Below, piece after piece: positions 1 through 64,000 of a DNA stretch of 64,000 bases. The first letter of the stretch is position 1. Every line of letters begins with the position of its first letter. The stretch is from NCBI GenBank assembly GCA_965221905.1, contig OZ244922.1:800001-864000 (forward strand), given 5' to 3'. Made by a program: the position numbers and the translations under genes. The notes below the pieces were generated by a model. It had not been told where the DNA came from. It saw only the letters and a program-made list of their open reading frames with translations, and did not search any database. Origin of the DNA: Chloroflexota bacterium. Lineage in GTDB: Bacteria; Chloroflexota; UBA11872; VXOZ01.

Positions 1-1301
1 GGCAGCGTGCCGCCGAAGAGCTTACCCTCAAAAACTGCCATCGACCACACCCGCCGGTATTTTACGTCCGGCGTGGTGTCCAATTGTCCCGTATTGGTCC
101 AGGCGGTGCCGCCCTCGTAGCGATAGACGTTTGCCAGGGGCAGCGTCCCCGCGTAGAGCTTGCCGTTGTAAACCGCCATTGCCATCACTTCCTTCTCTTC
201 TTCCAGGCGGCCCATGCTCTCCCAGGTCTCTTTGCCGTCCCAACGGAAGACGGTGCCGTTGGGCCAGGTGCCGACGTAGAGTTCGCCCTGATAGGCGGCG
301 AACGAGTATACCTGGGTGACTCCTTCTTGGAAGCCGCAGGGCGTCCACTGGGTGCCGCCGTCGTAACGAAAGACGCCGCCGCCTTCATTGCCCGCGCCGT
401 AGAGATGTCCCTTGAAGACGGTGATTGACATCATGCGGCGTCCGGGCGTGCCGCAGTACTCCCATTCCTGCCTGCCGGCATAGCGGAAGACGCCTTGGCT
501 GTACAGCGGAATGGCGTAGAGTTCGCCGTTGTACACGGCCATACCGGCGATGGAGTCGGCGCCTTCCAGACGGCCGCAGTCTTCCCAGGTTGCATCTCCC
601 GTGTAGCGGTAGATGGCGCCGCCGGGATGCTTATTTGGCGAATCTTCCAGCGCGGAGCCACCGGCCTTATAGCGGGAGACACCGGCGTAGAGTTCGCCCT
701 TGTAGACTGCCAACGACGCGACCGTGTTACACGGGTCGGGACTGCCGCAGTCTTCCCACGTTTGGCCGCCCGCGTAACGGTACATGTGACCGGATTCGTC
801 CGCACCCCATTCGAACGTTCCCGTATAGAGGTCGCCGTTGTAGACGGCCAGGGAGTAGACGCGCAGGTTATTTCCCGGCCGGCCGCAGTCGGCCCATGAC
901 GGCTCTTGCAGGCCGTCGTCGATGCCGAAGTGCAGATTGCGGTGGTGTGCCTGCGCGGCGGTGACTCCGGCGTAATTCAAGGTACCGAAGTTCAGGCCGG
1001 TGCGGGTTGCGGGATCGAACTTGCTGAGGATGTCGCCGTGTAGGTTGGCGCCGTCGGGCGGCAGTTCCACCCAGGCGGAGAGCGTGAAGTCGCCGCTGCC
1101 GAGTGCCAGCGCATCGCTGGCACTCGGCACGGTTACGCAGGCAGTCCGCCCGTCAAATCCGGCTGCTCCGCCGGACGTGCCGTCGCGGCCTGCAGCCGAG
1201 AGGTCGGCACCATGGTTCACGCCGTGATTGTCGTTGCCGGAAGAGTCCCGGCAATCGCCGTTGAATTTCCAATGTGCCAATAGATCGGAGTTGATGCTCA
1301 T
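1..1301 (-). CDS. LamG/concanavalin-like domain plus beta-propeller repeat protein (3' end runs off the window)
   Basis: Absent from the ORF track because it has no stop in the window. Manual translation from ATG at 1301 (GGAG RBS) gives MSINSDLLAHWKFNGDCRDSSGNDNHG...GDFTLSAWV (LamG-like), then repeated W-x-x-C-G...S-L/M-A-V-Y-x-G-x-L-Y...G-x-V/I-Y/F-R-Y units, open to base 1. Confidence 0.85.
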   Translation of the reverse strand, partial: MSINSDLLAHWKFNGDCRDSSGNDNHGVNHGADLSAAGRDGTSGGAAGFDGRTACVTVPSASDALALGSGDFTLSAWVELPPDGANLHGDILSKFDPATRTGLNFGTLNYAGVTAAQAHHRNLHFGIDDGLQEPSWADCGRPGNNLRVYSLAVYNGDLYTGTFEWGADESGHMYRYAGGQTWEDCGSPDPCNTVASLAVYKGELYAGVSRYKAGGSALEDSPNKHPGGAIYRYTGDATWEDCGRLEGADSIAGMAVYNGELYAIPLYSQGVFRYAGRQEWEYCGTPGRRMMSITVFKGHLYGAGNEGGGVFRYDGGTQWTPCGFQEGVTQVYSFAAYQGELYVGTWPNGTVFRWDGKETWESMGRLEEEKEVMAMAVYNGKLYAGTLPLANVYRYEGGTAWTNTGQLDTTPDVKYRRVWSMAVFEGKLFGGTL

Positions 1302-1462
1302 ACAATGGACTCCATCCTGTGTTTGCTTGGCGTAACCTTAGCTTTGCTTAGGTCTCTCGTAGAAGGAGCGAGCGAGGCACTCTTCCCTCCGCCCCATTGT
1401 ATTCCATCCTGGGTGCCAGCAGGCGGGCAGGATCTCTTACGCTGCCAGCCACTGTGGCCCAC

Positions 1463-2041
1463 TCATTTCAAACCAAACCTCTGCAACCGTGTCCACCGCC
1501 GCGCCCACGCCAGCGCTACGCTGGAACCCACAGCCATGGTGCCGGCAAGCAGGTTGAACAGGATGTCTTGGGGATCGAATACGCGGTTAGGCAGAATCGC
1601 CTGGATGCCTTCGTCGAGCACGCCCAGCGTTGCCGTCGCCAGGACGGCGAGCAGGGGTGGCAGCGGCACGCGGCGGCCTTGGCTCGCACGCTCCGTGAGC
1701 GCCTCGAAAATGAGGATGCCCACCACGCCGTACTCGATGAGGTGCGAACGCTCGGTCGGGACCGTCATGCGGGTGAACACCAGCAGGTAAGCAGTCGCGA
1801 CACCAATGGCAACGGCGACTTCCGCGCCTCCCGGCCGCACCTTCAGCGCCTGCGTGAGGATGGTCACTCCTACCAGGAACATGCAGAGGAGGAAGAGGCC
1901 GATGGAGATATCCAGCAGGCCCCGCTCCCGCAATGTTTCAGCCAGCGTTTGCGCCAAACCCAGGGTGGCATAGATCGCTACCATGACAGCCAGCACCCAC
2001 AGCCACAGGCGGCGCTCTCGACGGGACGAGAAGAGAGTCAT
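1463..2041 (-). CDS. VanZ-family membrane protein
   Basis: Hydrophobic helices with VanZ motifs 'ERSHLIEYG' and 'DEGIQAILPNRVFDPQDILFN'. Confidence 0.85.
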   Translation of the reverse strand: MTLFSSRRERRLWLWVLAVMVAIYATLGLAQTLAETLRERGLLDISIGLFLLCMFLVGVTILTQALKVRPGGAEVAVAIGVATAYLLVFTRMTVPTERSHLIEYGVVGILIFEALTERASQGRRVPLPPLLAVLATATLGVLDEGIQAILPNRVFDPQDILFNLLAGTMAVGSSVALAWARRWTRLQRFGLK

Positions 2042-2124
2042 GACTGTTGGATTTCCTGGTGCAAATTAAGGAACGTGTTGAGCAGAGTCACGAGACGCTT
2101 CCAAGTGGAGACCTGGAATGACAT

Positions 2125-2230
2125 CGTCATTCCGGCGAAAGCCGGAATCTAGGGGAGGGGTAGTGCGCGGTAACTTGCCGTACAGAGTAACCACCCCCAT
2201 CCCAACCTTCCCCCGTCAAGGGGGAAGGGG
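2125..2230 (+). repeat. Composite REP-like element: type A (GTCATTCCGGCGAAAGCCGGAATC) plus type B (CCCCATCCCAACCTTCCCCCGTCAAGGGGGAAGGGG)
   Basis: Two hairpins. A similar composite, including the spacer word AACTTGCCGT, recurs at 58082-58183. Confidence 0.85.
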
Positions 2231-2577
2231 TAGCGGAGAAGTCTCCGTGTGGGGGTTGTGCCTTCCCTTGCAATGGTCAAACTACTATGGCTCGTGAAGA
2301 CTGTATCACAAGGTTGACTGGAGAGAGACGACTTCGTCGGGTGTCGCTTGGCAATGAAACTCGTGCTCAGGGTCGGCTGACAGCGTAAGTAAACGCGCTA
2401 GAGCGCCTGCACAAATAACAAGCTCTCTAGCGCATTACATCACCATATCCAGGTTTCCACCCGCTGGATTGGCATAATTGGCAAACTAGCGTGCACCGAA
2501 AATCACTTCACCCCGCCGTTCGCTGCTCGGCTTTTGCCAAGTACCACGGCCGATTGCAGTATGCCTGTGCTTGATGC

Positions 2578-3624
2578 CTACTCCAGCGGCAGCTTGACCG
2601 GTGTGCCGCCCAAAGCCGCTGACCGCTCCGCGGCGAAGATGACCTCGTCGATCTTTAAGGCGTCGTGGATATCCACTTCCGGCTTCTTGTTGTTTAGGAT
2701 GCAGTCGATGATGTGGTCCGTCTGCGGCTGGAAGGGGTGGTGCGCGACCTCGGGCGTATCCGGCATGATCGTCTCGAAGGTCGCCCAATCGGTCTGCTCG
2801 GTCATGCGCTCGCCGATGAGGGTCTCCGAATGGAACTTATTGCCCACCAACGTGCCGCGGTCGCCGTGCAGGCGGACGTTGAACGAATAGGGGTTGTTGC
2901 CCTCCAGGATGCAGCCGACCTTGCCGATGCGTCCGTCCTTGTAGCTAATGACGCTGAGCACGGTGCCTTCCCAATCGAAGGTCTTCGTGAAGTTGCCCCA
3001 ATGGCCCACCACGTGATCGACCTCGCCGGGCATGAATTGGAGCAGCGCGTCTACCGCGTGACAGCCCGCGGCCGCCAGCGCGGAACCGCCTTGCTCTCGG
3101 GTCTTCACCCAGGGGTAGCCCACGTACCACTGGGGCCAGTTGGCGCTGAAATAGTCGCACTCGCCGTAGAAGATGTTGCCGAAGGCATTGGCCTTGATGA
3201 GCTTGTGCACGATCAGGAAGTAGGGGCTCCAGTGGAGCTCGAAACCCTCGCAGGCCACCACGCCGGCTTTGTCCACTGCTGCCACGATGGTTTTCATGTC
3301 TTCCCAATTGAGCGCGGCGGGCTTCTCGATCAGCATGTGCTTGCCGGCGTCCGCCGCCGCCAGCACCTGCGACACGTGCTTCTCGTTGGTGGAGCAGATG
3401 TAGACCATGTCCAGGTTGTCCTGCTTGAGCATCTGCTCGTAATCGGTGTAGATGTGGGCGTTGGCGAGCCCGTGCTCTTCCTTGGCGTTCTCCGCGTTTT
3501 CGCGGCTGCCGCTGCAGAGACCGACCACTTCCGTGTGGGGATTCTTGACCAGGGTGTCAATGTGCTGATGCGAGACCCAGCCGATGCCGACCACACCGAC
3601 CCCAAGCTTTCCATTGTCTGTCAT
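2578..3624 (-). CDS. Gfo/Idh/MocA family oxidoreductase
   Basis: GxGxxS Rossmann motif (VVGIGWVS), 'HMLIEKP', 'GGSAL...GCHAVD'. GGGAGG RBS precedes ATG 3624. Confidence 0.9.
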   Translation of the reverse strand: MTDNGKLGVGVVGIGWVSHQHIDTLVKNPHTEVVGLCSGSRENAENAKEEHGLANAHIYTDYEQMLKQDNLDMVYICSTNEKHVSQVLAAADAGKHMLIEKPAALNWEDMKTIVAAVDKAGVVACEGFELHWSPYFLIVHKLIKANAFGNIFYGECDYFSANWPQWYVGYPWVKTREQGGSALAAAGCHAVDALLQFMPGEVDHVVGHWGNFTKTFDWEGTVLSVISYKDGRIGKVGCILEGNNPYSFNVRLHGDRGTLVGNKFHSETLIGERMTEQTDWATFETIMPDTPEVAHHPFQPQTDHIIDCILNNKKPEVDIHDALKIDEVIFAAERSAALGGTPVKLPLE

Positions 3625-3813
3625 CGCGTATCCTCCCAAAGTTTCAACATACTCAAGACGAAACTTGGCTACAGTACAGCGTATTCCCGGCTGGCTGTCA
3701 AGGGAAGAAGGAAGCGGTTAGTATGCTATGCTTGGTTGTGAGAGGCCGCCGTCTGGGCGTAGCAGAGGTTGACTGCGCAGTAGTGGTCGTTAAGTGGCGA
3801 GGAGCAATGCTCA

Positions 3814-4728
3814 ATGGAATCCCGGACCGATGATGTGGCTGCCCGGCTGCTGCGCTGTCCTGTGGGATGCGTTTTCTTGCTGACTATCGAGCGGGATGAG
3901 GTTCCCATTGAGATCGCCGTCACGCCGCCTCAGGCGTTTGCGCGCGCCGCGATCGCCTTGGACACTCTCAATCCATGGTCGGCGGATTTCGAACGGACCG
4001 TTGCGGCCGCGCTTTCACGCGGCGCAGATCTGGCAAGCCTGGCGCGCGCGGTTGTGACACATCCGCAAAGCCGCTGGTGGACTGCTCCTATGGACCCAAC
4101 CCGGCAGTTACTCGTGATTGATGACACGGCGCACCCTACCTCTGCCCGCACGGTGCCGCCCGCGTCGAACGTCCGTTGGGAGTCCTACGCGCAACGCCCG
4201 GTGGGATGGCGGATTACTTCCACGCTCTGGGGCGCATATTCGTGCGTCGATACAGCAATCGCGTCGGGCGTCGGTGACTGGACCCAAGTGACTTCGCACC
4301 GCAGATTCGCTGCCGAAATTGACGAATCTGCCCGCGTCTTCGAGGTCTCCGGCCCGGCGGACTGGCACACGCTCTGCGTCTCCTTTCCTCGCGTTAATCA
4401 GCATCCTAATAGTCCAGCCGGGATCGACACGCTTTCGCCGGATTGGGGCCGTGTTGGCACGCAGTGGAACGGCGTCCACCTGACGTTCATGGGGCTCCTG
4501 ACTGCGCCTTTCGTGCGCTACAGTTCAGTGGCCGGAACCACCATGCTGTGGTCGTGGAATACGGAGGGCACACTGTGGCTGCCGGGGGATTTCGTGCGCG
4601 CGGACGCGCCGCTCGCGCCTGTGGATTGCGACGCGTGCGAATTCAGGACATCCGGGCCGCTGATGGATGAGGATTTGGGAATCCCGGAGTGGCCGCCTGT
4701 CCCCGGCGTCATCCGCTATCGCGGGTGA
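3814..4728 (+). CDS. Hypothetical protein (PDW...GVHLT...WNTEGTLW motif)
   Basis: 304-aa ORF with GAGGAG RBS and protein-like, Trp-rich composition. No function recognised. Confidence 0.7.
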   Translation: MESRTDDVAARLLRCPVGCVFLLTIERDEVPIEIAVTPPQAFARAAIALDTLNPWSADFERTVAAALSRGADLASLARAVVTHPQSRWWTAPMDPTRQLLVIDDTAHPTSARTVPPASNVRWESYAQRPVGWRITSTLWGAYSCVDTAIASGVGDWTQVTSHRRFAAEIDESARVFEVSGPADWHTLCVSFPRVNQHPNSPAGIDTLSPDWGRVGTQWNGVHLTFMGLLTAPFVRYSSVAGTTMLWSWNTEGTLWLPGDFVRADAPLAPVDCDACEFRTSGPLMDEDLGIPEWPPVPGVIRYRG

Positions 4729-4854
4729 TGGTCACTGTTCTCGATACGATCCGGCCGCTGTCCCAGTCGCCGTTCGGCCACACAAGAAAATGGGTGCTAA
4801 AACCGCGATACCTCCCGTTCTGGCAAGCGCCAACCGAGTTTGAACTAGCGGAAT

Positions 4855-4900
4855 AGGAAAGGAGAAGGGCAACCACTACAGGTTGCCCTTCTCCTTTCCT
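4855..4900. terminator. Long hairpin between convergent genes, likely terminator
   Basis: Perfect 20-bp stem AGGAAAGGAGAAGGGCAACC / GGTTGCCCTTCTCCTTTCCT with a 6-nt loop. Confidence 0.7.
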
Positions 4901-4961
4901 GCCGCAATGCTGGGGAAAACACACCAGCTTAGCCGTTTTGCCCCACTTGCCGCATAGCCCC

Positions 4962-6359
4962 CTAGAAGTCCAGCACCGAGTTTGAGAGCGTCTCGTCGAG
5001 GACGATTTGGGTCTGCTCGTTGGTCTCGGCGATGGCTTCCTGGATGGTCTTCTCGCCCTGGTAGATCGCGCGCGGCAGCGCCACGTGCAGACCGAGGATT
5101 TCGATGCCGCCGGGAGCGGTCACCACCCAGTGCGCGCCGGCCATCTCGATGGAGGCCTGCAAGCGCAGCGGGTCGTCCTTGGTCCACTCGGGGCTGTTCG
5201 CGACGGCCTTGTGCACCGGCAGGCGGCCCTTGGCGTCGTTGAAGCGCAGCTCCTGCGGCGCGTCGTAGAGCCACTCCAGGAAGGCGAACGCGCCGTCCGG
5301 ATTGCTGGAGGCGTTCGGCATCACCTTGGAGCCGCCGCCGCCGTAGGTCGCGGGCGTGCCGCCGGGTGGAATCGGCTCCACCGCCAGGCCGTAGCTGAGC
5401 GCCGCAAAGCCCTCGCGGTAGGCGGGGAAGTTCGGGATGTCGTAGATCTCGAAGTACATCGCCAGCTTGCTGTCGATGAAGATCTGCTGCGTACGGACAT
5501 CGCCTCGGAACTCCGCGACGGCGTCGTAGCCGTCCTGCTCGTCATACATGCGCACCGTATGCTCGAACGCATTCACCATCATCTCATTGTTCATGGTGGA
5601 CGTGCTGTCGTCGGCTGACGTCAGGTCGCCGCCCTGCTGCCAGTAGGGGATCATCCAGCCGGCAAGAGAGCCGCCGCTGCCCCACAACGGCACGTAGCCG
5701 AGACGGGCAATGTTGCCGGCCTCTTTCTTGAAGGTCTTGTTGATGGCGTCGTGGAACTCATCCCACGAGGTGGGCGGACGCTCCGGGTCGAGACCCACCT
5801 CGAGCAGCGCGTCGTTGTTGTAGAACAACGTGCGCACGTCCGCCGACCACGGCAAGCCGAAATGATGGCCGCGGTAGGTGACGTCGTTGAGAATGCGCTC
5901 CCACATATCGGCAGTGTTGATGATGGACGACATCTTGACCATGTCCGTGATGTCACGGACTACGCCATTCACCGCCATGGTCTTGGGAATGTAGCGGTCC
6001 TCAAACGCCAGGTCGGGCGGCGCGCCGCCTGCTACCGCCGTCGGTAGCGTATCGCGCAGGTCTCTACCGCCCTTGGGAATGGTGGTGACGTTGTAGGCCT
6101 CGAATGATTCGTTGAACTCGGCGACGAGTTCCGCGCCGATCTCCTCGTTGAAGGAACCCCACGCCGACGTGAGCGACCAGTAAACCACCTCGGTGGCCTC
6201 CATGGGCGCTGCGGGGGCCTCTTTGGTCTCAGCCTCGGGCGCTTCATCCTTGGGCGCGTCCGCCATCGGGGCCGCAGGTTGTCCGCACGCGGCCAGCAAA
6301 GCCGCAGTGCCCGCAAAGCCGATACCGGTTCCGAGTATTCGCCGTCTTGAGGTACGCAT
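4962..6359 (-). CDS. ABC sugar-type extracellular solute-binding lipoprotein (SBP family 1, Tat signal)
   Basis: SRRRIL twin-arginine signal, LAAC lipobox, Ala/Pro/Glu linker, 'GAPPDL', 'LFYNNDAL...PPTSWDEF'. GGAGG RBS precedes ATG 6359. Confidence 0.9.
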   Translation of the reverse strand: MRTSRRRILGTGIGFAGTAALLAACGQPAAPMADAPKDEAPEAETKEAPAAPMEATEVVYWSLTSAWGSFNEEIGAELVAEFNESFEAYNVTTIPKGGRDLRDTLPTAVAGGAPPDLAFEDRYIPKTMAVNGVVRDITDMVKMSSIINTADMWERILNDVTYRGHHFGLPWSADVRTLFYNNDALLEVGLDPERPPTSWDEFHDAINKTFKKEAGNIARLGYVPLWGSGGSLAGWMIPYWQQGGDLTSADDSTSTMNNEMMVNAFEHTVRMYDEQDGYDAVAEFRGDVRTQQIFIDSKLAMYFEIYDIPNFPAYREGFAALSYGLAVEPIPPGGTPATYGGGGSKVMPNASSNPDGAFAFLEWLYDAPQELRFNDAKGRLPVHKAVANSPEWTKDDPLRLQASIEMAGAHWVVTAPGGIEILGLHVALPRAIYQGEKTIQEAIAETNEQTQIVLDETLSNSVLDF

Positions 6360-6453
6360 GGTTGGCCTCCTCTGCGCAACTGCAAAAACTCGATTTGCCT
6401 CTGATTTCCACTCTTGCAAGAGATGGATTTCGAGAGACGGTTTGTCAACTATC

Positions 6454-6482
6454 TAAATAACACTCTATTGACCATTAGTCAA
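6454..6482 (-). promoter_or_regulatory. Sigma70-like promoter with overlapping inverted-repeat operator
   Basis: Minus strand reads TTGACT-17 nt-TATTTA. The -35 box lies in the dyad TTGAC-TAATG-GTCAA (6468-6482). Confidence 0.5.
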
Positions 6483-6560
6483 GTCATAAAGCGCCTGTTG
6501 CGGCCTTAGAATTGGCCTGAGGCGAGTGCGGTACAGCGGCTTTTACGCACAGTCGAGAGG

Positions 6561-6588
6561 GTAGGGGCACGACATGTCGTGCCCCTAC
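6561..6588. repeat. GTAG-type REP palindrome (type E)
   Basis: Perfect 28-bp palindrome GTAGGGGCACGACATGTCGTGCCCCTAC. Second copy at 58674-58701. Confidence 0.85.
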
Positions 6589-7181
6589 GTGTTACGAGGG
6601 CATGCGGCGAACTTATCCTACGCCGACTCTCCTCCTACCTATCAAGTCAGCGTATTACCTGAGAGTCTTGAGTCTGGCAAGAGACGTAACCCAACGAAGG
6701 ACTTAGCCCATACCCATTGGTGTCGGAACATTGGCTCTTATACAGGTGCCAGTTGAGGGGCTCTCAATTGAGGGGATGTGTTCTCTAACGCCCAGCGCCC
6801 AGTGTGTCCGTTTCGGTTCGCGTCCTCCCCGATCCACCAGTTCATAGCTAAGACCTGCGGGGACTCGAACTCTTCTGCCGTAGCGTACGACTGAGACCCG
6901 CCTAGGACATTGGACCCATCCTTTGGCTCCACTCTTAGACCCAATGGGACTGAAATCATCACTCAGTGACCCGTTGAAGACGCTGGTCTCCCAGGAGAAC
7001 CTGGTCCAGGACCGGAACCGGGCGTGGCCCTCGCGATGGTCGGTTCCATCGTCCAGGTCGAAGCCCACGGTTTCACCAAAACTGGGACTGTCATGCTTCA
7101 TGCTCTTCTTCCTGGATGGGATGACTCCTTAACCGACATCGTGGGAAAGCCATCACCAATGGCTGTCGCACCCACAGCCAC

Positions 7182-8900
7182 CTAGAACAACCCTTGGAGA
7201 TTTTCCCGGAGGTTCCGCCACCACCCCCGGTCCGATCCATGGTCCGGTACGAAGTGGACTGCGTATGTCCCGTCCTCCTCCACTTTGAGCCGCCCAGCCA
7301 GGGTCGCCACGCGGCCCGGGGAGATTGCTTCGAGGACCTCCGACGGGTCGAGGACGTTAACTCGCTGCACGTACTCGCCCCGATTCATCTCCACCACTAG
7401 CTCGTCGGCGTCTTGGAACACGACCGTGCCACTGACCTTCACGCATTCATCGCGAAACAGGTCGCCGGCCACCGCAATCTGTGCTGGGGTGGGGATACGG
7501 GGAGAGTTCAAGGAACACGGCTTGACGCGCGGCGATACCACGTCGAGGCTGAACAGGACGACCAAGACCAACGCCCCTATGCCCAACAGCCTTACCACCC
7601 ATATGAAGCACCCGCGGAGGCGCCCGCCGCTCTTCGGTTCCTCAATCAGTGTTTCTCCCCTGTCCAGTTGATACCCGCCCGATGGCGGTGACGGCGCACC
7701 TTCCAGAGAACTGCGCTGTGAATCCGGCTCACGCGCTATGTCCTGGATTTCGTCGGCGGTCTCCCTGTGCACGGCCTTCCCGGTATCCGGCGACTCCGAT
7801 TGGCGCAGCTCACGCTCTACCTCGTAACCCAGTCCCGCGGCCGCTTTTGCCGCATCGCCCGACCGTCCGGTCAGCCACCATTCCGGCGCGTGCATGAAAC
7901 CGCGATAGGCCGCGTCCAGGTCGGCGCCTTGCAGGGAGGATGCGCTGCCGGATCCGAACCACGGCGGAGCTGAGTCCGAGACGTTGAGCCATGGCTGGGC
8001 CACATTCAGCGCCACAGCATAGGGCAATATGGAATCAGCTTTGTTCCGGGCATCGGGCGGGGCAGGTCCGGCCATAGTCTCTTGCCAGCCTCGCCACTGA
8101 CTTTTCTCATGTGCTCCCCTCTGCGTTGTCGGCACCATGCCCGTTGGTATCGACGGCGCCATCATCAAGTATACGAGGCCTGTGAACGCGCCGATCAGGA
8201 CGTTCACCCACCACTGGTCCAGCCATACAGCCGCCCAAAGTCCGCTGCCAACGCCCATCAAGGTGCCGGCCAGCATTCCCCATCCGATTGCATCGCCGAA
8301 GTTTTCCCTCCTGACTCGCACCGGATTGTCATGGAAAAGGCCGCGATGCTGCAGGTAGTCCCCTATCTGGTCGCCGATGGCATCCTCGCGCTTCTTTATC
8401 GCTTCATGGAGCGTACCAACCGTCGTGGCACGCATCGGCATGCTTTCGCATATCGTTCGCTCCCAGTCATACTGTACGGGAGCCTGCCAAGACAGCCGAT
8501 ACAGTAAGCCCAGCGTTGTTCCGATGGCCTCGATTCGCAGCGTGCCGCGCTGGCACATCTCGATGATGGAGGCCAGCATCGTCGGGCTCCATATCATGTG
8601 GCCTCCCAGTGCAGATACCGCCGCCGCGGGCATTGAATCGGGCTGCAGGGTTCCCGAGTACCATGGGGACCGATGCGCCTCCGTCGCCTGCGGGGGCCGG
8701 TACTTGGGCCACAGCCACAGCACGAAAATGACCAAGTGCGCCGCGACTACGCCTATCGTGCCGAAGCCCCCGACCACCAGTTGCTTCCGGTCCAACTCCC
8801 GGAAGTCAGGAAAGCCGATTGCGGCGATTGCCCCGCCTAGGTCTATCGCGAACAGCAAGCCGATGGCGGCAAGGGCCGCCACTGCTGTCACCACACTCAC
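7182..8900 (-). CDS. DUF2207-like membrane protein with extra C-terminal TM and OB-fold-like domain
   Basis: 'PAAAVSAL...LASIIEMCQRGTLRIE' and 'ILPYAVALNV..PW...PPWF' resemble the DUF2207 C-terminal half. GAAGGAAGG RBS. Confidence 0.65.
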   Translation of the reverse strand: MSVVTAVAALAAIGLLFAIDLGGAIAAIGFPDFRELDRKQLVVGGFGTIGVVAAHLVIFVLWLWPKYRPPQATEAHRSPWYSGTLQPDSMPAAAVSALGGHMIWSPTMLASIIEMCQRGTLRIEAIGTTLGLLYRLSWQAPVQYDWERTICESMPMRATTVGTLHEAIKKREDAIGDQIGDYLQHRGLFHDNPVRVRRENFGDAIGWGMLAGTLMGVGSGLWAAVWLDQWWVNVLIGAFTGLVYLMMAPSIPTGMVPTTQRGAHEKSQWRGWQETMAGPAPPDARNKADSILPYAVALNVAQPWLNVSDSAPPWFGSGSASSLQGADLDAAYRGFMHAPEWWLTGRSGDAAKAAAGLGYEVERELRQSESPDTGKAVHRETADEIQDIAREPDSQRSSLEGAPSPPSGGYQLDRGETLIEEPKSGGRLRGCFIWVVRLLGIGALVLVVLFSLDVVSPRVKPCSLNSPRIPTPAQIAVAGDLFRDECVKVSGTVVFQDADELVVEMNRGEYVQRVNVLDPSEVLEAISPGRVATLAGRLKVEEDGTYAVHFVPDHGSDRGWWRNLRENLQGLF

Positions 8901-9355
8901 AATGGCCTACCTTCCTTCTCGGGTCGCACTGCCTGACTTGACTCCGCCGGACAACCGTCCTTCACACTACTATCGGATAGCAGCTGTCGCCAGGCGATAC
9001 CCGCGCCCAGCCGTGTCGGAGTCCGTCCTCTGGAGGCTGAGGACGGCGGCGTTGCTATTCGGGACGGCGACTACGGCCACCTTGGCCGGTGTCCCCTTCC
9101 ACAGGACAGGTCGGGCATGACGGTGCTGCCGTTCCTGGCTAGAATGATCCCTCCCCTATAAAAAGCGGGGATACATCTTCTATGCTTTCCAAGTCGCTCG
9201 CTGCCGCGGCTGAAGCAAGACATGTGGTCATTGCCTATTCTCAAATTCTACTATGCCGTTCCCATTCGGCATCTTGACCGGCTCTCTTGCTTTTCTACAT
9301 GATCTGTAATCTCGGTCAAAGTCGATGCCGCCCAGTTGCCGTTGAGGGCGGACTG

Positions 9356-9445
9356 AAATCTAAAATTCCTCGTTGCGCTCGGAATGACATTGATGTGCGA
9401 CATAGGAGGTGATGGCTAAGTGTAGCGCGGGGGCTTGTCTTCCGC
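9356..9445. repeat. REP-like remnants (type F arm ...CGCTCGGAATGACA; type D, reverse strand, GTAGCGCGGGGGCTTGTC)
   Basis: Match copies at 26964-27079, 27509-27537, 49662-49704 (F) and 15387-15411 (D). Confidence 0.65.
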
Positions 9446-9645
9446 TGCCTCACGTAGATACCGGCCACCTAATCGAGTGCATTTCTTCTGGCAGAGACCC
9501 TAACCCGCATGCAACCAGGAGAAGGGCGATCAGCACGGCCAGCGCCGCGACACAGACGGGAGGGGACGCGCGAGCGTAGCGAGCGCGGTGGAGACCCACC
9601 ACGCCCAACATACACCCGACACGCCGACACTCCGCTCGCGTCGGA

Positions 9646-10210
9646 CTAAAGCCACTGCTTCTTGCCGGTAACGTAGATACTCTGGAAGTCTTCATCCGAC
9701 TTGGTCAGGTAGATAATGCCTTCCACCAACCCAAGTACGCCAGCCGCCATCAGAGCAGCATAGCCAACCACGTACATCAAAATCCCAATGAAGAGGCCAA
9801 TGCCGAACATCCCCAAAGCCATGAATGCACTGCCTACAATATTAGCCAGCACTAGGCCGCCGCCGCCAACTGCCAGCTGTATTATTGCGGGCCTCTTGAT
9901 GCCCAGGTAGAACTTGTGGACGCCGGCCCAGCCAAGGAATATCCCCAGCAGCCCGGCAACCACCTTGGTCTTCTCGGAGCCCATCACGCCCTCGAGAGCG
10001 CCGCCAATCCCGCCGGCGCCGGGGGCCGGCGTAGCACGGTAAATGGCTACAGCATCGCTGTCCTGCACCTCGAAATCCACCCGCATTCCCCGGTTGGGAG
10101 CGGCCTGGTCTTTCCATATCGGTCCCGACAAAGTTATATCGGTTGCCGTCATCCCCTGTGATCAGTCCCGAGTTGGTTTGAGTGGAGTAATCCAATACTT
10201 GCCCATTCAT
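9646..10210 (-). pseudogene. TM2-domain protein with N-terminal cold-shock-like domain, frameshifted near 10117
   Basis: MNGQVLDYSTQTNSGLITGDDGNRYNFVGTD (ORF 9842-10210) joins WKDQAAPNRGMRVDFEV...KVVAGLLGIFLGWAGVHKFYLG...EGIIYLTKSDEDF (ORF 9646-10152) if one base is removed. Could be an assembly indel. Confidence 0.75.
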
Positions 10211-10420
10211 TCCCTGTTCTCCTCTTGAACGGCGTCAACTATTGTTGCCGGTGTGCGTCTATTATTTTTGCCGGTAGACCTCCTGTTGAATGCGCTTCTG
10301 AGCTGCCCCGGTCCGATAGCTGGGGACGTCGAACTCCAGGATGGCCGAGTGGTGGAAGCTCAGCCTCCGTCTGAGCTTCCCGGGGCGCGAAGCCGCTTAC
10401 GCCCCGTCGCGCCAGTGTAT

Positions 10421-10995
10421 CCGGCATTTCCCATATTGGGAGTCTTCAGGCTCAAAAGGCAATCCAAACGAGATGGTATCATAATAGTCAGGTTCTGCAG
10501 GCCAGTCAATCTCCGGTCAATCCAATAACGGATGCGATTCTTGCCGTGAACCATGTTTCTTGTCCATCTTTGCCGTCTTTGGGCCCCCGCCAGTGGGGTG
10601 AAACCGCATTGAAGACAAGCCGACTCCCTGGAGCGCTCTCCCTCTTGGCAAGATCGTGGCTGTACCCTCCCTCAGCTTGGCGCCAGCGATAACCGGCCGA
10701 TACGATCCAACACTCCCTGGAACAACCTTCGAGGAACCGACACCTCGGACAACTGAAAGATCAATAGCCGGGAGTGCCGTACCAGACGGCCTCCCATCTT
10801 GATCAGCTTGACCTGCACGCTCCGCAGCGACCAGTGCCTGACCGCCTTGGGCAGGCATAACCGGCGAAGGAAGTACCCAAGGTTGTACGCCAGGACAAAC
10901 AGAGACAGACGCACCCGGTTGGCCACGAACCGATGGCACGACAGCCGAGTCCAGTTCAGGGCGTACTTCCCTTCCTTGATCCAATGCTCGGCTGC
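10421..10995 (-). mobile_element. IS1380-family relic (transposase C-terminus plus right end)
   Basis: Translates AEHWIKEGKYALNWTRLSCHRFVANRVRLSLFVLAYNLGYFLRRL...KLIKMGGRLVRHSR, typical of the IS1380 C-terminus. Downstream end ...ATATGGGAAATGCCGG resembles IS1380 termini. The 5' part is missing. Confidence 0.85.
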
Positions 10996-11297
10996 CCTTG
11001 ACGCCTATTGTGTTCAGGAACAGAGAAATCTACAATAACACTGTCAAGATAGACATATACACCGACGGCGTTGCCGTGACTGGCGTCGAGTGCGAATTCG
11101 CAATGACCCTGACGGCGAGGGTGAGTGCGTTGAGTCTCATATCCTGACCGGCCGGGGGCTCGTGTGCACTAAGCCTGGATGGCCTGAGCGAATTGCTATG
11201 TCAAATCTTCTCTACGAGATTTCTCAGTAGAGTACTATTAGGCACAACCACAAGTGGCAACTCCGAATCGCATCATCTGCTTGAAAGGAAGCGTTCC

Positions 11298-12164
11298 ATG
11301 CTTGATCTTGCCATCATCGGGCTCAGCCCGCAGCATCCCCGTTCTTTTTCCCAGCTAATCAACAAAGAGAATCCAAATGGGCAGGGCCTGAACGGCGTGG
11401 CCCGCATCTCCATGGTCTGGGACCGCGACCGCGCGGCAGCTGAGGAATTTGCCGCCGACGCTGGACTGGAAACGGTGCTGGACGATCCTACTGCGGCGAT
11501 CGGCAAAGCCGACGGCGTGCTGGTGCTCGAGGATCCCGGCGATACGCATCTGGAGTTGGCGCGGCCCTATTTGGAGGCCGGCGTACCGACGTTTGTGGAT
11601 AAGCCCTTCGCGCTGAGCGTAGAGCATGCGCAGGAGATGATAGCGCTTGCCCAGACCCACAATACACCGCTGATGTCGTCGTCGGCCCTCCGCTTCGCCC
11701 GCGAAGTGCTGGAATTCAAGGCGCAAGAGAAGGAGCTTGTCGGCGACCTCCGAGTAGCCGTGGCAACCGGCCCGAACGAACTGGTCTACTACGGCATCCA
11801 TGCGGCAGAGCTCTTCTACACGGTGATGGGTCCCGGTATCGCGTGGGTGCGCAATGAATACACCGACGAGTACGACATCGTCCACATGCGCTATACAGAT
11901 GGCCGCGCCGTCACCATGCAGATAATTCGCAGTGCGCGCTATGGGTTCTTGCTGAACGTATACGGCACGGAGGGCAAAGCCGAGATTGCCGTGCGGGACT
12001 CTAATTTTTTCTACGCCGAGCAGATGCGCGCCGTTGTGCGCATGATCCAGACCCGCGAGAACCCAATCCCACACGCGGAGATGCTCGAAATCATCGGCAT
12101 GCTCGTTGCGGCCAGACAATCAGGGGAAACCGGCGAGCGTGTGAAACTCTCAACCCTGATATAA
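11298..12164 (+). CDS. Gfo/Idh/MocA family oxidoreductase
   Basis: 'LAIIGL', 'PTFVDKPFA', 'SSSALRF', 'YYGIHA'. GAAAGGAA RBS. Confidence 0.85.
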   Translation: MLDLAIIGLSPQHPRSFSQLINKENPNGQGLNGVARISMVWDRDRAAAEEFAADAGLETVLDDPTAAIGKADGVLVLEDPGDTHLELARPYLEAGVPTFVDKPFALSVEHAQEMIALAQTHNTPLMSSSALRFAREVLEFKAQEKELVGDLRVAVATGPNELVYYGIHAAELFYTVMGPGIAWVRNEYTDEYDIVHMRYTDGRAVTMQIIRSARYGFLLNVYGTEGKAEIAVRDSNFFYAEQMRAVVRMIQTRENPIPHAEMLEIIGMLVAARQSGETGERVKLSTLI

Positions 12165-12175
12165 GACCGTAACTT

Positions 12176-12234
12176 CCGTTCGCGCTGAGCCTGTCGAAGC
12201 GCCGTTCATGGTTCGACAGGCTCACCACGAACGG
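12176..12234. repeat. REP-like paired element type C (CCGTTCGCGCTGAGCCTGTCGAAG ... TTCGACAGGCTCACCACGAACGG)
   Basis: Inverted pair. The family recurs at about 13605-14030, 22967-23585 and 58707-58750. Confidence 0.85.
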
Positions 12235-12304
12235 CTATTCCCAGCTTTTACGAACCCCTAATCGGAGCAAGAAGGCTTAGCACCAAAGAGGAGAACGGAA
12301 ACCG

Positions 12305-13483
12305 ATGCGCATCGTTGATGTTGACGTCATTCCCATTGCCATTAGCGATCCTCCGTTACGCAACTCTTGGGGCGTCCACGAGCCCGTTGCACTCCGCTCA
12401 ATCGTGCGCCTTACCACGGACGACGGTTGTGTGGGCTGGGGCGAGACCTATGGCGGTGAGGATATTCTGCGGAAGCTGCAGGGCGCTGCTTCCCTTGTGA
12501 AAGGCCTGGATCCCGCGCTCTTCAATCGGTTGCGTATCCTCATCAACAACCCTCCGGTCTTTGCCGCGTACGAGACGGCCATGCTCGATCTGCTGGGAAA
12601 AGCCGGCGGCAGACCTGTCTGTGATGTCCTCGGCGGCAAGGTGCGCGATACCGTGCCTTACTCGGCGTATCTCTTCTATAAGTACGCGGGCGACGACGAG
12701 TGGGGCGAGGCCATGAGTCCGGAGCAACTCGTGGCCCAAGCGGAGACGTTTGTGGAGCGTTACGGTTTTGAGACCCTCAAACTCAAAGGGGGCGTGCTGC
12801 CGCCGGAAGCGGAAGCCGAGACGATGCGTCAACTCCGCGAGCGCTTCCCCCAGCACCAACTGCGCATCGATCCGAACGCCATTTGGTCGGTGGAGACGAG
12901 CATTCGCTTTGCGGGCTGGGTTGAAGATTTGGACATGGAATACTACGAGGACCCGGCGCCGGACCTGGCTGGCATGGCAGCCGTGGCGCAGGCAACGCCG
13001 ATCCCGCTGGCAACAAATATGGTCGTAACTGCCTTCACCCATATCGCTCCCTCTGTCCAGATGGATGCGGTGCAGGTGGTGCTGGCCGACCACCACCACT
13101 GGGGCGGCATGCAGGATTCGCTTACGCTGGCCAAGATTTGCGAGACCTTTCGCCTCGGTATCTCCCAACACAGCAACAGCCACACGGGAATCTCGCTGGC
13201 GGCGATGACACACTGGGCCGCGGCAGCGCCCAATCTGATTTACGCTTCGGATACGCACTATCCGTGGAATGAAGAGGACGACATTGTGCAGGGCGCGCCG
13301 CTGCAGTTCGTGGATGGCGCCTTTCCAGTGCCGACGGGACCGGGCTTGGGCGTGGAGGTTGACGAGGAGCGGTTGCAGGCGGCGCACGAGCGCTACCAAC
13401 AGAACAAAGCCGGGGGCCGAGACGATGTCTCCGCCATGCAGGAGCGAGATCCGAGCTGGCTGCCAATGCGACCGCGGTGGTAA
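12305..13483 (+). CDS. Glucarate dehydratase-related enzyme (mandelate racemase/enolase superfamily)
   Basis: 'YSAYLFYK', KLKGG, 'LRIDPN..W', 'EYYEDP', 'LATNM', 'HSNSHTGIS', 'PTGPGLGVE'. Confidence 0.88.
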   Translation: MRIVDVDVIPIAISDPPLRNSWGVHEPVALRSIVRLTTDDGCVGWGETYGGEDILRKLQGAASLVKGLDPALFNRLRILINNPPVFAAYETAMLDLLGKAGGRPVCDVLGGKVRDTVPYSAYLFYKYAGDDEWGEAMSPEQLVAQAETFVERYGFETLKLKGGVLPPEAEAETMRQLRERFPQHQLRIDPNAIWSVETSIRFAGWVEDLDMEYYEDPAPDLAGMAAVAQATPIPLATNMVVTAFTHIAPSVQMDAVQVVLADHHHWGGMQDSLTLAKICETFRLGISQHSNSHTGISLAAMTHWAAAAPNLIYASDTHYPWNEEDDIVQGAPLQFVDGAFPVPTGPGLGVEVDEERLQAAHERYQQNKAGGRDDVSAMQERDPSWLPMRPRW

Positions 13484-13495
13484 GGAAACAGTCTC

Positions 13496-14030
13496 TTATG
13501 AGAGACGTTTGATGGCCGTATGCTCGTGTCCGGCTTCCCAATACTTCACGATGGGAAACCGCCTCGAACGTATCTCATAAATACATCGCTCGGTGTAGAC
13601 CTGCCCTTCGACCCTTCGACAAGCTCAGGACAGGCAGGCTCAGAGCTTGCCCCGTACTCGATACAGCGTATCGACACGATACGGGGGCGAACGGAAAAGG
13701 CGAGAATCCGTTCGTGCTGAGTGCTGTGCGAAGCCCATGTCGAAGCACAAATCGGCTATCGAACCGATTTGTGAGATAGTTCTAGGCACACCTTGATCTG
13801 TTTGCCGCATGTACCAGACGCGTTCTCCCAATTGCCAAGGCTTTTCACGCTGAGCGCCAAAGCCGTCTGGCGTGAGCGCCAAAGCCGTTCGCCCTGAGCA
13901 CACAAGTCGTTCGCCCTGAGCACACAAGCCGTTCGCCCTGAGCCTGTCGAAGGGCAACGGCGTAGGATACGAGATCGCATAGACTGTCCGTAATCCGTTC
14001 ATGCTTCGACAGGCTCAACACGAACGGGCA
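13496..14030. repeat. Mosaic of type C REPs, short inverted repeats and a 22-bp tandem array (13841-13950)
   Basis: IR TTATGAGAGACGTTTG (13496-13511) / CGAACGTATCTCATAA (13565-13580). Five progressively diverged 22-mers related to CCGTTCGCCCTGAGCACACAAG. Confidence 0.75.
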
Positions 14031-14286
14031 AAGGATTTCAGCACGAAGAGCTAGGCACCAAAACGACAAAGCAGGAGAGCTTTGGAATTGCTGGGAGCGG
14101 CAAGAGTGCAGGTACACGGGCCGGGGTGGGGACGCCGCCGCGCGTTGACATGAGTGTATCCTTCCCCCATGCTAAAGCATGTGCTACGCGTTAGATGAGC
14201 ACTGACTGGCCCCGCAGATTTGACGCCAAATCGAAATAGAAAGTACTGACCGTTCGGTTCACCGACTAAATAGGAGCACATTACAC

Positions 14287-15312
14287 ATGGCTAACGGCAA
14301 GTTACGTGTCTGCATTGTCGGCACCGGTGCGCGGGGCAATGCCCACGCCAAGGCTTGGGCGGCGTCCGGAGAGGCGGAAGTGGTGGCAGTCGTCGACGTG
14401 CTCGAAGACCGTGCCCGGGAGCTTGCGGCGGCGTACGATGCCCCTCACGTGTTTACCGACTATCATGAAGCAGTGCAGCGCGATGATATCGACGTGGTCT
14501 CTATCTGCACACCGGCGTTCTATCACGAAGAGGTGACGGTCTTTGCCGCCGAGCACGGCAAGCACATGTTGAGCGAGAAGCCGATTGCCATGCGGCTGGA
14601 TCAGGCAGATCGCATGATTGCCGCGCTGGAGGCATCCGGCGTCGTCTTTGTGATCAACTTTCAAAGCCGCTTCGGGGACGCGCCCGCGGCGGTGCGCCAG
14701 TGTGTACGCGACCGGGCCCTCGGCAGCCCGCTCATGTTTCGCATGCATTCGGCCACCCACATTCGGCCCAAGCTTGCCATGCACGACATGGATCGCGGCA
14801 ACGGCGGCCCGCTCAACGACTTCATGACCCACTTCTTCGACTACTGGCGCTGGCTTACGGACACAGACCCGGTGCGGGTGAGCGCCCACGGGTTTACGTT
14901 TGCCAAAGACCGGCCGGAGATTGCCCACTTCCAACACAAAGCGCCGGATACGGCCACGGTTGCATTGGAATTCGGCAGTGGCGACCTGGCCGCATTCAGC
15001 ATCTCGTGGGGCTTGCCGCCGGGCGTGCAGCCGCAAGGACGCATCGATGATATTCTCGGGCCGCAGGGAGCGTTAGCACCGAGCCGCCCCCGAGACGGCT
15101 TCAAGATTCTCCGCGAGGGCGGCGCCGTCACGGAGTTCGGGCCGTATAGCGGTGACAGTCAACTGCTCTTGACGCAGCACGCGATACGGGCGATTCGGGG
15201 CGAGGAGCCGGTGCAGGCGAGCGCGGAAGACGCGCGCATTGCCCTGACCGTCACCTGGGCGACATATGAGTCGTTGGAGCAGAACGGCGATCCGGTAGAT
15301 ATTGTCCTCTAG
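14287..15312 (+). CDS. Gfo/Idh/MocA family oxidoreductase
   Basis: 'IVGTGARG', 'DVVSICTP', 'HMLSEKP', 'NGGPLNDFMTHFFD'. AGGAG RBS. Confidence 0.9.
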   Translation: MANGKLRVCIVGTGARGNAHAKAWAASGEAEVVAVVDVLEDRARELAAAYDAPHVFTDYHEAVQRDDIDVVSICTPAFYHEEVTVFAAEHGKHMLSEKPIAMRLDQADRMIAALEASGVVFVINFQSRFGDAPAAVRQCVRDRALGSPLMFRMHSATHIRPKLAMHDMDRGNGGPLNDFMTHFFDYWRWLTDTDPVRVSAHGFTFAKDRPEIAHFQHKAPDTATVALEFGSGDLAAFSISWGLPPGVQPQGRIDDILGPQGALAPSRPRDGFKILREGGAVTEFGPYSGDSQLLLTQHAIRAIRGEEPVQASAEDARIALTVTWATYESLEQNGDPVDIVL

Positions 15313-15386
15313 GATGGGACTGCCTCAATAGGCAGACCGCTGCCCAGTCCGCAGCCGCAGTCTCTGTTTACGCGTTAAGCACAGAG

Positions 15387-15411
15387 GCGGGGGACAAGCC
15401 CCCGCGCTACA
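15387..15411. repeat. REP-like type D (GCGGGGGACAAGCCCCCGCGCTACA)
   Basis: Hairpin that begins GTAG on the reverse strand. Copies at 9421-9445, 27404-27427 and 58784-58808. Confidence 0.75.
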
Positions 15412-15509
15412 AGGACCGTCGTGTAGAATTGGCCCTGGTGCACAGTTTCGGCTTCACATCACCCAACCATAACGTATGCGAACATCCAACTCACGAATGA
15501 CACTGGCGC

Positions 15510-16739
15510 ATGGCCTCAACTGACAACGCCGCTCAACGCTCCCCGCTCTCGGAGCACCGGTACCTCAAGCCGCTTGTTCTCTTTCTGACGATCTTCTTCC
15601 TCAACGCCACACTGGGTGCGCCGGGCCGAACGCTCTTTCCTGTCTACGTTGAGAAAGTGCTCGGCGGATCGCCAATTCTTACGTCCACGCTCTTCTCGGT
15701 CCAGAACGTCGTGCGCATTGTCGTGCTCTTTGCCAGCGGTTTGCTGGCGGACCGTGTGGGGGCGAAGTACATCCTGTTGTTGGGCATGACGGCGGTGAGC
15801 ATCGGCGGGCTCATGTTCATGGTGTCCGACACGCGGCTGCTCGTGTTGTTGGCGCTCTTGTATGGCGCTCTCTTTACGCTGCGCACCACCTCTTCCCGCG
15901 CCTATCTCGCTCTGGTTGCGCCGTTGGGAAGTATGGGCTTGATGGGGGCGCTCTACTTTACCGGGCCGACTATTGGCAGCGCGCTGGGCAACTTGGCAGC
16001 AGGCCCAATTGCCGATCAGCTTAGCTTTCGCACCTTGGGCATCGTGATGCTGGTGGGGAATCTCGTGCTTGTGTTCTTCGGCGTGATTTTCCTGCCGCCA
16101 ATTCGGTTGGAACAGGTACAGTCGATGTCCGCGTGGGAGATGCTTCGTTCCTACCAGGTCTTGTGGCGGCGCCCGCTCATCCTGCGTCTCATTGGGATTC
16201 GCTTTCTTCCCACCTGGTGGCTCGGCACGAGTTCGGTGATGCTCCCTCTGCTCATCTTCCGTCTGACAGACTCGGTGACGGCGGTTGCCTTGTATGCCAC
16301 CGTCGGCGCGTTGGTAACAGGGTCCACCGGCCTCGTGGTCGGTTGGCTTTCCGATCGCATTGGCAGGGCCATACCGGTGATAGCCAGCAGTCTCACGCTC
16401 GCCCTCGGCCCGTTTGGCTGCGCGCTGTTCGTGGATAACGCCATGTTGCTTGCCGTGTCGGCGATTTTCACGAGCCTGGGGGGTCAGTGGCTTGCCTCGC
16501 TGATGCCGTCGCTCGTGCGCGTGTCGGGAGATGGAAACGAGCAAGGGCGTCTTACCGCCGTAACTGAGGCGGCGTGGACGTTCGGGAACCTGGGCGGCAC
16601 CATGGCCGCGGGCATTCTCATCGGCCTGGCTGCGCCGTTGCCCTTTGTGCTTGCCGGCATGTTGAATTTTGGCACGGTGTTGCTTGCCTTGCAGGCGGCG
16701 CGCATCCTGCGGGGCACAGACATTCTGAGCTCACAGTAG
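15510..16739 (+). CDS. MFS transporter
   Basis: About 12 TM segments. Motif A occurs twice: 'GLLADRVGAK' and 'GWLSDRIGR'. Confidence 0.9.
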   Translation: MASTDNAAQRSPLSEHRYLKPLVLFLTIFFLNATLGAPGRTLFPVYVEKVLGGSPILTSTLFSVQNVVRIVVLFASGLLADRVGAKYILLLGMTAVSIGGLMFMVSDTRLLVLLALLYGALFTLRTTSSRAYLALVAPLGSMGLMGALYFTGPTIGSALGNLAAGPIADQLSFRTLGIVMLVGNLVLVFFGVIFLPPIRLEQVQSMSAWEMLRSYQVLWRRPLILRLIGIRFLPTWWLGTSSVMLPLLIFRLTDSVTAVALYATVGALVTGSTGLVVGWLSDRIGRAIPVIASSLTLALGPFGCALFVDNAMLLAVSAIFTSLGGQWLASLMPSLVRVSGDGNEQGRLTAVTEAAWTFGNLGGTMAAGILIGLAAPLPFVLAGMLNFGTVLLALQAARILRGTDILSSQ

Positions 16740-16838
16740 CGCTGCATTAGACGACGCTCAAGTATTCCCGAGCGGCGTGTGCCGCATTGCTCCACCCAGA
16801 ATTGTGAGCGGCAGAGCGGGCTTTTCCCTCTTAAGTGG

Positions 16839-16868
16839 TTGACAAATCGGCGCATTATCATGATTATG
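16839..16868 (+). promoter_or_regulatory. Sigma70-like promoter
   Basis: Consensus TTGACA at 16839 followed by AT-rich -10-like CATGAT/GATTAT, upstream of the 17037 gene. Confidence 0.45.
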
Positions 16869-17036
16869 GATTCAAGAGATGCTTTTTAAATAGTCCTACT
16901 GCCGGTTGGCGGTAGCAGGCGGGAGGTAGAGTACACGGTGGCAAATTAGTGAGCAGGCACTCCTGCTCTATGCGCGTAGTGCCTGCAGCTATAGCGGCGT
17001 GTGCGGCAATCCTCACGTCGGAAGGAGGTAGCGGTC

Positions 17037-17813
17037 ATGGTAAGCGCGCAAACGACATTGCGGCAGGGCTGGCTGGCGCGGGCGGTGCTCTCCGGCTTTG
17101 TTGCCACCGTACTCATGATTCTCGCCGCCGTGGTCGCGTACGGCATTGCCTTTGCGCTGGCAAATATCGAGCCCTCAGAACAGGCAGGCGCCCAGACGTA
17201 CTCCGCCTGGTTCAAAGGCTTGACGGATAACATCATTGTCGAGTACACCACGGACGTATTCTATGCCGCAATCGCGATCCATCTGGTCATCGGCTTGGGC
17301 CTTGCCCTCATTTACGCGTACTTTGTCGAGCCGCGCATGCCCGGCACGGACCTTGGACGCGGTCTCGCCTTTGCCTTCTTCCCGTGGGTGCTATCTCTCA
17401 TAGTATTCCTGCCGCTCGTAGGCGCGGGCTTCCTCGGATTCGGCCTGGGCGCGGGATTCCTGCCAATTCTCGGCAATCTGGTGCTACACATTGTGTACGG
17501 CGCCGCGCTGGGCTTGGTCTACGGCTCTTTCGGCGACACCGTCGACGCGGAGAATCCCGACTCTGCTCAGGCTACGGCCACCGACACCGCAGCCATGGGG
17601 TCGTCGGAGCGCATGGCTGCCCGTGGCATTGTGGCCGGCATCGTGGGAGGCGCCGCCATCGGCCTCATTGCGGCGGCAATTGCGGGCATCAGCGGCTCAG
17701 CGGAGATGATGAATCTGCCTTTGGCGGCCTTTGTGCTCGTCTCCGCGGTGCTGGGCGGCACCGTAGGGGCATTGATCGGTTCGCTGGTGGGTTTGGAGCA
17801 GTCTACGGCCTGA
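17037..17813 (+). CDS. Multi-pass membrane protein of unknown function with two conserved-looking intramembrane His
   Basis: GGAGG RBS, about 6-7 TM, 'AIHLVIG' and 'GNLVLHIVYG'. Confidence 0.8.
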   Translation: MVSAQTTLRQGWLARAVLSGFVATVLMILAAVVAYGIAFALANIEPSEQAGAQTYSAWFKGLTDNIIVEYTTDVFYAAIAIHLVIGLGLALIYAYFVEPRMPGTDLGRGLAFAFFPWVLSLIVFLPLVGAGFLGFGLGAGFLPILGNLVLHIVYGAALGLVYGSFGDTVDAENPDSAQATATDTAAMGSSERMAARGIVAGIVGGAAIGLIAAAIAGISGSAEMMNLPLAAFVLVSAVLGGTVGALIGSLVGLEQSTA

Positions 17814-19138
17814 GTAAGAGGAGAGACCTTTTTGTTCGGCCATTCCTCCAGCGTAACTTTCAAGAGTTTGTTGTACTTGCGCTCGCTGATAACGCGAATT
17901 TCCACGGTTTCACTGGGCTTCTTGTAGGCGTCGATGTATTTGCTCAGGTCGTTCAGCTCTCTGACCGGTACGTCGTCGATGCTGACGATAATGTCGCCGT
18001 TAGCGCCGGTTTCAAAGATGTCGTTGTTGAGCTTTGAGCCGGGCAGAATGCCATAAACGATTACGCCGTAATCAACGGGAAGATTACATTGATTGGCGAG
18101 CTGCGGCGTGATGCTGGCGCCGTGGATTGGGAGCCAGGCGTGCTTCGGCGTCTTGCCTGCCAGTAAGTCGGGTAGGATGCGTTTGATTAGGTCAATGGGC
18201 AACGCCAACGCGATGCCGGCAAAGTTTTGCGTGGCGATTGCCGTATTGATGCCAATGACTTCACCGTTCTTCAAGTCAATGAGCGGCCCACCGGAACTCC
18301 CGCGGTTTATGGCCGCATCGCTCTGAATCATGCCCGTAATGGTCCGCCCGGAGAAGGCGTAGGGACGCCCCAAGCCGGACACGTGACCCGGGCTCATGGT
18401 GTTGCGGTAGACATAGAAATGACTGCCAATGGCGATGACTTGGTCGCCCACTCTGACGGCAGCGGAGGAGCCAAGTGGGGCGACGACGAGCTTGTCCGGT
18501 GGGATGTTGGCTTGCAGCAATGCAATGTCGGATCCCGGGTCGGTGGCTATGACTCTTGCCCCGAGCGGCGTACCGTCATCAAGCGTAAGGCGCAGCTCTC
18601 TGCCGTCCTTTATGACGTGATAGTTCGTCAAGATGTGGCCCGCCTCGTCGATCACAAAGCCGGAGCCGGCCTCTCCATAGGGCTGGCCGATCCCGACAGA
18701 GTCGGAGTCCGTTGATATGCGCACGACGCTTCCCTTTAGCCGCTCGAACACGTCCCCTATCGTATTCTGCGTTTCTTCCGCTACTACGGCCGGCGGCGTC
18801 GGCGTGGGCGGCGGTGTGGCGATGGCGGTAGGAACCGCCGTGGGCATGACGGTGGGCATGACGGTAGGTAACGTTGTCGGCACAGCCGTGGGGGCGACGG
18901 TGGCGAGCGGGACGATGGGTCGCTGATCGCCCGTCGCACCGGCGCGCGTGATTGGAGAGGCGCCAATTCCGGTCTCGGCAGCGCTCGGACTATCCAAGAG
19001 GCGCATGACGCCTATCACCGTGAGGGTGGTCCCAGCCGCCACGACGAGCAGTATCGCGGCAATTGCGCCGGGAACCATGAGCCGACTCCGCCACGTGCGC
19101 TTGCGGCCCTGAAAGGGGTCGTACGGCTTACTGCCCAC
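17567..19138 (-). CDS. HtrA/DegP-like trypsin serine protease with N-terminal TM, Pro/Thr linker and one PDZ domain
   Basis: Catalytic triad 'TNYHV', 'SDIAL', 'DAAINRGSSGGPL'; PDZ 'GDIIVSIDD'. The last ~80 codons are antisense to the neighbouring gene. Confidence 0.9.
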   Translation of the reverse strand: MGSKPYDPFQGRKRTWRSRLMVPGAIAAILLVVAAGTTLTVIGVMRLLDSPSAAETGIGASPITRAGATGDQRPIVPLATVAPTAVPTTLPTVMPTVMPTAVPTAIATPPPTPTPPAVVAEETQNTIGDVFERLKGSVVRISTDSDSVGIGQPYGEAGSGFVIDEAGHILTNYHVIKDGRELRLTLDDGTPLGARVIATDPGSDIALLQANIPPDKLVVAPLGSSAAVRVGDQVIAIGSHFYVYRNTMSPGHVSGLGRPYAFSGRTITGMIQSDAAINRGSSGGPLIDLKNGEVIGINTAIATQNFAGIALALPIDLIKRILPDLLAGKTPKHAWLPIHGASITPQLANQCNLPVDYGVIVYGILPGSKLNNDIFETGANGDIIVSIDDVPVRELNDLSKYIDAYKKPSETVEIRVISERKYNKLLKVTLEEWPNKKVSPLTQAVDCSKPTSEPINAPTVPPSTAETSTKAAKGRFIISAEPLMPAIAAAMRPMAAPPTMPATMPRAAMRSDDPMAAVSVAVA

Positions 19139-20624
19139 CGCTCCCCTCCTGCGGCAAGCGCACGGTAAAATTATTGCCTTCTCCCGGCGCGCTCTCGACC
19201 GATAGCGTGCCGCCGTGCTGCACTATCACGTCATGCGCGAAGGGCAGGCCCAAACCGTGGCCGCTGCCAGAGATGGAGGCACTATGGAAGCGCGTAAAGA
19301 TGTGCGGGAGATCGTCCGGCGCGATGCCCGCGCCGGTATCGGTCACCGCAATCGTCGCGGTATCGTCTGAGCAATGCAGCGTTACGGTTACGGTCCCGCC
19401 GTGCGGCGTATTCATGCATCCATTGTCTATGAGGGCGGCCAGCGCGTCGCGCAACCCACCGGGGTCGCCGTGAAGCCGCGGTGTGCACGGCAAGTGGCTC
19501 GAAATGTGCAGAGAATTCTCGTACTGTTCGCGTTTTTCCTCGCAGAGGCTATGAAGCAACGGTGCCAGCGACACCTCTTCACGCTTTAGATCGAGTCCTT
19601 CTTGCGCGCCCACGTAGAGCGGCAGATGGCGCACCCAGCGCTCGAGCGCTTCCGTCTGCGATTCAAGCCAAACGACGACGTCGTCGTAGGCTGCCATCCA
19701 CCCGCGCGGTTCGCTATGCAAGAATGTCCCCAGAGTGCGGCGCTGCTGTGGCGGCAGCTCAAGCGCACTCGGATCGCGGGGACGCAACTCACTGCGCAGA
19801 AAGTCGTTGAGGCTGTGCTGCTGCGCAACCAGTCGCCCCAGTTGCTGCTGGATGTAGCCGGCGCACTGGGCGCGGAATGCTGAGGCCTCGCCCGCAGCCG
19901 CCTCGGCGAGCACAACGCGATCGAGCAGGTTGTTGAGGCTTTGCACAAGCCACTGCGGTTCTTGGAGATGTCCCGGTGACACGAGGCGCTCATCCTCTTC
20001 GCCAAACGCCCGAATGCGCGCCGTAGCGCTCGCCACGTCTTCGATTGGTTTCGCGGTAATGTGCGCGATTAGTAGTCCCAGACCCACGGCGAGCAGCAGG
20101 CCGACACCGGCGCCAACTACGAGAACAAGACGCAGGTGCGCGAGAGTCTGCTCAACCGGAGCCAGCGGACGCGCCACTTGGAGCATGCCTTCTGATTGTG
20201 CCGGCAAGGGTACGGGAAGCGAGTAGATGCGGAACCGGGTGTTCGCGTGCTCAACGGTTTCATAGGCGAGTGCTTGCGGCCGCGCGCCGGTCGCGCCATA
20301 GGCGCTGTTGTCGAGCGGTCCGGTGCGTCTGCCGACTGATTGGGCGAGCACACGGCCGTCAGATGCTTTGAGTTGAAAGGCTGATCCCGTTGGCGCGACC
20401 GCTTCAAACGGTTCTGTGGATACCGGCAACGTGTTGCCTACAAGAGGGGAATCCGCAGACGTCAGAAAGTAGTCGCGCAACTGCTGGCCTTCTGCGGCCA
20501 GGCTCTGATCGAGTTGCGCGTGCAAACTGAATGCGAGCACGCCATACGTTGCCAGGCTCAAGGCGGAGAGAGCGACGGCAAGTACCGCTGTTGTCACTAC
20601 GGCAACGAAGAGCCGCGTGGACAT
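19128..20624 (-). CDS. Membrane HAMP-domain sensor kinase-like protein with degenerate H-box
   Basis: 2 TM, HAMP, and HATPase boxes N (LIDNG), G1 (DTGAGI), F (IFTRF), G2 (GHGLGL). No HE/DLxTP motif. Confidence 0.85.
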   Translation of the reverse strand: MSTRLFVAVVTTAVLAVALSALSLATYGVLAFSLHAQLDQSLAAEGQQLRDYFLTSADSPLVGNTLPVSTEPFEAVAPTGSAFQLKASDGRVLAQSVGRRTGPLDNSAYGATGARPQALAYETVEHANTRFRIYSLPVPLPAQSEGMLQVARPLAPVEQTLAHLRLVLVVGAGVGLLLAVGLGLLIAHITAKPIEDVASATARIRAFGEEDERLVSPGHLQEPQWLVQSLNNLLDRVVLAEAAAGEASAFRAQCAGYIQQQLGRLVAQQHSLNDFLRSELRPRDPSALELPPQQRRTLGTFLHSEPRGWMAAYDDVVVWLESQTEALERWVRHLPLYVGAQEGLDLKREEVSLAPLLHSLCEEKREQYENSLHISSHLPCTPRLHGDPGGLRDALAALIDNGCMNTPHGGTVTVTLHCSDDTATIAVTDTGAGIAPDDLPHIFTRFHSASISGSGHGLGLPFAHDVIVQHGGTLSVESAPGEGNNFTVRLPQEGSGGQ

Positions 20625-20845
20625 AACACGCCTTCCTCAACATTATTTCCTGAAGCAGCTCCTCGCGCCGCTTGAATTTAAACCTACCACAGTGATGTGC
20701 GCCTGATAAGTAGAATTATGCGAATCTTCTGCCGCAACGCGGCCCACGCGGAGGGCGAGCCGTCTCCGGTTGCCAAGTGTTGGCGTGCTAGAATGAGATA
20801 ATTGCAAATGCTGTCATCGCCATATGCGCCGGGACAAATATCTGT

Positions 20846-22813
20846 ATGTCTTCTGCCGATCCGCCGCTCGCGCCATCTTTTCACTTGGACAGCACAACCA
20901 TCGACGCCATCTACGGCCCAAACGGGCTGTTGGTGCGCGCCGGGTGGGAGCACCGCGCGGGGCAGCACGCCATGGCGTCTGCCATCAGCAGGGCCCTAGC
21001 GGAACGCCGTCACCTGGTGGTAGAGGCCGGCACCGGTGTGGGAAAGAGTCTCGCTTATCTCATCCCGGCGGTTTTGGCCCGGCGCGCCGACCCGGACTGC
21101 GGCCCGATCATCATCTCTACGGCAACCAAAGTGCTGCAAGACCAGCTCTTCTTCAAAGACGTGCCGGCTGTGCAGGAGCTCCTTGCTCCGTTTGGCATTA
21201 CGTTCGACGCCATCGTGGCCAAAGGGCTGGGGAACTACGCCTGCAAGCTCAAGCTGGATGAGGTTACCGGCAGTCTCATACCGCCGGAGGGACTGGCGGG
21301 GATGACGGCGTGGCTGGGGGAGACGACGACCGGCGACGTAGACGAGCTACGCTTTACGCTCTCAGCGGAACTCCGCGAACGCACTATCGCTACCGATACC
21401 GATTGCATCGGACGGCGCTGCCGCTACTTTCACGACAACTCATGCTGGTATTTCGCCATGCGCAAACAGTTGCAACGGGCGGACATTGTCATTTGCAACC
21501 ACGCGTTGCTCTGCCTCAGCACATTGGCCGAAATCCTGCCCCCACATGCGTTCCTCATTATCGATGAGGCGCACCAGCTTGAGAACTTCGCCTACGCGGC
21601 GTTCACGGATACGCTGACGCCGCGCAGCATCACGCGCCTCATTCCCGAAGAACCGGGCCTGGAGGGCCTGCGCGATGCGCTCCAGCGGGGCGTCGCAACG
21701 TACTGGGAGCAGTTCACGGCATTATTGCTGAATAAGGGTCGTGGCGACTGGGGAAGCCGGCAAGTTGCGGTGCCGGAACCCCTGGAATTCGCCGCAGAAC
21801 CGGTCACCAGCGTTCTCAATCGCTACTACCAACACCTCAAAGTGCGCTTGCCCCAGATGCCGAGTGAGGAGGAAGAGGCGAAGCTGCAGAAGCACATCGA
21901 GCAGGTGGATTCCGTGATCAACCGCGTGGATCGCTTCTGCGCACCGACGCAGCGGGGTTCGCTCCGCTATGTTGAGGAGGGGCGCAGCGGCATCCAGTTG
22001 CACTACACGCCTATCGACGTCTCAGAGCACCTTGCCCAGGTGGTCGAACGGACACAGGCAACTGTGTATACGTCGGCGACGCTGGCCGTGGGCGGCAGCA
22101 TGAAATTCTTCGCCTCGCGCGTGGGGGCCGGCAACTATCGGGAGGCTATGTGCGAAAGCCCTTTTATCTTCGAAGAGCAGGCGCTCATTTGGGCGCCGCG
22201 GCCGCGCGAACTATCCGAGCCTCCCTCGCGCTGGGAAGGGGAGGCAGCGCATGCCTATCTGGCGGCCCTGGTCGATCGGTTGGAACGCCTGGTGGTTGCC
22301 TCCCAGGGCAGGGCCTTCTTGCTCTTCACCAGCTATCGGGCGCTTGAACACTGCTACCGGGAGCTATCGCGGCGCGTCGGCGATCAGATGCTCTGCTTAC
22401 GCCAGGGGGAGATGCCGCGAAGGGAACTGCTGCGCGTGTTCCAGGAGGACGGCAACGCGGTGCTCTGCGCCACCAAGTCCTTTTGGCAAGGCGTGGACGT
22501 GCCGGGCGAGGCGCTCTCGGTCGTGGCCATCGACCGCCTGCCATTTTCCGCGCCATCCCCGCTTTCCCAAGCCCGATTGGATGCGGTAACCAATGCCGGC
22601 GGCAACTGGTTCCGCGACTTGATGCTGCCGGAAGCAGTCATCGATCTCAAGCAGGGCTTTGGCCGACTGATTCGGAGTCCGGAAGACAGCGGCGTGATGG
22701 TGCTGCTGGACGCGCGCATCCACTCAAAGTTCTACGGCAAGATGATCCTGAACTCACTGCCTCCGGCGCGGCGGGCTGGGGATTTTGCAGACGTTGAGCG
22801 GTTCTTTCGTTAA
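20846..22813 (+). CDS. DinG/YoaA-family Fe-S ATP-dependent DNA helicase
   Basis: Q motif RAGQ, EAGTGVGKS, four Fe-S Cys (NYAC...DC...RC...SC), DEAH, TSATL, FWQGVD, KQGFGRLIR. Confidence 0.93.
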   Translation: MSSADPPLAPSFHLDSTTIDAIYGPNGLLVRAGWEHRAGQHAMASAISRALAERRHLVVEAGTGVGKSLAYLIPAVLARRADPDCGPIIISTATKVLQDQLFFKDVPAVQELLAPFGITFDAIVAKGLGNYACKLKLDEVTGSLIPPEGLAGMTAWLGETTTGDVDELRFTLSAELRERTIATDTDCIGRRCRYFHDNSCWYFAMRKQLQRADIVICNHALLCLSTLAEILPPHAFLIIDEAHQLENFAYAAFTDTLTPRSITRLIPEEPGLEGLRDALQRGVATYWEQFTALLLNKGRGDWGSRQVAVPEPLEFAAEPVTSVLNRYYQHLKVRLPQMPSEEEEAKLQKHIEQVDSVINRVDRFCAPTQRGSLRYVEEGRSGIQLHYTPIDVSEHLAQVVERTQATVYTSATLAVGGSMKFFASRVGAGNYREAMCESPFIFEEQALIWAPRPRELSEPPSRWEGEAAHAYLAALVDRLERLVVASQGRAFLLFTSYRALEHCYRELSRRVGDQMLCLRQGEMPRRELLRVFQEDGNAVLCATKSFWQGVDVPGEALSVVAIDRLPFSAPSPLSQARLDAVTNAGGNWFRDLMLPEAVIDLKQGFGRLIRSPEDSGVMVLLDARIHSKFYGKMILNSLPPARRAGDFADVERFFR

Positions 22814-22966
22814 GGAAGAGCGTTTTCTACTCTCGATGCGTATTTGGCGCTTCTATCAATTGAACCTATCGTCTTAGTCCCAAGGCATATCGTTGCCCTT
22901 GGGCCTTTCCAAGGGCAAGTTTGACATCGACTTGCACTGTCACGTACCACGCCGTTCCCACCAATG

Positions 22967-23585
22967 CTTCGACAAGCTCAGCACGAACGGAAGAGAGGGT
23001 CACGGGCAGTTCGGCTCAGCACGAATGGTAAGGGAAACGCACGTCAGTTATCCTCTCCCGTTCGCCCTGAGCTGAGTCGAAGGGTGTGCGGGAGTGGGGG
23101 TAGGATAGTGGTTGTTGAGCACGTCGGACTCCGTTCATACTTCGACAAGCTCAGCACGAACGGAAGAGAGGGTCACGGGCAGTTCGGCTCAGCACGAACG
23201 GGAGAGAGAGTCATGGGAAGTTCGGCTCAGCACGAATGGTAAGGGAAACGCACGTCAGTTATCCTCTCCCGTTCGCCCTGAGCTGAGTCGAAGGGTGTGC
23301 GGGAGTGGGGGTAGGATAGTGGTTGTTGAGCACGTCGGACTCCGTTCATACTTCGACAAGCTCAGCACGAACGGAAGAGAGGGTCACGGGCAGTTCGGCT
23401 CAGCACGAACGGAAGAGAGAGTCATGGGAAGTTCGGCTCAGCACGAATGGTAAGGGAAACGCACGTCAGCTATCCTCTCCCGTTCGCCCTGAGCCGCGTC
23501 GAAGGGTGAAGGGACGTAGAGGCGGCCCGGCTGATCGTAAGTAGGATTCACCCCGTTCGTGCTGAGCCAGTCGAAGCATGAACGG
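22967..23585. repeat. Tandem amplification of a type C REP-derived unit (copies start at 22967, 23140, 23351)
   Basis: Near-identical units with periods of 173 and 211 bp. The longer unit has an extra 38-bp GTTCGGCTCAGCACGAA-containing sub-repeat. Confidence 0.9.
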
Positions 23586-23605
23586 AGTATTCGACCCCCG
23601 GACGG

Positions 23606-24982
23606 CTATTGCAGTTCCGGCAGCGGCGGCATGTGGCGTTGCGCCCAGACAGCGATGTCTTGCGTGAGCAGTCGCTCGACGTTGAGTTCCACCTTGCGGT
23701 CGGCGAGGAGTTGACTGAACGCCCGTAGCTGCAGTTGGGACAAGGCGTTGGGTTCTATCGGGACGTCGTCGGCTTTTTCCAGGACTTCGATGATATGGAA
23801 TCCAAACGGCGTCTGAATTGGATCGCTGGTTTGTCCGGCTGCCAGCTCGAAGGCTACCAGCTCGAAGGTGGGGGTCATAACGCCCTTGGGGAACCAGCCC
23901 AGGTCGCCACCGTTTTCTTTCGCGCTGGGATCCAATGACATTTCCGCCGCAAGCTCGGCAAAGTCCTCGCCGGCCTCCAGGCGTTCCTTGGCGAGTGCGG
24001 CATCTTCTTCAGTCGTAAGTAGTATGTGGCGGGCATGGACCTGTGACTGGCTGGCGGGCACGGCGGCAATGGCGTCCTGTTCCAAGCGCTGCCGCCACCA
24101 GGCGTCTTGCACCCGCTCAGCGAAGGTCTCACGCGACATACCGGTACCGGCAAGATAGGCTTCCACGCGGGCGTCCATGGCAGGCGCTGGCGTGGGTACA
24201 ATCGGGGTGGACGTAACCGGCGCGGCGGCAGGCGACGGGGTTACGGGAAGCGCCGTCGCCGTGGCTGCGGCTGACTGGCTGCTCAAGAGCTCTGCCCGCA
24301 TTAGCATCTGATCGGACTGCCGTATCTCATCATCGGCGGTCACCGGAATGATCTCAGGCGCAGGAGGAGAGATGAACGAGAGAATGCTGTTGCGCAACTG
24401 CGCTTCGCTAAGTGCGCCGAGGTAGGCTGCGGTGGCTTCCTCCCGCTCGGCTTCCGAATAGGTATAGCCGCGCACAGCGGCTTCTTGGCGTACGATAATG
24501 GCCTCGACCATCTGCTCCAACGTGTAGCTGGGCAGGAATTGCAGTTGCTGTTCTTGTTGTGCCAGCAGCCGGCTGGTCGCGTTGCTCAAGGTGGCGGGGT
24601 CTTCTGCCGCTTCGCTGACGAGTTTAGGGAGAATCTGCTGCACCTGACGCGTGTAGTAGACGCGGTGGGCGAGTTCTGTGCCCAACGCCGTGGCATACGT
24701 GCTGGCGGAGATGTTGGTCGTCCCTACCCGTGCCACGGTAGCGCGTGCTTGGAGCACATACTCATTCAGGTACGCATAGAGCAGAATGAGGGCGATGAGA
24801 GCGGCAACGAAGCTGGCGCCGGTTATTACCGCTCGTCGCTTTATCGTGTCCTTTTCGCGCCGCGAAAGGTGGGTGCCCCAGCCAAAGATCAACGCCTGCC
24901 CCTCTTCCGCCGGATGCTCCAGAGGACGGGCGATTATGCGTTGGGCGCGTCGGTTTGACTGACCGGACTTTCTGCGTGGCAT
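23606..24982 (-). CDS. Parvulin-type peptidyl-prolyl isomerase / PrsA-SurA-like membrane foldase
   Basis: N-terminal TM, helical SurA-like region, 'HARHILL...SLDPSAKENGGDLGWF...FELVAF...TPFGFHII'. Confidence 0.9.
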   Translation of the reverse strand: MPRRKSGQSNRRAQRIIARPLEHPAEEGQALIFGWGTHLSRREKDTIKRRAVITGASFVAALIALILLYAYLNEYVLQARATVARVGTTNISASTYATALGTELAHRVYYTRQVQQILPKLVSEAAEDPATLSNATSRLLAQQEQQLQFLPSYTLEQMVEAIIVRQEAAVRGYTYSEAEREEATAAYLGALSEAQLRNSILSFISPPAPEIIPVTADDEIRQSDQMLMRAELLSSQSAAATATALPVTPSPAAAPVTSTPIVPTPAPAMDARVEAYLAGTGMSRETFAERVQDAWWRQRLEQDAIAAVPASQSQVHARHILLTTEEDAALAKERLEAGEDFAELAAEMSLDPSAKENGGDLGWFPKGVMTPTFELVAFELAAGQTSDPIQTPFGFHIIEVLEKADDVPIEPNALSQLQLRAFSQLLADRKVELNVERLLTQDIAVWAQRHMPPLPELQ

Positions 24983-25270
24983 GGGAAGACCTTGAAGTAT
25001 GAGGCGTCAGGAGGCAACAGGGTGGCAAGCAATCGCTCAGTCGCCGTTGTCGCGCACCGCTATCCCTGCTTCCGAAGGGCGGGCTTGGCGCGAGCGCCGG
25101 CGCCGATGTGAAAGCAGTTTGCCCGGTAACGCACTACGCTGCAACTCGCATCAGCGCGTTTGGCAAGGAGCAGACGCCCTGGCTGGTGAAGAAGAGCGCT
25201 TAAACCTTGACAAGCACTGCGGCGCGCTGCCTTTAGCAACCGTTAGCGGGCCACGGCAATGGCGGGCTGC

Positions 25271-25675
25271 TTACCGGGTGCGCGTGTGTTCCGGCGTGTA
25301 CGGCAACAGCGCCACTGTGCGCGCTCGTTTGATGGCAACCCCGAGTCGGCGCTGGTGCTTCGCGCACGTACCGCTTTGGCGGTGCCCGATGATCTTCTCG
25401 CGATCGTCCAAGTAATTCCACAAGATGTCAACGTTCTTGTAGTCAATCACCTTAATGCCATTGCCGCAAAAGTAGCACGACCGGCGACGCCGCGGACCCC
25501 GACCGCCCGGCCCTCGCCGGCGCGGCGGGCCGCCGAAACGACCGCCGCCGCCACCACCGCTGCCACCGAAACGACCTCCGCCTCCGCCACCTCCGCCGCC
25601 TCCGCCACCACCGCCGCCGCCACCGAACCGTCCCGGCGGCCTGCCTCGTGAACCACGATCATCTCGATCAATCAT
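25271..25675 (-). CDS. rpsR: 30S ribosomal protein S18 (Zn-binding form) with Gly/Arg-rich N-terminal extension
   Basis: 'CYFC...IDYKNVDIL...GTCAKHQRRLGVAIKRARTVALLPY'. Lies in the rpsF-ssb-rpsR operon. Confidence 0.97.
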   Translation of the reverse strand: MIDRDDRGSRGRPPGRFGGGGGGGGGGGGGGGGGRFGGSGGGGGGRFGGPPRRRGPGGRGPRRRRSCYFCGNGIKVIDYKNVDILWNYLDDREKIIGHRQSGTCAKHQRRLGVAIKRARTVALLPYTPEHTRTR

Positions 25676-25733
25676 CAGTTATCCTCTATTTGCAGTGTAT
25701 CAGTCAGAATTCATGGGAAATCGTGGGGAAATA

Positions 25734-26156
25734 TTAGAAAGGAAGGTCATCAGGGTCGATCTGCTCTTCCTGTTCGGCAGGAGCCCCGGCTTCCGCCATG
25801 GCCTCGCCGGACGTGCCTTGATCCCGCCGCGAGCCGAGCATCTGCATCTCGAACGCGGTGACGGCTAAGGTAGAGCGCTCCTGTCCGTCCTGTCCGGTCC
25901 AGCGGTCGAGCTTTATGCGTCCTTCGATGTATACCTGTTGACCTTTGGTAAGGTAGTTGGCACAGATTTCGGCAAGCTTATTCCAGGCGGAGATGCGAAA
26001 CCACTCGGTTTCATCTTGCTGCTGGCCGTCGCGGGTGTTATAGCGTCGGCTCACCGCTATCGAAAAGTCGCAAACAGGCGTGCCGCTTGCGGTATAGCGC
26101 AACTCAGGGTCGCGGCCCAAGTGTCCGATGAGCATGACTTTATTCAGGCCAGCCAT
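25734..26156 (-). CDS. ssb: Single-stranded DNA-binding protein
   Basis: 'LNKVMLIGHLGRDPELRYT', 'ETEWF', C-terminal DDLPF. Confidence 0.98.
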   Translation of the reverse strand: MAGLNKVMLIGHLGRDPELRYTASGTPVCDFSIAVSRRYNTRDGQQQDETEWFRISAWNKLAEICANYLTKGQQVYIEGRIKLDRWTGQDGQERSTLAVTAFEMQMLGSRRDQGTSGEAMAEAGAPAEQEEQIDPDDLPF

Positions 26157-26158
26157 GG

Positions 26159-26518
26159 TTATGCTTCCTCGCTTTCGGTTGCAGCGGCGGCTGCGGGTTC
26201 CGGTTGCCGGTCCGGCGTGAGGGGCGGCAGGCCCTCAGCACGCACGGTGAGGTAGCGGATTATTGGCTCCGTGATTAGGAAAAGGCTTTCGAGATCCCGT
26301 ACAAGCGCCGGGGCATCGGCGTTGAAGTGCCAAAGCACGTAGTAGCCGTCGGTGAGGTGCTTGATGGGGTAAGCGAGGCGTCGTCGCCCCCACGTCTGTC
26401 GCGCGACGATTTCGCCGTTGTGTTCAGTGATCGTGGAGACGATGCGACCGGTGAGAGTCGCGAGGGTATCGGTGTCGATCTCCGGATGGAAGATGACGAC
26501 AAGCTCGTACGGACGCAT
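26159..26518 (-). CDS. rpsF: 30S ribosomal protein S6
   Basis: 'MRPYELVVIFHP...WGRRRLAYPIK...GYY...IIRYL'. Confidence 0.97.
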   Translation of the reverse strand: MRPYELVVIFHPEIDTDTLATLTGRIVSTITEHNGEIVARQTWGRRRLAYPIKHLTDGYYVLWHFNADAPALVRDLESLFLITEPIIRYLTVRAEGLPPLTPDRQPEPAAAAATESEEA

Positions 26519-26527
26519 GCAGAGTTT

Positions 26528-26610
26528 TCCTTCCTCTGGGTTTGCCTTCGGTCGGGTGCATCGGCTGGGTGAACTTTAGGCCCAGCCTGCACGTGCCGGA
26601 AGCAGAAAGG
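26528..26610 (-). promoter_or_regulatory. Candidate S6:S18-binding rpsF leader RNA
   Basis: Minus strand folds into nested stems (UGCUUCCGG/CCGAAGGCA, UGCA/UGCA, GGCUGGG/CCCAGCC), then an unpaired CCC. The 5' CCUUUCU can pair with the SD region AGAGGAAGG. Confidence 0.55.
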
Positions 26611-26619
26611 TTATTATCG

Positions 26620-26707
26620 TGGTGCCGAGGACCGGAGTCGAACCGGCACGAGCGTTTAAGCTCCTGGGAGTTTAAGTCCCATGCGTCTTCCATTTCGCCA
26701 CCTCGGC
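26620..26707 (-). tRNA. tRNA-Leu (anticodon TAA), CCA encoded
   Basis: GCCGAGG acceptor stem, anticodon arm TGGGA-CTTAAAC-TCCCA, long variable arm, GGTTCGACTCC T arm, ends CCTCGGCACCA; 88 nt. Confidence 0.97.
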
Positions 26708-26786
26708 TTGATGGACGCACTCTTTACTGCGGGCTAAGACGCCTCACTCCCAACCAGGGGACGCAGGTCCTTGACTATCTTTCCAC

Positions 26787-26816
26787 ATTATATGTTGCTC
26801 TGTATGCGCCCTGCAA
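26787..26816 (-). promoter_or_regulatory. Sigma70 promoter for tRNA-Leu and probably the rpsF operon
   Basis: Minus strand TTGCAG-18 nt-TATAAT. Confidence 0.6.
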
Positions 26817-26886
26817 CCAGGGCACGTGTTTTTATGGCGAGTCGGTCACCTGGTTGCAAAGGTTAAGTGCTGCACTCTGTCATTCC

Positions 26887-27140
26887 TGTAAGTGTCAGGT
26901 AATTCGTTGACAGAGTTTCAATAAAGAGAAGATAAACGACGCGTCGTGCATGCCTTGTACACATGTCATTCCGAACGGAGCGCAGCGCAGAGTCGCTAGG
27001 AGCGCGGAATCTAGAGTGCTGAGCCTATTGGACTTGTTGCAACATGGACTCCAGATTCCTCTCTTCGCTCGGAATGACATAATCGGTCAACACTGCCTGG
27101 TGGAAAGCGAATTCTGTCAACGAATTACTCAACACTTACA
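26887..27140. mobile_element. 254-bp MITE with 31-bp imperfect terminal IRs (TGT...ACA) and 5-bp target duplication ATTCC
   Basis: Left TGTAAGTGTCAGGTAATTCGTTGACAGAGTT vs reverse-complemented right TGTAAGTGTTGAGTAATTCGTTGACAGAATT. ATTCC at 26882-26886 and 27141-27145. Contains a type F REP pair at 26964-27079. Confidence 0.85.
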
Positions 27141-27572
27141 ATTCCGATCAAAGCGATGAATCTAGGGTTGCCAAGCGAATAGCGCAACGCCTGATCAGGG
27201 AACTTCTAGCCGCCGTAGACTGTTTGCAACGAAAGGTGAAAGGCGCTGTGGCGCTTGTACTGCCCGCGTTCATGCTTGCTTGTGAGGCAGGCGCATTCAA
27301 GAGTGCCATGCGGGGTAGAAGCGAGATGGTGAAGGCTCTCTTGGGGCTAGCTCTTCGTGGGAGTGATGGAAAGCGGGAGCGCGCTAAAGCCGCGCCATCC
27401 AGAGGGGGGGGCAAGCCCCCGCGCTACGAACATTATCGCTCTTCAGTTCACTGCGACGGTGGCAGCCACTGCGATAAACACAGTAAAGCAGATTCTAGGT
27501 TGTGCGCCCTAGATTCCTCGCTTCGCTCGCAATGACAAGAAACGTCAACTAATCCTAAACGACCGAACCGCG

Positions 27573-30500
27573 CTAGAGCTGCACCTGGACGCGCACGAGT
27601 CGGGCGTACGTGCCTGCGGTGCCCACGAGTTCGTCGTGCGTGCCCAGTTGGGTGACGTTCCCGTCGTCGAGGACGATGATTTTGTCCGCATCGCGGACAG
27701 TGGAGAGGCGGTGCGCGATGACGAGGGTGGTGCGGTCCCGCATAAGCTCGGCGATGGCCGCGCGCACTTCCCGCTCGTTCTCCGTATCCAGGTGGGACGT
27801 GGCTTCGTCCAGGATCAGAATAGGCGCTTGTTTCAGCAGCGCGCGCGCAATGGCAAGCCGCTGCCGCTGCCCGCCGGAAATTGACGTGCCGCGTTCGCCG
27901 ACGACTGAATCGTAGCCGCGTGGGAACCTCCGAATGAACTCGTCCGCGCTGGCCATCTTTGCCGCTGCCTCGATCTCATCATCGGTGGCGTCAGGCCGCG
28001 CGAGGCGCAGGTTTTCGCGGACGCTCATGTTGAAGAGGTAGATGTCCTGGGAGACAAGCGAAACGCGGCTGCGCAGGTCGTCGAGGGTGAAGTCTCGCAC
28101 GTCGTGACCGCCGAACGTGATCCGTCCTTGCTGCGGGTCCCAGAAGCGCATGAGTAGGTGCGCCACGGTGGTCTTGCCCGCGCCGGAAGGCCCGACGAGA
28201 GCGACGGTCTGGCCGGCATCTATTGCGAAAGAAACACCGCTCAGCGCCTGGGGCTCGCCGGGGCCGTAGTTGAACCATACGTCATCGAATGTCACCGCGG
28301 GCACTGCGGCCGCTGTGGGTGAAACGGCGTCACCGTCAGTCACGGGCATTGGTTCGTCCTGCACGGCAAAGACGCGCCGACCGGAACCGAACGCGTTCGC
28401 CAATTCCTTGACGATGCGGGCAATCTCGGCCACCGGCGTGAAGCAGGTCAGGGCAAGCATCGTCGCCACCGGCAACGCCGCGGGTGCCAGCCCGCCTTCG
28501 ATCACGAGATACGCGCCCAGCATGAGCACGACGAGCCCGCCGACCGCTTGGATTCCTTCGATAGTTCCCTGCTGGAAACCTAGTTGCTTGCCATAACGCA
28601 CCTGCAGGCCGGTGAGCGCATCGCTCTTGTCGTGGATTTCCTGCAAGCGCCGACCGTCTTGCGAAAAGACCACGACCTCGCGCAGTCCCTGCACGCTGTC
28701 AGACATGTGTGCGTTGACCTCGCCAAGCTCAGCGCGCAAGCGATTGCCCAGCCGGTCGGTATGTCGTCCGATGAAGTGCGGGCTGAGCGCCACCAGGATG
28801 AGGAAGGGCACCAGCACCAGCGCGAGCAGCCACGACATGTTGAGCAAAAAGACCACTGCCACGAGCGGCACCATGATGGCAACCAGGATCGGCCCGGCTG
28901 CATGGGCGAAGAACGACTCGACCGTCTCGATATCCGACGTGACGATGCTTGTAAGGTCGCCACTGCGGCGACTGTACATATAAGCGGGCGCGAGGCGATC
29001 AAAGGTGTCGAAGAGCTTGATGCGCATGTCCGCCAGAATACGGTACGCCATGTCGTGCGAAATCCAGGACTCGATCCAGGTAAAGAGTGACACCGTTACC
29101 GCAAGGGCGATCACAATCGGAATCATGGGACCCAGGCCGCCGTCGGTCGCCACGCGGCCGGCGAGTATGGCGCTGGCAACGCCGAGCGCGATGGTAGCCC
29201 CAGCCTTGACCAGGCCGCTGCCAACGGTGACGGCGAATTCCAACCACTCCGGGCGAATGAGCCGCATCAGCCGGCTGCTCGTTTCCCAAGCGCCGATTGC
29301 CACCGGCTCGATAGGTTTTGCGTGCGCGTCGCTGCGCAGAAAGTGACCGTCCTGGCTGGCTGGGTCGTCTGCCACGGGCGCGGCGGAGCCTGGCGCGCCG
29401 CCTGCGACGCCGGCTGCTACGGAATCTCCATTCGTCGCGGCAGAAGAGAACCCGATACCATCTTGCTCGTCCTCAGCGCCGGTCGGCAGCCGCGATTGCG
29501 CCGCCACGAGACGCGCGTAGACCCCGTCGTGAGCCATGAGATCGCTGTGAGAGCCCCGCTCGACGCAGGCCCCTTGGTCGAGCACGATGATTTGATCGGC
29601 GCCGGAGACCGTCGAAAGGCGGTGGGCAATCACGATCGTCGTCCTATTCCGCATCAGCCGTTCCAGTGCCTCTTGGATGACCGCTTCATTGCCGCTGTCG
29701 ACGTGGGAGGTAGCCTCATCCAGGATGAGGATGGGCGCGTCCTTGAGGATGGCCCGCGCAATGGCAAGCCGCTGTCGCTGGCCGCCGGAAAGCTTCTGGC
29801 CGCGTTCGCCAATGATCGTGTCGTAACCGGCAAGCAGTCTCGGAATGAACTCATGCGCGTTCGCGGCTTGCGCCGCCGCCAACACCTCTGCGTCTGACGC
29901 CTCGGGGCGGGCGAGGCGGATATTCTCCAATACGGTGCCGTGGAAGAGATACGTGTCCTGCGCGACGATAGAGACCTGCCGCCGCAAGGTTTCCAGCGGA
30001 AGGCCCCGGATGTCGTGGCCGCCAAGCAGGATGCGTCCCGCTTGGGGATCGAAGAAGCGCAGTAGCAGATTGGTGACCGTGGTCTTGCCGGCGCCGGAAG
30101 GCCCAACGATGCCGAGTGTGGAGCCGGCCGGTACGCCAAAGGAAACTTCCCGCAGCGCCGGTTGGTCGCCGCTCTCGTAGGCGAAAGTCACGCGCTCGAA
30201 ATCCACGCTGGGCTCGAGCGTTGCTTCATTGGCAATGGTTGCGCCGGTGCGGCCGTCTGCAGTGACCCGGTCGGCGGCATCCATGACCTCCGGCTGCTCA
30301 TCCAGGAGCGAGAACATGCCGATGGCTGACGAGGTACCGAGCAGACCGGTGTGGTAGAGCTGATTGAGTTCGCGTAACGGACGGAAGATCTCTACTCCCA
30401 GGAAGAGCACGATCATGAGGGGCGTCAAGTCGAGCGTGCCTTGATCGACGCGAATTGCACCCCAGGCGAGCACCGACGCGGCGCCCAAACTCATGAAGAG

Positions 30501-31268
30501 CATGCTTACGCCGCCGGACGCTATGTTTATGCCCAGCACCTTCATGGTTGTGAGCGAGAGCGCGTGTGCGCGGTCGGCAAGCATGCGTCCCCACTCCGCG
30601 CTGCGGCCGAAGATCTTCAAGGTGGCGAGCCCTTGGATGGCATCGATGAAATCTGCGCTCAGCTCTCGGTTTGCTTGCCAGCGTCCGCGGCTGGCGCGGT
30701 ACGTGGCGCGGCGGAAGAACATCGGCGCAAGGAAGGTGAGCGTGGCAAAAAGCAGGAAGATGAGGGCCGACTGCCAGTCAAGGATTGTCATGAAGATGAG
30801 AATGCCAACGGGGGCCACACCGGCAACCACAAGCTGCGGCAGGTAGCGACCGAAGAACGTCTCGAGCTGCTCCACCGAATCCACAGCCTTTACCACCACC
30901 TCACCGGTGCGCTGTTTCTGCGTGAAACCGGGGCCGAGACGCAGCAAGTGGCTATAGAGGGCAGTGCGAAGCTTGACTTTCATTTTCGCCGCTGTCTCGT
31001 GGGCAATGAATTGTTGCGCCATCGTGAAGACGATGCGCAGCATGGGCAGCGCAAGTACGCCGAGCAAAATCGGGATAATCTTTGAGAAGGGCTCATTCTC
31101 GAAAACCATTGCCACCGCCGTACCCGAGAGGGAAAGGCGCGCCACGCCGGTAGTAACAGCGCCCAGACCGAAGAGGGCAGCCAAGGCTATCCGACCGCGA
31201 ACTTCCTTCGTCAGGCTGGCGAGACGCCAACTGGTGCTTAGGGAATCAGCCTTCTTTACTGTCGCCAT
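27573..31268 (-). CDS. Fused four-domain ABC transporter (TMD-NBD-TMD-NBD), CydDC/IrtAB-like exporter fold
   Basis: Two Walker A (GPSGAGKT), two signatures (LSGGQ/ISGGQ), two 'ILILDEATS', two 'IAHRLSTV'. Halves joined by an Ala/Gly/Asp linker. Confidence 0.92.
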   Translation of the reverse strand: MATVKKADSLSTSWRLASLTKEVRGRIALAALFGLGAVTTGVARLSLSGTAVAMVFENEPFSKIIPILLGVLALPMLRIVFTMAQQFIAHETAAKMKVKLRTALYSHLLRLGPGFTQKQRTGEVVVKAVDSVEQLETFFGRYLPQLVVAGVAPVGILIFMTILDWQSALIFLLFATLTFLAPMFFRRATYRASRGRWQANRELSADFIDAIQGLATLKIFGRSAEWGRMLADRAHALSLTTMKVLGINIASGGVSMLFMSLGAASVLAWGAIRVDQGTLDLTPLMIVLFLGVEIFRPLRELNQLYHTGLLGTSSAIGMFSLLDEQPEVMDAADRVTADGRTGATIANEATLEPSVDFERVTFAYESGDQPALREVSFGVPAGSTLGIVGPSGAGKTTVTNLLLRFFDPQAGRILLGGHDIRGLPLETLRRQVSIVAQDTYLFHGTVLENIRLARPEASDAEVLAAAQAANAHEFIPRLLAGYDTIIGERGQKLSGGQRQRLAIARAILKDAPILILDEATSHVDSGNEAVIQEALERLMRNRTTIVIAHRLSTVSGADQIIVLDQGACVERGSHSDLMAHDGVYARLVAAQSRLPTGAEDEQDGIGFSSAATNGDSVAAGVAGGAPGSAAPVADDPASQDGHFLRSDAHAKPIEPVAIGAWETSSRLMRLIRPEWLEFAVTVGSGLVKAGATIALGVASAILAGRVATDGGLGPMIPIVIALAVTVSLFTWIESWISHDMAYRILADMRIKLFDTFDRLAPAYMYSRRSGDLTSIVTSDIETVESFFAHAAGPILVAIMVPLVAVVFLLNMSWLLALVLVPFLILVALSPHFIGRHTDRLGNRLRAELGEVNAHMSDSVQGLREVVVFSQDGRRLQEIHDKSDALTGLQVRYGKQLGFQQGTIEGIQAVGGLVVLMLGAYLVIEGGLAPAALPVATMLALTCFTPVAEIARIVKELANAFGSGRRVFAVQDEPMPVTDGDAVSPTAAAVPAVTFDDVWFNYGPGEPQALSGVSFAIDAGQTVALVGPSGAGKTTVAHLLMRFWDPQQGRITFGGHDVRDFTLDDLRSRVSLVSQDIYLFNMSVRENLRLARPDATDDEIEAAAKMASADEFIRRFPRGYDSVVGERGTSISGGQRQRLAIARALLKQAPILILDEATSHLDTENEREVRAAIAELMRDRTTLVIAHRLSTVRDADKIIVLDDGNVTQLGTHDELVGTAGTYARLVRVQVQL

Positions 31269-31303
31269 TGCTTGCCTCAATCAACACTGTGCTTCTGCAA
31301 ATA

Positions 31304-31361
31304 TTGAGAATTGTTCCTAATAATGGGCATTTAATATACCACGATTTACAATAGCACACAA
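31304..31361 (-). promoter_or_regulatory. Promoter with downstream Fur-like dyad upstream of the ABC transporter
   Basis: Minus strand TTGTGT-17 nt-TATATT (extended -10 TG). AT-rich imperfect dyad TTGAGAATTGTTCCTAA at 31304-31320. Confidence 0.45.
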
Positions 31362-31610
31362 GCGGATTGAGTCGGGGTTTTCAGACTCGCTGCACCGCAC
31401 ATGACCTCTTTAGCGAGTGGCAGGGACTAATGAGAGTTCGCTCCCGCAGTTCAACGTATCGTTTGATGTGCTGGGCGAATGTACCAAGAGACGGAGGCAG
31501 TCCGAGGGAGATAGCCTAATGAATTACTGGAATAACGCCGTGCGGATTCTCCCTCTACCTCTCAAAGGTGCGGTCTAAGAGTAGAGAAAAAGCGCGGTTG
31601 CAGGGCAAAG

Positions 31611-31635
31611 AAAAACCGGGAGGTATATCCCGGTT
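31611..31635 (-). terminator. Rho-independent terminator of the 31685-32092 gene
   Basis: Stem AACCGGGA/TCCCGGTT with a T-run on the minus strand (AAAGAAAAA on plus). Confidence 0.7.
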
Positions 31636-31684
31636 CATCTTCTCTCGTTTCGATAAAGCTCATTTCACTGTCGAAGAAAGGTAG

Positions 31685-32092
31685 TTAGTAAAGGGGATGG
31701 TCCTTCCGCAACCAGTTTACCGGCTCTAGGGATTCGAAAGGCTCCTCGTCATCAGCGAGATCGGGCTCAAAATCGGTGTCGTCGTAAATCCCCTTGATCT
31801 GGTTTGAATCGAGATGCCGCATGTCTACTAAATCGTCAAAGAATCTTTCAAGCACCTTGTAGCGGTCATACCATTCGCCGGGGTCTTCGAATTTCTCAGC
31901 CCATTCTGCAAAATAGATGACAACATCGCGAACCGATATTTCGTAGATTGTCTTCCGAATACACACATAGTGGCCGAATTCTTTTAGCCATCTAATCCTC
32001 CTACCCGTCTCCGTTCGTGAGAGCCGCCTTTGATTTGCAAGATAGGAGGTATAGATACGAAGGACAGAATCCACATCGGTGGTACTCGCCAT
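31685..32092 (-). CDS. Stand-alone tyrosine-recombinase core-binding (SAM-like) domain protein with acidic tail
   Basis: Pattern 'YLANQRRLS..E...LKEF...IYEISVRDVVIYF...VLERFFDDLV....LDSNQIKGI' matches the XerC/D N-terminal four-helix domain. GAGGAGG RBS; no catalytic domain; visibly AT-richer than flanks. Confidence 0.6.
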   Translation of the reverse strand: MASTTDVDSVLRIYTSYLANQRRLSRTETGRRIRWLKEFGHYVCIRKTIYEISVRDVVIYFAEWAEKFEDPGEWYDRYKVLERFFDDLVDMRHLDSNQIKGIYDDTDFEPDLADDEEPFESLEPVNWLRKDHPLY

Positions 32093-32311
32093 CTGTTGCC
32101 TCCTCATCCTGGCAGATGAATTGCTTTACGCAGGACACATCCTTAATTCTAAGCTAAATCTAAGCATTCGTCAACCGTCTGTAGGCCGGTAATTGCCCTA
32201 TAATTGGCTTTCCAAGGACCGTCTTCCCGTTGCAGGGATGCGTTTCCGTGCTGCCTGTGTCATAGTTAATTGGAGTGTTTTGCTCACGAAGGGCATTGGA
32301 TAAGAGACCTG

Positions 32312-33457
32312 ATGAGCGGTATTATTGCTTCTTCGGAAGTTGAGAACGCCCCCGAGGCAAAGTCGGACGGCCCCACGTTGCCGGAGTCTCCTGAGCCGCA
32401 GCCGACCGGAATTCGCTTCTCCCGACGCACCAAAGTTGCGGTAGTAATGGTGCTTATCGGGCTTACACTTCTATTCGTGTATGGCGTACGTGCGATCATT
32501 TGGCCGTTCATTTGGGCGGCGGTGTTGGCCTATCTGTTGGCGCCGCTCGTAACATGGCTCTGCCGGCACTCGCGCCTCCATCGTTTTTGGGTGACGCTCA
32601 TACTCATGGTTTTCTTCCTTGGCGGCATTGTCATGCTCTTCACGTTCGGCTACCCACCGTTGAGTCGTGAACTTGAAGGTCTCCGGCTCAGTCTACCCAG
32701 TATCGTGAGCAATCTAGAGAGTACCGTCGGCGAGTTCGCGCAAGTGGATCTTTTCGGTCTTGAGGAAGTGATTGGGACTTCCGGTGAGCTCCTTGCAGGC
32801 GTCTTGGACTCCGCCACTTCCCAGATGGTTGATGCGGCGCTCGAAATTGCGTTGCACGTGGTGGAACTCTTGCTGAAATTCCTGCTCTGTCTCTTCACTA
32901 CGTTCTACCTGTTACTTGAATCGAATCGCTTTGGGGCATGGGCGCGACGCATGGTACCGGCGCCGTACCGCAACGAGATGGCGCGTCTGGGCGGTCAAAT
33001 TGACCGCATGCTCGGCCGCTTCATTCGCGGTGAAGTGATGCTGGTGATCATCATGTCGGTGGCGACCTATATTGGATTGAAGCTATTGGGTATGCCTTAT
33101 GCCCTTGTCTTGGCTCCCGTGGCGGGTGTGCTGGAATTGATCCCTTTTATCGGACCGTTCATGGCCGCCACGCCGGCCGTTTTGCTTGCGCTCGTCTACC
33201 CAAGCCCCTTCGGCTGGTCGCCGGTGGTCAACGCGATTGTGGTCGCGGTCATGTATACTGTGTTGCGGCATCTTGAAGACTATCTCATCATCCCAAACGT
33301 CGTTGGTCGCTATGTGCAGCTTAACCCGGTGCTGACGATTTTTGCTATTCTATCTGGCGGGGCGCTCTTCGGTATATCCGGCATGCTGCTTGCAATCCCG
33401 GCGGCAGCAATCCTCCGTATTGTGCTCAACTACCTCTATGTGAAGCTAACTACCTAG
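32312..33457 (+). CDS. AI-2E (PerM/TqsA) family transporter
   Basis: 'PFIWAAVLAYLLAPLV', 'LELIPFIGP', 'LEDYLIIPNVVG..VQLNPV', 'GMLLAIP'. Confidence 0.92.
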   Translation: MSGIIASSEVENAPEAKSDGPTLPESPEPQPTGIRFSRRTKVAVVMVLIGLTLLFVYGVRAIIWPFIWAAVLAYLLAPLVTWLCRHSRLHRFWVTLILMVFFLGGIVMLFTFGYPPLSRELEGLRLSLPSIVSNLESTVGEFAQVDLFGLEEVIGTSGELLAGVLDSATSQMVDAALEIALHVVELLLKFLLCLFTTFYLLLESNRFGAWARRMVPAPYRNEMARLGGQIDRMLGRFIRGEVMLVIIMSVATYIGLKLLGMPYALVLAPVAGVLELIPFIGPFMAATPAVLLALVYPSPFGWSPVVNAIVVAVMYTVLRHLEDYLIIPNVVGRYVQLNPVLTIFAILSGGALFGISGMLLAIPAAAILRIVLNYLYVKLTT

Positions 33458-33465
33458 GCCTTCGT

Positions 33466-34002
33466 ATGCGTGTACGCCGCGCAGACCTCAGAGATATCGA
33501 CGCTTGTATACGGCTCGATTCTTCCTATCAAACACAGAACGTTTGGGCTATGGAGACCCGCTGGGAAGGCAAGCGCAAGCTCTCCGGCTTCCAGGTGCGC
33601 CGCCTGCCGCGCGTGCTGACGTTGCAGCCGCCGTTAGACCCGGATGACTTGCACGCTGATTGGCGCAACGGAGATCTCTTCTTGGTGGCAGAGGAAGAAG
33701 GCGTGGTCGTCGGGTATCTGGACATGGTCTCGCCCCGGCGGCTGAGCAACGGTCTCATACAGAGCATTGTCGTGCGGCCCGACCTGCGCCGATGCGGGGT
33801 GGGTTCCGCGTTGCTGCGCACTAGTCTAAACTGGGCCAAGCACAACCGGTTGCAAGGGCTTTGCATGGACGTGCAGTCGCGAAATTATCCGGCCATTCAG
33901 TTTTTGCACAGAAATGGCTTTGTTTATAGCGGGTATAATGACCGCTACTACCCGACCCAAGACGTGGCGCTGTTCTTCGTCTACCGCCTCGGCCACACGT
34001 AG
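33466..34002 (+). CDS. GNAT family N-acetyltransferase
   Basis: Motif A 'VRPDLRRCGVGSALL' and 'NYPAIQFLHRNGF'. Confidence 0.88.
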   Translation: MRVRRADLRDIDACIRLDSSYQTQNVWAMETRWEGKRKLSGFQVRRLPRVLTLQPPLDPDDLHADWRNGDLFLVAEEEGVVVGYLDMVSPRRLSNGLIQSIVVRPDLRRCGVGSALLRTSLNWAKHNRLQGLCMDVQSRNYPAIQFLHRNGFVYSGYNDRYYPTQDVALFFVYRLGHT

Positions 34003-34117
34003 AGAATAGTGGCCGGTTGGGAAACCGGGGTCCGAGTGCGGAGAGAATTGCGGGTTGGTCACGCGTAACTAATGTCGTTTGCGAACTGGCAGCCGCGGCC
34101 GAGGAGCGAATCGCTAG

Positions 34118-35449
34118 GTGAATGACGAGAAGACGGTAAATATCGGCTTGATGGGCCTGGGGGTGGTAGGCAGCGGTGTGCTGCGCATCATCCACGAGAA
34201 GGCCCGCATGTTGGCGATGGCAACGGGTCGTGATCTCCGGGTCAAGAAGATCCTGGTACGGGAGAAGGCGAAGATTCGGGGGGTCGACGTGGAGCCCGCG
34301 ATGCTAACCACCAATCCCAGCGATATCTTGGACGATCCGACAATTCATATCGTGATCGAACTGATAGGCGGCGTTGAACCGGCGTATACATACGCCAAGC
34401 GCGCAATCCAGGCCGGCAAGCACTTGGTCACGGGCAACAAGGACGTGATGGCAGTGCACGGGCCGGAACTCCTGGGCCTTGCCAGCGAACAGAACGTCGA
34501 CATCTATTATGAAGCGAGTGTCGGCGGCGGCATTCCTCTGATCGGCTCGTTTCGTTCAGACCTTGTGGCGAATGAGATTCGCGAGATCTATGCCATTATC
34601 AACGGCACGACGAACTATATTTTAACGCGCATGTCGCGCGAAGGCGCGGCACTGTCTGAGGTGCTGGCGGCAGCGCAGGACTTGGGCTACGCGGAAGCCG
34701 ATCCAACGAAGGACGTGGAGGGCATCGACGCTGCTTTCAAGCTTGCAATCTTGGCGTCGCTTGCATTCCACACAGAGGTCGACCCCGCCGCTATCTATCG
34801 CCAAGGCATCATGCAACTTGAACCGGCGGACTTCCGTTACGCGCAGGACCTTGGCTACGTCATCAAGCTTCTTGCTCTCGCGCGACAGGACGACGTCGCG
34901 CCGTTGGGGCGCACGCGCTATGAGGCGTCGGTCTACCCCGCGCTGGTGCCCCAGGACGCCCCTCTTGCCAGCGTTGACGGTGTGTATAATGCAGTGTACG
35001 TTGTGGGCGATCTGGTGGGAAACGTGATGTTCTATGGCCGCGGCGCGGGATCGGAGCCGACAGCCAGCGCCATTGTCGCCGACGTTATCGACGTGGCCCA
35101 CAATATCATTAGCGGCGTAACTAACCGCGTTCCCTATACCATCGATTCCACCAAGACTATGAAGCCGATAGACGAGATCGAAACCCGATACTACTTTCGA
35201 CTGTGGGTTGCCGATCGGCCGGGAGTGCTTGCCAAAATTGCGACTATCTGCGGAGAACATCGCATTAGCATTGCTTCCGTGATCCAAAAAGAGGCAGACC
35301 CGGTTAATCAGACTGCTGAGCTCGTGTTTACTACCCACGATGCGTACGAGCGGGCAATGCAGGCTGCCGTGCAAGACATTGCGGCGCTGGACGTGGTGGC
35401 GAGGGTAGCGGGCTTCCTGCGCATTGTGGACGTGGGTGAGTCAGCGTGA
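34118..35449 (+). CDS. hom: Homoserine dehydrogenase with C-terminal ACT domain
   Basis: GLGVVG, 'YEASVGGGIP', 'INGTTNYIL', 'GYAEADP..DVEG.D...K', ACT 'DRPGVLAKI'. Confidence 0.96.
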   Translation: MNDEKTVNIGLMGLGVVGSGVLRIIHEKARMLAMATGRDLRVKKILVREKAKIRGVDVEPAMLTTNPSDILDDPTIHIVIELIGGVEPAYTYAKRAIQAGKHLVTGNKDVMAVHGPELLGLASEQNVDIYYEASVGGGIPLIGSFRSDLVANEIREIYAIINGTTNYILTRMSREGAALSEVLAAAQDLGYAEADPTKDVEGIDAAFKLAILASLAFHTEVDPAAIYRQGIMQLEPADFRYAQDLGYVIKLLALARQDDVAPLGRTRYEASVYPALVPQDAPLASVDGVYNAVYVVGDLVGNVMFYGRGAGSEPTASAIVADVIDVAHNIISGVTNRVPYTIDSTKTMKPIDEIETRYYFRLWVADRPGVLAKIATICGEHRISIASVIQKEADPVNQTAELVFTTHDAYERAMQAAVQDIAALDVVARVAGFLRIVDVGESA

Positions 35450-35554
35450 GCACTGGTGTACGGGCACGAGAGGGAGAATGTGGACGATTGTCGCGAAAGC
35501 GCTGCACCGTCCAATGCGGCGAAGAACGCTCCGGCGTATTCGGAAGTAGGGAGT

Positions 35555-36640
35555 ATGGATAGCCCCGGTTCAAACAATACAGCGCCTGCCGGTCGGAACT
35601 TGCTGGCTCACTATCGTGAGTATCTGCCGGTAACGGAACGGACTCCGCTCATCAGCCGCGGCGAGGGCTTCACCCCGCTGGTCCGCGCCCATGCTCTAGA
35701 AAAGCGCGTGGGGTGCGCCGAGCTATGGTTGAAACTGGAAGGCTGCAACCCGACCGGTTCTTTCAAGGACCGCGGCATGGTGATGGCCGTGGCAAAGGCG
35801 CTGGAGGAAGGCGCTGAGGCGATCATGTGCGCCTCCACCGGCAATACCAGCGCGGCCGCAGCCGCGTACGCCGCCGCCGCGCAGATCAAGGCGGTAGTAG
35901 TGGTGTCACAGGGGAAGATTGCCTTAGGCAAACTTGCCCAGGCGCTGATCTATGGCGCAGTGGTCATCGGCATTGACGGCACTTTCGACGACGCCTTGAA
36001 GATCGTGCGTGAGATTACGGCGCGCAATCCGATTACGGTGGTCAACTCCATCAACCCCTATCGGCTCCAGGGACAGAAGACGGCTGCTTTCGAATGCAGC
36101 GATGTGCTGGGCGACGCGCCGGATATTCTGGCCGTCCCGGTCGGAAACGCGGGCAACATCACGAGCTACTGGATGGGCTATCGGGAGTACCGCCGGGCGG
36201 GCAAGACAACGCGTCTGCCGCGCATGTGGGGCTTTGAAGCGGAGGGTGCGGCCGCTATCGTGGAAAACCGCCCGATTGAAAACCCCGATACCGTGGCGTC
36301 AGCGCTGCGTATCGGCAACCCGGCCAACTGGCAACGCGCTGTGCGCGCCCGCGACGATTCCGGCGGCTTGATTGCGACGGTGAGCGATCCCCAGATTTTG
36401 GAAGCCTACCAACTCCTGGCAGAACGAGAAGGTGTCTTTGCCGAACCCGCGTCAGCAGCCTCTGTGGCCGGCGTCCTCAAAATGGCCGCTGCGGGTGAGG
36501 TCAAGCCTTCCGACCAAATCGTCTGCGTGCTCACGGGCCACGGTCTCAAGGACCCCCAAATTGCCCTGGACGTGGCGAAAGACGTGGTTCCGGCCCCCAA
36601 TGACGTGCGCGAGATCGAGAAGATACTGGACTTGCGATGA
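35555..36640 (+). CDS. thrC: Threonine synthase
   Basis: '[14 protein letters not shown]', 'CASTGNTSA', 'PVGNAGN', 'LTGHGLKDP'. Follows hom; start uncertain (35456 or 35555). Confidence 0.95.
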
Positions 36641-36852
36641 TTCCCGTCTGGCGTGCGCAGGTCGTATGACCCGCCATCTGCGACGAAACAGACGGACATA
36701 AACCCGCAGCGATTCGCGGCATGACGAGTGGCTAACCGACGCATGTCAGAAGGTTCCGCAACTCTTTGGCACTACGGGGATTAGGCGCGGCTGCCTGATA
36801 GCGAAATGACTCTCCCATACATTCGCAATTGTCGGGGGAGCTCAGCGTTCGC

Positions 36853-38124
36853 CTAGCACGAGAGCTGTTCTTTCCGCACCTCGTCGCGGTTTGCTTCGCT
36901 CGTGCGGCCCATGGCGCGGTATATTTGGGCGCGGATGCTATAGACGTCGCGCTCATTGGGGCCGGATTCCGCCGCGGCATTGGCATCGGCCAGCGCCGCA
37001 TCAAGCCGGTTCTTGGCGAAGTAGACCTTGGCACGCCCCACGTAGGCCCAGCTCGCATCGTCACTCAGTTGCAGGGCTCTATCGGCGTCGGACTCCGCCG
37101 CGTTGAGGTCTCCTAGGCCGATCCGAGCCAACGAGCGGGTGTCGTAGCACTCCGCGCATTCGTCGTCGAGCTCAATTGACTTGTTCGCGTCTTCCAGGGC
37201 CTTCTCATACTCGCCTGCTTTGGCGTAGGCCCAGGCGCGGGCGTTGTACCCGAAACTAAAGTCCGGCGCCATGTCTATCTCCCGCGTCGCGTCAGTGACG
37301 GCATTGCCGTACTGCTCTAGTGCGAGATAAACGGCAATCCGCGCCAGATAAGCGCCGGAGGCAGTTGGCGCCATTTCCGTAACCACGTTGGCATCCGCCA
37401 GTGCATCCACGCAGGCTCCGACCTTTATTCCCAAGTACGCGCGCACGCGGTACAATTCCGGTTGGGTTGGATCGAGGAGTATTGCTTCATCGGCGTCCTC
37501 GAGCGCTCTTTCGTAGTCTCCCATCGCTTGATAGATCTTCGACCGTGTCAGATAGCGGTGGGCGGATTCGGAATCTAGAGAGATCGCGTAGCTGGCGTCG
37601 TCCAATGCCGGTTCCAGATCATTCTGCAGCAGGTAGACGTTGGCGCGCAGGCCGTAAGCATCGACCATACCGGGATCAGCCTCGATGAGCGTGTCCAGAT
37701 CCTCCAGGGCCTTGCTAAAGCGTTCCAACTGTACCGCCACGATCGCACGGAGAAAGCGGTACCTTGGCTCTTCGCCGTTCAGCTCTACGGCGCTGTCCAA
37801 TTCCCGCATGGCGCCGTTGAAATTGGCTTCTTGGAAGTATTCAAGCGAGCGGGCAAAGTGCTCTTGCGCTGCCGCTTCCGTCCCACCGCGCATATTGGCG
37901 ACTGTTTGTTGTTGCAGGGGTTGTATGAAGCGAGGATAGATGATGAAGGCAAAGAGCGCGACGACTGCGATTACGCCGACAACGACAATGCCGAGGGTAC
38001 GCTCGCGCTGGGTCTTTCGCCTAGAATCTATATCTTCCGTGTCCGCGTCTTGCGGGCCGCGCACAGGCCTTACGTCATCTTCATTCTTGTCTGGGGGGTT
38101 TAGCTCGCTCATAGCATCCTCCAC
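36853..38124 (-). CDS. Membrane-anchored tetratricopeptide repeat protein
   Basis: One N-terminal TM followed by about 9-10 34-residue 'Y..RA.......Y..AL.DA..AI.L.P' repeats. Confidence 0.9.
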   Translation of the reverse strand: MEDAMSELNPPDKNEDDVRPVRGPQDADTEDIDSRRKTQRERTLGIVVVGVIAVVALFAFIIYPRFIQPLQQQTVANMRGGTEAAAQEHFARSLEYFQEANFNGAMRELDSAVELNGEEPRYRFLRAIVAVQLERFSKALEDLDTLIEADPGMVDAYGLRANVYLLQNDLEPALDDASYAISLDSESAHRYLTRSKIYQAMGDYERALEDADEAILLDPTQPELYRVRAYLGIKVGACVDALADANVVTEMAPTASGAYLARIAVYLALEQYGNAVTDATREIDMAPDFSFGYNARAWAYAKAGEYEKALEDANKSIELDDECAECYDTRSLARIGLGDLNAAESDADRALQLSDDASWAYVGRAKVYFAKNRLDAALADANAAAESGPNERDVYSIRAQIYRAMGRTSEANRDEVRKEQLSC

Positions 38125-38151
38125 GTCATCGTGATAGGAACCGCGCCGTTG

Positions 38152-39045
38152 TCACTCTCTTGCTATTTTAGGAAACTCTACCCACGAGGTCACGTCCAGG
38201 CCGCAGTTGGCGGCTTGACCGATGCGAACGTCGCCATAGGCGCTGATAAGCATGAATCCCTCGTGGTAGGGCACGTGCAATTCGCGAGACAGAAGAGCGG
38301 ACATGTCCGCCACGGATTCTCGGGTGGCGATCTCCAGAGTCTCGCCGTGCCCGTAGGTGATCCAGGATTCATCCGTCTCCCACCATACCTTTTCCCAGCC
38401 GGCATCTTTGACGACATCGATTTGCACCGTAACGTCGGAGGAGATTTCGATTGCGCCGCCGCTGGATTCCGCATCACCCATAGCGGCGTGTACGTCCCCC
38501 AGGCCGAACTGCGCGCCCGGCACCCACACCGGCAGGTGCACCACTGTGCCTTCCTTGATGCTGTTGCAGTCCATATTGCTCCCGTTGATGTCGGGGTCGG
38601 CGGTAAAGACCACGCGATCGGGCAGCGCGGTGCCTACCACGCCGACCATGGGACGCGCCGGCAGGCGAATGCCGTTATCCATGACGAGCGTATTGTCTTC
38701 CACGTCCACAATTATAATCGCCGGTGACTCTGCCGCATCGGCCAGAATGCCGGACCCCGGTGTAAAGCGCAGAATACCGGGGGCCACCAACGCGATGCGC
38801 TCGATGCGAACATTGAGCCCGTCTCCAGGCATGGCGCCCTTCACAGTGACCGGTCCGCAGGCGGGATTCGACTCATGAGTCTTGCGCACGGAAAGGTAGT
38901 AGTCGAGGTCTTCGCGGCGCTTGATCCGACCAGTCGATGAATCGTGGGTTTCAAGCGTGAGTCGGTCGCCGGACTCGATCTCAGCTATCGCCGGAACGTC
39001 TTTATCGAAGCTATACGTATAGTGCTCACGTGCGATCCGCAGCAT
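38152..39045 (-). CDS. Acetamidase/formamidase family protein
   Basis: 'NPACGPVTVKGAMPGD', 'PMVGVVG', 'GSNMD', 'GDVHAAMGDAE'. Confidence 0.9.
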   Translation of the reverse strand: MLRIAREHYTYSFDKDVPAIAEIESGDRLTLETHDSSTGRIKRREDLDYYLSVRKTHESNPACGPVTVKGAMPGDGLNVRIERIALVAPGILRFTPGSGILADAAESPAIIIVDVEDNTLVMDNGIRLPARPMVGVVGTALPDRVVFTADPDINGSNMDCNSIKEGTVVHLPVWVPGAQFGLGDVHAAMGDAESSGGAIEISSDVTVQIDVVKDAGWEKVWWETDESWITYGHGETLEIATRESVADMSALLSRELHVPYHEGFMLISAYGDVRIGQAANCGLDVTSWVEFPKIARE

Positions 39046-39489
39046 CCGTTCGCCTTTCACTGCCGAGAGTGGCGTCCCAAGCGTTCTTGGTACAGCCAAA
39101 GTGCATTCTTCAATGGGGACAATAGCACAGACTCTTACGCTATGCCTACCGCTATGCATCGCTCTGCGCCGGGCAGGCACGGCGTTGGAGGCGTGTTTGT
39201 CGCTCTTTGTGCGGCATGTCTACCATTGGCGGCAAAGTAGCGGCTGCCTGCCGGTAGTCGGCCGTTGCAGCAGATTTAGATTGAGAAAGAGCAGCCACAG
39301 TGGCAAGTGAGCTTTGCCATGGTTTCGCACACGGGCGCCGTTATGCGGTCAACACGCGTGTCTTGCAGACTCCCGTCGCTGTGTGTCGCTTTTCCTCTTG
39401 CGCATGGGACTCAAAGCATCTCCTGGCTACGTCGCGTGGTATAATACAGGCAATAAGCTAACTGATTGACACTCAAAGAAGGACAATAT

Positions 39490-41211
39490 ATGTTGTCTCC
39501 GCGCTACCAATGGCAGGTAGCGTCCCGTGCTCCGGATTCCCTCCTAGAATCGCTCTCGGCGTACCATCCGCTTGTCGTGCAACTGCTCTTCAACCGTGGG
39601 TATACAACATCCGAGACAATTCGGGCCTTTCTTGACGGCGAGGACGCTCGGGAAAACGATCCGTTCCTCCTGAAAGGCATGGATGTCGCTGTTGACCGCA
39701 TACTGCGTGCAATTCGCACGGGCGAGTGCATCGGCATATTCGGGGACTATGACACGGATGGCATCACCGCCGCCGCGCTTCTCAGACAGGCATTGGAGCA
39801 GCTTGGCGGGCACGTTGTCGTCCGGTTACCACACCGGGTCGAGGACGGTTATGGCGTGTCGAACCGTGCCATTGAGGAATTTGCGGCGCAGGGCGTCACG
39901 CTGCTAATCACCGTGGACTGCGGCATCAGTGCGGTAGAGCCTGTGGCGCTGGCGGCAGAGCGGGGGATGGATGTGATCGTCACCGACCACCACCAGCCGC
40001 CAGCGCATTTGCCCCCTGCGCACGCCATTGTCAATCCCTGGCTCCCCGACTGCACATATCCTTTCAGGGATCTTTGTGGCGCCGGTCTGGCGTATAAACT
40101 CGCGTGCGCGCTCCTTACTTCCGTTGGTATCGTTGGCGATCAGGAAACCGCCGAACTGCGTGCGTTCGCGGCCCTGGCCACCGTCGCGGACGTGGTTCCC
40201 TTGCGCAGCGAAAATCGTGCCATTGTCGTTGGGGGCATTGCGGCGCTGCGGCGAACCGACCATGCCGGACTGCGCGCTCTCATGCAGGTGGCCGGCGTGG
40301 ACCAAGCGGCGGTTAGTAGCGGCAATATCGGCTTTGCGCTGGCTCCACGTCTCAACGCGGCGGGTCGGATGGCGCATCCTCGCCTTGCGTACGACCTCTT
40401 GACGACGCGGGATCATGCCCAGGCACAGGTTTTGGCCTCGCAGTTGCAGCAGCTCAATCAGGAGCGCCAGCGAGAAACCAAGCGCCTCATCACCGCTGCG
40501 CGACTACAGGTGGAGGCGGGACAGCAACACGAGGTGCTGCTCTGGGTCGAGGGCGAAGACTGGCCCGCCGGAATCATCGGTCTCGTGGCAGGGAGACTCG
40601 CCGAGGAATTCGGTAAGCCGACGCTTGCCGTCGCGGTAGGCGCGACAGAGGCAATAGGCTCCTGCCGCAGCATTCCGGGCTACGACATTGCCGCCGCGCT
40701 CGCCGCGCAGGGAGAACTGATGCAGCGCCATGGCGGGCATCCGCAAGCAGCGGGCTTTGCCGTGGCAACCGACCGGCGCGCCGCACTGCGGGCGGCGCTG
40801 CAAGCTAAAGCGCGTGCCCAGCTCGATCCGGCAGAGACCCGGCCGCGGCTTTCCATCGACTGTCAGGTGCCGGCCCAGAAGATGGACCTGGGGCTGCTTG
40901 AAGAGATTAATGTACTCGCCCCTTTTGGCGCGAGCAATCCGGAGCCGCGCTTTCTGAGCCGGGGCCTCACGTTGAGCGGCGCGCGCACCGTCGGCACCGA
41001 CCACCTGAAGGCCACGTTTGCCGTTGGCGGGGGCTCCGTCTCCGGCATTGGGTTCCACATGGCAGACCGTACCGCACACCTGCGGCAAGGACAGGCGGTC
41101 GATGTGGTATATTCGATGCAGGAGAACACCTGGGGCGGGTTTTCGCGCCTGGAGTTTCACCTGCAGGACATGCAGTTGGCCGACCATGACCGAATCGCAT
41201 ACAGCAAGTGA
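39490..41211 (+). CDS. recJ: Single-stranded-DNA-specific exonuclease RecJ
   Basis: 'GDYDTDG', 'TVDCG', 'TDHH', 'PRLNAAGR', 'GGHPQAAG', 'PFGASNPEP'. Extended -10 TGGTATAAT at 39437-39445. Confidence 0.96.
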   Translation: MLSPRYQWQVASRAPDSLLESLSAYHPLVVQLLFNRGYTTSETIRAFLDGEDARENDPFLLKGMDVAVDRILRAIRTGECIGIFGDYDTDGITAAALLRQALEQLGGHVVVRLPHRVEDGYGVSNRAIEEFAAQGVTLLITVDCGISAVEPVALAAERGMDVIVTDHHQPPAHLPPAHAIVNPWLPDCTYPFRDLCGAGLAYKLACALLTSVGIVGDQETAELRAFAALATVADVVPLRSENRAIVVGGIAALRRTDHAGLRALMQVAGVDQAAVSSGNIGFALAPRLNAAGRMAHPRLAYDLLTTRDHAQAQVLASQLQQLNQERQRETKRLITAARLQVEAGQQHEVLLWVEGEDWPAGIIGLVAGRLAEEFGKPTLAVAVGATEAIGSCRSIPGYDIAAALAAQGELMQRHGGHPQAAGFAVATDRRAALRAALQAKARAQLDPAETRPRLSIDCQVPAQKMDLGLLEEINVLAPFGASNPEPRFLSRGLTLSGARTVGTDHLKATFAVGGGSVSGIGFHMADRTAHLRQGQAVDVVYSMQENTWGGFSRLEFHLQDMQLADHDRIAYSK

Positions 41212-41230
41212 GGCCATGTAGGACTCTCTC

Positions 41231-43648
41231 ATGGCACTAGCACCTTACACAGCGTCACCCGAAGAGACTCAATCTAATACGATTGAGGGGTTGATCGCGG
41301 CTGTATCTGCGTATAGCAGCGAAAATCCTGACCTCCGGAAGAAGGACCTCAACCGCGTCAGGCAGGCCTACGCGTTTGCCGCGCGCGCCCACGAGGGGCA
41401 ATTCCGCAAGTCCGGCGAGCCATTCATCCAGCATCCTCTCTGCACCGCCCTCCTTCTCTCGGAAATCCGCATGGACACGAGCACCATCTGCGCCGGTCTG
41501 CTCCATGACTGCGTGGAAGATACCGACGCTACCCTGGACGACATTCGCACGCAGTTTGGCGTCGACGTGGCGTTGCTCGTGGATGGCGTTACAAAGCTCA
41601 CCCAGCTCGACTTCCTGAATCTGGAAGATACCCAGGCCGAAAACCTACGCAAGATGTTCTTGGCCATGGCGCGGGACATTCGGGTTGTGATCGTAAAGCT
41701 CGCGGACCGTTTGCACAATATGCGCACGCTCGCGTACGTCGAGCCGGAGCGCCAGCGCCGCAAGGCCCAGGAGACTCTCGATATCTACGCCCCCTTGGCA
41801 AATCAGTTGGGGATGGGGCACTGGAAATGGCAGTTGGAAGATGCAGCATTTGCCGTGCTGCATCCAGACGTCTACAAGCAGATCGAATCTGTCTTGGCAG
41901 AGAGTTCCTTGACGCAAGACGAAGTCCTGCAAGATGCGGTGCAAACCCTGACGCGAGAGCTTGAGGAGGCCGGAATTCAGGGGGAGGTGAGCGGCAGGCC
42001 GAAGCACATTACGAGTACGTGGTTCAAGATGCAGCGCAAGAGTGTCGGCATCCAAGAGATTTACGATCTCATCGGCGTGCGCGTGGTTGTGAGCACGGTG
42101 CAGCAGTGCTACGGGGCACTTGGGCTTGTGCATACGTTGTGGAAACCGATTCCAGGCCAGTTCGACGACTATATCTCGGTTCCCAAATCCAATAACTACC
42201 GCTCGTTGCACACTGCCGTGATCGGGCCGCGCGGCCAGCCGGTCGAAGTGCAACTCCGAACCCAACACATGCACCAGGAAGCGGAGCTAGGCGTTGCCGC
42301 CCATTGGCGCTACAAGGAAGGGGAACGAGGCGCGAACGTCGATGAACGCTTGGCATGGCTGCGCCAGTTGATAACCTGGCAAGAAGAGCTTTCGAGTGCG
42401 CGCGAGTTCGTGGAGACGGTGAAAGCGGATATCTTCGAAGACCAGGTCTTCGTGTTTACACCTCGCGGAGACGTGAAGGACCTGCCGGCCGGCTCTACGC
42501 CCATTGACTTTGCATATCGCATTCATACTGACGTGGGACACCGTTGCCTTAGCGCTAAGGTCAACGGCCAAATAAAACCGCTCTATACGGAGCTTCAGAA
42601 TGGCGACGTGGTTGACATCCAGGTGAGCAAGGCGCCGAAAGGCCCCAGCCGCGACTGGATCAATATCGTCAAGAGCAGCCATACGCGCGAGAGGATTCGC
42701 CAGTGGTTCAAGAAGCAAGAGCGGGCCGAAAACGTCACGCGCGGGAGAGAGATGCTGGACAAGGAAATTCGACGGTTGGGTCAGGGTGATCTGAGCAGCG
42801 TCGATGAGGCCCGCGTCCGGACGCTGTGCAAGTCGTTCACGTTCAACTCCGCGGATGACCTCTTTGCGGCCATCGGATACGGCGCAATTTCCACGCAACA
42901 AGTGGTGATGAACTTGAGCCGATCGGGTGAGCAGCCTGCACAGACTGCATTCGAGCCGGAGACGTTGCCTGCGGAACCGCGTACCGACAAGACTACGGGC
43001 ACGGTACAGGTTATGGGTGAGGGCAACATGCTCACGCGCCTGGCGACCTGTTGCAAGCCGTTACCCGGCGATCACATCGTCGGCTACATTACGCGCGGAC
43101 GCGGCGTTACCGTTCACCGCCGTGACTGCCGCAACGTGCATAGCGCGAAGGACAAAGAGCGCTTGGTGCCGGTGGATTGGGGAGATCAGGTTATTAGTCA
43201 TGAGACCCGCAATTTGCCGCTCCAACTGGCACAGTGCTGTGGCCCTCAAACGAGTGACAAGATCAAAGGCTACGTTGTGGATGGCAGCGTGGAGGTGCAC
43301 CGCAGCGACTGCCGCCGCGTTCGCCAAAATGGGCCGCCAGGAATGCAGGTCAGAGTTTCCTGGTCGCGCACGAGCAAGCAACAGTCGCTCTACCCGGTAG
43401 CCCTGCGCGCCGAGTGTGTAGACAGACCGGGGCTCCTCCGCGACATTAGCGCGGTCGTGACGGAAGAGAAACTCAACATCAGTGCCGCGAACGTCAATAC
43501 GGACGGCGGCGCGGCGACGATCACGTTTACGGTTGAAGTTACCGGAGTGGGGAGACTGGCCGGCCTCATGGCCAAAATCGAGCGCGTCGGCGGCGTGGTC
43601 GGCGTGCAGCGTGATGTGCGTACCGATCGTCCTCAGCAAGGAAACTGA
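41231..43648 (+). CDS. relA: Bifunctional (p)ppGpp synthetase/hydrolase Rel (long RSH) with duplicated zinc-finger domain
   Basis: Intact HD hydrolase motifs (RKSGEPF..HP, LHDCVED), synthetase 'GRPKH', 'YRSLHT', 'EVQLRT', TGS 'DFAYRIHT', two CC...HxxxC modules, ACT 'DRPGLLRDI'. Confidence 0.95.
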   Translation: MALAPYTASPEETQSNTIEGLIAAVSAYSSENPDLRKKDLNRVRQAYAFAARAHEGQFRKSGEPFIQHPLCTALLLSEIRMDTSTICAGLLHDCVEDTDATLDDIRTQFGVDVALLVDGVTKLTQLDFLNLEDTQAENLRKMFLAMARDIRVVIVKLADRLHNMRTLAYVEPERQRRKAQETLDIYAPLANQLGMGHWKWQLEDAAFAVLHPDVYKQIESVLAESSLTQDEVLQDAVQTLTRELEEAGIQGEVSGRPKHITSTWFKMQRKSVGIQEIYDLIGVRVVVSTVQQCYGALGLVHTLWKPIPGQFDDYISVPKSNNYRSLHTAVIGPRGQPVEVQLRTQHMHQEAELGVAAHWRYKEGERGANVDERLAWLRQLITWQEELSSAREFVETVKADIFEDQVFVFTPRGDVKDLPAGSTPIDFAYRIHTDVGHRCLSAKVNGQIKPLYTELQNGDVVDIQVSKAPKGPSRDWINIVKSSHTRERIRQWFKKQERAENVTRGREMLDKEIRRLGQGDLSSVDEARVRTLCKSFTFNSADDLFAAIGYGAISTQQVVMNLSRSGEQPAQTAFEPETLPAEPRTDKTTGTVQVMGEGNMLTRLATCCKPLPGDHIVGYITRGRGVTVHRRDCRNVHSAKDKERLVPVDWGDQVISHETRNLPLQLAQCCGPQTSDKIKGYVVDGSVEVHRSDCRRVRQNGPPGMQVRVSWSRTSKQQSLYPVALRAECVDRPGLLRDISAVVTEEKLNISAANVNTDGGAATITFTVEVTGVGRLAGLMAKIERVGGVVGVQRDVRTDRPQQGN

Positions 43649-43724
43649 CCGTCGCTGCGGCTGTGCTGCGGCCGGTACGGCGTAGCCGGACTTCCTTGCT
43701 GCATCGACTCTGGGGGGCCGTGGC

Positions 43725-44348
43725 TTAGTCTAGGTCCAGCGCATGGGGATTGAATCCGGCGATGTCGAACATAGAGAAGGCGTAGCCGCTGGTCTGGCCC
43801 GTGAATGACGAGGCGGTGAGTGGCGCGGCGGGGGTCTCCAGCGCCATTTGCGCGAAGTACTTGCTGACCGGCGCAAGTTCTGCCAGCGCTTCGAATTCGT
43901 GGAGCGCCAGGAATTCAGCCCGATCAACCTCCACCTCGTCACACTGGGGGCCGCCGCCGAGGTCTTTGAGGGTGAAGACGATGTAGACGTTGCTATCGCG
44001 TTGAGTGAGACTGTTGCGTGCCGCCAGCACGCCTTGTACTTCCGTGCGGACGCTGGTTTCCTCAAAGAGTTCGCGCACCACTGCTTCCTCGAAGGGCTCG
44101 TCCTGCTCGACGTAGCCGCCCGGTATGGTCCAACGGCCCTTGCCGGGGTCTTGCCCGCGCCGAATAAACAACACTTTGTTATCGCGCACCACAATGCCGC
44201 CCACTCCGAGGGAGAAGGTGCTGAAGTGGATGAAGCCGCACGCCCGGCACGTCGCGCGTTGACGCCCACCGTCGGGCTGCAGCGACAGCGATTGGCCGCA
44301 GCGGGGGCAGTAACGGAAGTGGTTCGGTACTGTAGGTAGCTCTGCCAT
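43725..44348 (-). CDS. NUDIX hydrolase with N-terminal zinc ribbon
   Basis: CPRCG...CRACG and Nudix box 'GGYVEQDEPFEEAVVRELFEETS'. Confidence 0.92.
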   Translation of the reverse strand: MAELPTVPNHFRYCPRCGQSLSLQPDGGRQRATCRACGFIHFSTFSLGVGGIVVRDNKVLFIRRGQDPGKGRWTIPGGYVEQDEPFEEAVVRELFEETSVRTEVQGVLAARNSLTQRDSNVYIVFTLKDLGGGPQCDEVEVDRAEFLALHEFEALAELAPVSKYFAQMALETPAAPLTASSFTGQTSGYAFSMFDIAGFNPHALDLD

Positions 44349-44690
44349 GATCCACTTTCATGCGGTGCTGACGATATTACTCTCTCGATGATATGGTGCT
44401 CCACAAGCGCGGTCAATTGCAAGAAGACCGGTTTTGCATGGGACGGCAGTTGCAGAGAGATGCTTGATTGCCAACGGGAGTCTGAGGAACGGCGCATGCG
44501 TCAGATGGAAGATGTGGAAAGGAGCAGGCGTCCGCGTTGGTTTACAATGCCAGGTGAGGCCGGGCGGCCTGTCTTCGTGAAGTAGGGAGCGCTCGTGCGC
44601 GATGTCAACGCAGAGTCACTCGGCCGCGATGCGCGATAGCGTCGCAGGATGCAGTGGTGTGACTAGACATAAAACTACAGGAGCTAACGC

Positions 44691-45443
44691 ATGGGAGACC
44701 TTTGCTTCGGGGTAGGCGAGAAAATCGTATTCATCGGCGATAGCATTACCGACTGCGGCAGGCGCACGGAGCAGGATGGGCCGTATGGAAAGGGCTACGT
44801 CAGCCTTGTGCGGGCTTTGCTCCACGCGCGCTATCCGGCGCACGGGCTGACGATCGTCAACCGTGGGATCGGCGGCAATACCATACGCGATCTAGCGGCG
44901 CGTTGGCAAGAGGACGTGCTGAACGAAGCTCCGGATTGGCTCTCGGTGAAGATCGGCATCAACGACGTGGGGCGTCTCATCGCCGGCAATCTCGCAGACC
45001 ACGTGCGGCTCGACGAGTACGAAGCAACGTACCGGTCGCTTCTCCAACAGACTCCGGCAGTTGCCAACGGCAAGCTCATTCTCATGGAGCCGTATGTTAT
45101 TGCTCCGCCGGTGCTGGGCGATCCGGCAGCGAAATCAGGTATAAGCCTGGCGGAAGTGCAGCAGCAATTCGGCGCTCTGCGCGCCAGCGGCGCGCGGGAG
45201 GGCGCGCTCCTCACCGCTGGCTGGATGCACTTCCGGGCCTATATTGACTCCTATATTGAGGTAGTGCATCGTCTCGCCGCGGAATACGACGCGATTCTCG
45301 TCCGCACCCAAGCCGCCTTCGATGTAGCGATGGAGGCGCAGCCTCCCGCGGTCTGGGCAGCGGACCGCATCCATCCCGACTTGCCCGGCCATGCTGTGAT
45401 TGCCCGCGCACTTCTGGCGTCGGTAGGATACGGCGACATTTGA
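44691..45443 (+). CDS. SGNH/GDSL hydrolase (possible carbohydrate esterase)
   Basis: 'FIGDSIT', 'NRGIGG', 'IGIND', 'DRIHP'. Confidence 0.92.
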   Translation: MGDLCFGVGEKIVFIGDSITDCGRRTEQDGPYGKGYVSLVRALLHARYPAHGLTIVNRGIGGNTIRDLAARWQEDVLNEAPDWLSVKIGINDVGRLIAGNLADHVRLDEYEATYRSLLQQTPAVANGKLILMEPYVIAPPVLGDPAAKSGISLAEVQQQFGALRASGAREGALLTAGWMHFRAYIDSYIEVVHRLAAEYDAILVRTQAAFDVAMEAQPPAVWAADRIHPDLPGHAVIARALLASVGYGDI

Positions 45444-45582
45444 TGCGGCGATTCTGTACACTCCGGTTGGGAAAGGTATGGTTGAAAGAGAGAGTTGGGC
45501 GACGCCGGCGGGGCATCGCCTGAGTGATTGCCGGAGGCCAATGGAAAGAGTGTTCGATTCCGGGGAGTAAAGGGAGGGTCGT

Positions 45583-46587
45583 GTGAGCACAAAGCTACGG
45601 GTCGGCTTAGTGGGTGTTGGCGGCAATGGCGGCCGGTTCTTGGAAGCGTACGCCACCAACCCGCGCGTTGCGGTTGCAGCCATTTGCGACGTTCGCGACG
45701 ATCACCGCCAAGCCATGCAAGAACAGTACAGCGTGCCGCATGGTTACGCAGACGTTGCAATGCTGCTGCAAGACGATGCGGTAGACCTGGTCTCAATTCA
45801 TGCACCGGACGGTCTCCACGCGCGTTTCGCGCTGGCCGCGCTCGACGCCGGCAAGCACGTGTTCGTGGAGAAGCCCATGGCAACCAGCATCGAGGACTGT
45901 CTGCAGGTGGTTGAACGCGCGGATCGCGCCTCGACGCGGATGGCCGTCGGGCAAGTGCTGCGCACGCGGCCGTACTTCCGCATGGTCAAGGAGATGGTGG
46001 ACGCGGGAGAACTCGGCAGCATCTATGCAATGCGTACGCACTACCTCACGGATGTGATGCGGAGAGGTCCCGCATTCCTAGACAAAGCGAAAGAGAGCTA
46101 CTCGCCGCCGATGCTTACGATGGGCGTGCACCCGGTGGACCTGATGCGCTGGTACGGCGGCGACATTGTAGGGGTGCAGGCCATGGAAAACCGGGGCTTG
46201 GCGATGCGAGGCACCGGCAATCCACTCGACGAATCAGTGACGGCGGTGTACCGCTTTGCCTCCGGCGCAACCGGCAGCATTACCGTGTGTTGGGCGTCGA
46301 ACTACGTATTCGACTCCTTCTACGGTCTCGAAGTCCACGGCAGCGAGGCCAGCGTGGTCTGGGACAAAATACATGGCAAGGAGCCGCACAAGGCGGTGCC
46401 GCTGCCTGAGCCGCCGGAGACGGGCCGGGACGGATACGCCGCGGAGGTGGATTGTGTGGTCGATAGCCTTCTGGACGATACGCCGCTCTTTTGCGATGTC
46501 CACGAGGGGGCCCGCAGCGCCATCGCGTGCTTAATGGCCATTGAAGCCGCAAAGTCTGGCGAGACCCTGGAAGTGCCAAATCCGTAG
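45583..46587 (+). CDS. Gfo/Idh/MocA family oxidoreductase
   Basis: 'GLVGVGGNG', 'GKHVFVEKPM', 'GVHPVD'. Confidence 0.9.
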   Translation: MSTKLRVGLVGVGGNGGRFLEAYATNPRVAVAAICDVRDDHRQAMQEQYSVPHGYADVAMLLQDDAVDLVSIHAPDGLHARFALAALDAGKHVFVEKPMATSIEDCLQVVERADRASTRMAVGQVLRTRPYFRMVKEMVDAGELGSIYAMRTHYLTDVMRRGPAFLDKAKESYSPPMLTMGVHPVDLMRWYGGDIVGVQAMENRGLAMRGTGNPLDESVTAVYRFASGATGSITVCWASNYVFDSFYGLEVHGSEASVVWDKIHGKEPHKAVPLPEPPETGRDGYAAEVDCVVDSLLDDTPLFCDVHEGARSAIACLMAIEAAKSGETLEVPNP

Positions 46588-46698
46588 CGTCAAATCTCCG
46601 CGAGCATAGAGCAATGAGCAGCACAGCGGCAAGACTTGGTACAATTGACGTGAGCAGCGGGAACCGAACCCATCTCGCAAGTGAGTGGAGTGAGACCG

Positions 46699-47115
46699 AT
46701 GGCGATCATGGATACCCACGAAGCCTTTAAACTCTTGCAGAGCGCGGGACTTGACGAGGAGAAAGCCGAAGCGATAGTGCGCGTGGTGGGCGTGGGGCAA
46801 GACGCCCTGGCGACAAAGGTTGACCTGGAAGCGTTAGCGCAGACGACCAGAGCAGACCTGGAAGCGTTAGCGCAGACGACCAGAGCAGACCTGGAAGCGT
46901 TAGCGCAGACGACCAGAGCAGACCTGGAAGCGTTAGCGCAGACGACCAGAGCAGACCTGGAAGCGTTAGCGCAGACGACCAAAGCCGACCTGGAAGCGCT
47001 GGAGTTGCGTTTGCGGCATGACTTGACGCTACGCTTGGGAGCGATGGTGTTCGCGGCCGCGGGAGTGCAAGTGGCCATCGTCGGTTTCCTGCTCGCACAA
47101 TTTCTGCCCAATTAG
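46699..47115 (+). CDS. DUF1640/CCDC90-like coiled-coil protein with C-terminal TM anchor
   Basis: 'DTHEAFKLLQSAGLDEEKAEAIV...LATKVDL' head, (DLEALAQTTRA)n stalk, hydrophobic tail. Confidence 0.8.
   Translation: MAIMDTHEAFKLLQSAGLDEEKAEAIVRVVGVGQDALATKVDLEALAQTTRADLEALAQTTRADLEALAQTTRADLEALAQTTRADLEALAQTTKADLEALELRLRHDLTLRLGAMVFAAAGVQVAIVGFLLAQFLPN
46822..46998 (+). repeat. 33-bp coding tandem repeat (4 identical, 1 variant, 1 partial)
   Basis: GACCTGGAAGCGTTAGCGCAGACGACCAGAGCA at 46822, 46855, 46888, 46921; variant at 46954. Confidence 0.95.
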
Positions 47116-47297
47116 CTAGAGACAACGATTCGTTAGAAAAAACGAACATCACACGAATGAACTCGCCGGCAGGTAAGCGCAGGTCTGAAACCTGTGCTTA
47201 GGTGTTTGCCCCAGGGCTTGTACTAAGCGCTTCGGGCAAGTGGACCGGGCTGCGCTGCCAAACACGAACCAGTTTCTGACACCTGGTACAAAGGGAA

Positions 47298-47325
47298 AGA
47301 GCCCGGAAAGCGCTTTCCGGGCTCT
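47298..47325. terminator. Hairpin terminator between convergent genes
   Basis: Perfect palindrome AGAGCCCGGAAAGCGCTTTCCGGGCTCT, 50 bp downstream of the SBP stop. Confidence 0.7.
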
Positions 47326-47374
47326 CTCAATTGTCTACCAGTATCGTGTCAGACGATAGGTTAAACCCGTCAGC

Positions 47375-48766
47375 CTACAGGTTGGCCGAATTCCAGTCGT
47401 CCACGATTATCTGGCAGTCTTCCTCCGCCTTTTCCAGGGCCTGCTTGGCGGTGGTTTCCTCCGCGCCCCACCACGGACTCATCGCAGCGGCGTAAGCGTC
47501 CCGCAACACGCCATACTGCGGATGCGGGAAATACGGCTTGGCGTAGTCGGCTGCCCGCGCAAAGGCCAGCAGGTTCGCCGGATCCGGCGAATCCGCTGAC
47601 GGGACGAAGACTTCCTCGGCTAGTGATGAAATGGACGGGATTATGTTGCCCTGGCCGCCGGTCCAACCCAGGTGTTCCGGCCCGACGAGGAAGGACAGGA
47701 ACTCGGCTGCGGCGTCCAGCTTCTTGGTGGTGGCTACCGTGAAGATCTCCTCGATGCCGAAGAACGCGCCTTTGCCTTCCTCCCCGTCGCCAACCGCCGT
47801 CGGCTGCTCGACAATGTCGAAGTTCACGCCGGCCTCGTGACGCCGCATTGGCTCCAGACCCCACGTGCCGTACACGGACATGGCGACTTTGCCGTTCGCA
47901 AACGAGTTGAAGAACTGCGCGTCATCTTGCCGGTTATAGTCCTCAGGCCGCGGGCCAACCTCATATTTGGCCCAGTTGTCCCGCCACCACTCGACCGCTT
48001 GCAGTCCCAAGGGCCCATCCACCAGCACCTCGGTGCCGGTATCGTCCATGAAGCCCTGATACATGCCCGCGATCCAGTAGGCGACGTAGTGTACGGTCGC
48101 CACGCCCCAGATCTTCTCATCGGCGGTGCTCAGGCTGTTGGACACCTTCTGCGCCGCCGCCAGGCGGTCGTCAAACGTGTCGCTATCTTGCGGATAGGGC
48201 ACGCCGGCCTTGTCGAAGAGGTCCTTGTTGTAGAACCACGCCGTAGTGTTGATGCCGATCGGCGCCGCAATCAATTTGCCTTGCCAGGTAAGACCGTTCA
48301 CCAGCGTCGGGTTGAGCTGGCTCATGTCGTACTTCATGCCCTTGAGGAGCTCGTTGGCGTCGTACAAGATACCGGCAAAGGGATGTAGCCCCACACCAAA
48401 CCAGCCCATGTCCGGTGCTGCGCCGCCCGCCACCGTGGCTCGTAGCTTGCTGGCCGGGTTGCCGCCAAAACTGCCGGCAACGTCCAGGGTGTTAACCGTG
48501 ACACCAGTCTCCTTGGCGTTGTAGGTCTCCAGAATCCACTCCAGCCAACGAGTCTTACCCGCCGAATAATGGGGCCACAGGAAGGTGATTTCCGTCGGCT
48601 CCATCATCGCCGGCTTTTCCGCCTCTGCGGCCATCTCGGCGCCCTCTGCCGGGGCCATTCCGGTCGCACCGGTCTGGGCGCATGCAGCCAACAACGCCGT
48701 ACCGCCGACTAATACGGCGCTACCACGCAGGAACTGGCTCCGTGAAATGTGCGCTTCGCTAAGCAT
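47375..48766 (-). CDS. ABC sugar-type extracellular solute-binding lipoprotein (Tat-like signal)
   Basis: 'ISRSQFLRG...LLAAC', 'GGAAPDM', 'FYNKDLFDKAGVPYP', 'FANGKVAM..YGTW'. AGGAGG RBS. Confidence 0.9.
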   Translation of the reverse strand: MLSEAHISRSQFLRGSAVLVGGTALLAACAQTGATGMAPAEGAEMAAEAEKPAMMEPTEITFLWPHYSAGKTRWLEWILETYNAKETGVTVNTLDVAGSFGGNPASKLRATVAGGAAPDMGWFGVGLHPFAGILYDANELLKGMKYDMSQLNPTLVNGLTWQGKLIAAPIGINTTAWFYNKDLFDKAGVPYPQDSDTFDDRLAAAQKVSNSLSTADEKIWGVATVHYVAYWIAGMYQGFMDDTGTEVLVDGPLGLQAVEWWRDNWAKYEVGPRPEDYNRQDDAQFFNSFANGKVAMSVYGTWGLEPMRRHEAGVNFDIVEQPTAVGDGEEGKGAFFGIEEIFTVATTKKLDAAAEFLSFLVGPEHLGWTGGQGNIIPSISSLAEEVFVPSADSPDPANLLAFARAADYAKPYFPHPQYGVLRDAYAAAMSPWWGAEETTAKQALEKAEEDCQIIVDDWNSANL

Positions 48767-48846
48767 GCAAGACCTCCTATTTTGGTCTCTCTCAGCTACT
48801 CTCACCCTATCTCATCTCGGTATATCACCAGATTGATAGTCCTTAC

Positions 48847-48858
48847 TATGTTAACATA
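48847..48858. promoter_or_regulatory. Palindromic operator candidate upstream of the SBP gene
   Basis: Perfect 12-bp palindrome TATGTTAACATA in the AT-rich promoter region. Confidence 0.4.
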
Positions 48859-48934
48859 TTGCTGCGTTGATTTCCTGCACGTTACCGCCCAGCCTTGCTG
48901 ACCTCTCCTGCTGGGAAAGTATCGGCCGGCGCCG

Positions 48935-49420
48935 TCACTCCTGCAACGTGCGTATCATGGCGATTTCGTCGCACTTCGAGAACTTGGGACAGCGGTAGCA
49001 CTCCTGCCATACCTTGATTGAGAGCGTATCCCGTTCTACCCGCCGAAATCCGCACTTGGTAAAGAACGTGGGCTCCAAGGTAAGCGTGAATACGGTCTTG
49101 ATGCCCAGTTCGCGCGCCTCCGCCACACAGGCATCAACCAACTGCCGTCCGATGCCCTGGCCCTGGTACTCCGGCAAAACTGCCAAGCCTCGGACCTCGG
49201 CGAGGTCTTTCCACATCACGTGCAGCGCGCAGCAGCCTGCCACTGTGCCGTCCTGCCGCCAGACGACGTAGTCGCGGATTCCCCCGTAAAGCTCCGCCAG
49301 CGAACGGAAGAGCATGCGGTTCTGTTTGGCGTAGTAATCGATGATCTGCTTCATGGCGGGCACGTCCGTCACTTGCGCCCGCTCAGCCGTGCCGGTATTG
49401 ACGAGTCGTAGGGCTGCCAT
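48935..49420 (-). CDS. argA: Short N-acetylglutamate synthase-type GNAT acetyltransferase
   Basis: 'ML.RSL.ELY..IRDY', 'CALHVMWKDLAEVRGLAV', 'KVWQECYRCPKF..CDEIAMI'. Confidence 0.75.
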   Translation of the reverse strand: MAALRLVNTGTAERAQVTDVPAMKQIIDYYAKQNRMLFRSLAELYGGIRDYVVWRQDGTVAGCCALHVMWKDLAEVRGLAVLPEYQGQGIGRQLVDACVAEARELGIKTVFTLTLEPTFFTKCGFRRVERDTLSIKVWQECYRCPKFSKCDEIAMIRTLQE

Positions 49421-49739
49421 GTTGCTGAATCCTCTAATAGCTACCGCTGCGCTTGGGAGATTGGGAGAAGAGCCTTCTTTACTATCGTAACGTATACGTC
49501 AACATGGTGAAAGTGCGAAACGTACGCTTGTTTAGACGGTGTTACTGCAGAAGAGAGAGGTGCGTGCCATAGGAAACCGGCACGTAAGATTCCAACTCTG
49601 TAGAATCCGACCGCGAGTTTGGAGTGAACTCCCACCGATAAGGCTCTTTACTACGGACGGCCTAGATTCCGCGAACGCTGTTCGACGCTGCGCTCGGAAT
49701 GACATGACCCAGCGTAATGACACGGTCCATTTGCGCAGC

Positions 49740-50591
49740 CTAGAGCCTGCCTGCGCTCTCACGCTTAACGAGTACCCGCCGGATATCTTCGGCAAATGAG
49801 ACTTCCGAGTCATCCTGCGGCGCGTAGCCAATCACATTACGCGCGTTCGCGATGCTCCAGAAGGCGCGCGCATTGTTGGAAACACCGTAGAAGATCTGGA
49901 ATGGGATGCCGTGTTCATTCTCGATTGCCGGGGTGTCGATGGACTTCACGAAAAGCTGCTGCAGGTCGCGCGGGCTGATATAGGCGCCGAGGTTGCGCTT
50001 GTAGCTCGTTAGGTTTTCTGAAGCGTTCTCTGCCGGTATCGGCCGCGGCGCGCCGATCCGCACCTGCACGTTCTCCAGCACGCGCCCCTGTGTGCCGGTG
50101 GCGAAGAGAAATCCCAAGTGCTCGTAACACGCTTTTGCCCAGCCGTAGTAATTGTCTGAAAGCGGCGGCGCCGTCACGTCCAGCATCTCCAGTTTTCTCT
50201 GCCGCAGCAGATGCTCGTACCAGTCGGCGGCGTGGTTCGAACTGGCAACCACCACTCGCCGCACTCCCTCTTCCAGGCATGTTTGATAGACGTGAAAGGC
50301 GAGGTCGAGGTTTCCCCGCTCCGCATAGTAGTCACCGTCATTCATCGATCGCCCCGGCTGGCGATTGAAGGCCAAGTGCACGACGGCGTCCGCCCCTTTG
50401 AAGAAGCTGCGGTACGTCTCTCGGTCCGAATCGCGGAGGTCGGTTATGTGCACGCCCTCCACCAAAGCGCCGTCGCGGGTATGCTCTCGATTGTCGAGTA
50501 AGACCAGGTCGTACCGCTCGCGAAATGCGGGCAGAAGCTGGGAAGCAATATAGCCCGCGGCTCCGGTTACGACCACTTTCAATCGTGCCAT
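49740..50591 (-). CDS. NAD-dependent epimerase/dehydratase (uronate dehydrogenase-like SDR)
   Basis: 'VTGAAGYIA', 'ASSNHA', 'YGWAK', 'FYGVSNN...W.I.NAR..IGY.PQD'. Confidence 0.85.
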   Translation of the reverse strand: MARLKVVVTGAAGYIASQLLPAFRERYDLVLLDNREHTRDGALVEGVHITDLRDSDRETYRSFFKGADAVVHLAFNRQPGRSMNDGDYYAERGNLDLAFHVYQTCLEEGVRRVVVASSNHAADWYEHLLRQRKLEMLDVTAPPLSDNYYGWAKACYEHLGFLFATGTQGRVLENVQVRIGAPRPIPAENASENLTSYKRNLGAYISPRDLQQLFVKSIDTPAIENEHGIPFQIFYGVSNNARAFWSIANARNVIGYAPQDDSEVSFAEDIRRVLVKRESAGRL

Positions 50592-50724
50592 ACGGTTTCG
50601 TCCTTCATCTCGCTAGATTGCACTGCCGTGACGGTCTCAAACTGGATCGGCGCCGCTGAGATCCAAAGCGGAAACCTGCATTGTTGCCGTCATGAGTTCG
50701 TTGGCGCTCAACGTGTTACGGGCC

Positions 50725-51774
50725 CTAGGTGAGAGATACCGTCTGGCCGCTCTCGCCCGACTCATAGATCGCGTCCACGATCCGCTGCACAACCAGCGCC
50801 TCTTCCGCTTTGACCAGCGGCGGCGTGCCCTCCTTGACGTTTCTCACGACGTGGGCAAACTGCTCGATATGGGTATTCTCTCTGCCTTCCTCATGCGCAG
50901 GCGTGCAGTCAAGCAGTCCGGCATTGGGCACCTCTTTGAGAATCTTCAGCGGCCGCAACGTGGCGCCGCCCTCGGTGCCGCAAAGATACGCGTTCACTTC
51001 ACTCTCGATGTTGAGGGCCCAACTGGTCTCCAGATTGATGACGGCGCCGGTGTCGAAGCGGATTTGCGCCGTGGCAAAGTCTTCTACGGTGTACCGTTCC
51101 GGATCTACGGGATTACGTCGGGTATACAAGCCCGGTCGCTTCGCCAGTTTTGTAAAAACAGCGCCCGTAACTGCCGTGGGCGTTGGGTGTCCCATCAGCC
51201 ATAGCGTGAGATCGAGCGTGTGGACGCCAATATCGATCAGTGGGCCGCCGCCGTTCTTGTCCTTCTCAATGAACACGCCCCAGGTGGGAATGCCCCGCCG
51301 CCGCAACGCCAGTACGCGCGCATAATAAATCTCGCCCAGTTCGCCTTGCTCGATAAGGTGCTTGAGAAACTGTGCGCGTTCGCCAAAGCGCGACTGGAAG
51401 CCGATAGTGAGCATCTTGCCATTCTGCTGTGCTGCGGCGATCATCTCTTCGCCCTCAGCCGCATTCATCGCCATGGGCTTCTCGCAGATGACGTTCACGC
51501 CCGCGTTGAGCGCAGCCACCGACGCGGCGCAGTGCAGAAACGGCGGCGTGCATACGCTTACCAAGTCCAAGTCTTCCTGCGTGACCATCTCGTTGTAGTC
51601 GGCGTAAACCTTGGAAATCCCGAATTCGTCCGCGACCTCTTGCGCACGGGGCTCATCGATATCACTGATAGCCACCACCGTGGCTTCATCGGGAATCTTT
51701 GCGTACCCCGGCAGGTGGGCGCCGCGGGCGATGCCACCGGCTCCGATAACGCCGACCCGCACCTTTGTACCCAT
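50725..51774 (-). CDS. Gfo/Idh/MocA family oxidoreductase
   Basis: 'GVIGAGGIA', 'ICEKPMA', 'RRRGIPTWG', 'GGGPLIDIGVH'. Confidence 0.92.
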   Translation of the reverse strand: MGTKVRVGVIGAGGIARGAHLPGYAKIPDEATVVAISDIDEPRAQEVADEFGISKVYADYNEMVTQEDLDLVSVCTPPFLHCAASVAALNAGVNVICEKPMAMNAAEGEEMIAAAQQNGKMLTIGFQSRFGERAQFLKHLIEQGELGEIYYARVLALRRRGIPTWGVFIEKDKNGGGPLIDIGVHTLDLTLWLMGHPTPTAVTGAVFTKLAKRPGLYTRRNPVDPERYTVEDFATAQIRFDTGAVINLETSWALNIESEVNAYLCGTEGGATLRPLKILKEVPNAGLLDCTPAHEEGRENTHIEQFAHVVRNVKEGTPPLVKAEEALVVQRIVDAIYESGESGQTVSLT

Positions 51775-51883
51775 TGCACTCTCCTCTTTCATTTCCAGGC
51801 AAATTGCGCGTTAATCTAGTATACATTGACGCAGCCCCAGCCGCCCCGTACGATGACTTTAGAAGCAACGATTGGGAAAGCAC

Positions 51884-53059
51884 ATGATTCTCCTTGCCGG
51901 CGGTACAGTCTACACGCCTCTGCAGCAGCTCCCGCAGACCGGCGTCGCCATTGACGACGGCCGCATCGCGCGGGTGGCTCCCGCTGACGCGTTCGCGGAC
52001 TTTGCCGGACCTGCGGAGACGATCGACGTATCCGACTGCATCGTCTGTCCCGGCTTTATCGATATGCACGTGCATGGGGCCTTAGGGGCCTCATTCCGCA
52101 CGAATGCAGTGGAAGACGTGCATAAGATCTGCGCGTACCGGGCAGAGACAGGCACAACCGGACTGCTCGCGACGGTGGGCACGGCATCATGGGAGCATTC
52201 AGTCACGGCGTTACGGACAATTGTGGATGCCGCGTCTACCCCCATCGGATCACAGATTCTTGGCGTGCACATGGAGGGGCCCTATCTCAGTCCTGACCGC
52301 CGGGGGGCCATGCGCGTTGAACTCATGCGTACGCCCGATAAAGACGAGGTCACAACGCTCCAAGACATTGCGCAGGGGATGATCAAGGTGATGACCGTCG
52401 CGCCGGAGCGTGAAGGGGGCTTAGGGCTGGTAGAGCACCTCGCCTCCATGGGCATTGTTCCCGCAATCGGTCACTCCGACGCCACGTTTGCCCAGGTGGC
52501 GGCAGCAGTCGCCAGCGGGGTCAGCCAGGCGACACATACGTTCAATGCGATGCGTCCGCTCCACCATCGCGATCCCGGCACCGTCGGCGGTGTGATGGCG
52601 CACGCGGAAATCACCGCCGAGTTGATCGGCGACGGCGCCCACGTAGACTCTCAAGCAGGCAAATTGCTCGTCACGGCGAAGGGCTGGGAGCGTGTCGCCC
52701 TCGTTACCGACGGCGTCGAGTTCTCCGGTTTGCCTCCGGGTACCTATCAAAGGGCGAGCGGCGTCACGGTAACGGTCTCGGACGTGTTGGGCACGCGGGA
52801 CGATGGTACGATCACGGGAAGCGCGTCTTCAATGAATCGCAATGTCAGTGTATACGCGGAGGCCGGCATACCCCTGCCGCATGTGCTTGCTATGGCTAGT
52901 CTTGTTCCGGCCGGGCAACTCGGTTTGAGTAACCGAAAAGGCACAATACGCCCCGGCGCTGATGCCGATATCGCCGTGCTCAGTAGGGACTTTCGCGTCA
53001 TGCTGACGATAATTGGCGGTAAGGTCGTGTACCGCGCGCCGGAGTTTTCACCAGGGTAG
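51884..53059 (+). CDS. nagA: N-acetylglucosamine-6-phosphate deacetylase
   Basis: 'PGFIDMHVHG', 'HMEGPYL', 'APE', 'GHSDA', 'THTFNAM', 'VTD'. Confidence 0.92.
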   Translation: MILLAGGTVYTPLQQLPQTGVAIDDGRIARVAPADAFADFAGPAETIDVSDCIVCPGFIDMHVHGALGASFRTNAVEDVHKICAYRAETGTTGLLATVGTASWEHSVTALRTIVDAASTPIGSQILGVHMEGPYLSPDRRGAMRVELMRTPDKDEVTTLQDIAQGMIKVMTVAPEREGGLGLVEHLASMGIVPAIGHSDATFAQVAAAVASGVSQATHTFNAMRPLHHRDPGTVGGVMAHAEITAELIGDGAHVDSQAGKLLVTAKGWERVALVTDGVEFSGLPPGTYQRASGVTVTVSDVLGTRDDGTITGSASSMNRNVSVYAEAGIPLPHVLAMASLVPAGQLGLSNRKGTIRPGADADIAVLSRDFRVMLTIIGGKVVYRAPEFSPG

Positions 53060-53064
53060 TAACC

Positions 53065-54009
53065 ATGACGGGAATCGGCGTAGACATTGGCGGCACCAAA
53101 GTCGCTGTGGGTATTGTGGACGATTGCGGCGACATGCTGGCGACGGCACGCGGGCCGATCGTAAAGGATGCGCATGCCACGATCATGGAGAGCATTTGCA
53201 CTGTCGTCGACGACGTGCTCGCGCAAGCGGCCGAGCGGCCGAGCGCCATTGGTGTTGCCGTGCCCGGCACAGTTGATCGCGACCGGGGCATTGCGGTTTC
53301 TGCGGTCAACGTCGGCTGGCGAAACCTGCCGCTTGTTGCGCTCTTGCAGGAGCGGTACGATCTGCCGGGTGTTGTCGCGAATGACGCGAATTCGGGCGCC
53401 TGGGGCGAATTTGTGTTCGGCACGGGCAAGTATATGCAGAATTTGGTGTATATTACCGTTGGCACGGGCATCGGCGGCGGCATCATAGATGCCGGACGGG
53501 TGATGCGAGGTAGCGGTGCTGCGGGCGAAATCGGCCATATTCTGGTAAACCCAGGCGGTCCGCTCTGCAACTGCGGCGTACACGGCTGTTTGGAGTCGCT
53601 GGCTGCCGGGCCCGGCATCGCGCGGCGTGGCCGCAAGGCGGCGGCTGCCGAACCAACGGACATAGTCCATCGCCTCACCGGTGGGAACATAGATAGCTTG
53701 ACAAGCTTCACCGTGCACGACGCCGCCGAAGCGGGCGATCCGGTGATGCAAGCCGTGCGCGACGATACAGCCCGCTGGCTTGCCATAGGCTGCCAGATTT
53801 CCCAGCAGCTTTTCGCGCCGGAGTGTATTGTGTTTGCCGGTGGCGTGATGCAGGACGGCGGAATCCTGATCCAGGGGACTCGCGATTGGTTTCAGCGTCT
53901 TGCCGGGAGCCCGCACCCTGACATAGAGTCCTTTATCCGGCTCGCCGCGGAAAGTGAGCATGCTGGAATCGTGGGTGCAGCAGCGCTCGTCCTCCAACCG
54001 GAGGACTGA
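53065..54009 (+). CDS. ROK family sugar kinase
   Basis: 'GVDIGGTK', 'NDAN..AWGE', 'GTGIGGG', 'GEIGH', 'CNCG..GCLE'; no HTH. Confidence 0.92.
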   Translation: MTGIGVDIGGTKVAVGIVDDCGDMLATARGPIVKDAHATIMESICTVVDDVLAQAAERPSAIGVAVPGTVDRDRGIAVSAVNVGWRNLPLVALLQERYDLPGVVANDANSGAWGEFVFGTGKYMQNLVYITVGTGIGGGIIDAGRVMRGSGAAGEIGHILVNPGGPLCNCGVHGCLESLAAGPGIARRGRKAAAAEPTDIVHRLTGGNIDSLTSFTVHDAAEAGDPVMQAVRDDTARWLAIGCQISQQLFAPECIVFAGGVMQDGGILIQGTRDWFQRLAGSPHPDIESFIRLAAESEHAGIVGAAALVLQPED

Positions 54010-54333
54010 ACATAGAGGTTGCAGTAAGCCCGCGGCACAGCGGTCTTTCCCCATGCGCACGTTCTAGCTCATCTTTGCCATCGCGCCGCATCTCGCTTTG
54101 CCCCTGCCCAGCGGCGTCGCGTGCGCACTTCCGGAAACTAAGAGTCCTACCCCTTTCAATCCTTGCTTTCAGATCTACTGTAGCGCGTAGGTACTCCGGC
54201 GCATGTAACCTTGGAATGCCAGCAGAGCCTTCGCGCCACGCGGCAAAGCAACGTAGTAGCTGCGCGCCCGTAGCTGCCACGGTCGATTTGCACAGACCTC
54301 ATCGCCCGTTGCTACTATGTAAGGGAAAGCCCG

Positions 54334-54807
54334 ATGATTCGATTTAGCCATACAGTGATTCCTTATCCCGCGCGCGCGGAGAGCATCGTTCTGCTCGCTC
54401 TGTTGGCCGCGCTCATTCTCATCGCCTGTGGGGCGCGCGGGGAACAGACCGGCGGACTCGACGTGACCGTTGTTTCTGCGTCACCCGACCCGGCAACGGT
54501 GGGCGATGCCGTGATCACCCTGGAAATTCGCGATGCGGACGGTAATCCGGTTGAAGGCGCAACCATCGAGGTGGAAGGCACCATGACCCACGCAGGCATG
54601 AAGCCGGTCATCGTAGAGACTAAGTCCCTCGGTGAGGGCAAGTACGCTACCAAGGACTTCAAATTCACAATGGGCGGCGACTGGGTCCTTATCGTGCGTG
54701 CCACGCTCGCCGACGGCAGCACGGCTGCGCAGCAGGTTGATCTGAAGGGTGTGCAGGGCGAGATGAAGATGGAAATGAAGTCCGACAAAGCCAAGGAAGG
54801 CAACTAG
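54334..54807 (+). CDS. YtkA/FixH-like lipoprotein
   Basis: LIAC lipobox, Ig-like 'EGTMTHAGM...FTMGGDW', Met-rich C-terminus. Confidence 0.8.
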   Translation: MIRFSHTVIPYPARAESIVLLALLAALILIACGARGEQTGGLDVTVVSASPDPATVGDAVITLEIRDADGNPVEGATIEVEGTMTHAGMKPVIVETKSLGEGKYATKDFKFTMGGDWVLIVRATLADGSTAAQQVDLKGVQGEMKMEMKSDKAKEGN

Positions 54808-55455
54808 CCGTGGCCGTGCTGCGGACCCCACAGAAAGGGCAGCGGGATCTCCTCAACCTACCCGTTATCGGACGCTTCCTGCGCTGGAAGCATGCCCGCA
54901 CGTCCATGCAGGCAGTGCTCCTGGCAGTGTCGGCCCTGATCCTCTATGATGGTTTCTGGGGTCCGCAGCTTGCGTCAAAGAACCTCGCGGGCGTGCTCCC
55001 GTGGGTGCATTGGCGCGGCTTCGTGGTGCTGGCTCTGCTGGTAGCAGGCAACCTCTTCTGTATGGCGTGCCCGTTCATGCTGCCGCGCCGCTTAGCCAAG
55101 AAGCTCCTGCCCGCCAATCGCCTGGCCCAAGTTCATCCGCAGCAAGTGGCTGGCAATCGGCGTGCTTTTGGTCTTCTTCTGGGCGTACGAGGCCTTCGAC
55201 CTCTGGGCGAGCCCGTGGCTTACCGCCTGGGTGGTGCTTACGTACTTTGTCGCCGCCTTTGCGATAGACGGCATCTTCCAAGGCGCAGCTTTCTGCAAGT
55301 ACGTCTGTCACATCGGACAGTTCCACTTCGTCCATAGCATGGTGTCGCCGCTGGAGGTCAAGGTGCGCCAGCCTGCCATCTGCGGCACGTGCACAACGAA
55401 AGACTGCATCAAAGGGCGCTACAGCCAAAAGCCGGAGCAAAGTATGCTCCGTCAT

Positions 55456-56490
55456 GGTGGATTCACATTTCAAGTGCAACGTTTGTTTGAGGAATACTTC
55501 TGTTGGGGTTTGATAGTCAAGGCACTTGCGTGGCGTGTGATTGTAGGCTTGGATAAGTTGCGCAAAGCGCTCTGCAGACATCTCCGCCAGGTCGGTCTTG
55601 CGCGGCAGCACCCGCCGCATGCGTCCGATGGCGTTCTCAATGCCTCCTTGTCTGCCACGGCGCGTGGGTGTCGCAGAAGAAGGTCTGGATGCCCAAGTCA
55701 TGGAGATGGTAATGACGCGCGAACTCGGTGCCGTTGTCGAAGGTGACGGTCTGTCGCCACGCTTCAGGCAAGACCGCGAGCAGATCGTGCATGGCAGCGG
55801 CGATGGGCTCTGCCGCCTTGCCGGGCTGGCGCGCAGCGATGAGCAAGCGCGAGTGGCGCTCGTGCAGGGCGAGCACCGCGTGGCCGCCTCTGCCAAAGAG
55901 CATCAGGTCAGCCTCCCAGTGGCCGGGGGTTTGGCGGTCGGCGGCCGCCTGGGGACGTTCCGCCAGTGGACGGCGCTTGGCAATGAAGGAGGCCGGACTG
56001 CGCCCACTGCGCCGATGGGGCCGCCGTTGCGCCTTGCCTCGCGGCAGGTACTGCCGCCAACTGTAGTCCTTGGTGCGCGCCACCTGTCCGTATATGAAAC
56101 GATAGATGGTCTCGTGGGAGATGACCGGTGCTCCCGCTTTCTGCGCCATGTGTCCCGCCACCTGCTCCGGCGACCAGCCGCATTGCAAGTACTCCAGCAC
56201 GGTCTTGCGCAACGCAGCATCCCGTTCCAGCTTGCCGCCAACCCAGCGCCGCGCCCACGCCTGTTCATCGGCATACCCCGCTTGGTAGCCCTGCGTACGA
56301 GACCCATTGCGTTTCACCTCCCGCATAATGGTCGATGGCGCGCGATCCAGAGCTGCAGCAATTTGCCGGTACGAGTGCCCCGCGGTGTGAAGTCGGGCCA
56401 GTTCACACCGCTCTTCAATGGAAAGTTGACTGTACTGTGTTCCCATGGCAACACCTTAGCATGGTGTTGCACTTCGTTTGTGAGTCTAGC
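55456..56490 (-). mobile_element. IS30-family insertion sequence (1035 bp); transposase from 56446, frameshifted near 55651
   Basis: HTH 'YSQLSIEER...IAAALDRAPSTIMREVKRN'; DDE 'GHWEADL', 'TFDNGTEF', 'GGIEN'. 25-bp imperfect IRs GGTGGATTCACATTTCAAGTGCAAC / GCTAGACTCACAAACGAAGTGCAAC (18/25 match). Confidence 0.93.
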
Positions 56491-56639
56491 GAATCCAGGT
56501 ATCCAGGAGCAACTTCCCCAAACGCCCGAGCCGCCTCAGCCCCGTCAATCCTGGGTAAAGAAACAAATGCGTGACTTCCTCTATCCGATGGACTCGGGCC
56601 GGGCTGCGGGTAATCACCCTCACCCTAACCCTCTCCCTC

Positions 56640-56903
56640 TGTATAGACCGGGCACATGGGTTACACCAAGAGACATAGGGTTTTTGTAGAAGAGAATGGC
56701 CATGCCATGGAAGATTAATACAGTCAATGTCGTTGTGCAAATAGGTTGTGGCCCAGGCACAAGCTAACGTGTTGAACACGAGCGCATTGTGTCGTCTTGA
56801 ACGTCTTCTTCTCGGACCAACCTATAACATCCATAGATCTCAGGGAGCAAATTGTGTAACCCATGTCCCCGAACAACTGTTACCTATGTCCCCAGTCTGT
56901 ACA
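56640..56903. mobile_element. 264-bp IS481-type MITE with 5-bp target duplication CCCTC
   Basis: Ends TGTATAGACCGGGCACATGGGTTACA / (rc) TGTACAGACTGGGGACATAGGTAACA with repeated GACATRGGT boxes. CCCTC at 56635-56639 and 56904-56908. Confidence 0.88.
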
Positions 56904-56990
56904 CCCTCAAGGGAGAGGGGATCCCTACACTTCAGAACAGGGCAGTGCTAAGGTCTCCGCAGGTGAGAACTCAGGCGATGAGCCTGCCCT

Positions 56991-57090
56991 CCGTCATTCC
57001 GGCGAAAGCCGGAATCCAGACGACATGGACAAGCCCTTCCAAGCGCCAGAACGACGTCTGCTCCGTCATTCCCGCGAAAGTGGGAATCCA
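56991..57090 (+). repeat. Two type A REP palindromes read in-frame inside the CDS (LRHSGESRNP, LRHSRESGNP)
   Basis: CCGTCATTCCGGCGAAAGCCGGAATCCA at 56991 and CCGTCATTCCCGCGAAAGTGGGAATCCA at 57063, with stem-preserving substitutions. Confidence 0.9.
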
Positions 57091-58081
57091 TCTTCCAGGG
57101 AGCAGCAACGCCAAGCGGCTATGTCCGCCGAATCCCAGTCTCCTCCTCAAACGGGGCGAGAAGCGTCTGTCCCAACCGGACTTCAACTCGTGCAATCCGG
57201 CTGCGAGCTGTGGCTCTTCCAAGAACGCAAGGTCGGCAACATGGACTGCACGTTCTGCCTGGACTGCATCCAGGCGTGCCCCTACGACAACGTCGGCATC
57301 CAGTTACGCGCGCCCACCAGTGAGTTTCGCCGCTTGCAGGAGTGGCACTCCGGCGTGGGCACGCTGGTAAAACGCACTGACATAGCGGCGCTGGTGATTG
57401 TGCTCGTATTCGCGGCGTTCGTAAACGCCTTTGGGATGGTGGCGCCGGTCTACGTCCTGGAACAATGGCTGGCCGCGCTGCTCGGCATCCGCAGTGAGCC
57501 AATGGTGCTTGGCGTGGTCTTTCTTGTGGGGCTGATAGCGTTGCCGTTCGTGCTTGTTACCCTTGCCGCTTGGTCGAGCCGTGCGCTTGTCGGCGGAACC
57601 GAGCCGCTGGGCTCGACCGTAACGCGCTACAGTTTCGCCCTCGTTCCCATTGGCTTTGGGATGTGGCTTGCGCACTACGGCTTTCACTTGTTTATCGGCG
57701 CCCTAACCGCTGTTCCCGTGATGCAAAGTTTCTTGGCTGACTTTGGATTGCCAATTCTGGGCGATCCACGCTGGGAGCTGGCTGCCGTCGTGCCCGACTC
57801 CTGGCTGGTGCCGCTGGAACTCCTGCTGCTGGAGCTCGGCATGCTCGTCTCACTGACCATCGGCTACCGCATTGCGAAAGAACAGCAAGGCGCAGTGTCG
57901 AAGGCCATACGCGCTCTCTTGCCGTGGGCAGTTCTAATCGTCGCTCTGTTCTTTACCGGAGCCTGGCTGATGACGCAACCGATGGAAATGCGGGGTACGA
58001 TTCTCGGATAGATCGCGCTAAGCCCAAACGCAATAGTACGTTCGTGCCTTAGGAGGCGACCTTTGAGTAACTCGGTCTTTG

Positions 58082-58183
58082 CGGCGAAAGCCGGAAATCA
58101 GGGGGAGGCGGGAAGTGTACAGAAACTTGCCGTGAAGTCCTTTTCACCCCCATCCCGACCTTCCCCCGTCAAGGGGGAAGGGG
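58082..58183 (+). repeat. Second copy of the A+B composite REP element
   Basis: Homologous to 2133-2230. Confidence 0.8.
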
Positions 58184-58222
58184 CTTCGCAGAATTCTCCT
58201 AGGAGGTAGAGATAACAACCCA

Positions 58223-58471
58223 ATGGCAGCCCGTCGCTCGCAATTCTCTTGGCTCATGGCCGGACTTGGGAAGAGTCATGGCAAGGCCGGCCATTTGCGC
58301 CCGCTCGCGCTTGGAGTTCCGCTAGCCACGCTTTCGGCCCCGCTGGAGCACGGCGCGTTGGGCGTGTGGGACGAGGTGGCCGTGGGAGCGGTCCTGATCG
58401 GCTGCGCAATCGCGTATGCGATTTGGTTCTACCTCAGCGGACGTAAGGAAGGGCCGCAGGACAAAGAGTAG
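58223..58471 (+). CDS. Small membrane protein (82 aa)
   Basis: AGGAGG RBS, 'HGALGVWDE' followed by one TM and a charged tail. Confidence 0.6.
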   Translation: MAARRSQFSWLMAGLGKSHGKAGHLRPLALGVPLATLSAPLEHGALGVWDEVAVGAVLIGCAIAYAIWFYLSGRKEGPQDKE

Positions 58472-58574
58472 GTAATACCACGAATTGTCAGGCCTTATTC
58501 TTGAATGAGATTTGGCCGATACGTCAGCAATTGCCTCCCGCTCTTTGCCGTACGAGCATGCAAGACTTCGAAGG

Positions 58575-58808
58575 CGTCATTCCGGCGAAAGCTGAAATCC
58601 ATCTTCGCTGCATTTTTGTACTTCCACTCACCATCAAGTTCGTGGCAAGTGCTCCATCGCAATTACCAAAACCGTAGAGGCACGACATGTCGTGCCTCTA
58701 CTCTTCCCGTTCATGCTTCGACAGGGGCTTCGCGCAGCCCTCAGTACGAACAGGGGCAAACGCAGACTTTGGTGAGGCCAGGGGCGGGGGGCAAGCCCCC
58801 GCTCTACA
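58575..58808. repeat. Cluster of four REP-like families (A, E, C, D)
   Basis: A at ~58576, E at 58674-58701 (GTAGAGGCACGACATGTCGTGCCTCTAC), C at ~58707-58750, D at 58784-58808. Confidence 0.8.
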
Positions 58809-58907
58809 AAAGATGAAGCGGCACAAATTCTGCCAGACCCGCGCAAGCGAGAATCTGTAGGGGTGCACCCTTCAAGTCTCAGTCCGTGTCCTTTCGATTG
58901 AGACCGC

Positions 58908-60623
58908 TTAGCGCCGCCACTCGGCGATATTCCACGTCTCGCTATCCCAGTAGTTGATGCGGACACCGTGCAGCGTATTTAAGGTAGCGGAAATTGAATT
59001 CCGGTTGACCAGCGGAATCTGGTAGTAGCTCTGCACAATGATGTCGTTTAGCCGCTTCACCAGCGCCTCGCGCTCCGGTCCGATTGGGGTTTGGGCGAGT
59101 AGGGCAAAGGTTGCATCGTACTCCGCATTGCACATGCGGGCGTTATTGCCGCTGGACCAACCGTTGTCACGTGTCTGGACATTACTGCAAAGTCCACGTG
59201 AGAGATACTGCTGAGGATCTACGCCGGAATTTGCAGTGTACATTTGCACGTCCGCGAAGAAACGACGGTACGACTCCTCCTCGTGGACCGCCGGGTCGCC
59301 GCCAAAGAAGAGGTCGGCGTCGTGCTGAATGAGCACGGTCTCGATACCAATCTCCCGCCACCACTCTTGGATAAGGGCTTGGGTAGCCTGCCTGATGTCG
59401 TTTTCGGTGGTCTGGTACGTGATCCGCAACGGAACGCCATTGTATTCGCGGATGCCATCGCCATCGCTGTCGACGACGCCGTTTTCATCCAAAAGCTGCT
59501 TGGCGCCGGCAATGTCTTGCAGCAGACAGTCTTGATTCGCAGTCGAAATGTATTTGAGGGGAGACGCGACCACATTGCACTCGGGCACTGCGGTGAAGCC
59601 ATAGACTTCCGCAGCGATGAGGGTGCGGTCTATCGCCATGGACTTCGCCTGGGTGATGGGCGAAAACGTCAAGAACGGGTGGGGGTTCTGTCCGTCCAGG
59701 TACTCAGAGCGATCGTCGCCCAGCGCGGGGTCCGGATTGGTCTGGTTGATGACGATGCGCTCGACATGAGCGGAGATAACCGCAGTATTAGCCTTCCCAA
59801 GTCCCTTGGCTTCCATCTCCAGCAAAACGTCCGGCTTCACCTGCAAGTTCCAGGCATAATCGACTTCACCCTTTTCCAAGACGGACTGCGCTGCCGCAAG
59901 CGCATCCCCTCCACCCAGCAGTACGATTCGGTCGAAATAGACCGGCTCGCCGTGGTAGAAGGGATTGCGCTCGTATGTCGCCCCTTCGTTTGGCACAAAT
60001 GTCACGAGCCGGTAGGGTCCGGTGCCCAGAGGAAGGGCATTTTGATCTTCACAAGTTCTGGCAGCGGCGCCGACACAACCGGCAAACTGTGCCGCACTGA
60101 TGATGGGCGCGTCACCGCTGACAAACGCTGTGTAGGGATAGGGCGTAGGCTTATCGAAAGTTATGGTAACCGTATGGTCGTCCAGAGCTTCAATGGAGGC
60201 AATATTGGCAAATGAATCACCCTTCGTGCAGCCGGTACCCTCATCTGCACAGTAGCGCCACGTGAATATCACGTCCTCCGCAGTCATGGCGCTGCCGTCC
60301 GACCAGCGCACTCCTTGTTTCAGCTTCCACGTAATTGTCAACAGATCTTCCGAAACGCCGCCATTCTCAAGTGTGGGGATTTCAACGGCAAGCTTCGGCG
60401 CCAAGTTGCCATCCGGATCGTAATTCGCCAAAGGCTCCAAGGTAATTGCGCCCGCGTCCCTATCCTTGAAGCCGCCGGTCAGGTACGGGAACGGCAGGGA
60501 AGGCGCTTGCCAGTAGCGCATGGTTAAGACTTGCTCTTCCTCCGGCGCTTCGCCTTCGCCGCCGCAAGCAACGAGCAGGAGCGCGATGAGGGTAGTAAAT
60601 GCGAGAGCCAAAGAACGATACAT
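58908..60623 (-). CDS. Peptide/nickel ABC transporter substrate-binding lipoprotein (SBP family 5)
   Basis: LVAC lipobox, 'ITWKLKQGVRWSDG..MTAEDVIFTW', 'GTGPY', 'AKSMAIDR'. Confidence 0.92.
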   Translation of the reverse strand: MYRSLALAFTTLIALLLVACGGEGEAPEEEQVLTMRYWQAPSLPFPYLTGGFKDRDAGAITLEPLANYDPDGNLAPKLAVEIPTLENGGVSEDLLTITWKLKQGVRWSDGSAMTAEDVIFTWRYCADEGTGCTKGDSFANIASIEALDDHTVTITFDKPTPYPYTAFVSGDAPIISAAQFAGCVGAAARTCEDQNALPLGTGPYRLVTFVPNEGATYERNPFYHGEPVYFDRIVLLGGGDALAAAQSVLEKGEVDYAWNLQVKPDVLLEMEAKGLGKANTAVISAHVERIVINQTNPDPALGDDRSEYLDGQNPHPFLTFSPITQAKSMAIDRTLIAAEVYGFTAVPECNVVASPLKYISTANQDCLLQDIAGAKQLLDENGVVDSDGDGIREYNGVPLRITYQTTENDIRQATQALIQEWWREIGIETVLIQHDADLFFGGDPAVHEEESYRRFFADVQMYTANSGVDPQQYLSRGLCSNVQTRDNGWSSGNNARMCNAEYDATFALLAQTPIGPEREALVKRLNDIIVQSYYQIPLVNRNSISATLNTLHGVRINYWDSETWNIAEWRR

Positions 60624-60728
60624 AGTAATGAGCTCTCCTATAGAGTGAGCGAATTCGGTTTTCAAGCAGGCGTAGCAGCGAGCTTACTCACCCGGGTGGG
60701 AAGGAAGCTGTTGCTGACCCGCCTGCAC

Positions 60729-61673
60729 CTACCGCGCGACTGCCGCCGCAACCCCGGCGTTTGCCTTCGCCACAAACGGCGCCATGTAGTCCTTGAATTT
60801 CTGCGCGTAGGCATCCAGGTCTTCCAGGTTGCCGCCGTCGCGCAGGGAGGAGCACATCTCGTAGGCCACCGTGCCGGTGTAGCCTTCCGCGATGAGCGTG
60901 TCGAAGAATGTCTCGTAATCAATAAGCCCTTCGCCCATGGCCACCCCCAACATGCGCGCGGGCTCCGCGACATAGTTCACCAGCGCCGGTTCGTAGCGGT
61001 AGCGCGGCAGAGCTACGTAGTCGGCCACGGTGGTGTACGCCATGAAGGGTGTCATGCGGCGCACTGCCGCTGCCAGCGCCTCGCCGTGCAAGCCCTGTAC
61101 GGCGGGCGACCAGGCGTCGAAGGCTGCTCGGCAGTTGGGGTGGTCTACCTCGCTGAGGAGTTGATACATGCTTTCGTAGTCGACAGCAAAGTCGTGATGA
61201 TTCTGGACCGTGAGGGCCACGCCAAAGTCGGCGGCCAGCCGCGCCGCCTCGCGCAGGCCAGTGACAACACTCGTCCAGCCCGCATCGTAAGAAATACCGG
61301 CACGTTCGTAACCGGTGAAGACGCGAATTGCAGGGCAATCGAGATCGCGGGCCAAGGAAGCCAGTTCGGCAATGTAGACGATCTGATGCTCCCAGAAGGG
61401 CACGTCGGGCCGTTCGGGGCCGACGGTAAAGTCGTTGTACCCTGCCAGAGAGTTAACGCTGAGGTCGTGTTCGGCCAGCAGCGCGCGCAGGGCTTGCCGT
61501 TTCTCAGGCCGGTGCGACGGGTAATCGAGCAGCGAAAGATGGGGGCGCTTGGCGACCAGCATCACCGCTTTGAACCCAAGCGCCGCCGTGCGCGGGATGA
61601 ATTCCTCCAGTGTCAGCCGTTCTTGCCCCGGCCACACTCCCGCATAACTTACCGAATGTAATGCTAGTTGCAT
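60729..61673 (-). CDS. Sugar phosphate isomerase/epimerase (xylose isomerase-like TIM barrel)
   Basis: 'IRVFTG', 'QNHHD', 'GEGLIDY..FF..L...GYTG.VAYE'. AGGAGG RBS. Confidence 0.85.
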   Translation of the reverse strand: MQLALHSVSYAGVWPGQERLTLEEFIPRTAALGFKAVMLVAKRPHLSLLDYPSHRPEKRQALRALLAEHDLSVNSLAGYNDFTVGPERPDVPFWEHQIVYIAELASLARDLDCPAIRVFTGYERAGISYDAGWTSVVTGLREAARLAADFGVALTVQNHHDFAVDYESMYQLLSEVDHPNCRAAFDAWSPAVQGLHGEALAAAVRRMTPFMAYTTVADYVALPRYRYEPALVNYVAEPARMLGVAMGEGLIDYETFFDTLIAEGYTGTVAYEMCSSLRDGGNLEDLDAYAQKFKDYMAPFVAKANAGVAAAVAR

Positions 61674-61761
61674 CGGAATTCCTCCTAATTAATCTGCCAA
61701 AGTTTATTGCCGTATTGGTCGATCTCCGCGCGTAGCATTATCGAAAGTCACATACCCTCTT

Positions 61762-64000
61762 CTAAGTAGGGCGAACATCCTCCGTCGGTTCACCGTTGGT
61801 CCTAGCGTCCGGCTCTTCCTGTCCATTCTCCGTCATTGTTGGTTTTTGGCGCACTGCTTGCCGAGTTGCAACGGCAGTATTGCCTTGGGTTTCGGCCTCG
61901 TTCGCCGGGCCGTCCGCGCTGCCGCGTGGAGAGTCGTCAGTACCGGCTTTTGCGCCGTGTCGGGGCGGCTCTCCGTTTGCCGGGGCGTCGATTTCTCGCG
62001 ATGCGTCCGGGGTAGAGGAAGCCTGATCGCTTGCTGCCTGCGCAGCCGCCGGAGGGGGCGTGTCGGCCGCTTGCTTGAGTTGTGGAGGAAAGTCTGCTTG
62101 GCTGCTTTCAGTTACTGCCGGTTGAACGACGCCCCGGACTTCGCCGGAAATGCCCGCGCCGTCGGGGTCACTGCTCGCTTCGGATGGAGCATCCGCGGGG
62201 GCAGCGCTGCCACCGACTTCCAGCGCAAGCTGGGCGACGCGCAACAGGTGCGTCCGCAAAACGTCGTTTTCAGAGCGCAGCGTGCGCAGTGATTCCGCCT
62301 CGAGTTTCGCCTGCATCTCCTGGGCCAGAATGGCTGCTTGCTGGGCCAAGGCCGTTTCCATCTGCTTTTGCTGCGTCAGGTCGCGCACCACACACAGAAA
62401 CTGATCGTCCACCAGCGCCGCGATGCCACCCGCGAGCACCTGACCGCCAACCGGATGGCACGTGAAGCGCTGCGGCTGTCCGTCACTCTGTACGCGCTCG
62501 ATGGCGGCCATCATCTGCGATGCGAGGTCGACGGAAAGTGCCTCGCGTGCTCTGGCGCCAACCATACTCTCCGCGTCTTGGGGTCCAAAGCTCTCAGCGG
62601 GCTTGCACTCAAGTATCGTGCCGTCGGCTCGCACGCGCAGCACGAGGTCAGGCAGGAGGGTGCGTAGGACACGCGCAGACGCCTCCGCAATGGTTAGCAC
62701 CGCAGCTTGCTCAGAGTTCAGTTGCTCAAGGTGCGTTCGCAGCGCTTGATTGCTTTCCTCACTCTCCTGGAGCTGTGCCATGGCCTCCTTAAGTTCGGTC
62801 GTGTCACGCAGGAGGCAGAGCACGGTGTCCTTCGCATACGTTGCAACGCGCACTGCCAGCACTTGTCCGCTCTGTCGTAAGAAAGAGAGTTCTTGCACCT
62901 CGCCGCTTTCCAAAGCCGCTTCCGCCGCGGCCACCAGCGGCGTTACGTCGTCGCCCTGAAAAACGTCTTCCAGTTGTTTGCCGGCGAACATGTCCTCGTA
63001 TGCCGCTAATTGGGTGGCGGACGGTGGCTTGAGGTCTTGGATCGTGCCTCCGCGCGTCATGCGGATGAGCCAATCACCCGTCACGCGGCGCAGGGAATCT
63101 GCCGCGCGCCGCTGCGCGTCCAACTCTTGGAGCGTATGCGCATGTGCGGTGTTATCCCGGATGATGCACAGCGCCTGATCGGCGGTGTGCACAGTCACGT
63201 AACCCTCCAGAATCACGCTGCCGTCAGTGGCGGCGTAGTGCAGGCGCTCCGTCTTGCCCGCTTGGAGGACCCGCCCAACTGCGGCCATGACGGCTGCGGA
63301 TTGATCGGACGGCAACACCGCTTGGATGTTCTTGCCCAAAAGGTCGCTCGGCATTGCCGAAGGGCCGAAATCGGCGGCGGCCTTCCAATCCGTGATAGTG
63401 CCGTCACTGCGCATGCCTACCAATAGTCCCTCGGTGGCGTTGCGCAGCGCGCGATGGCTGGCCTGCAGGTCGCGCAGGGCGAGTTCCGGAGCGGTAGCGG
63501 GCTTTTCATCTGCGGTGCCAGGTGCGAGCGAGGCTTCTGCTGCAACGGGCCTGACCGCTTCAGCTACTCCTGCGGTCGCCGTGGCACGGCCGGTTGCTTT
63601 CCAGTAAATCCCAGCAATAACGCAGAGATAGCTCGCCACGGTTAGGCCCTGCGCAAGCAGAAGCAGTTCCTCGAGTTGCCACGCGTTGAGCAATGGAAAG
63701 CGGGCCAGAGCAAAGAGGGTGACAATGAAGGCAAGAAGCAACCAGCGGGCAATGGGTTCCCTGCGCAATCTACCGTTGCGCAGAATCCCCGTCATGCCGA
63801 CGAGCGTAAGCGCGGCCGCGAGCAGGAGTTCCGGCTGGGCCGCCAGCGGCACGATTGGCTGGCCCAGAACCCAAACGACGTCGTTGGAAGGCGGAAATGG
63901 AAATACTAATGAAGCGACAGTTACGATGAAGGCGAGAGTGGCAGCAGCGAAGTAGATACCCCCCGGTTGAGCGGTTGAAGGGCGGTCCTGCCTGCTCGCG
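61762..64000 (-). CDS. Membrane protein with three PAS-like domains, coiled coils and a disordered acidic tail (5' end outside window)
   Basis: The frame stays open from 63852 to the window edge. TM helices, then three 'D/GGTI...G....V/L...LCxxRDxT' PAS repeats; no kinase, GGDEF or EAL domain. Confidence 0.8.
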   Translation of the reverse strand, partial: ASRQDRPSTAQPGGIYFAAATLAFIVTVASLVFPFPPSNDVVWVLGQPIVPLAAQPELLLAAALTLVGMTGILRNGRLRREPIARWLLLAFIVTLFALARFPLLNAWQLEELLLLAQGLTVASYLCVIAGIYWKATGRATATAGVAEAVRPVAAEASLAPGTADEKPATAPELALRDLQASHRALRNATEGLLVGMRSDGTITDWKAAADFGPSAMPSDLLGKNIQAVLPSDQSAAVMAAVGRVLQAGKTERLHYAATDGSVILEGYVTVHTADQALCIIRDNTAHAHTLQELDAQRRAADSLRRVTGDWLIRMTRGGTIQDLKPPSATQLAAYEDMFAGKQLEDVFQGDDVTPLVAAAEAALESGEVQELSFLRQSGQVLAVRVATYAKDTVLCLLRDTTELKEAMAQLQESEESNQALRTHLEQLNSEQAAVLTIAEASARVLRTLLPDLVLRVRADGTILECKPAESFGPQDAESMVGARAREALSVDLASQMMAAIERVQSDGQPQRFTCHPVGGQVLAGGIAALVDDQFLCVVRDLTQQKQMETALAQQAAILAQEMQAKLEAESLRTLRSENDVLRTHLLRVAQLALEVGGSAAPADAPSEASSDPDGAGISGEVRGVVQPAVTESSQADFPPQLKQAADTPPPAAAQAASDQASSTPDASREIDAPANGEPPRHGAKAGTDDSPRGSADGPANEAETQGNTAVATRQAVRQKPTMTENGQEEPDARTNGEPTEDVRPT

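Follow-up and report, generated by a model that had tools for sequence, protein, structure and literature searches.

Evidence for the wreck of a membrane polyferredoxin-like gene with in-frame REPs in its loop and two inserted REP-homing transposons in a Chloroflexota bacterium

The Rickettsia palindromic elements (RPE), which lie in frame in protein genes, were described by Ogata and Claverie (cited in PMC3733652), and one of them, RPE-6, is placed by PMC3733652 in the CGTC-1 class. In the same work, Di Nocera et al. (2013) report intragenic GTAG/CGTC REPs in uvrA of Thioalkalivibrio and Opitutus terrae. Such REPs are often dimers or clusters, they are enriched in DNA repair genes such as uvrA, and in Thauera and R. 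conorii stretches of 43-82 aa are encoded by REP clusters; in the available text of that paper the string 'Chloroflex' appears once. REP-targeting insertion sequences are known as well. Tobes and Pareja (2006, PMC1525189) name IS1397, ISKpn1, IS621, ISPpu9/10, ISPa11, ISPsy8 and ISRm19/22, from the families IS3, IS110, IS4, IS256 and IS5, and for their type 1 elements (ratio >45%, at least four copies) the IS-REP association ranges from 4/4 to 10/10. Both intragenic REPs, uvrA included, and REP-targeting ISs are therefore already published (PMC3733652, PMC1525189).

What is new here is a clear example with REP-homing ISs of two families absent from the 2006 survey, as far as its available text goes (PMC1525189). 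The DNA analysed, called the window in the following, is a stretch of 64,000 nt from a Chloroflexota genome. It very probably holds the wreck of a membrane polyferredoxin-like gene whose loop contains in-frame REPs and into which two REP-homing transposons have inserted. The case resembles RPE in that the palindromes are small and in frame, the genes stay open, several genes per genome are involved and the sites are those at which homologues have short turns; moreover, REP-A, one of the two families in the loop, fits the description of CGTC-1, the class of RPE-6. However, RPE live in a reduced intracellular alphaproteobacterium, whereas the genome studied here is of free-living size (3.5 Mb). 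Unlike RPE as presented in the available text, several REPs of two families share one loop, of 56-164 aa in the polyferredoxin and 68-354 aa in UvrA across species, and the coding REPs were later struck by REP-homing transposons. The UvrA insert is of the same kind as the intragenic REPs of Di Nocera et al. (PMC3733652); in comparison with the cases in the accessible part of that paper, the inserts here are longer and hypervariable throughout the genus, and the host gene is that of an Fe-S membrane protein, one of whose Cys motifs contains the insert.

The gene, its neighbour and the inserted elements are arranged as follows.

54334..54807, + strand: upstream neighbour, a YtkA-like domain protein (PF13115 YtkA, E 4.1e-15)
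54810..55120, + strand: 5' part of the polyferredoxin-like gene, in the first frame, from a GTG start to a frame-shifting 2-nt deletion
55309..55311, + strand: His codon (CAC) that replaces the Pro of CxxxCP, giving CKYVCH; CCC in the G005 orthologue
55381..55416, + strand: first Cys motif CGTCTTKDCIKG (CxxCxxxxC), from the translation; conserved in homologues
55456..56490, - strand: IS30-family IS, 1035 bp, with 25-nt inverted repeats; sole copy in the window genome
56446..55637, - strand: transposase ORF of the IS (NF033563, IS30, 193.4 bits, cut-off 80; domains HTH_38 and rve)
56640..56903, no strand assigned: MITE, 264 bp, with terminal inverted repeats TGTATAGAC.../...GTCTGTACA and no long ORF
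57199..58011, + strand: 3' part of the gene, within ORF 56863..58011, stop codon included; GCELWLF holds the fourth Cys of motif 1
57247-57282, + strand: second Cys motif CTFCLDCIQACP, within the 3' part, which also encodes the helical membrane domain

The window gene is a pseudogene through four lesions, namely the IS, the MITE, the 2-nt deletion and the Pro>His exchange. The deletion at about 55120 reads cgcctgg where the G005 orthologue has cgcccctgg, and the ORFs 54810..55337 and 55162..55746 lie in different frames. Orthologue frames encode CKYVCP, and C167 and P168 are invariant in a family alignment of 25 sequences. The 3' part is 79-98% identical to the orthologues in 15 congeners. The protein would start with a membrane part at its N-terminus, continue with two Cys motifs and close with a helical membrane domain at the C-terminus. 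A Caa3_CtaG oxidase-assembly domain is fused to many relatives, and we infer that the polyferredoxin-like protein may act in redox chemistry of copper or of oxidase assembly. Membership in NapH/MauN was rejected, the N-terminal piece scoring 26.2 bits against a cut-off of 213 (TIGR02163) and 21.1 against 234 (NF007013), and the likeness of the host protein to NapH is confined to the Cys-motif region. Filing under NapH, FixG or CcoG was dropped, as the Fer4 and NapH matches on the gene pieces were sub-threshold in Pfam and NCBIfam. On the intact G010 orthologue Pfam gave no family at E 0.001 or better, and a Foldseek search of the AlphaFold model against the PDB gave no match at E 0.001 or better.

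The loop lies between the third and fourth Cys of motif 1, and in the window it is broken into three pieces.

55417..55455, + strand: loop piece 1, ending in the left tag of REP-A1, ctccgtcat (55447-55455); 17 nt of the IS-side REP arm are missing
56491..56639, + strand: loop piece 2, which opens with the REP-A1 right arm, gaatcca (56491-56497), and closes, after a spacer, with the left half of REP-B1
56615-56639, + strand: REP-B1 left half, including the target copy CCCTC at 56635-56639
56904..57198, + strand: loop piece 3, with the second CCCTC (56904-56908), the right half of REP-B1, spacers, REP-A2, REP-A3 and the tail to GCELWLF
56992-57017, + strand: REP-A2 core (REP-A scan match at 56992)
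57064-57089, + strand: REP-A3 core (REP-A scan match at 57064)

An initial annotation of the stretch had located the IS at 55456-56490, the MITE and the palindromes, and all of them were found at those coordinates. The 2-nt deletion and the Pro>His exchange were not part of it. It had also claimed that the loop is free of stops once the mobile DNA is taken out. We scripted this reconstruction with N at the 14-nt gap; after removal of the IS, the MITE and one CCCTC (56640-56908) and filling of the gap, the loop comprises 39+14+149+290 = 492 nt, or 164 codons, with 0 stops in the frame of the gene versus 1 and 6 in the other two forward frames. The fill is deduced from the flanks of other IS copies and not from the window locus. 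It is justified because in 23 of 26 flanked IS copies the left flank is a full REP-A arm (...GCGGGAA) and the right flank starts with GAATCC; accordingly, 17 nt (14 nt of REP and one GAA) are missing next to the left end of the window copy. Recognisable REP cores account for only ~48 of the 164 loop residues, and both families are read in a hydrophilic frame, as LRHSGESRNP (REP-A) and HPHPNPLPQGRG (REP-B).

That the IS, the MITE or the frameshift are long-read metagenome assembly errors at repeats is hardly credible. It is true that the assembly is a single contig, that the relatives compared at the locus are metagenome-assembled Chloroflexota genomes and that two frameshifts lie within 600 bp. 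However, independently built contigs of the public runs X7/X8 cross the 55120 site and all four junctions without any difference: the deletion is spanned by records 17 and 25, which also include the left IS junction; both ends of loop piece 2, where it meets the IS and the MITE, lie within record 19; and the right MITE junction is in records 22 and 31. X7/X8 may be the source sample, and the comparison is a test of the assembly, not of the biology. Moreover, 13 further genomes of the genus carry the same IS with the same ends, and three other copies of the MITE are present in the window genome. Contig joints with short sides at REP positions (e.g., 56637>57063) were discarded as repeat cross-matches, and small-share sponge-metagenome runs were left out.

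An orthologue was found in 15 of 16 congeners, and 14 of the 15 are intact across the loop, with ten different loop lengths between 56 and 164 aa. In G004, the 5' two thirds of the gene are lost. Peptides of the REP-A type occur in all 15 aligned loops (14 orthologues and the window read-through) and REP-B peptides of the HPHPNPLPQGRG type in seven, which bears out the two families named initially. At the DNA level, all REP-A and REP-B matches in the 15 loops share one frame and one orientation. In the wider family, we took the best 150 representatives, of which 103 had both Cys motifs measurable. Among these 103, the Cys-to-Cys spacing at the loop site is 8 aa in 65, with a median of 8; it is at least 30 aa in 12 and exceeds 55 aa only in one same-genus protein. 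REP peptides were seen, among the representatives, only in P0001 and P0016 (73% and 87% identity to the query), which from these identities we take to be same-genus proteins. Homologues with an equally long REP-free loop were not among them: the modal spacing is 8 aa, and related lineages without REP peptides have 16-55 aa at the site. The site was therefore permissive before the REPs arrived, and the REPs are not the sole source of the expansion. Nevertheless, with 56-164 aa in intact orthologues versus a family median of 8, the loop is, as first claimed, an expansion containing in-frame REPs. As with RPE, the repeat stands in frame in an open ORF and is missing from homologues outside the genus.

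It was considered whether the REP stretch is noncoding and separates two genes, one for the N-terminal Cys-motif part and one for the C-terminal membrane part, with an open intergenic REP cluster between them. REPs are mostly intergenic (PMC3733652), and the HMMER alignments of most homologues consist of two stretches that skip the loop. This explanation is nonetheless very improbable, as a single frame is kept by 14 of 15 orthologues over the ten loop lengths without a stop, whereas the window loop has the stops given above in its other two forward frames. Furthermore, C261, which follows the loop, is invariant in the 25 sequences and stands 8 residues past the third Cys in 65 of 103 homologues, which calls for a single polypeptide. 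The intactness of the 14 orthologues indirectly suggests that the loop is translated in them, and none of the public runs recorded as RNA contained the stretch. In the AlphaFold model of the orthologue with the shortest loop (G010; mean pLDDT 85.9, pTM 0.86), which is confident over the 3' part of the gene, loop residues 220-223 and 225-248 have pLDDT <50. The loop is thus probably disordered in prediction, in line with the surface or unstructured sites of RPE-like repeats.

We favour coding, in-frame REPs, and the short turn that links the last two Cys of motif 1 has very probably lengthened, in this genus, to the 56-164 aa loop. Its length differs between most of the species compared, presumably through gain of REPs, duplication of REP blocks and REP-to-REP deletion. 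The initial annotation spoke of a repeatedly colonised hotspot. Entry of two families stands, but repeated colonisation is inseparable from a single insertion of each family with later duplication and REP-to-REP deletion. We give somewhat less than an even chance to a single entry of REP-A and a single entry of REP-B in the ancestor of the genus, with all later copies and lengths made by tandem duplication and REP-to-REP deletion. Several regularities agree with such a course. In the window, 72 nt (24 codons) separate the starts of REP-A2 and REP-A3, and the distance is the same between neighbouring copies among the three REP-A of G005. Similarity is 74% between the 57-nt units starting with REP-A2 and with REP-A3, and 77% between the 31-nt stretches that end at REP-A1 and at REP-A3. 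A REP-A module precedes the conserved tail in 15/15 aligned loops, and of the seven loops with REP-B, five have its start at offset 99-105. The 85-aa loops resemble A1-A2 fusion products, and multi-REP blocks are repeated two or three times in UvrA. On the other hand, G005 has an extra REP-A after A3 that is absent from its clade mate G000, the loops of G009 and G011 are laid out differently, and two unrelated REP families require at least two entries. Counting independent REP gains on the genus tree was abandoned, with 7 of 16 inner forks open and the backbone unresolved. Such a tree permits both courses, and the one with single entries affects the main explanation in its tempo but not in its nature.

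Both families are dispersed in the genome. REP-A has 156 genomic copies (<=4 mismatches of 26) with the consensus tCCGTCATTCCgGCGAAAGCgGGAATCCATCtTc, composed of a CGTC tag, an 8-bp stem (ATTCCGGC/GCCGGAAT), a GAAA loop and a CCA tail. The C-rich palindrome REP-B1 has 13 other copies (<=8 mismatches of 38), and a shuffled 1 Mb control contained 0 REP-A and 0 REP-B1. The loop's families had been reported to recur intergenically at 2125-2230 and 58082-58183; dispersal holds for both, but the type-B copies there (2193-2231 and ~58145-58183) belong to B2, a sister subfamily of 17 copies with a different stem, and not to the B1 of the loop. When compared with the text description of CGTC-1 (PMC3733652), REP-A shows the CGTC tag, an 8-bp stem starting with A-T, a 4-nt loop and the CCA tail, and it is a dispersed multi-copy family that does not flank a tyrosine transposase gene. 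No REP-A or REP-B was found within 1.5 kb of the one clear Y1 transposase gene (48 bits). A RAYT as the mobiliser of REP-A was rejected, the sole clear Y1 transposase gene being flanked by GTAG-tagged palindromes.

Elements of the IS30 family have terminal inverted repeats and duplicate 2-3 bp of their target. The 25-nt inverted repeats of the present IS match at 17/25 positions (a pairwise repeat search covers 21 nt at 76%), and its boundaries were confirmed by comparison with the copy in the relative G004. Of 26 flanked copies of this IS, taken from 12 genomes, 23 sit in a canonical REP-A site at a fixed position and in a fixed orientation, with GAA on both sides as the duplication; of the remaining three, one has the left flank only, one (the window copy) the right flank only and one neither. 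The 7-mer GAATCCA occurs both in the left end of the IS and in the REP arm adjoining the insertion point, and the transposase may recognise the REP as its own end. E. coli IS30 prefers palindromic hot spots and its own inverted repeats, and Nagy et al. reportedly described its N-terminal DNA-binding domain in 2004. The two elements are alike in their IS30-family transposase, a length of ~1 kb, the 3-bp duplication and a palindromic target; unlike E. coli IS30, the element here uses a dispersed REP target in a single orientation, by a putative recognition mechanism. After the landing in the window gene, the adjoining rest of the REP hairpin (17 nt) was probably lost by slippage. The window transposase is frameshifted near 55650 and has 269 aa, in comparison to 330 aa in 23 of 25 other flanked copies; the copy is dead as well. 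A contig of run X10 has 1 nt fewer at 55650.

The MITE is flanked by CCCTC at 56635-56639 and 56904-56908, and its four copies in the genome all lie in REP-B-like palindromes. A parent IS at G000:919490-920754 has the same ends, with the termini TGTA(C/T)AGAC common to both, and its transposase matches NF033577 with 275.7 bits (cut-off 224). Judged by its sequence, the MITE is a non-autonomous derivative of an IS481-family IS. Five of six complete elements (2 IS and 4 MITE) are inserted in the centre of REP-B1 with a 5-bp duplication, the exception being the IS at 154996-156283, and one of two solo ends of this family adjoins a REP-B arm. The earlier claim that the inserted elements target REPs thus holds for the IS30-family element (23/26 copies, with two more partial) and for the IS481-family IS and MITE (5/6 complete elements), to be set beside the type 1 values of PMC1525189. 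The ISs listed there and those here share a high REP association and a fixed position inside the palindrome. Unlike the ISs named in the available text of that survey, the present ones are of the IS30 and IS481 families, each IS family is specific for a REP family of its own, and one is the source of a MITE that shares its specificity. In the titles and abstracts searched, no REP-specific members of IS30 or IS481 were found, which is not proof of their absence from print.

Coding REPs evidently served as targets for two REP-homing transposons in the window genome. The further proposal that the REP loop exposed the gene to transposons stands in so far as both elements are REP-homing and lie in coding REPs, but the transposons may have landed in an already dead gene. 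That the 2-nt deletion or the Pro>His exchange killed the gene first and the IS and MITE then entered neutral DNA is a reading we consider possible but would not bet on. The gene has four lesions, and the IS itself is decayed (269 versus 330 aa, 17 nt of flank lost). G004, of the same clade, is without the 5' two thirds of the gene, which suggests dispensability there. Most REP targets are intergenic, and in the 1.5-kb flanks only two further IS sites of 26 fall in frames of at least 300 aa (candidates L046 and L039). Against this, G004 has the junction GTCTAGC|GAATCCA in the same gene, as in the window, and the IS at the locus (94.9% between G004 and the window) has diverged about as much as its flanks (91.5-93.3%), which fits an old, possibly shared IS insertion. 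The deletion appears young: runs X10 and X1 contain contigs of related strains that have the extra CC at 55120, while X7/X8 contigs equal the window. G004 also holds a 7-nt remnant of one IS end beside the other end, which would fit insertion into an IS end.

Apart from the polyferredoxin, UvrA has an open frame across a stretch of 68-354 aa rich in REP peptides in 17/17 genomes, with REP-A peptides in both orientations in 16 and REP-B-like ones in G011. In stop-to-stop frames of at least 150 aa, 54 of the 156 REP-A were found; this figure was not used as a census of coding REPs, as many of the frames are spurious or extend upstream of the true start. In a GMP synthase, for example, the REP lies at aa 48 and the first domain begins at aa 69. 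We kept as coding-REP cases those with domains on both sides, i.e. UvrA, a HerA-like protein and an Eco57I-like protein. The coding-REP phenomenon is genus-wide. For annotators this means that LRHSGESRNP, MDSRFRGNDG or HPHPNPLPQGRG peptides in these genomes are REP-derived loops and not domains.

Tentatively, and with doubt prevailing, we suggest that REPs may be regular material for fast-changing loops, floppy by prediction in the one model at hand, of otherwise conserved proteins such as UvrA, the polyferredoxin and the HerA-like ATPase, with hydrophilic frames kept by selection, lengths changed by REP-to-REP recombination, and a cost in that they are addresses for transposons. If this is true, each coding REP would be an address for REP-homing transposons able to switch off such genes, a cost not described before, and the IS families involved would be ones unlisted among REP-targeters. 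Through a REP in its coding sequence, a gene becomes a target of REP-specific transposons, a consequence not found in the available texts of PMC3733652 and PMC1525189. The list of REP-homing families as given there is extended by IS30 and by IS481, from which the MITE derives, and their regular sites would suit experiments on target recognition. The locus thus provides a clean, comparative and genus-wide case, beyond Rickettsia and Proteobacteria, of small palindromic repeats that became protein sequence and then continued to remodel it.

The polyferredoxin gene of this genome (3.52 Mb, a single contig, 58% G+C) is broken. Its translated pieces give a membrane protein with two Cys motifs, in the order CGTCTTKDCIKG ... 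GCELWLF ... CTFCLDCIQACP (translation), and a YtkA-domain gene directly precedes it. Two elements interrupt it, a 1035-bp IS and a 264-bp MITE, both inside the loop, i.e., the stretch between CIKG and GCELWLF. The features concerned are the following (G000 is the window's own genome, L-numbers are loci).

54810-58011, plus strand: polyferredoxin gene, membrane protein with two Cys motifs
about 55120: 2-nt deletion in the polyferredoxin gene (cgcccctgg > cgcctgg)
55309-55311: CCC>CAC in the same gene, replacing the Pro of CxxxCP
55456-56490: IS, 1035 bp, bounded by 25-nt inverted ends and encoding a transposase that scores 193 bits against the IS30 model NF033563 (cut-off 80)
56640-56903: MITE, 264 bp, with terminal inverted repeats TGTATAGAC.../...GTCTGTACA and CCCTC on each side
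G000:919490-920754 (L143): IS481-family IS, 1.27 kb, with the same terminal repeats as the MITE, inserted at the centre of a REP-B1 and flanked by a CTCCC duplication
G000:C1:154996-156283 (L144): second IS481-family copy, not in a recognisable REP

The Pro of CxxxCP is invariant in a 25-sequence alignment of the family. Contigs of the public sequencing runs X7 and X8 are the same as the window over the 55120 deletion and all four IS/MITE junctions, which excludes an assembly error at the deletion and junctions and nothing beyond, and these runs may be the source sample. Related-strain contigs of runs X10 and X1 have two additional C at the 55120 site.

We rebuilt the loop by script: both elements were taken out, along with one of the two CCCTC copies, and 14 N were placed at the REP core restored in the initial annotation. 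From CIKG to GCELWLF the result is 492 nt long and reads through 164 codons without a stop, exactly as had been claimed, while the other two forward frames contain 1 and 6 stops. The REP target without insertion reads ...GCGGGAATCC..., so the IS duplicates GAA. The window's copy lacks 17 nt at its left end (14 nt of REP and one GAA). Since these are exactly the remaining hairpin, slippage is a reasonable explanation, by which the REP hairpin left next to the IS would have been lost. The 14-nt restoration matches what the canonical IS site predicts (23/26 copies). Recognisable REP cores account for no more than about 48 residues of this 164-residue loop, and the rest are spacers.

An orthologue was found in 15 of the 16 other genomes of the genus, the single genome without a match being 69% complete; 14 of these orthologues are intact and read through both Cys motifs in a single open frame. 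Their loops measure 56, 65, 85 (three times), 101, 109, 115 (twice), 125, 133, 146, 151 and 164 aa. No loop lacks REP-A-type peptides (LRHSGESRNP or a decayed form of it), and seven, the window's included, contain the REP-B peptide HPHP(N/G/D)PLPQGRG; all DNA-level REP matches in the loops lie in one frame and one orientation, which bears out the claim that the loop encodes in-frame REPs. A REP-A module stands ahead of the conserved tail in all 15 aligned loops. Length is unequal between sister species (146 vs 115, 109 vs 85 and 151 vs 133 aa), and only genomes G007 and G008 agree.

The spacing of 72 nt from REP-A2 to REP-A3 in the window recurs among three REP-A copies in G005, and the copies have flanks with 74-77% similarity; together these observations point to duplication of REP-containing blocks. 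In the 85-aa loops an A1-like start passes directly into A2-like sequence, the expected product of a REP-to-REP deletion. In one X10 contig 20 other letters separate 55428 from 56991; it looks like a related-strain short-loop allele, which would be without REP-A1, REP-B, IS or MITE and similar to the G005 orthologue. The site had been described as a repeatedly colonised hotspot. The presence of two REP families requires at least two entries, a lower bound that the genus tree, with the open forks of its backbone, does not sharpen.

With the orthologue of shortest loop as query, a full HMMER scan gave 1998 relatives; the best 150 were inspected, and both motifs could be placed in 103. Among these 103, the distance from the third Cys of motif 1 to the next Cys is 8 residues in 65 (median 8) and at least 30 in 12, and the sole spacing above 55 belongs to a same-genus protein with REP peptides. 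Equally long REP-free loops are thus not general among the homologues. As far as the compared sequences tell, the family norm at the site is a tight turn, CxxCxxxxC-x8-C, against 60-168 residues in the window's genus. Spacings of 16-55 residues free of REP peptides occur in some closer lineages, so the site was permissive and already partly expanded before REP entry. The AlphaFold model of the orthologue from genome G010, of good overall confidence (mean pLDDT 85.9, pTM 0.86), falls below 50 at loop residues 220-223 and 225-248, which fits a predicted disordered excursion. Pfam has no model dedicated to the family, and Foldseek gave no solved structural relative. Many homologues of 700-850 aa carry a fused N-terminal Caa3_CtaG domain (cytochrome oxidase assembly).

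The palindromes of the loop belong to families dispersed over the genome. REP-A, with the consensus tCCGTCATTCCgGCGAAAGCgGGAATCCATCtTc, has 156 copies at up to 4 mismatches of 26, and none in a shuffled 1 Mb. Four pairs of neighbouring copies genome-wide lie 43-44 nt apart, which suggests REP doublets. The C-rich palindrome of the loop, REP-B1, has 13 other copies, and its sister subfamily REP-B2, with a different stem, has 17. The copies at about 2193-2231 and 58145-58183, which the initial annotation cited as intergenic members of the same type B family, are REP-B2, so the equation fails for the loop's B1. A Y1 (IS200/IS605-type) transposase gene (L145, G000:C1:3327899-3328216) has repeated GTAGCGCGGGGGCTTGTCCCCCGC-type palindromes on both sides; these are a third, GTAG-tagged REP family, and this transposase is likely its RAYT.

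Insertion into genes is not confined to the polyferredoxin. Inside stop-to-stop frames of at least 150 aa lie 54 of the 156 REP-A copies; many of these frames are doubtful, and some have Pfam domains on both sides. In frames of at least 340 aa, 17 of 21 REP-A positions give hydrophilic readings, RHSxESxNP (10) or MDSRFRGNDG-like (7), the four others including a DGFPLARERR reading at 613871. UvrA, encoded outside the window (L058, G000:C1:3489989-3493177), has two REPs between its UvrA_inter and DNA-binding domains, where an in-frame stretch of 95 aa contains REP-A peptides in both orientations. In uvrA one open frame is kept in all 17 genomes (811-1494 aa as delimited by the search, the shortest ended by a contig end), and the stretch between two conserved motifs varies from 68 to 354 aa. 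It is rich in REP-A peptides of both orientations (RHSGESRNP, MDSRFRGNDG) in 16 of the 17, the other, G011, having REP-B-like peptides. A HerA-like ATPase (L053, G000:C1:1686342-1688315) has one REP within its DUF87 match and an Eco57I-like methylase (L054, G000:C1:2071551-2075171) a REP-A peptide inside its domain match, with the forms RHSRESGNP / RHSGESRNP across the two. Judged from these reading frames, coding REPs are a genus-wide phenomenon.

The IS30-family element is a single copy in the window's genome and is present in 14 of the 17 genus genomes, this one included. Our census took all full-length copies for which a flanked locus was returned, 26 copies in 13 genomes. The canonical arrangement, seen in 23 copies from 12 genomes, has an entire REP-A arm (ending ...GCGGGAA) on the left, GAATCC at the start of the right flank, and a constant orientation relative to the REP; of the remaining three, one has the left REP flank only, the window's has the right only, and one has neither. 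That the element targets REPs is borne out by this single site, single orientation and duplicated GAA. The 7-mer GAATCCA of the IS left end is also the REP arm and tail adjoining the insertion point, and the transposase may recognise the REP like its own end. In the window this transposase is shortened to 269 aa (330 aa in 23 of 25 other copies examined), and an IS copy in X10 is without the extra base at 55650. Two further copies, L046 (G002) and L039 (G010), once removed in silico, leave frames that are open over 315 and 331 aa, with an RH(A/S)RARGNPS peptide at the site; these may be further genes struck via a coding REP.

Four copies of the MITE, the window's included, exist in the genome, each lodged at the centre of a REP-B-like palindrome and flanked by a duplication of about 5 bp. 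L143 and L144 are two copies of its IS481-family parent, and the 397-aa product of the L143 IS matches the IS481 model with 275.7 bits (cut-off 224). Five of the six complete elements of this IS481/MITE group (two IS, four MITE) lie in REP-B1, the exception being one IS, and one of two solo ends adjoins a REP-B arm. The MITE, too, uses a REP as its landing site.

Genomes G000, G004 and G005 form the closest clade, and the gene is intact in G005. In the closest relative, G004 (L017, G004:C1:3513000-3521000), the same gene carries the same IS, inverted; beyond the IS left end come 7 nt left over from the other IS end, and these adjoin GAATCCA. The equivalent of 54582-57083 is deleted, which removes the YtkA gene's 3' part and two thirds of the polyferredoxin gene from its 5' side. 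The locus looks like an IS-mediated rearrangement, possibly an insertion into an IS end. As for the proposal that coding REPs later drew transposons, both elements do sit in loop REPs, and they may have arrived before or after the other damage to the gene.

The observation is confirmed, and its interpretation as a REP-built loop hit by REP-targeting transposons is supported, with the qualifications stated. Every trait of the CGTC-1 REPs described in the available text of Di Nocera et al. 2013, PMC3733652 (CGTC tag, 8-bp stem opening with A-T pairs, 4-nt loop, CCA tail) fits REP-A, and the same text equates CGTC-1 of R. conorii with RPE-6. It reports no association of CGTC repeats with transposase genes; in line with this, it is a GTAG-type REP that flanks the sole clear Y1 transposase gene in this genome. 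The paper also describes REPs inside genes of several species, with many in repair genes, uvrA among them, and clusters coding for 43-82 aa. The REP-targeting families named in the available part of Tobes and Pareja 2006 (PMC1525189) are IS3, IS110, IS4, IS256 and IS5, and IS30 is mentioned there solely in a remark on DNA binding. Among the titles and abstracts searched, none described IS30 or IS481 elements specific for REPs.

Coding REPs and REP-homing ISs are thus both of kinds already known. What is new is the lineage, together with the scale and variability of the REP-built loops, and two REP-homing elements, each tied to its own REP family, from families absent from the 2006 survey as far as its available part goes (PMC1525189). 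New as well is that a coding REP is tied directly to transposon insertion in the same gene, where the insertions either killed the gene or came after its death.
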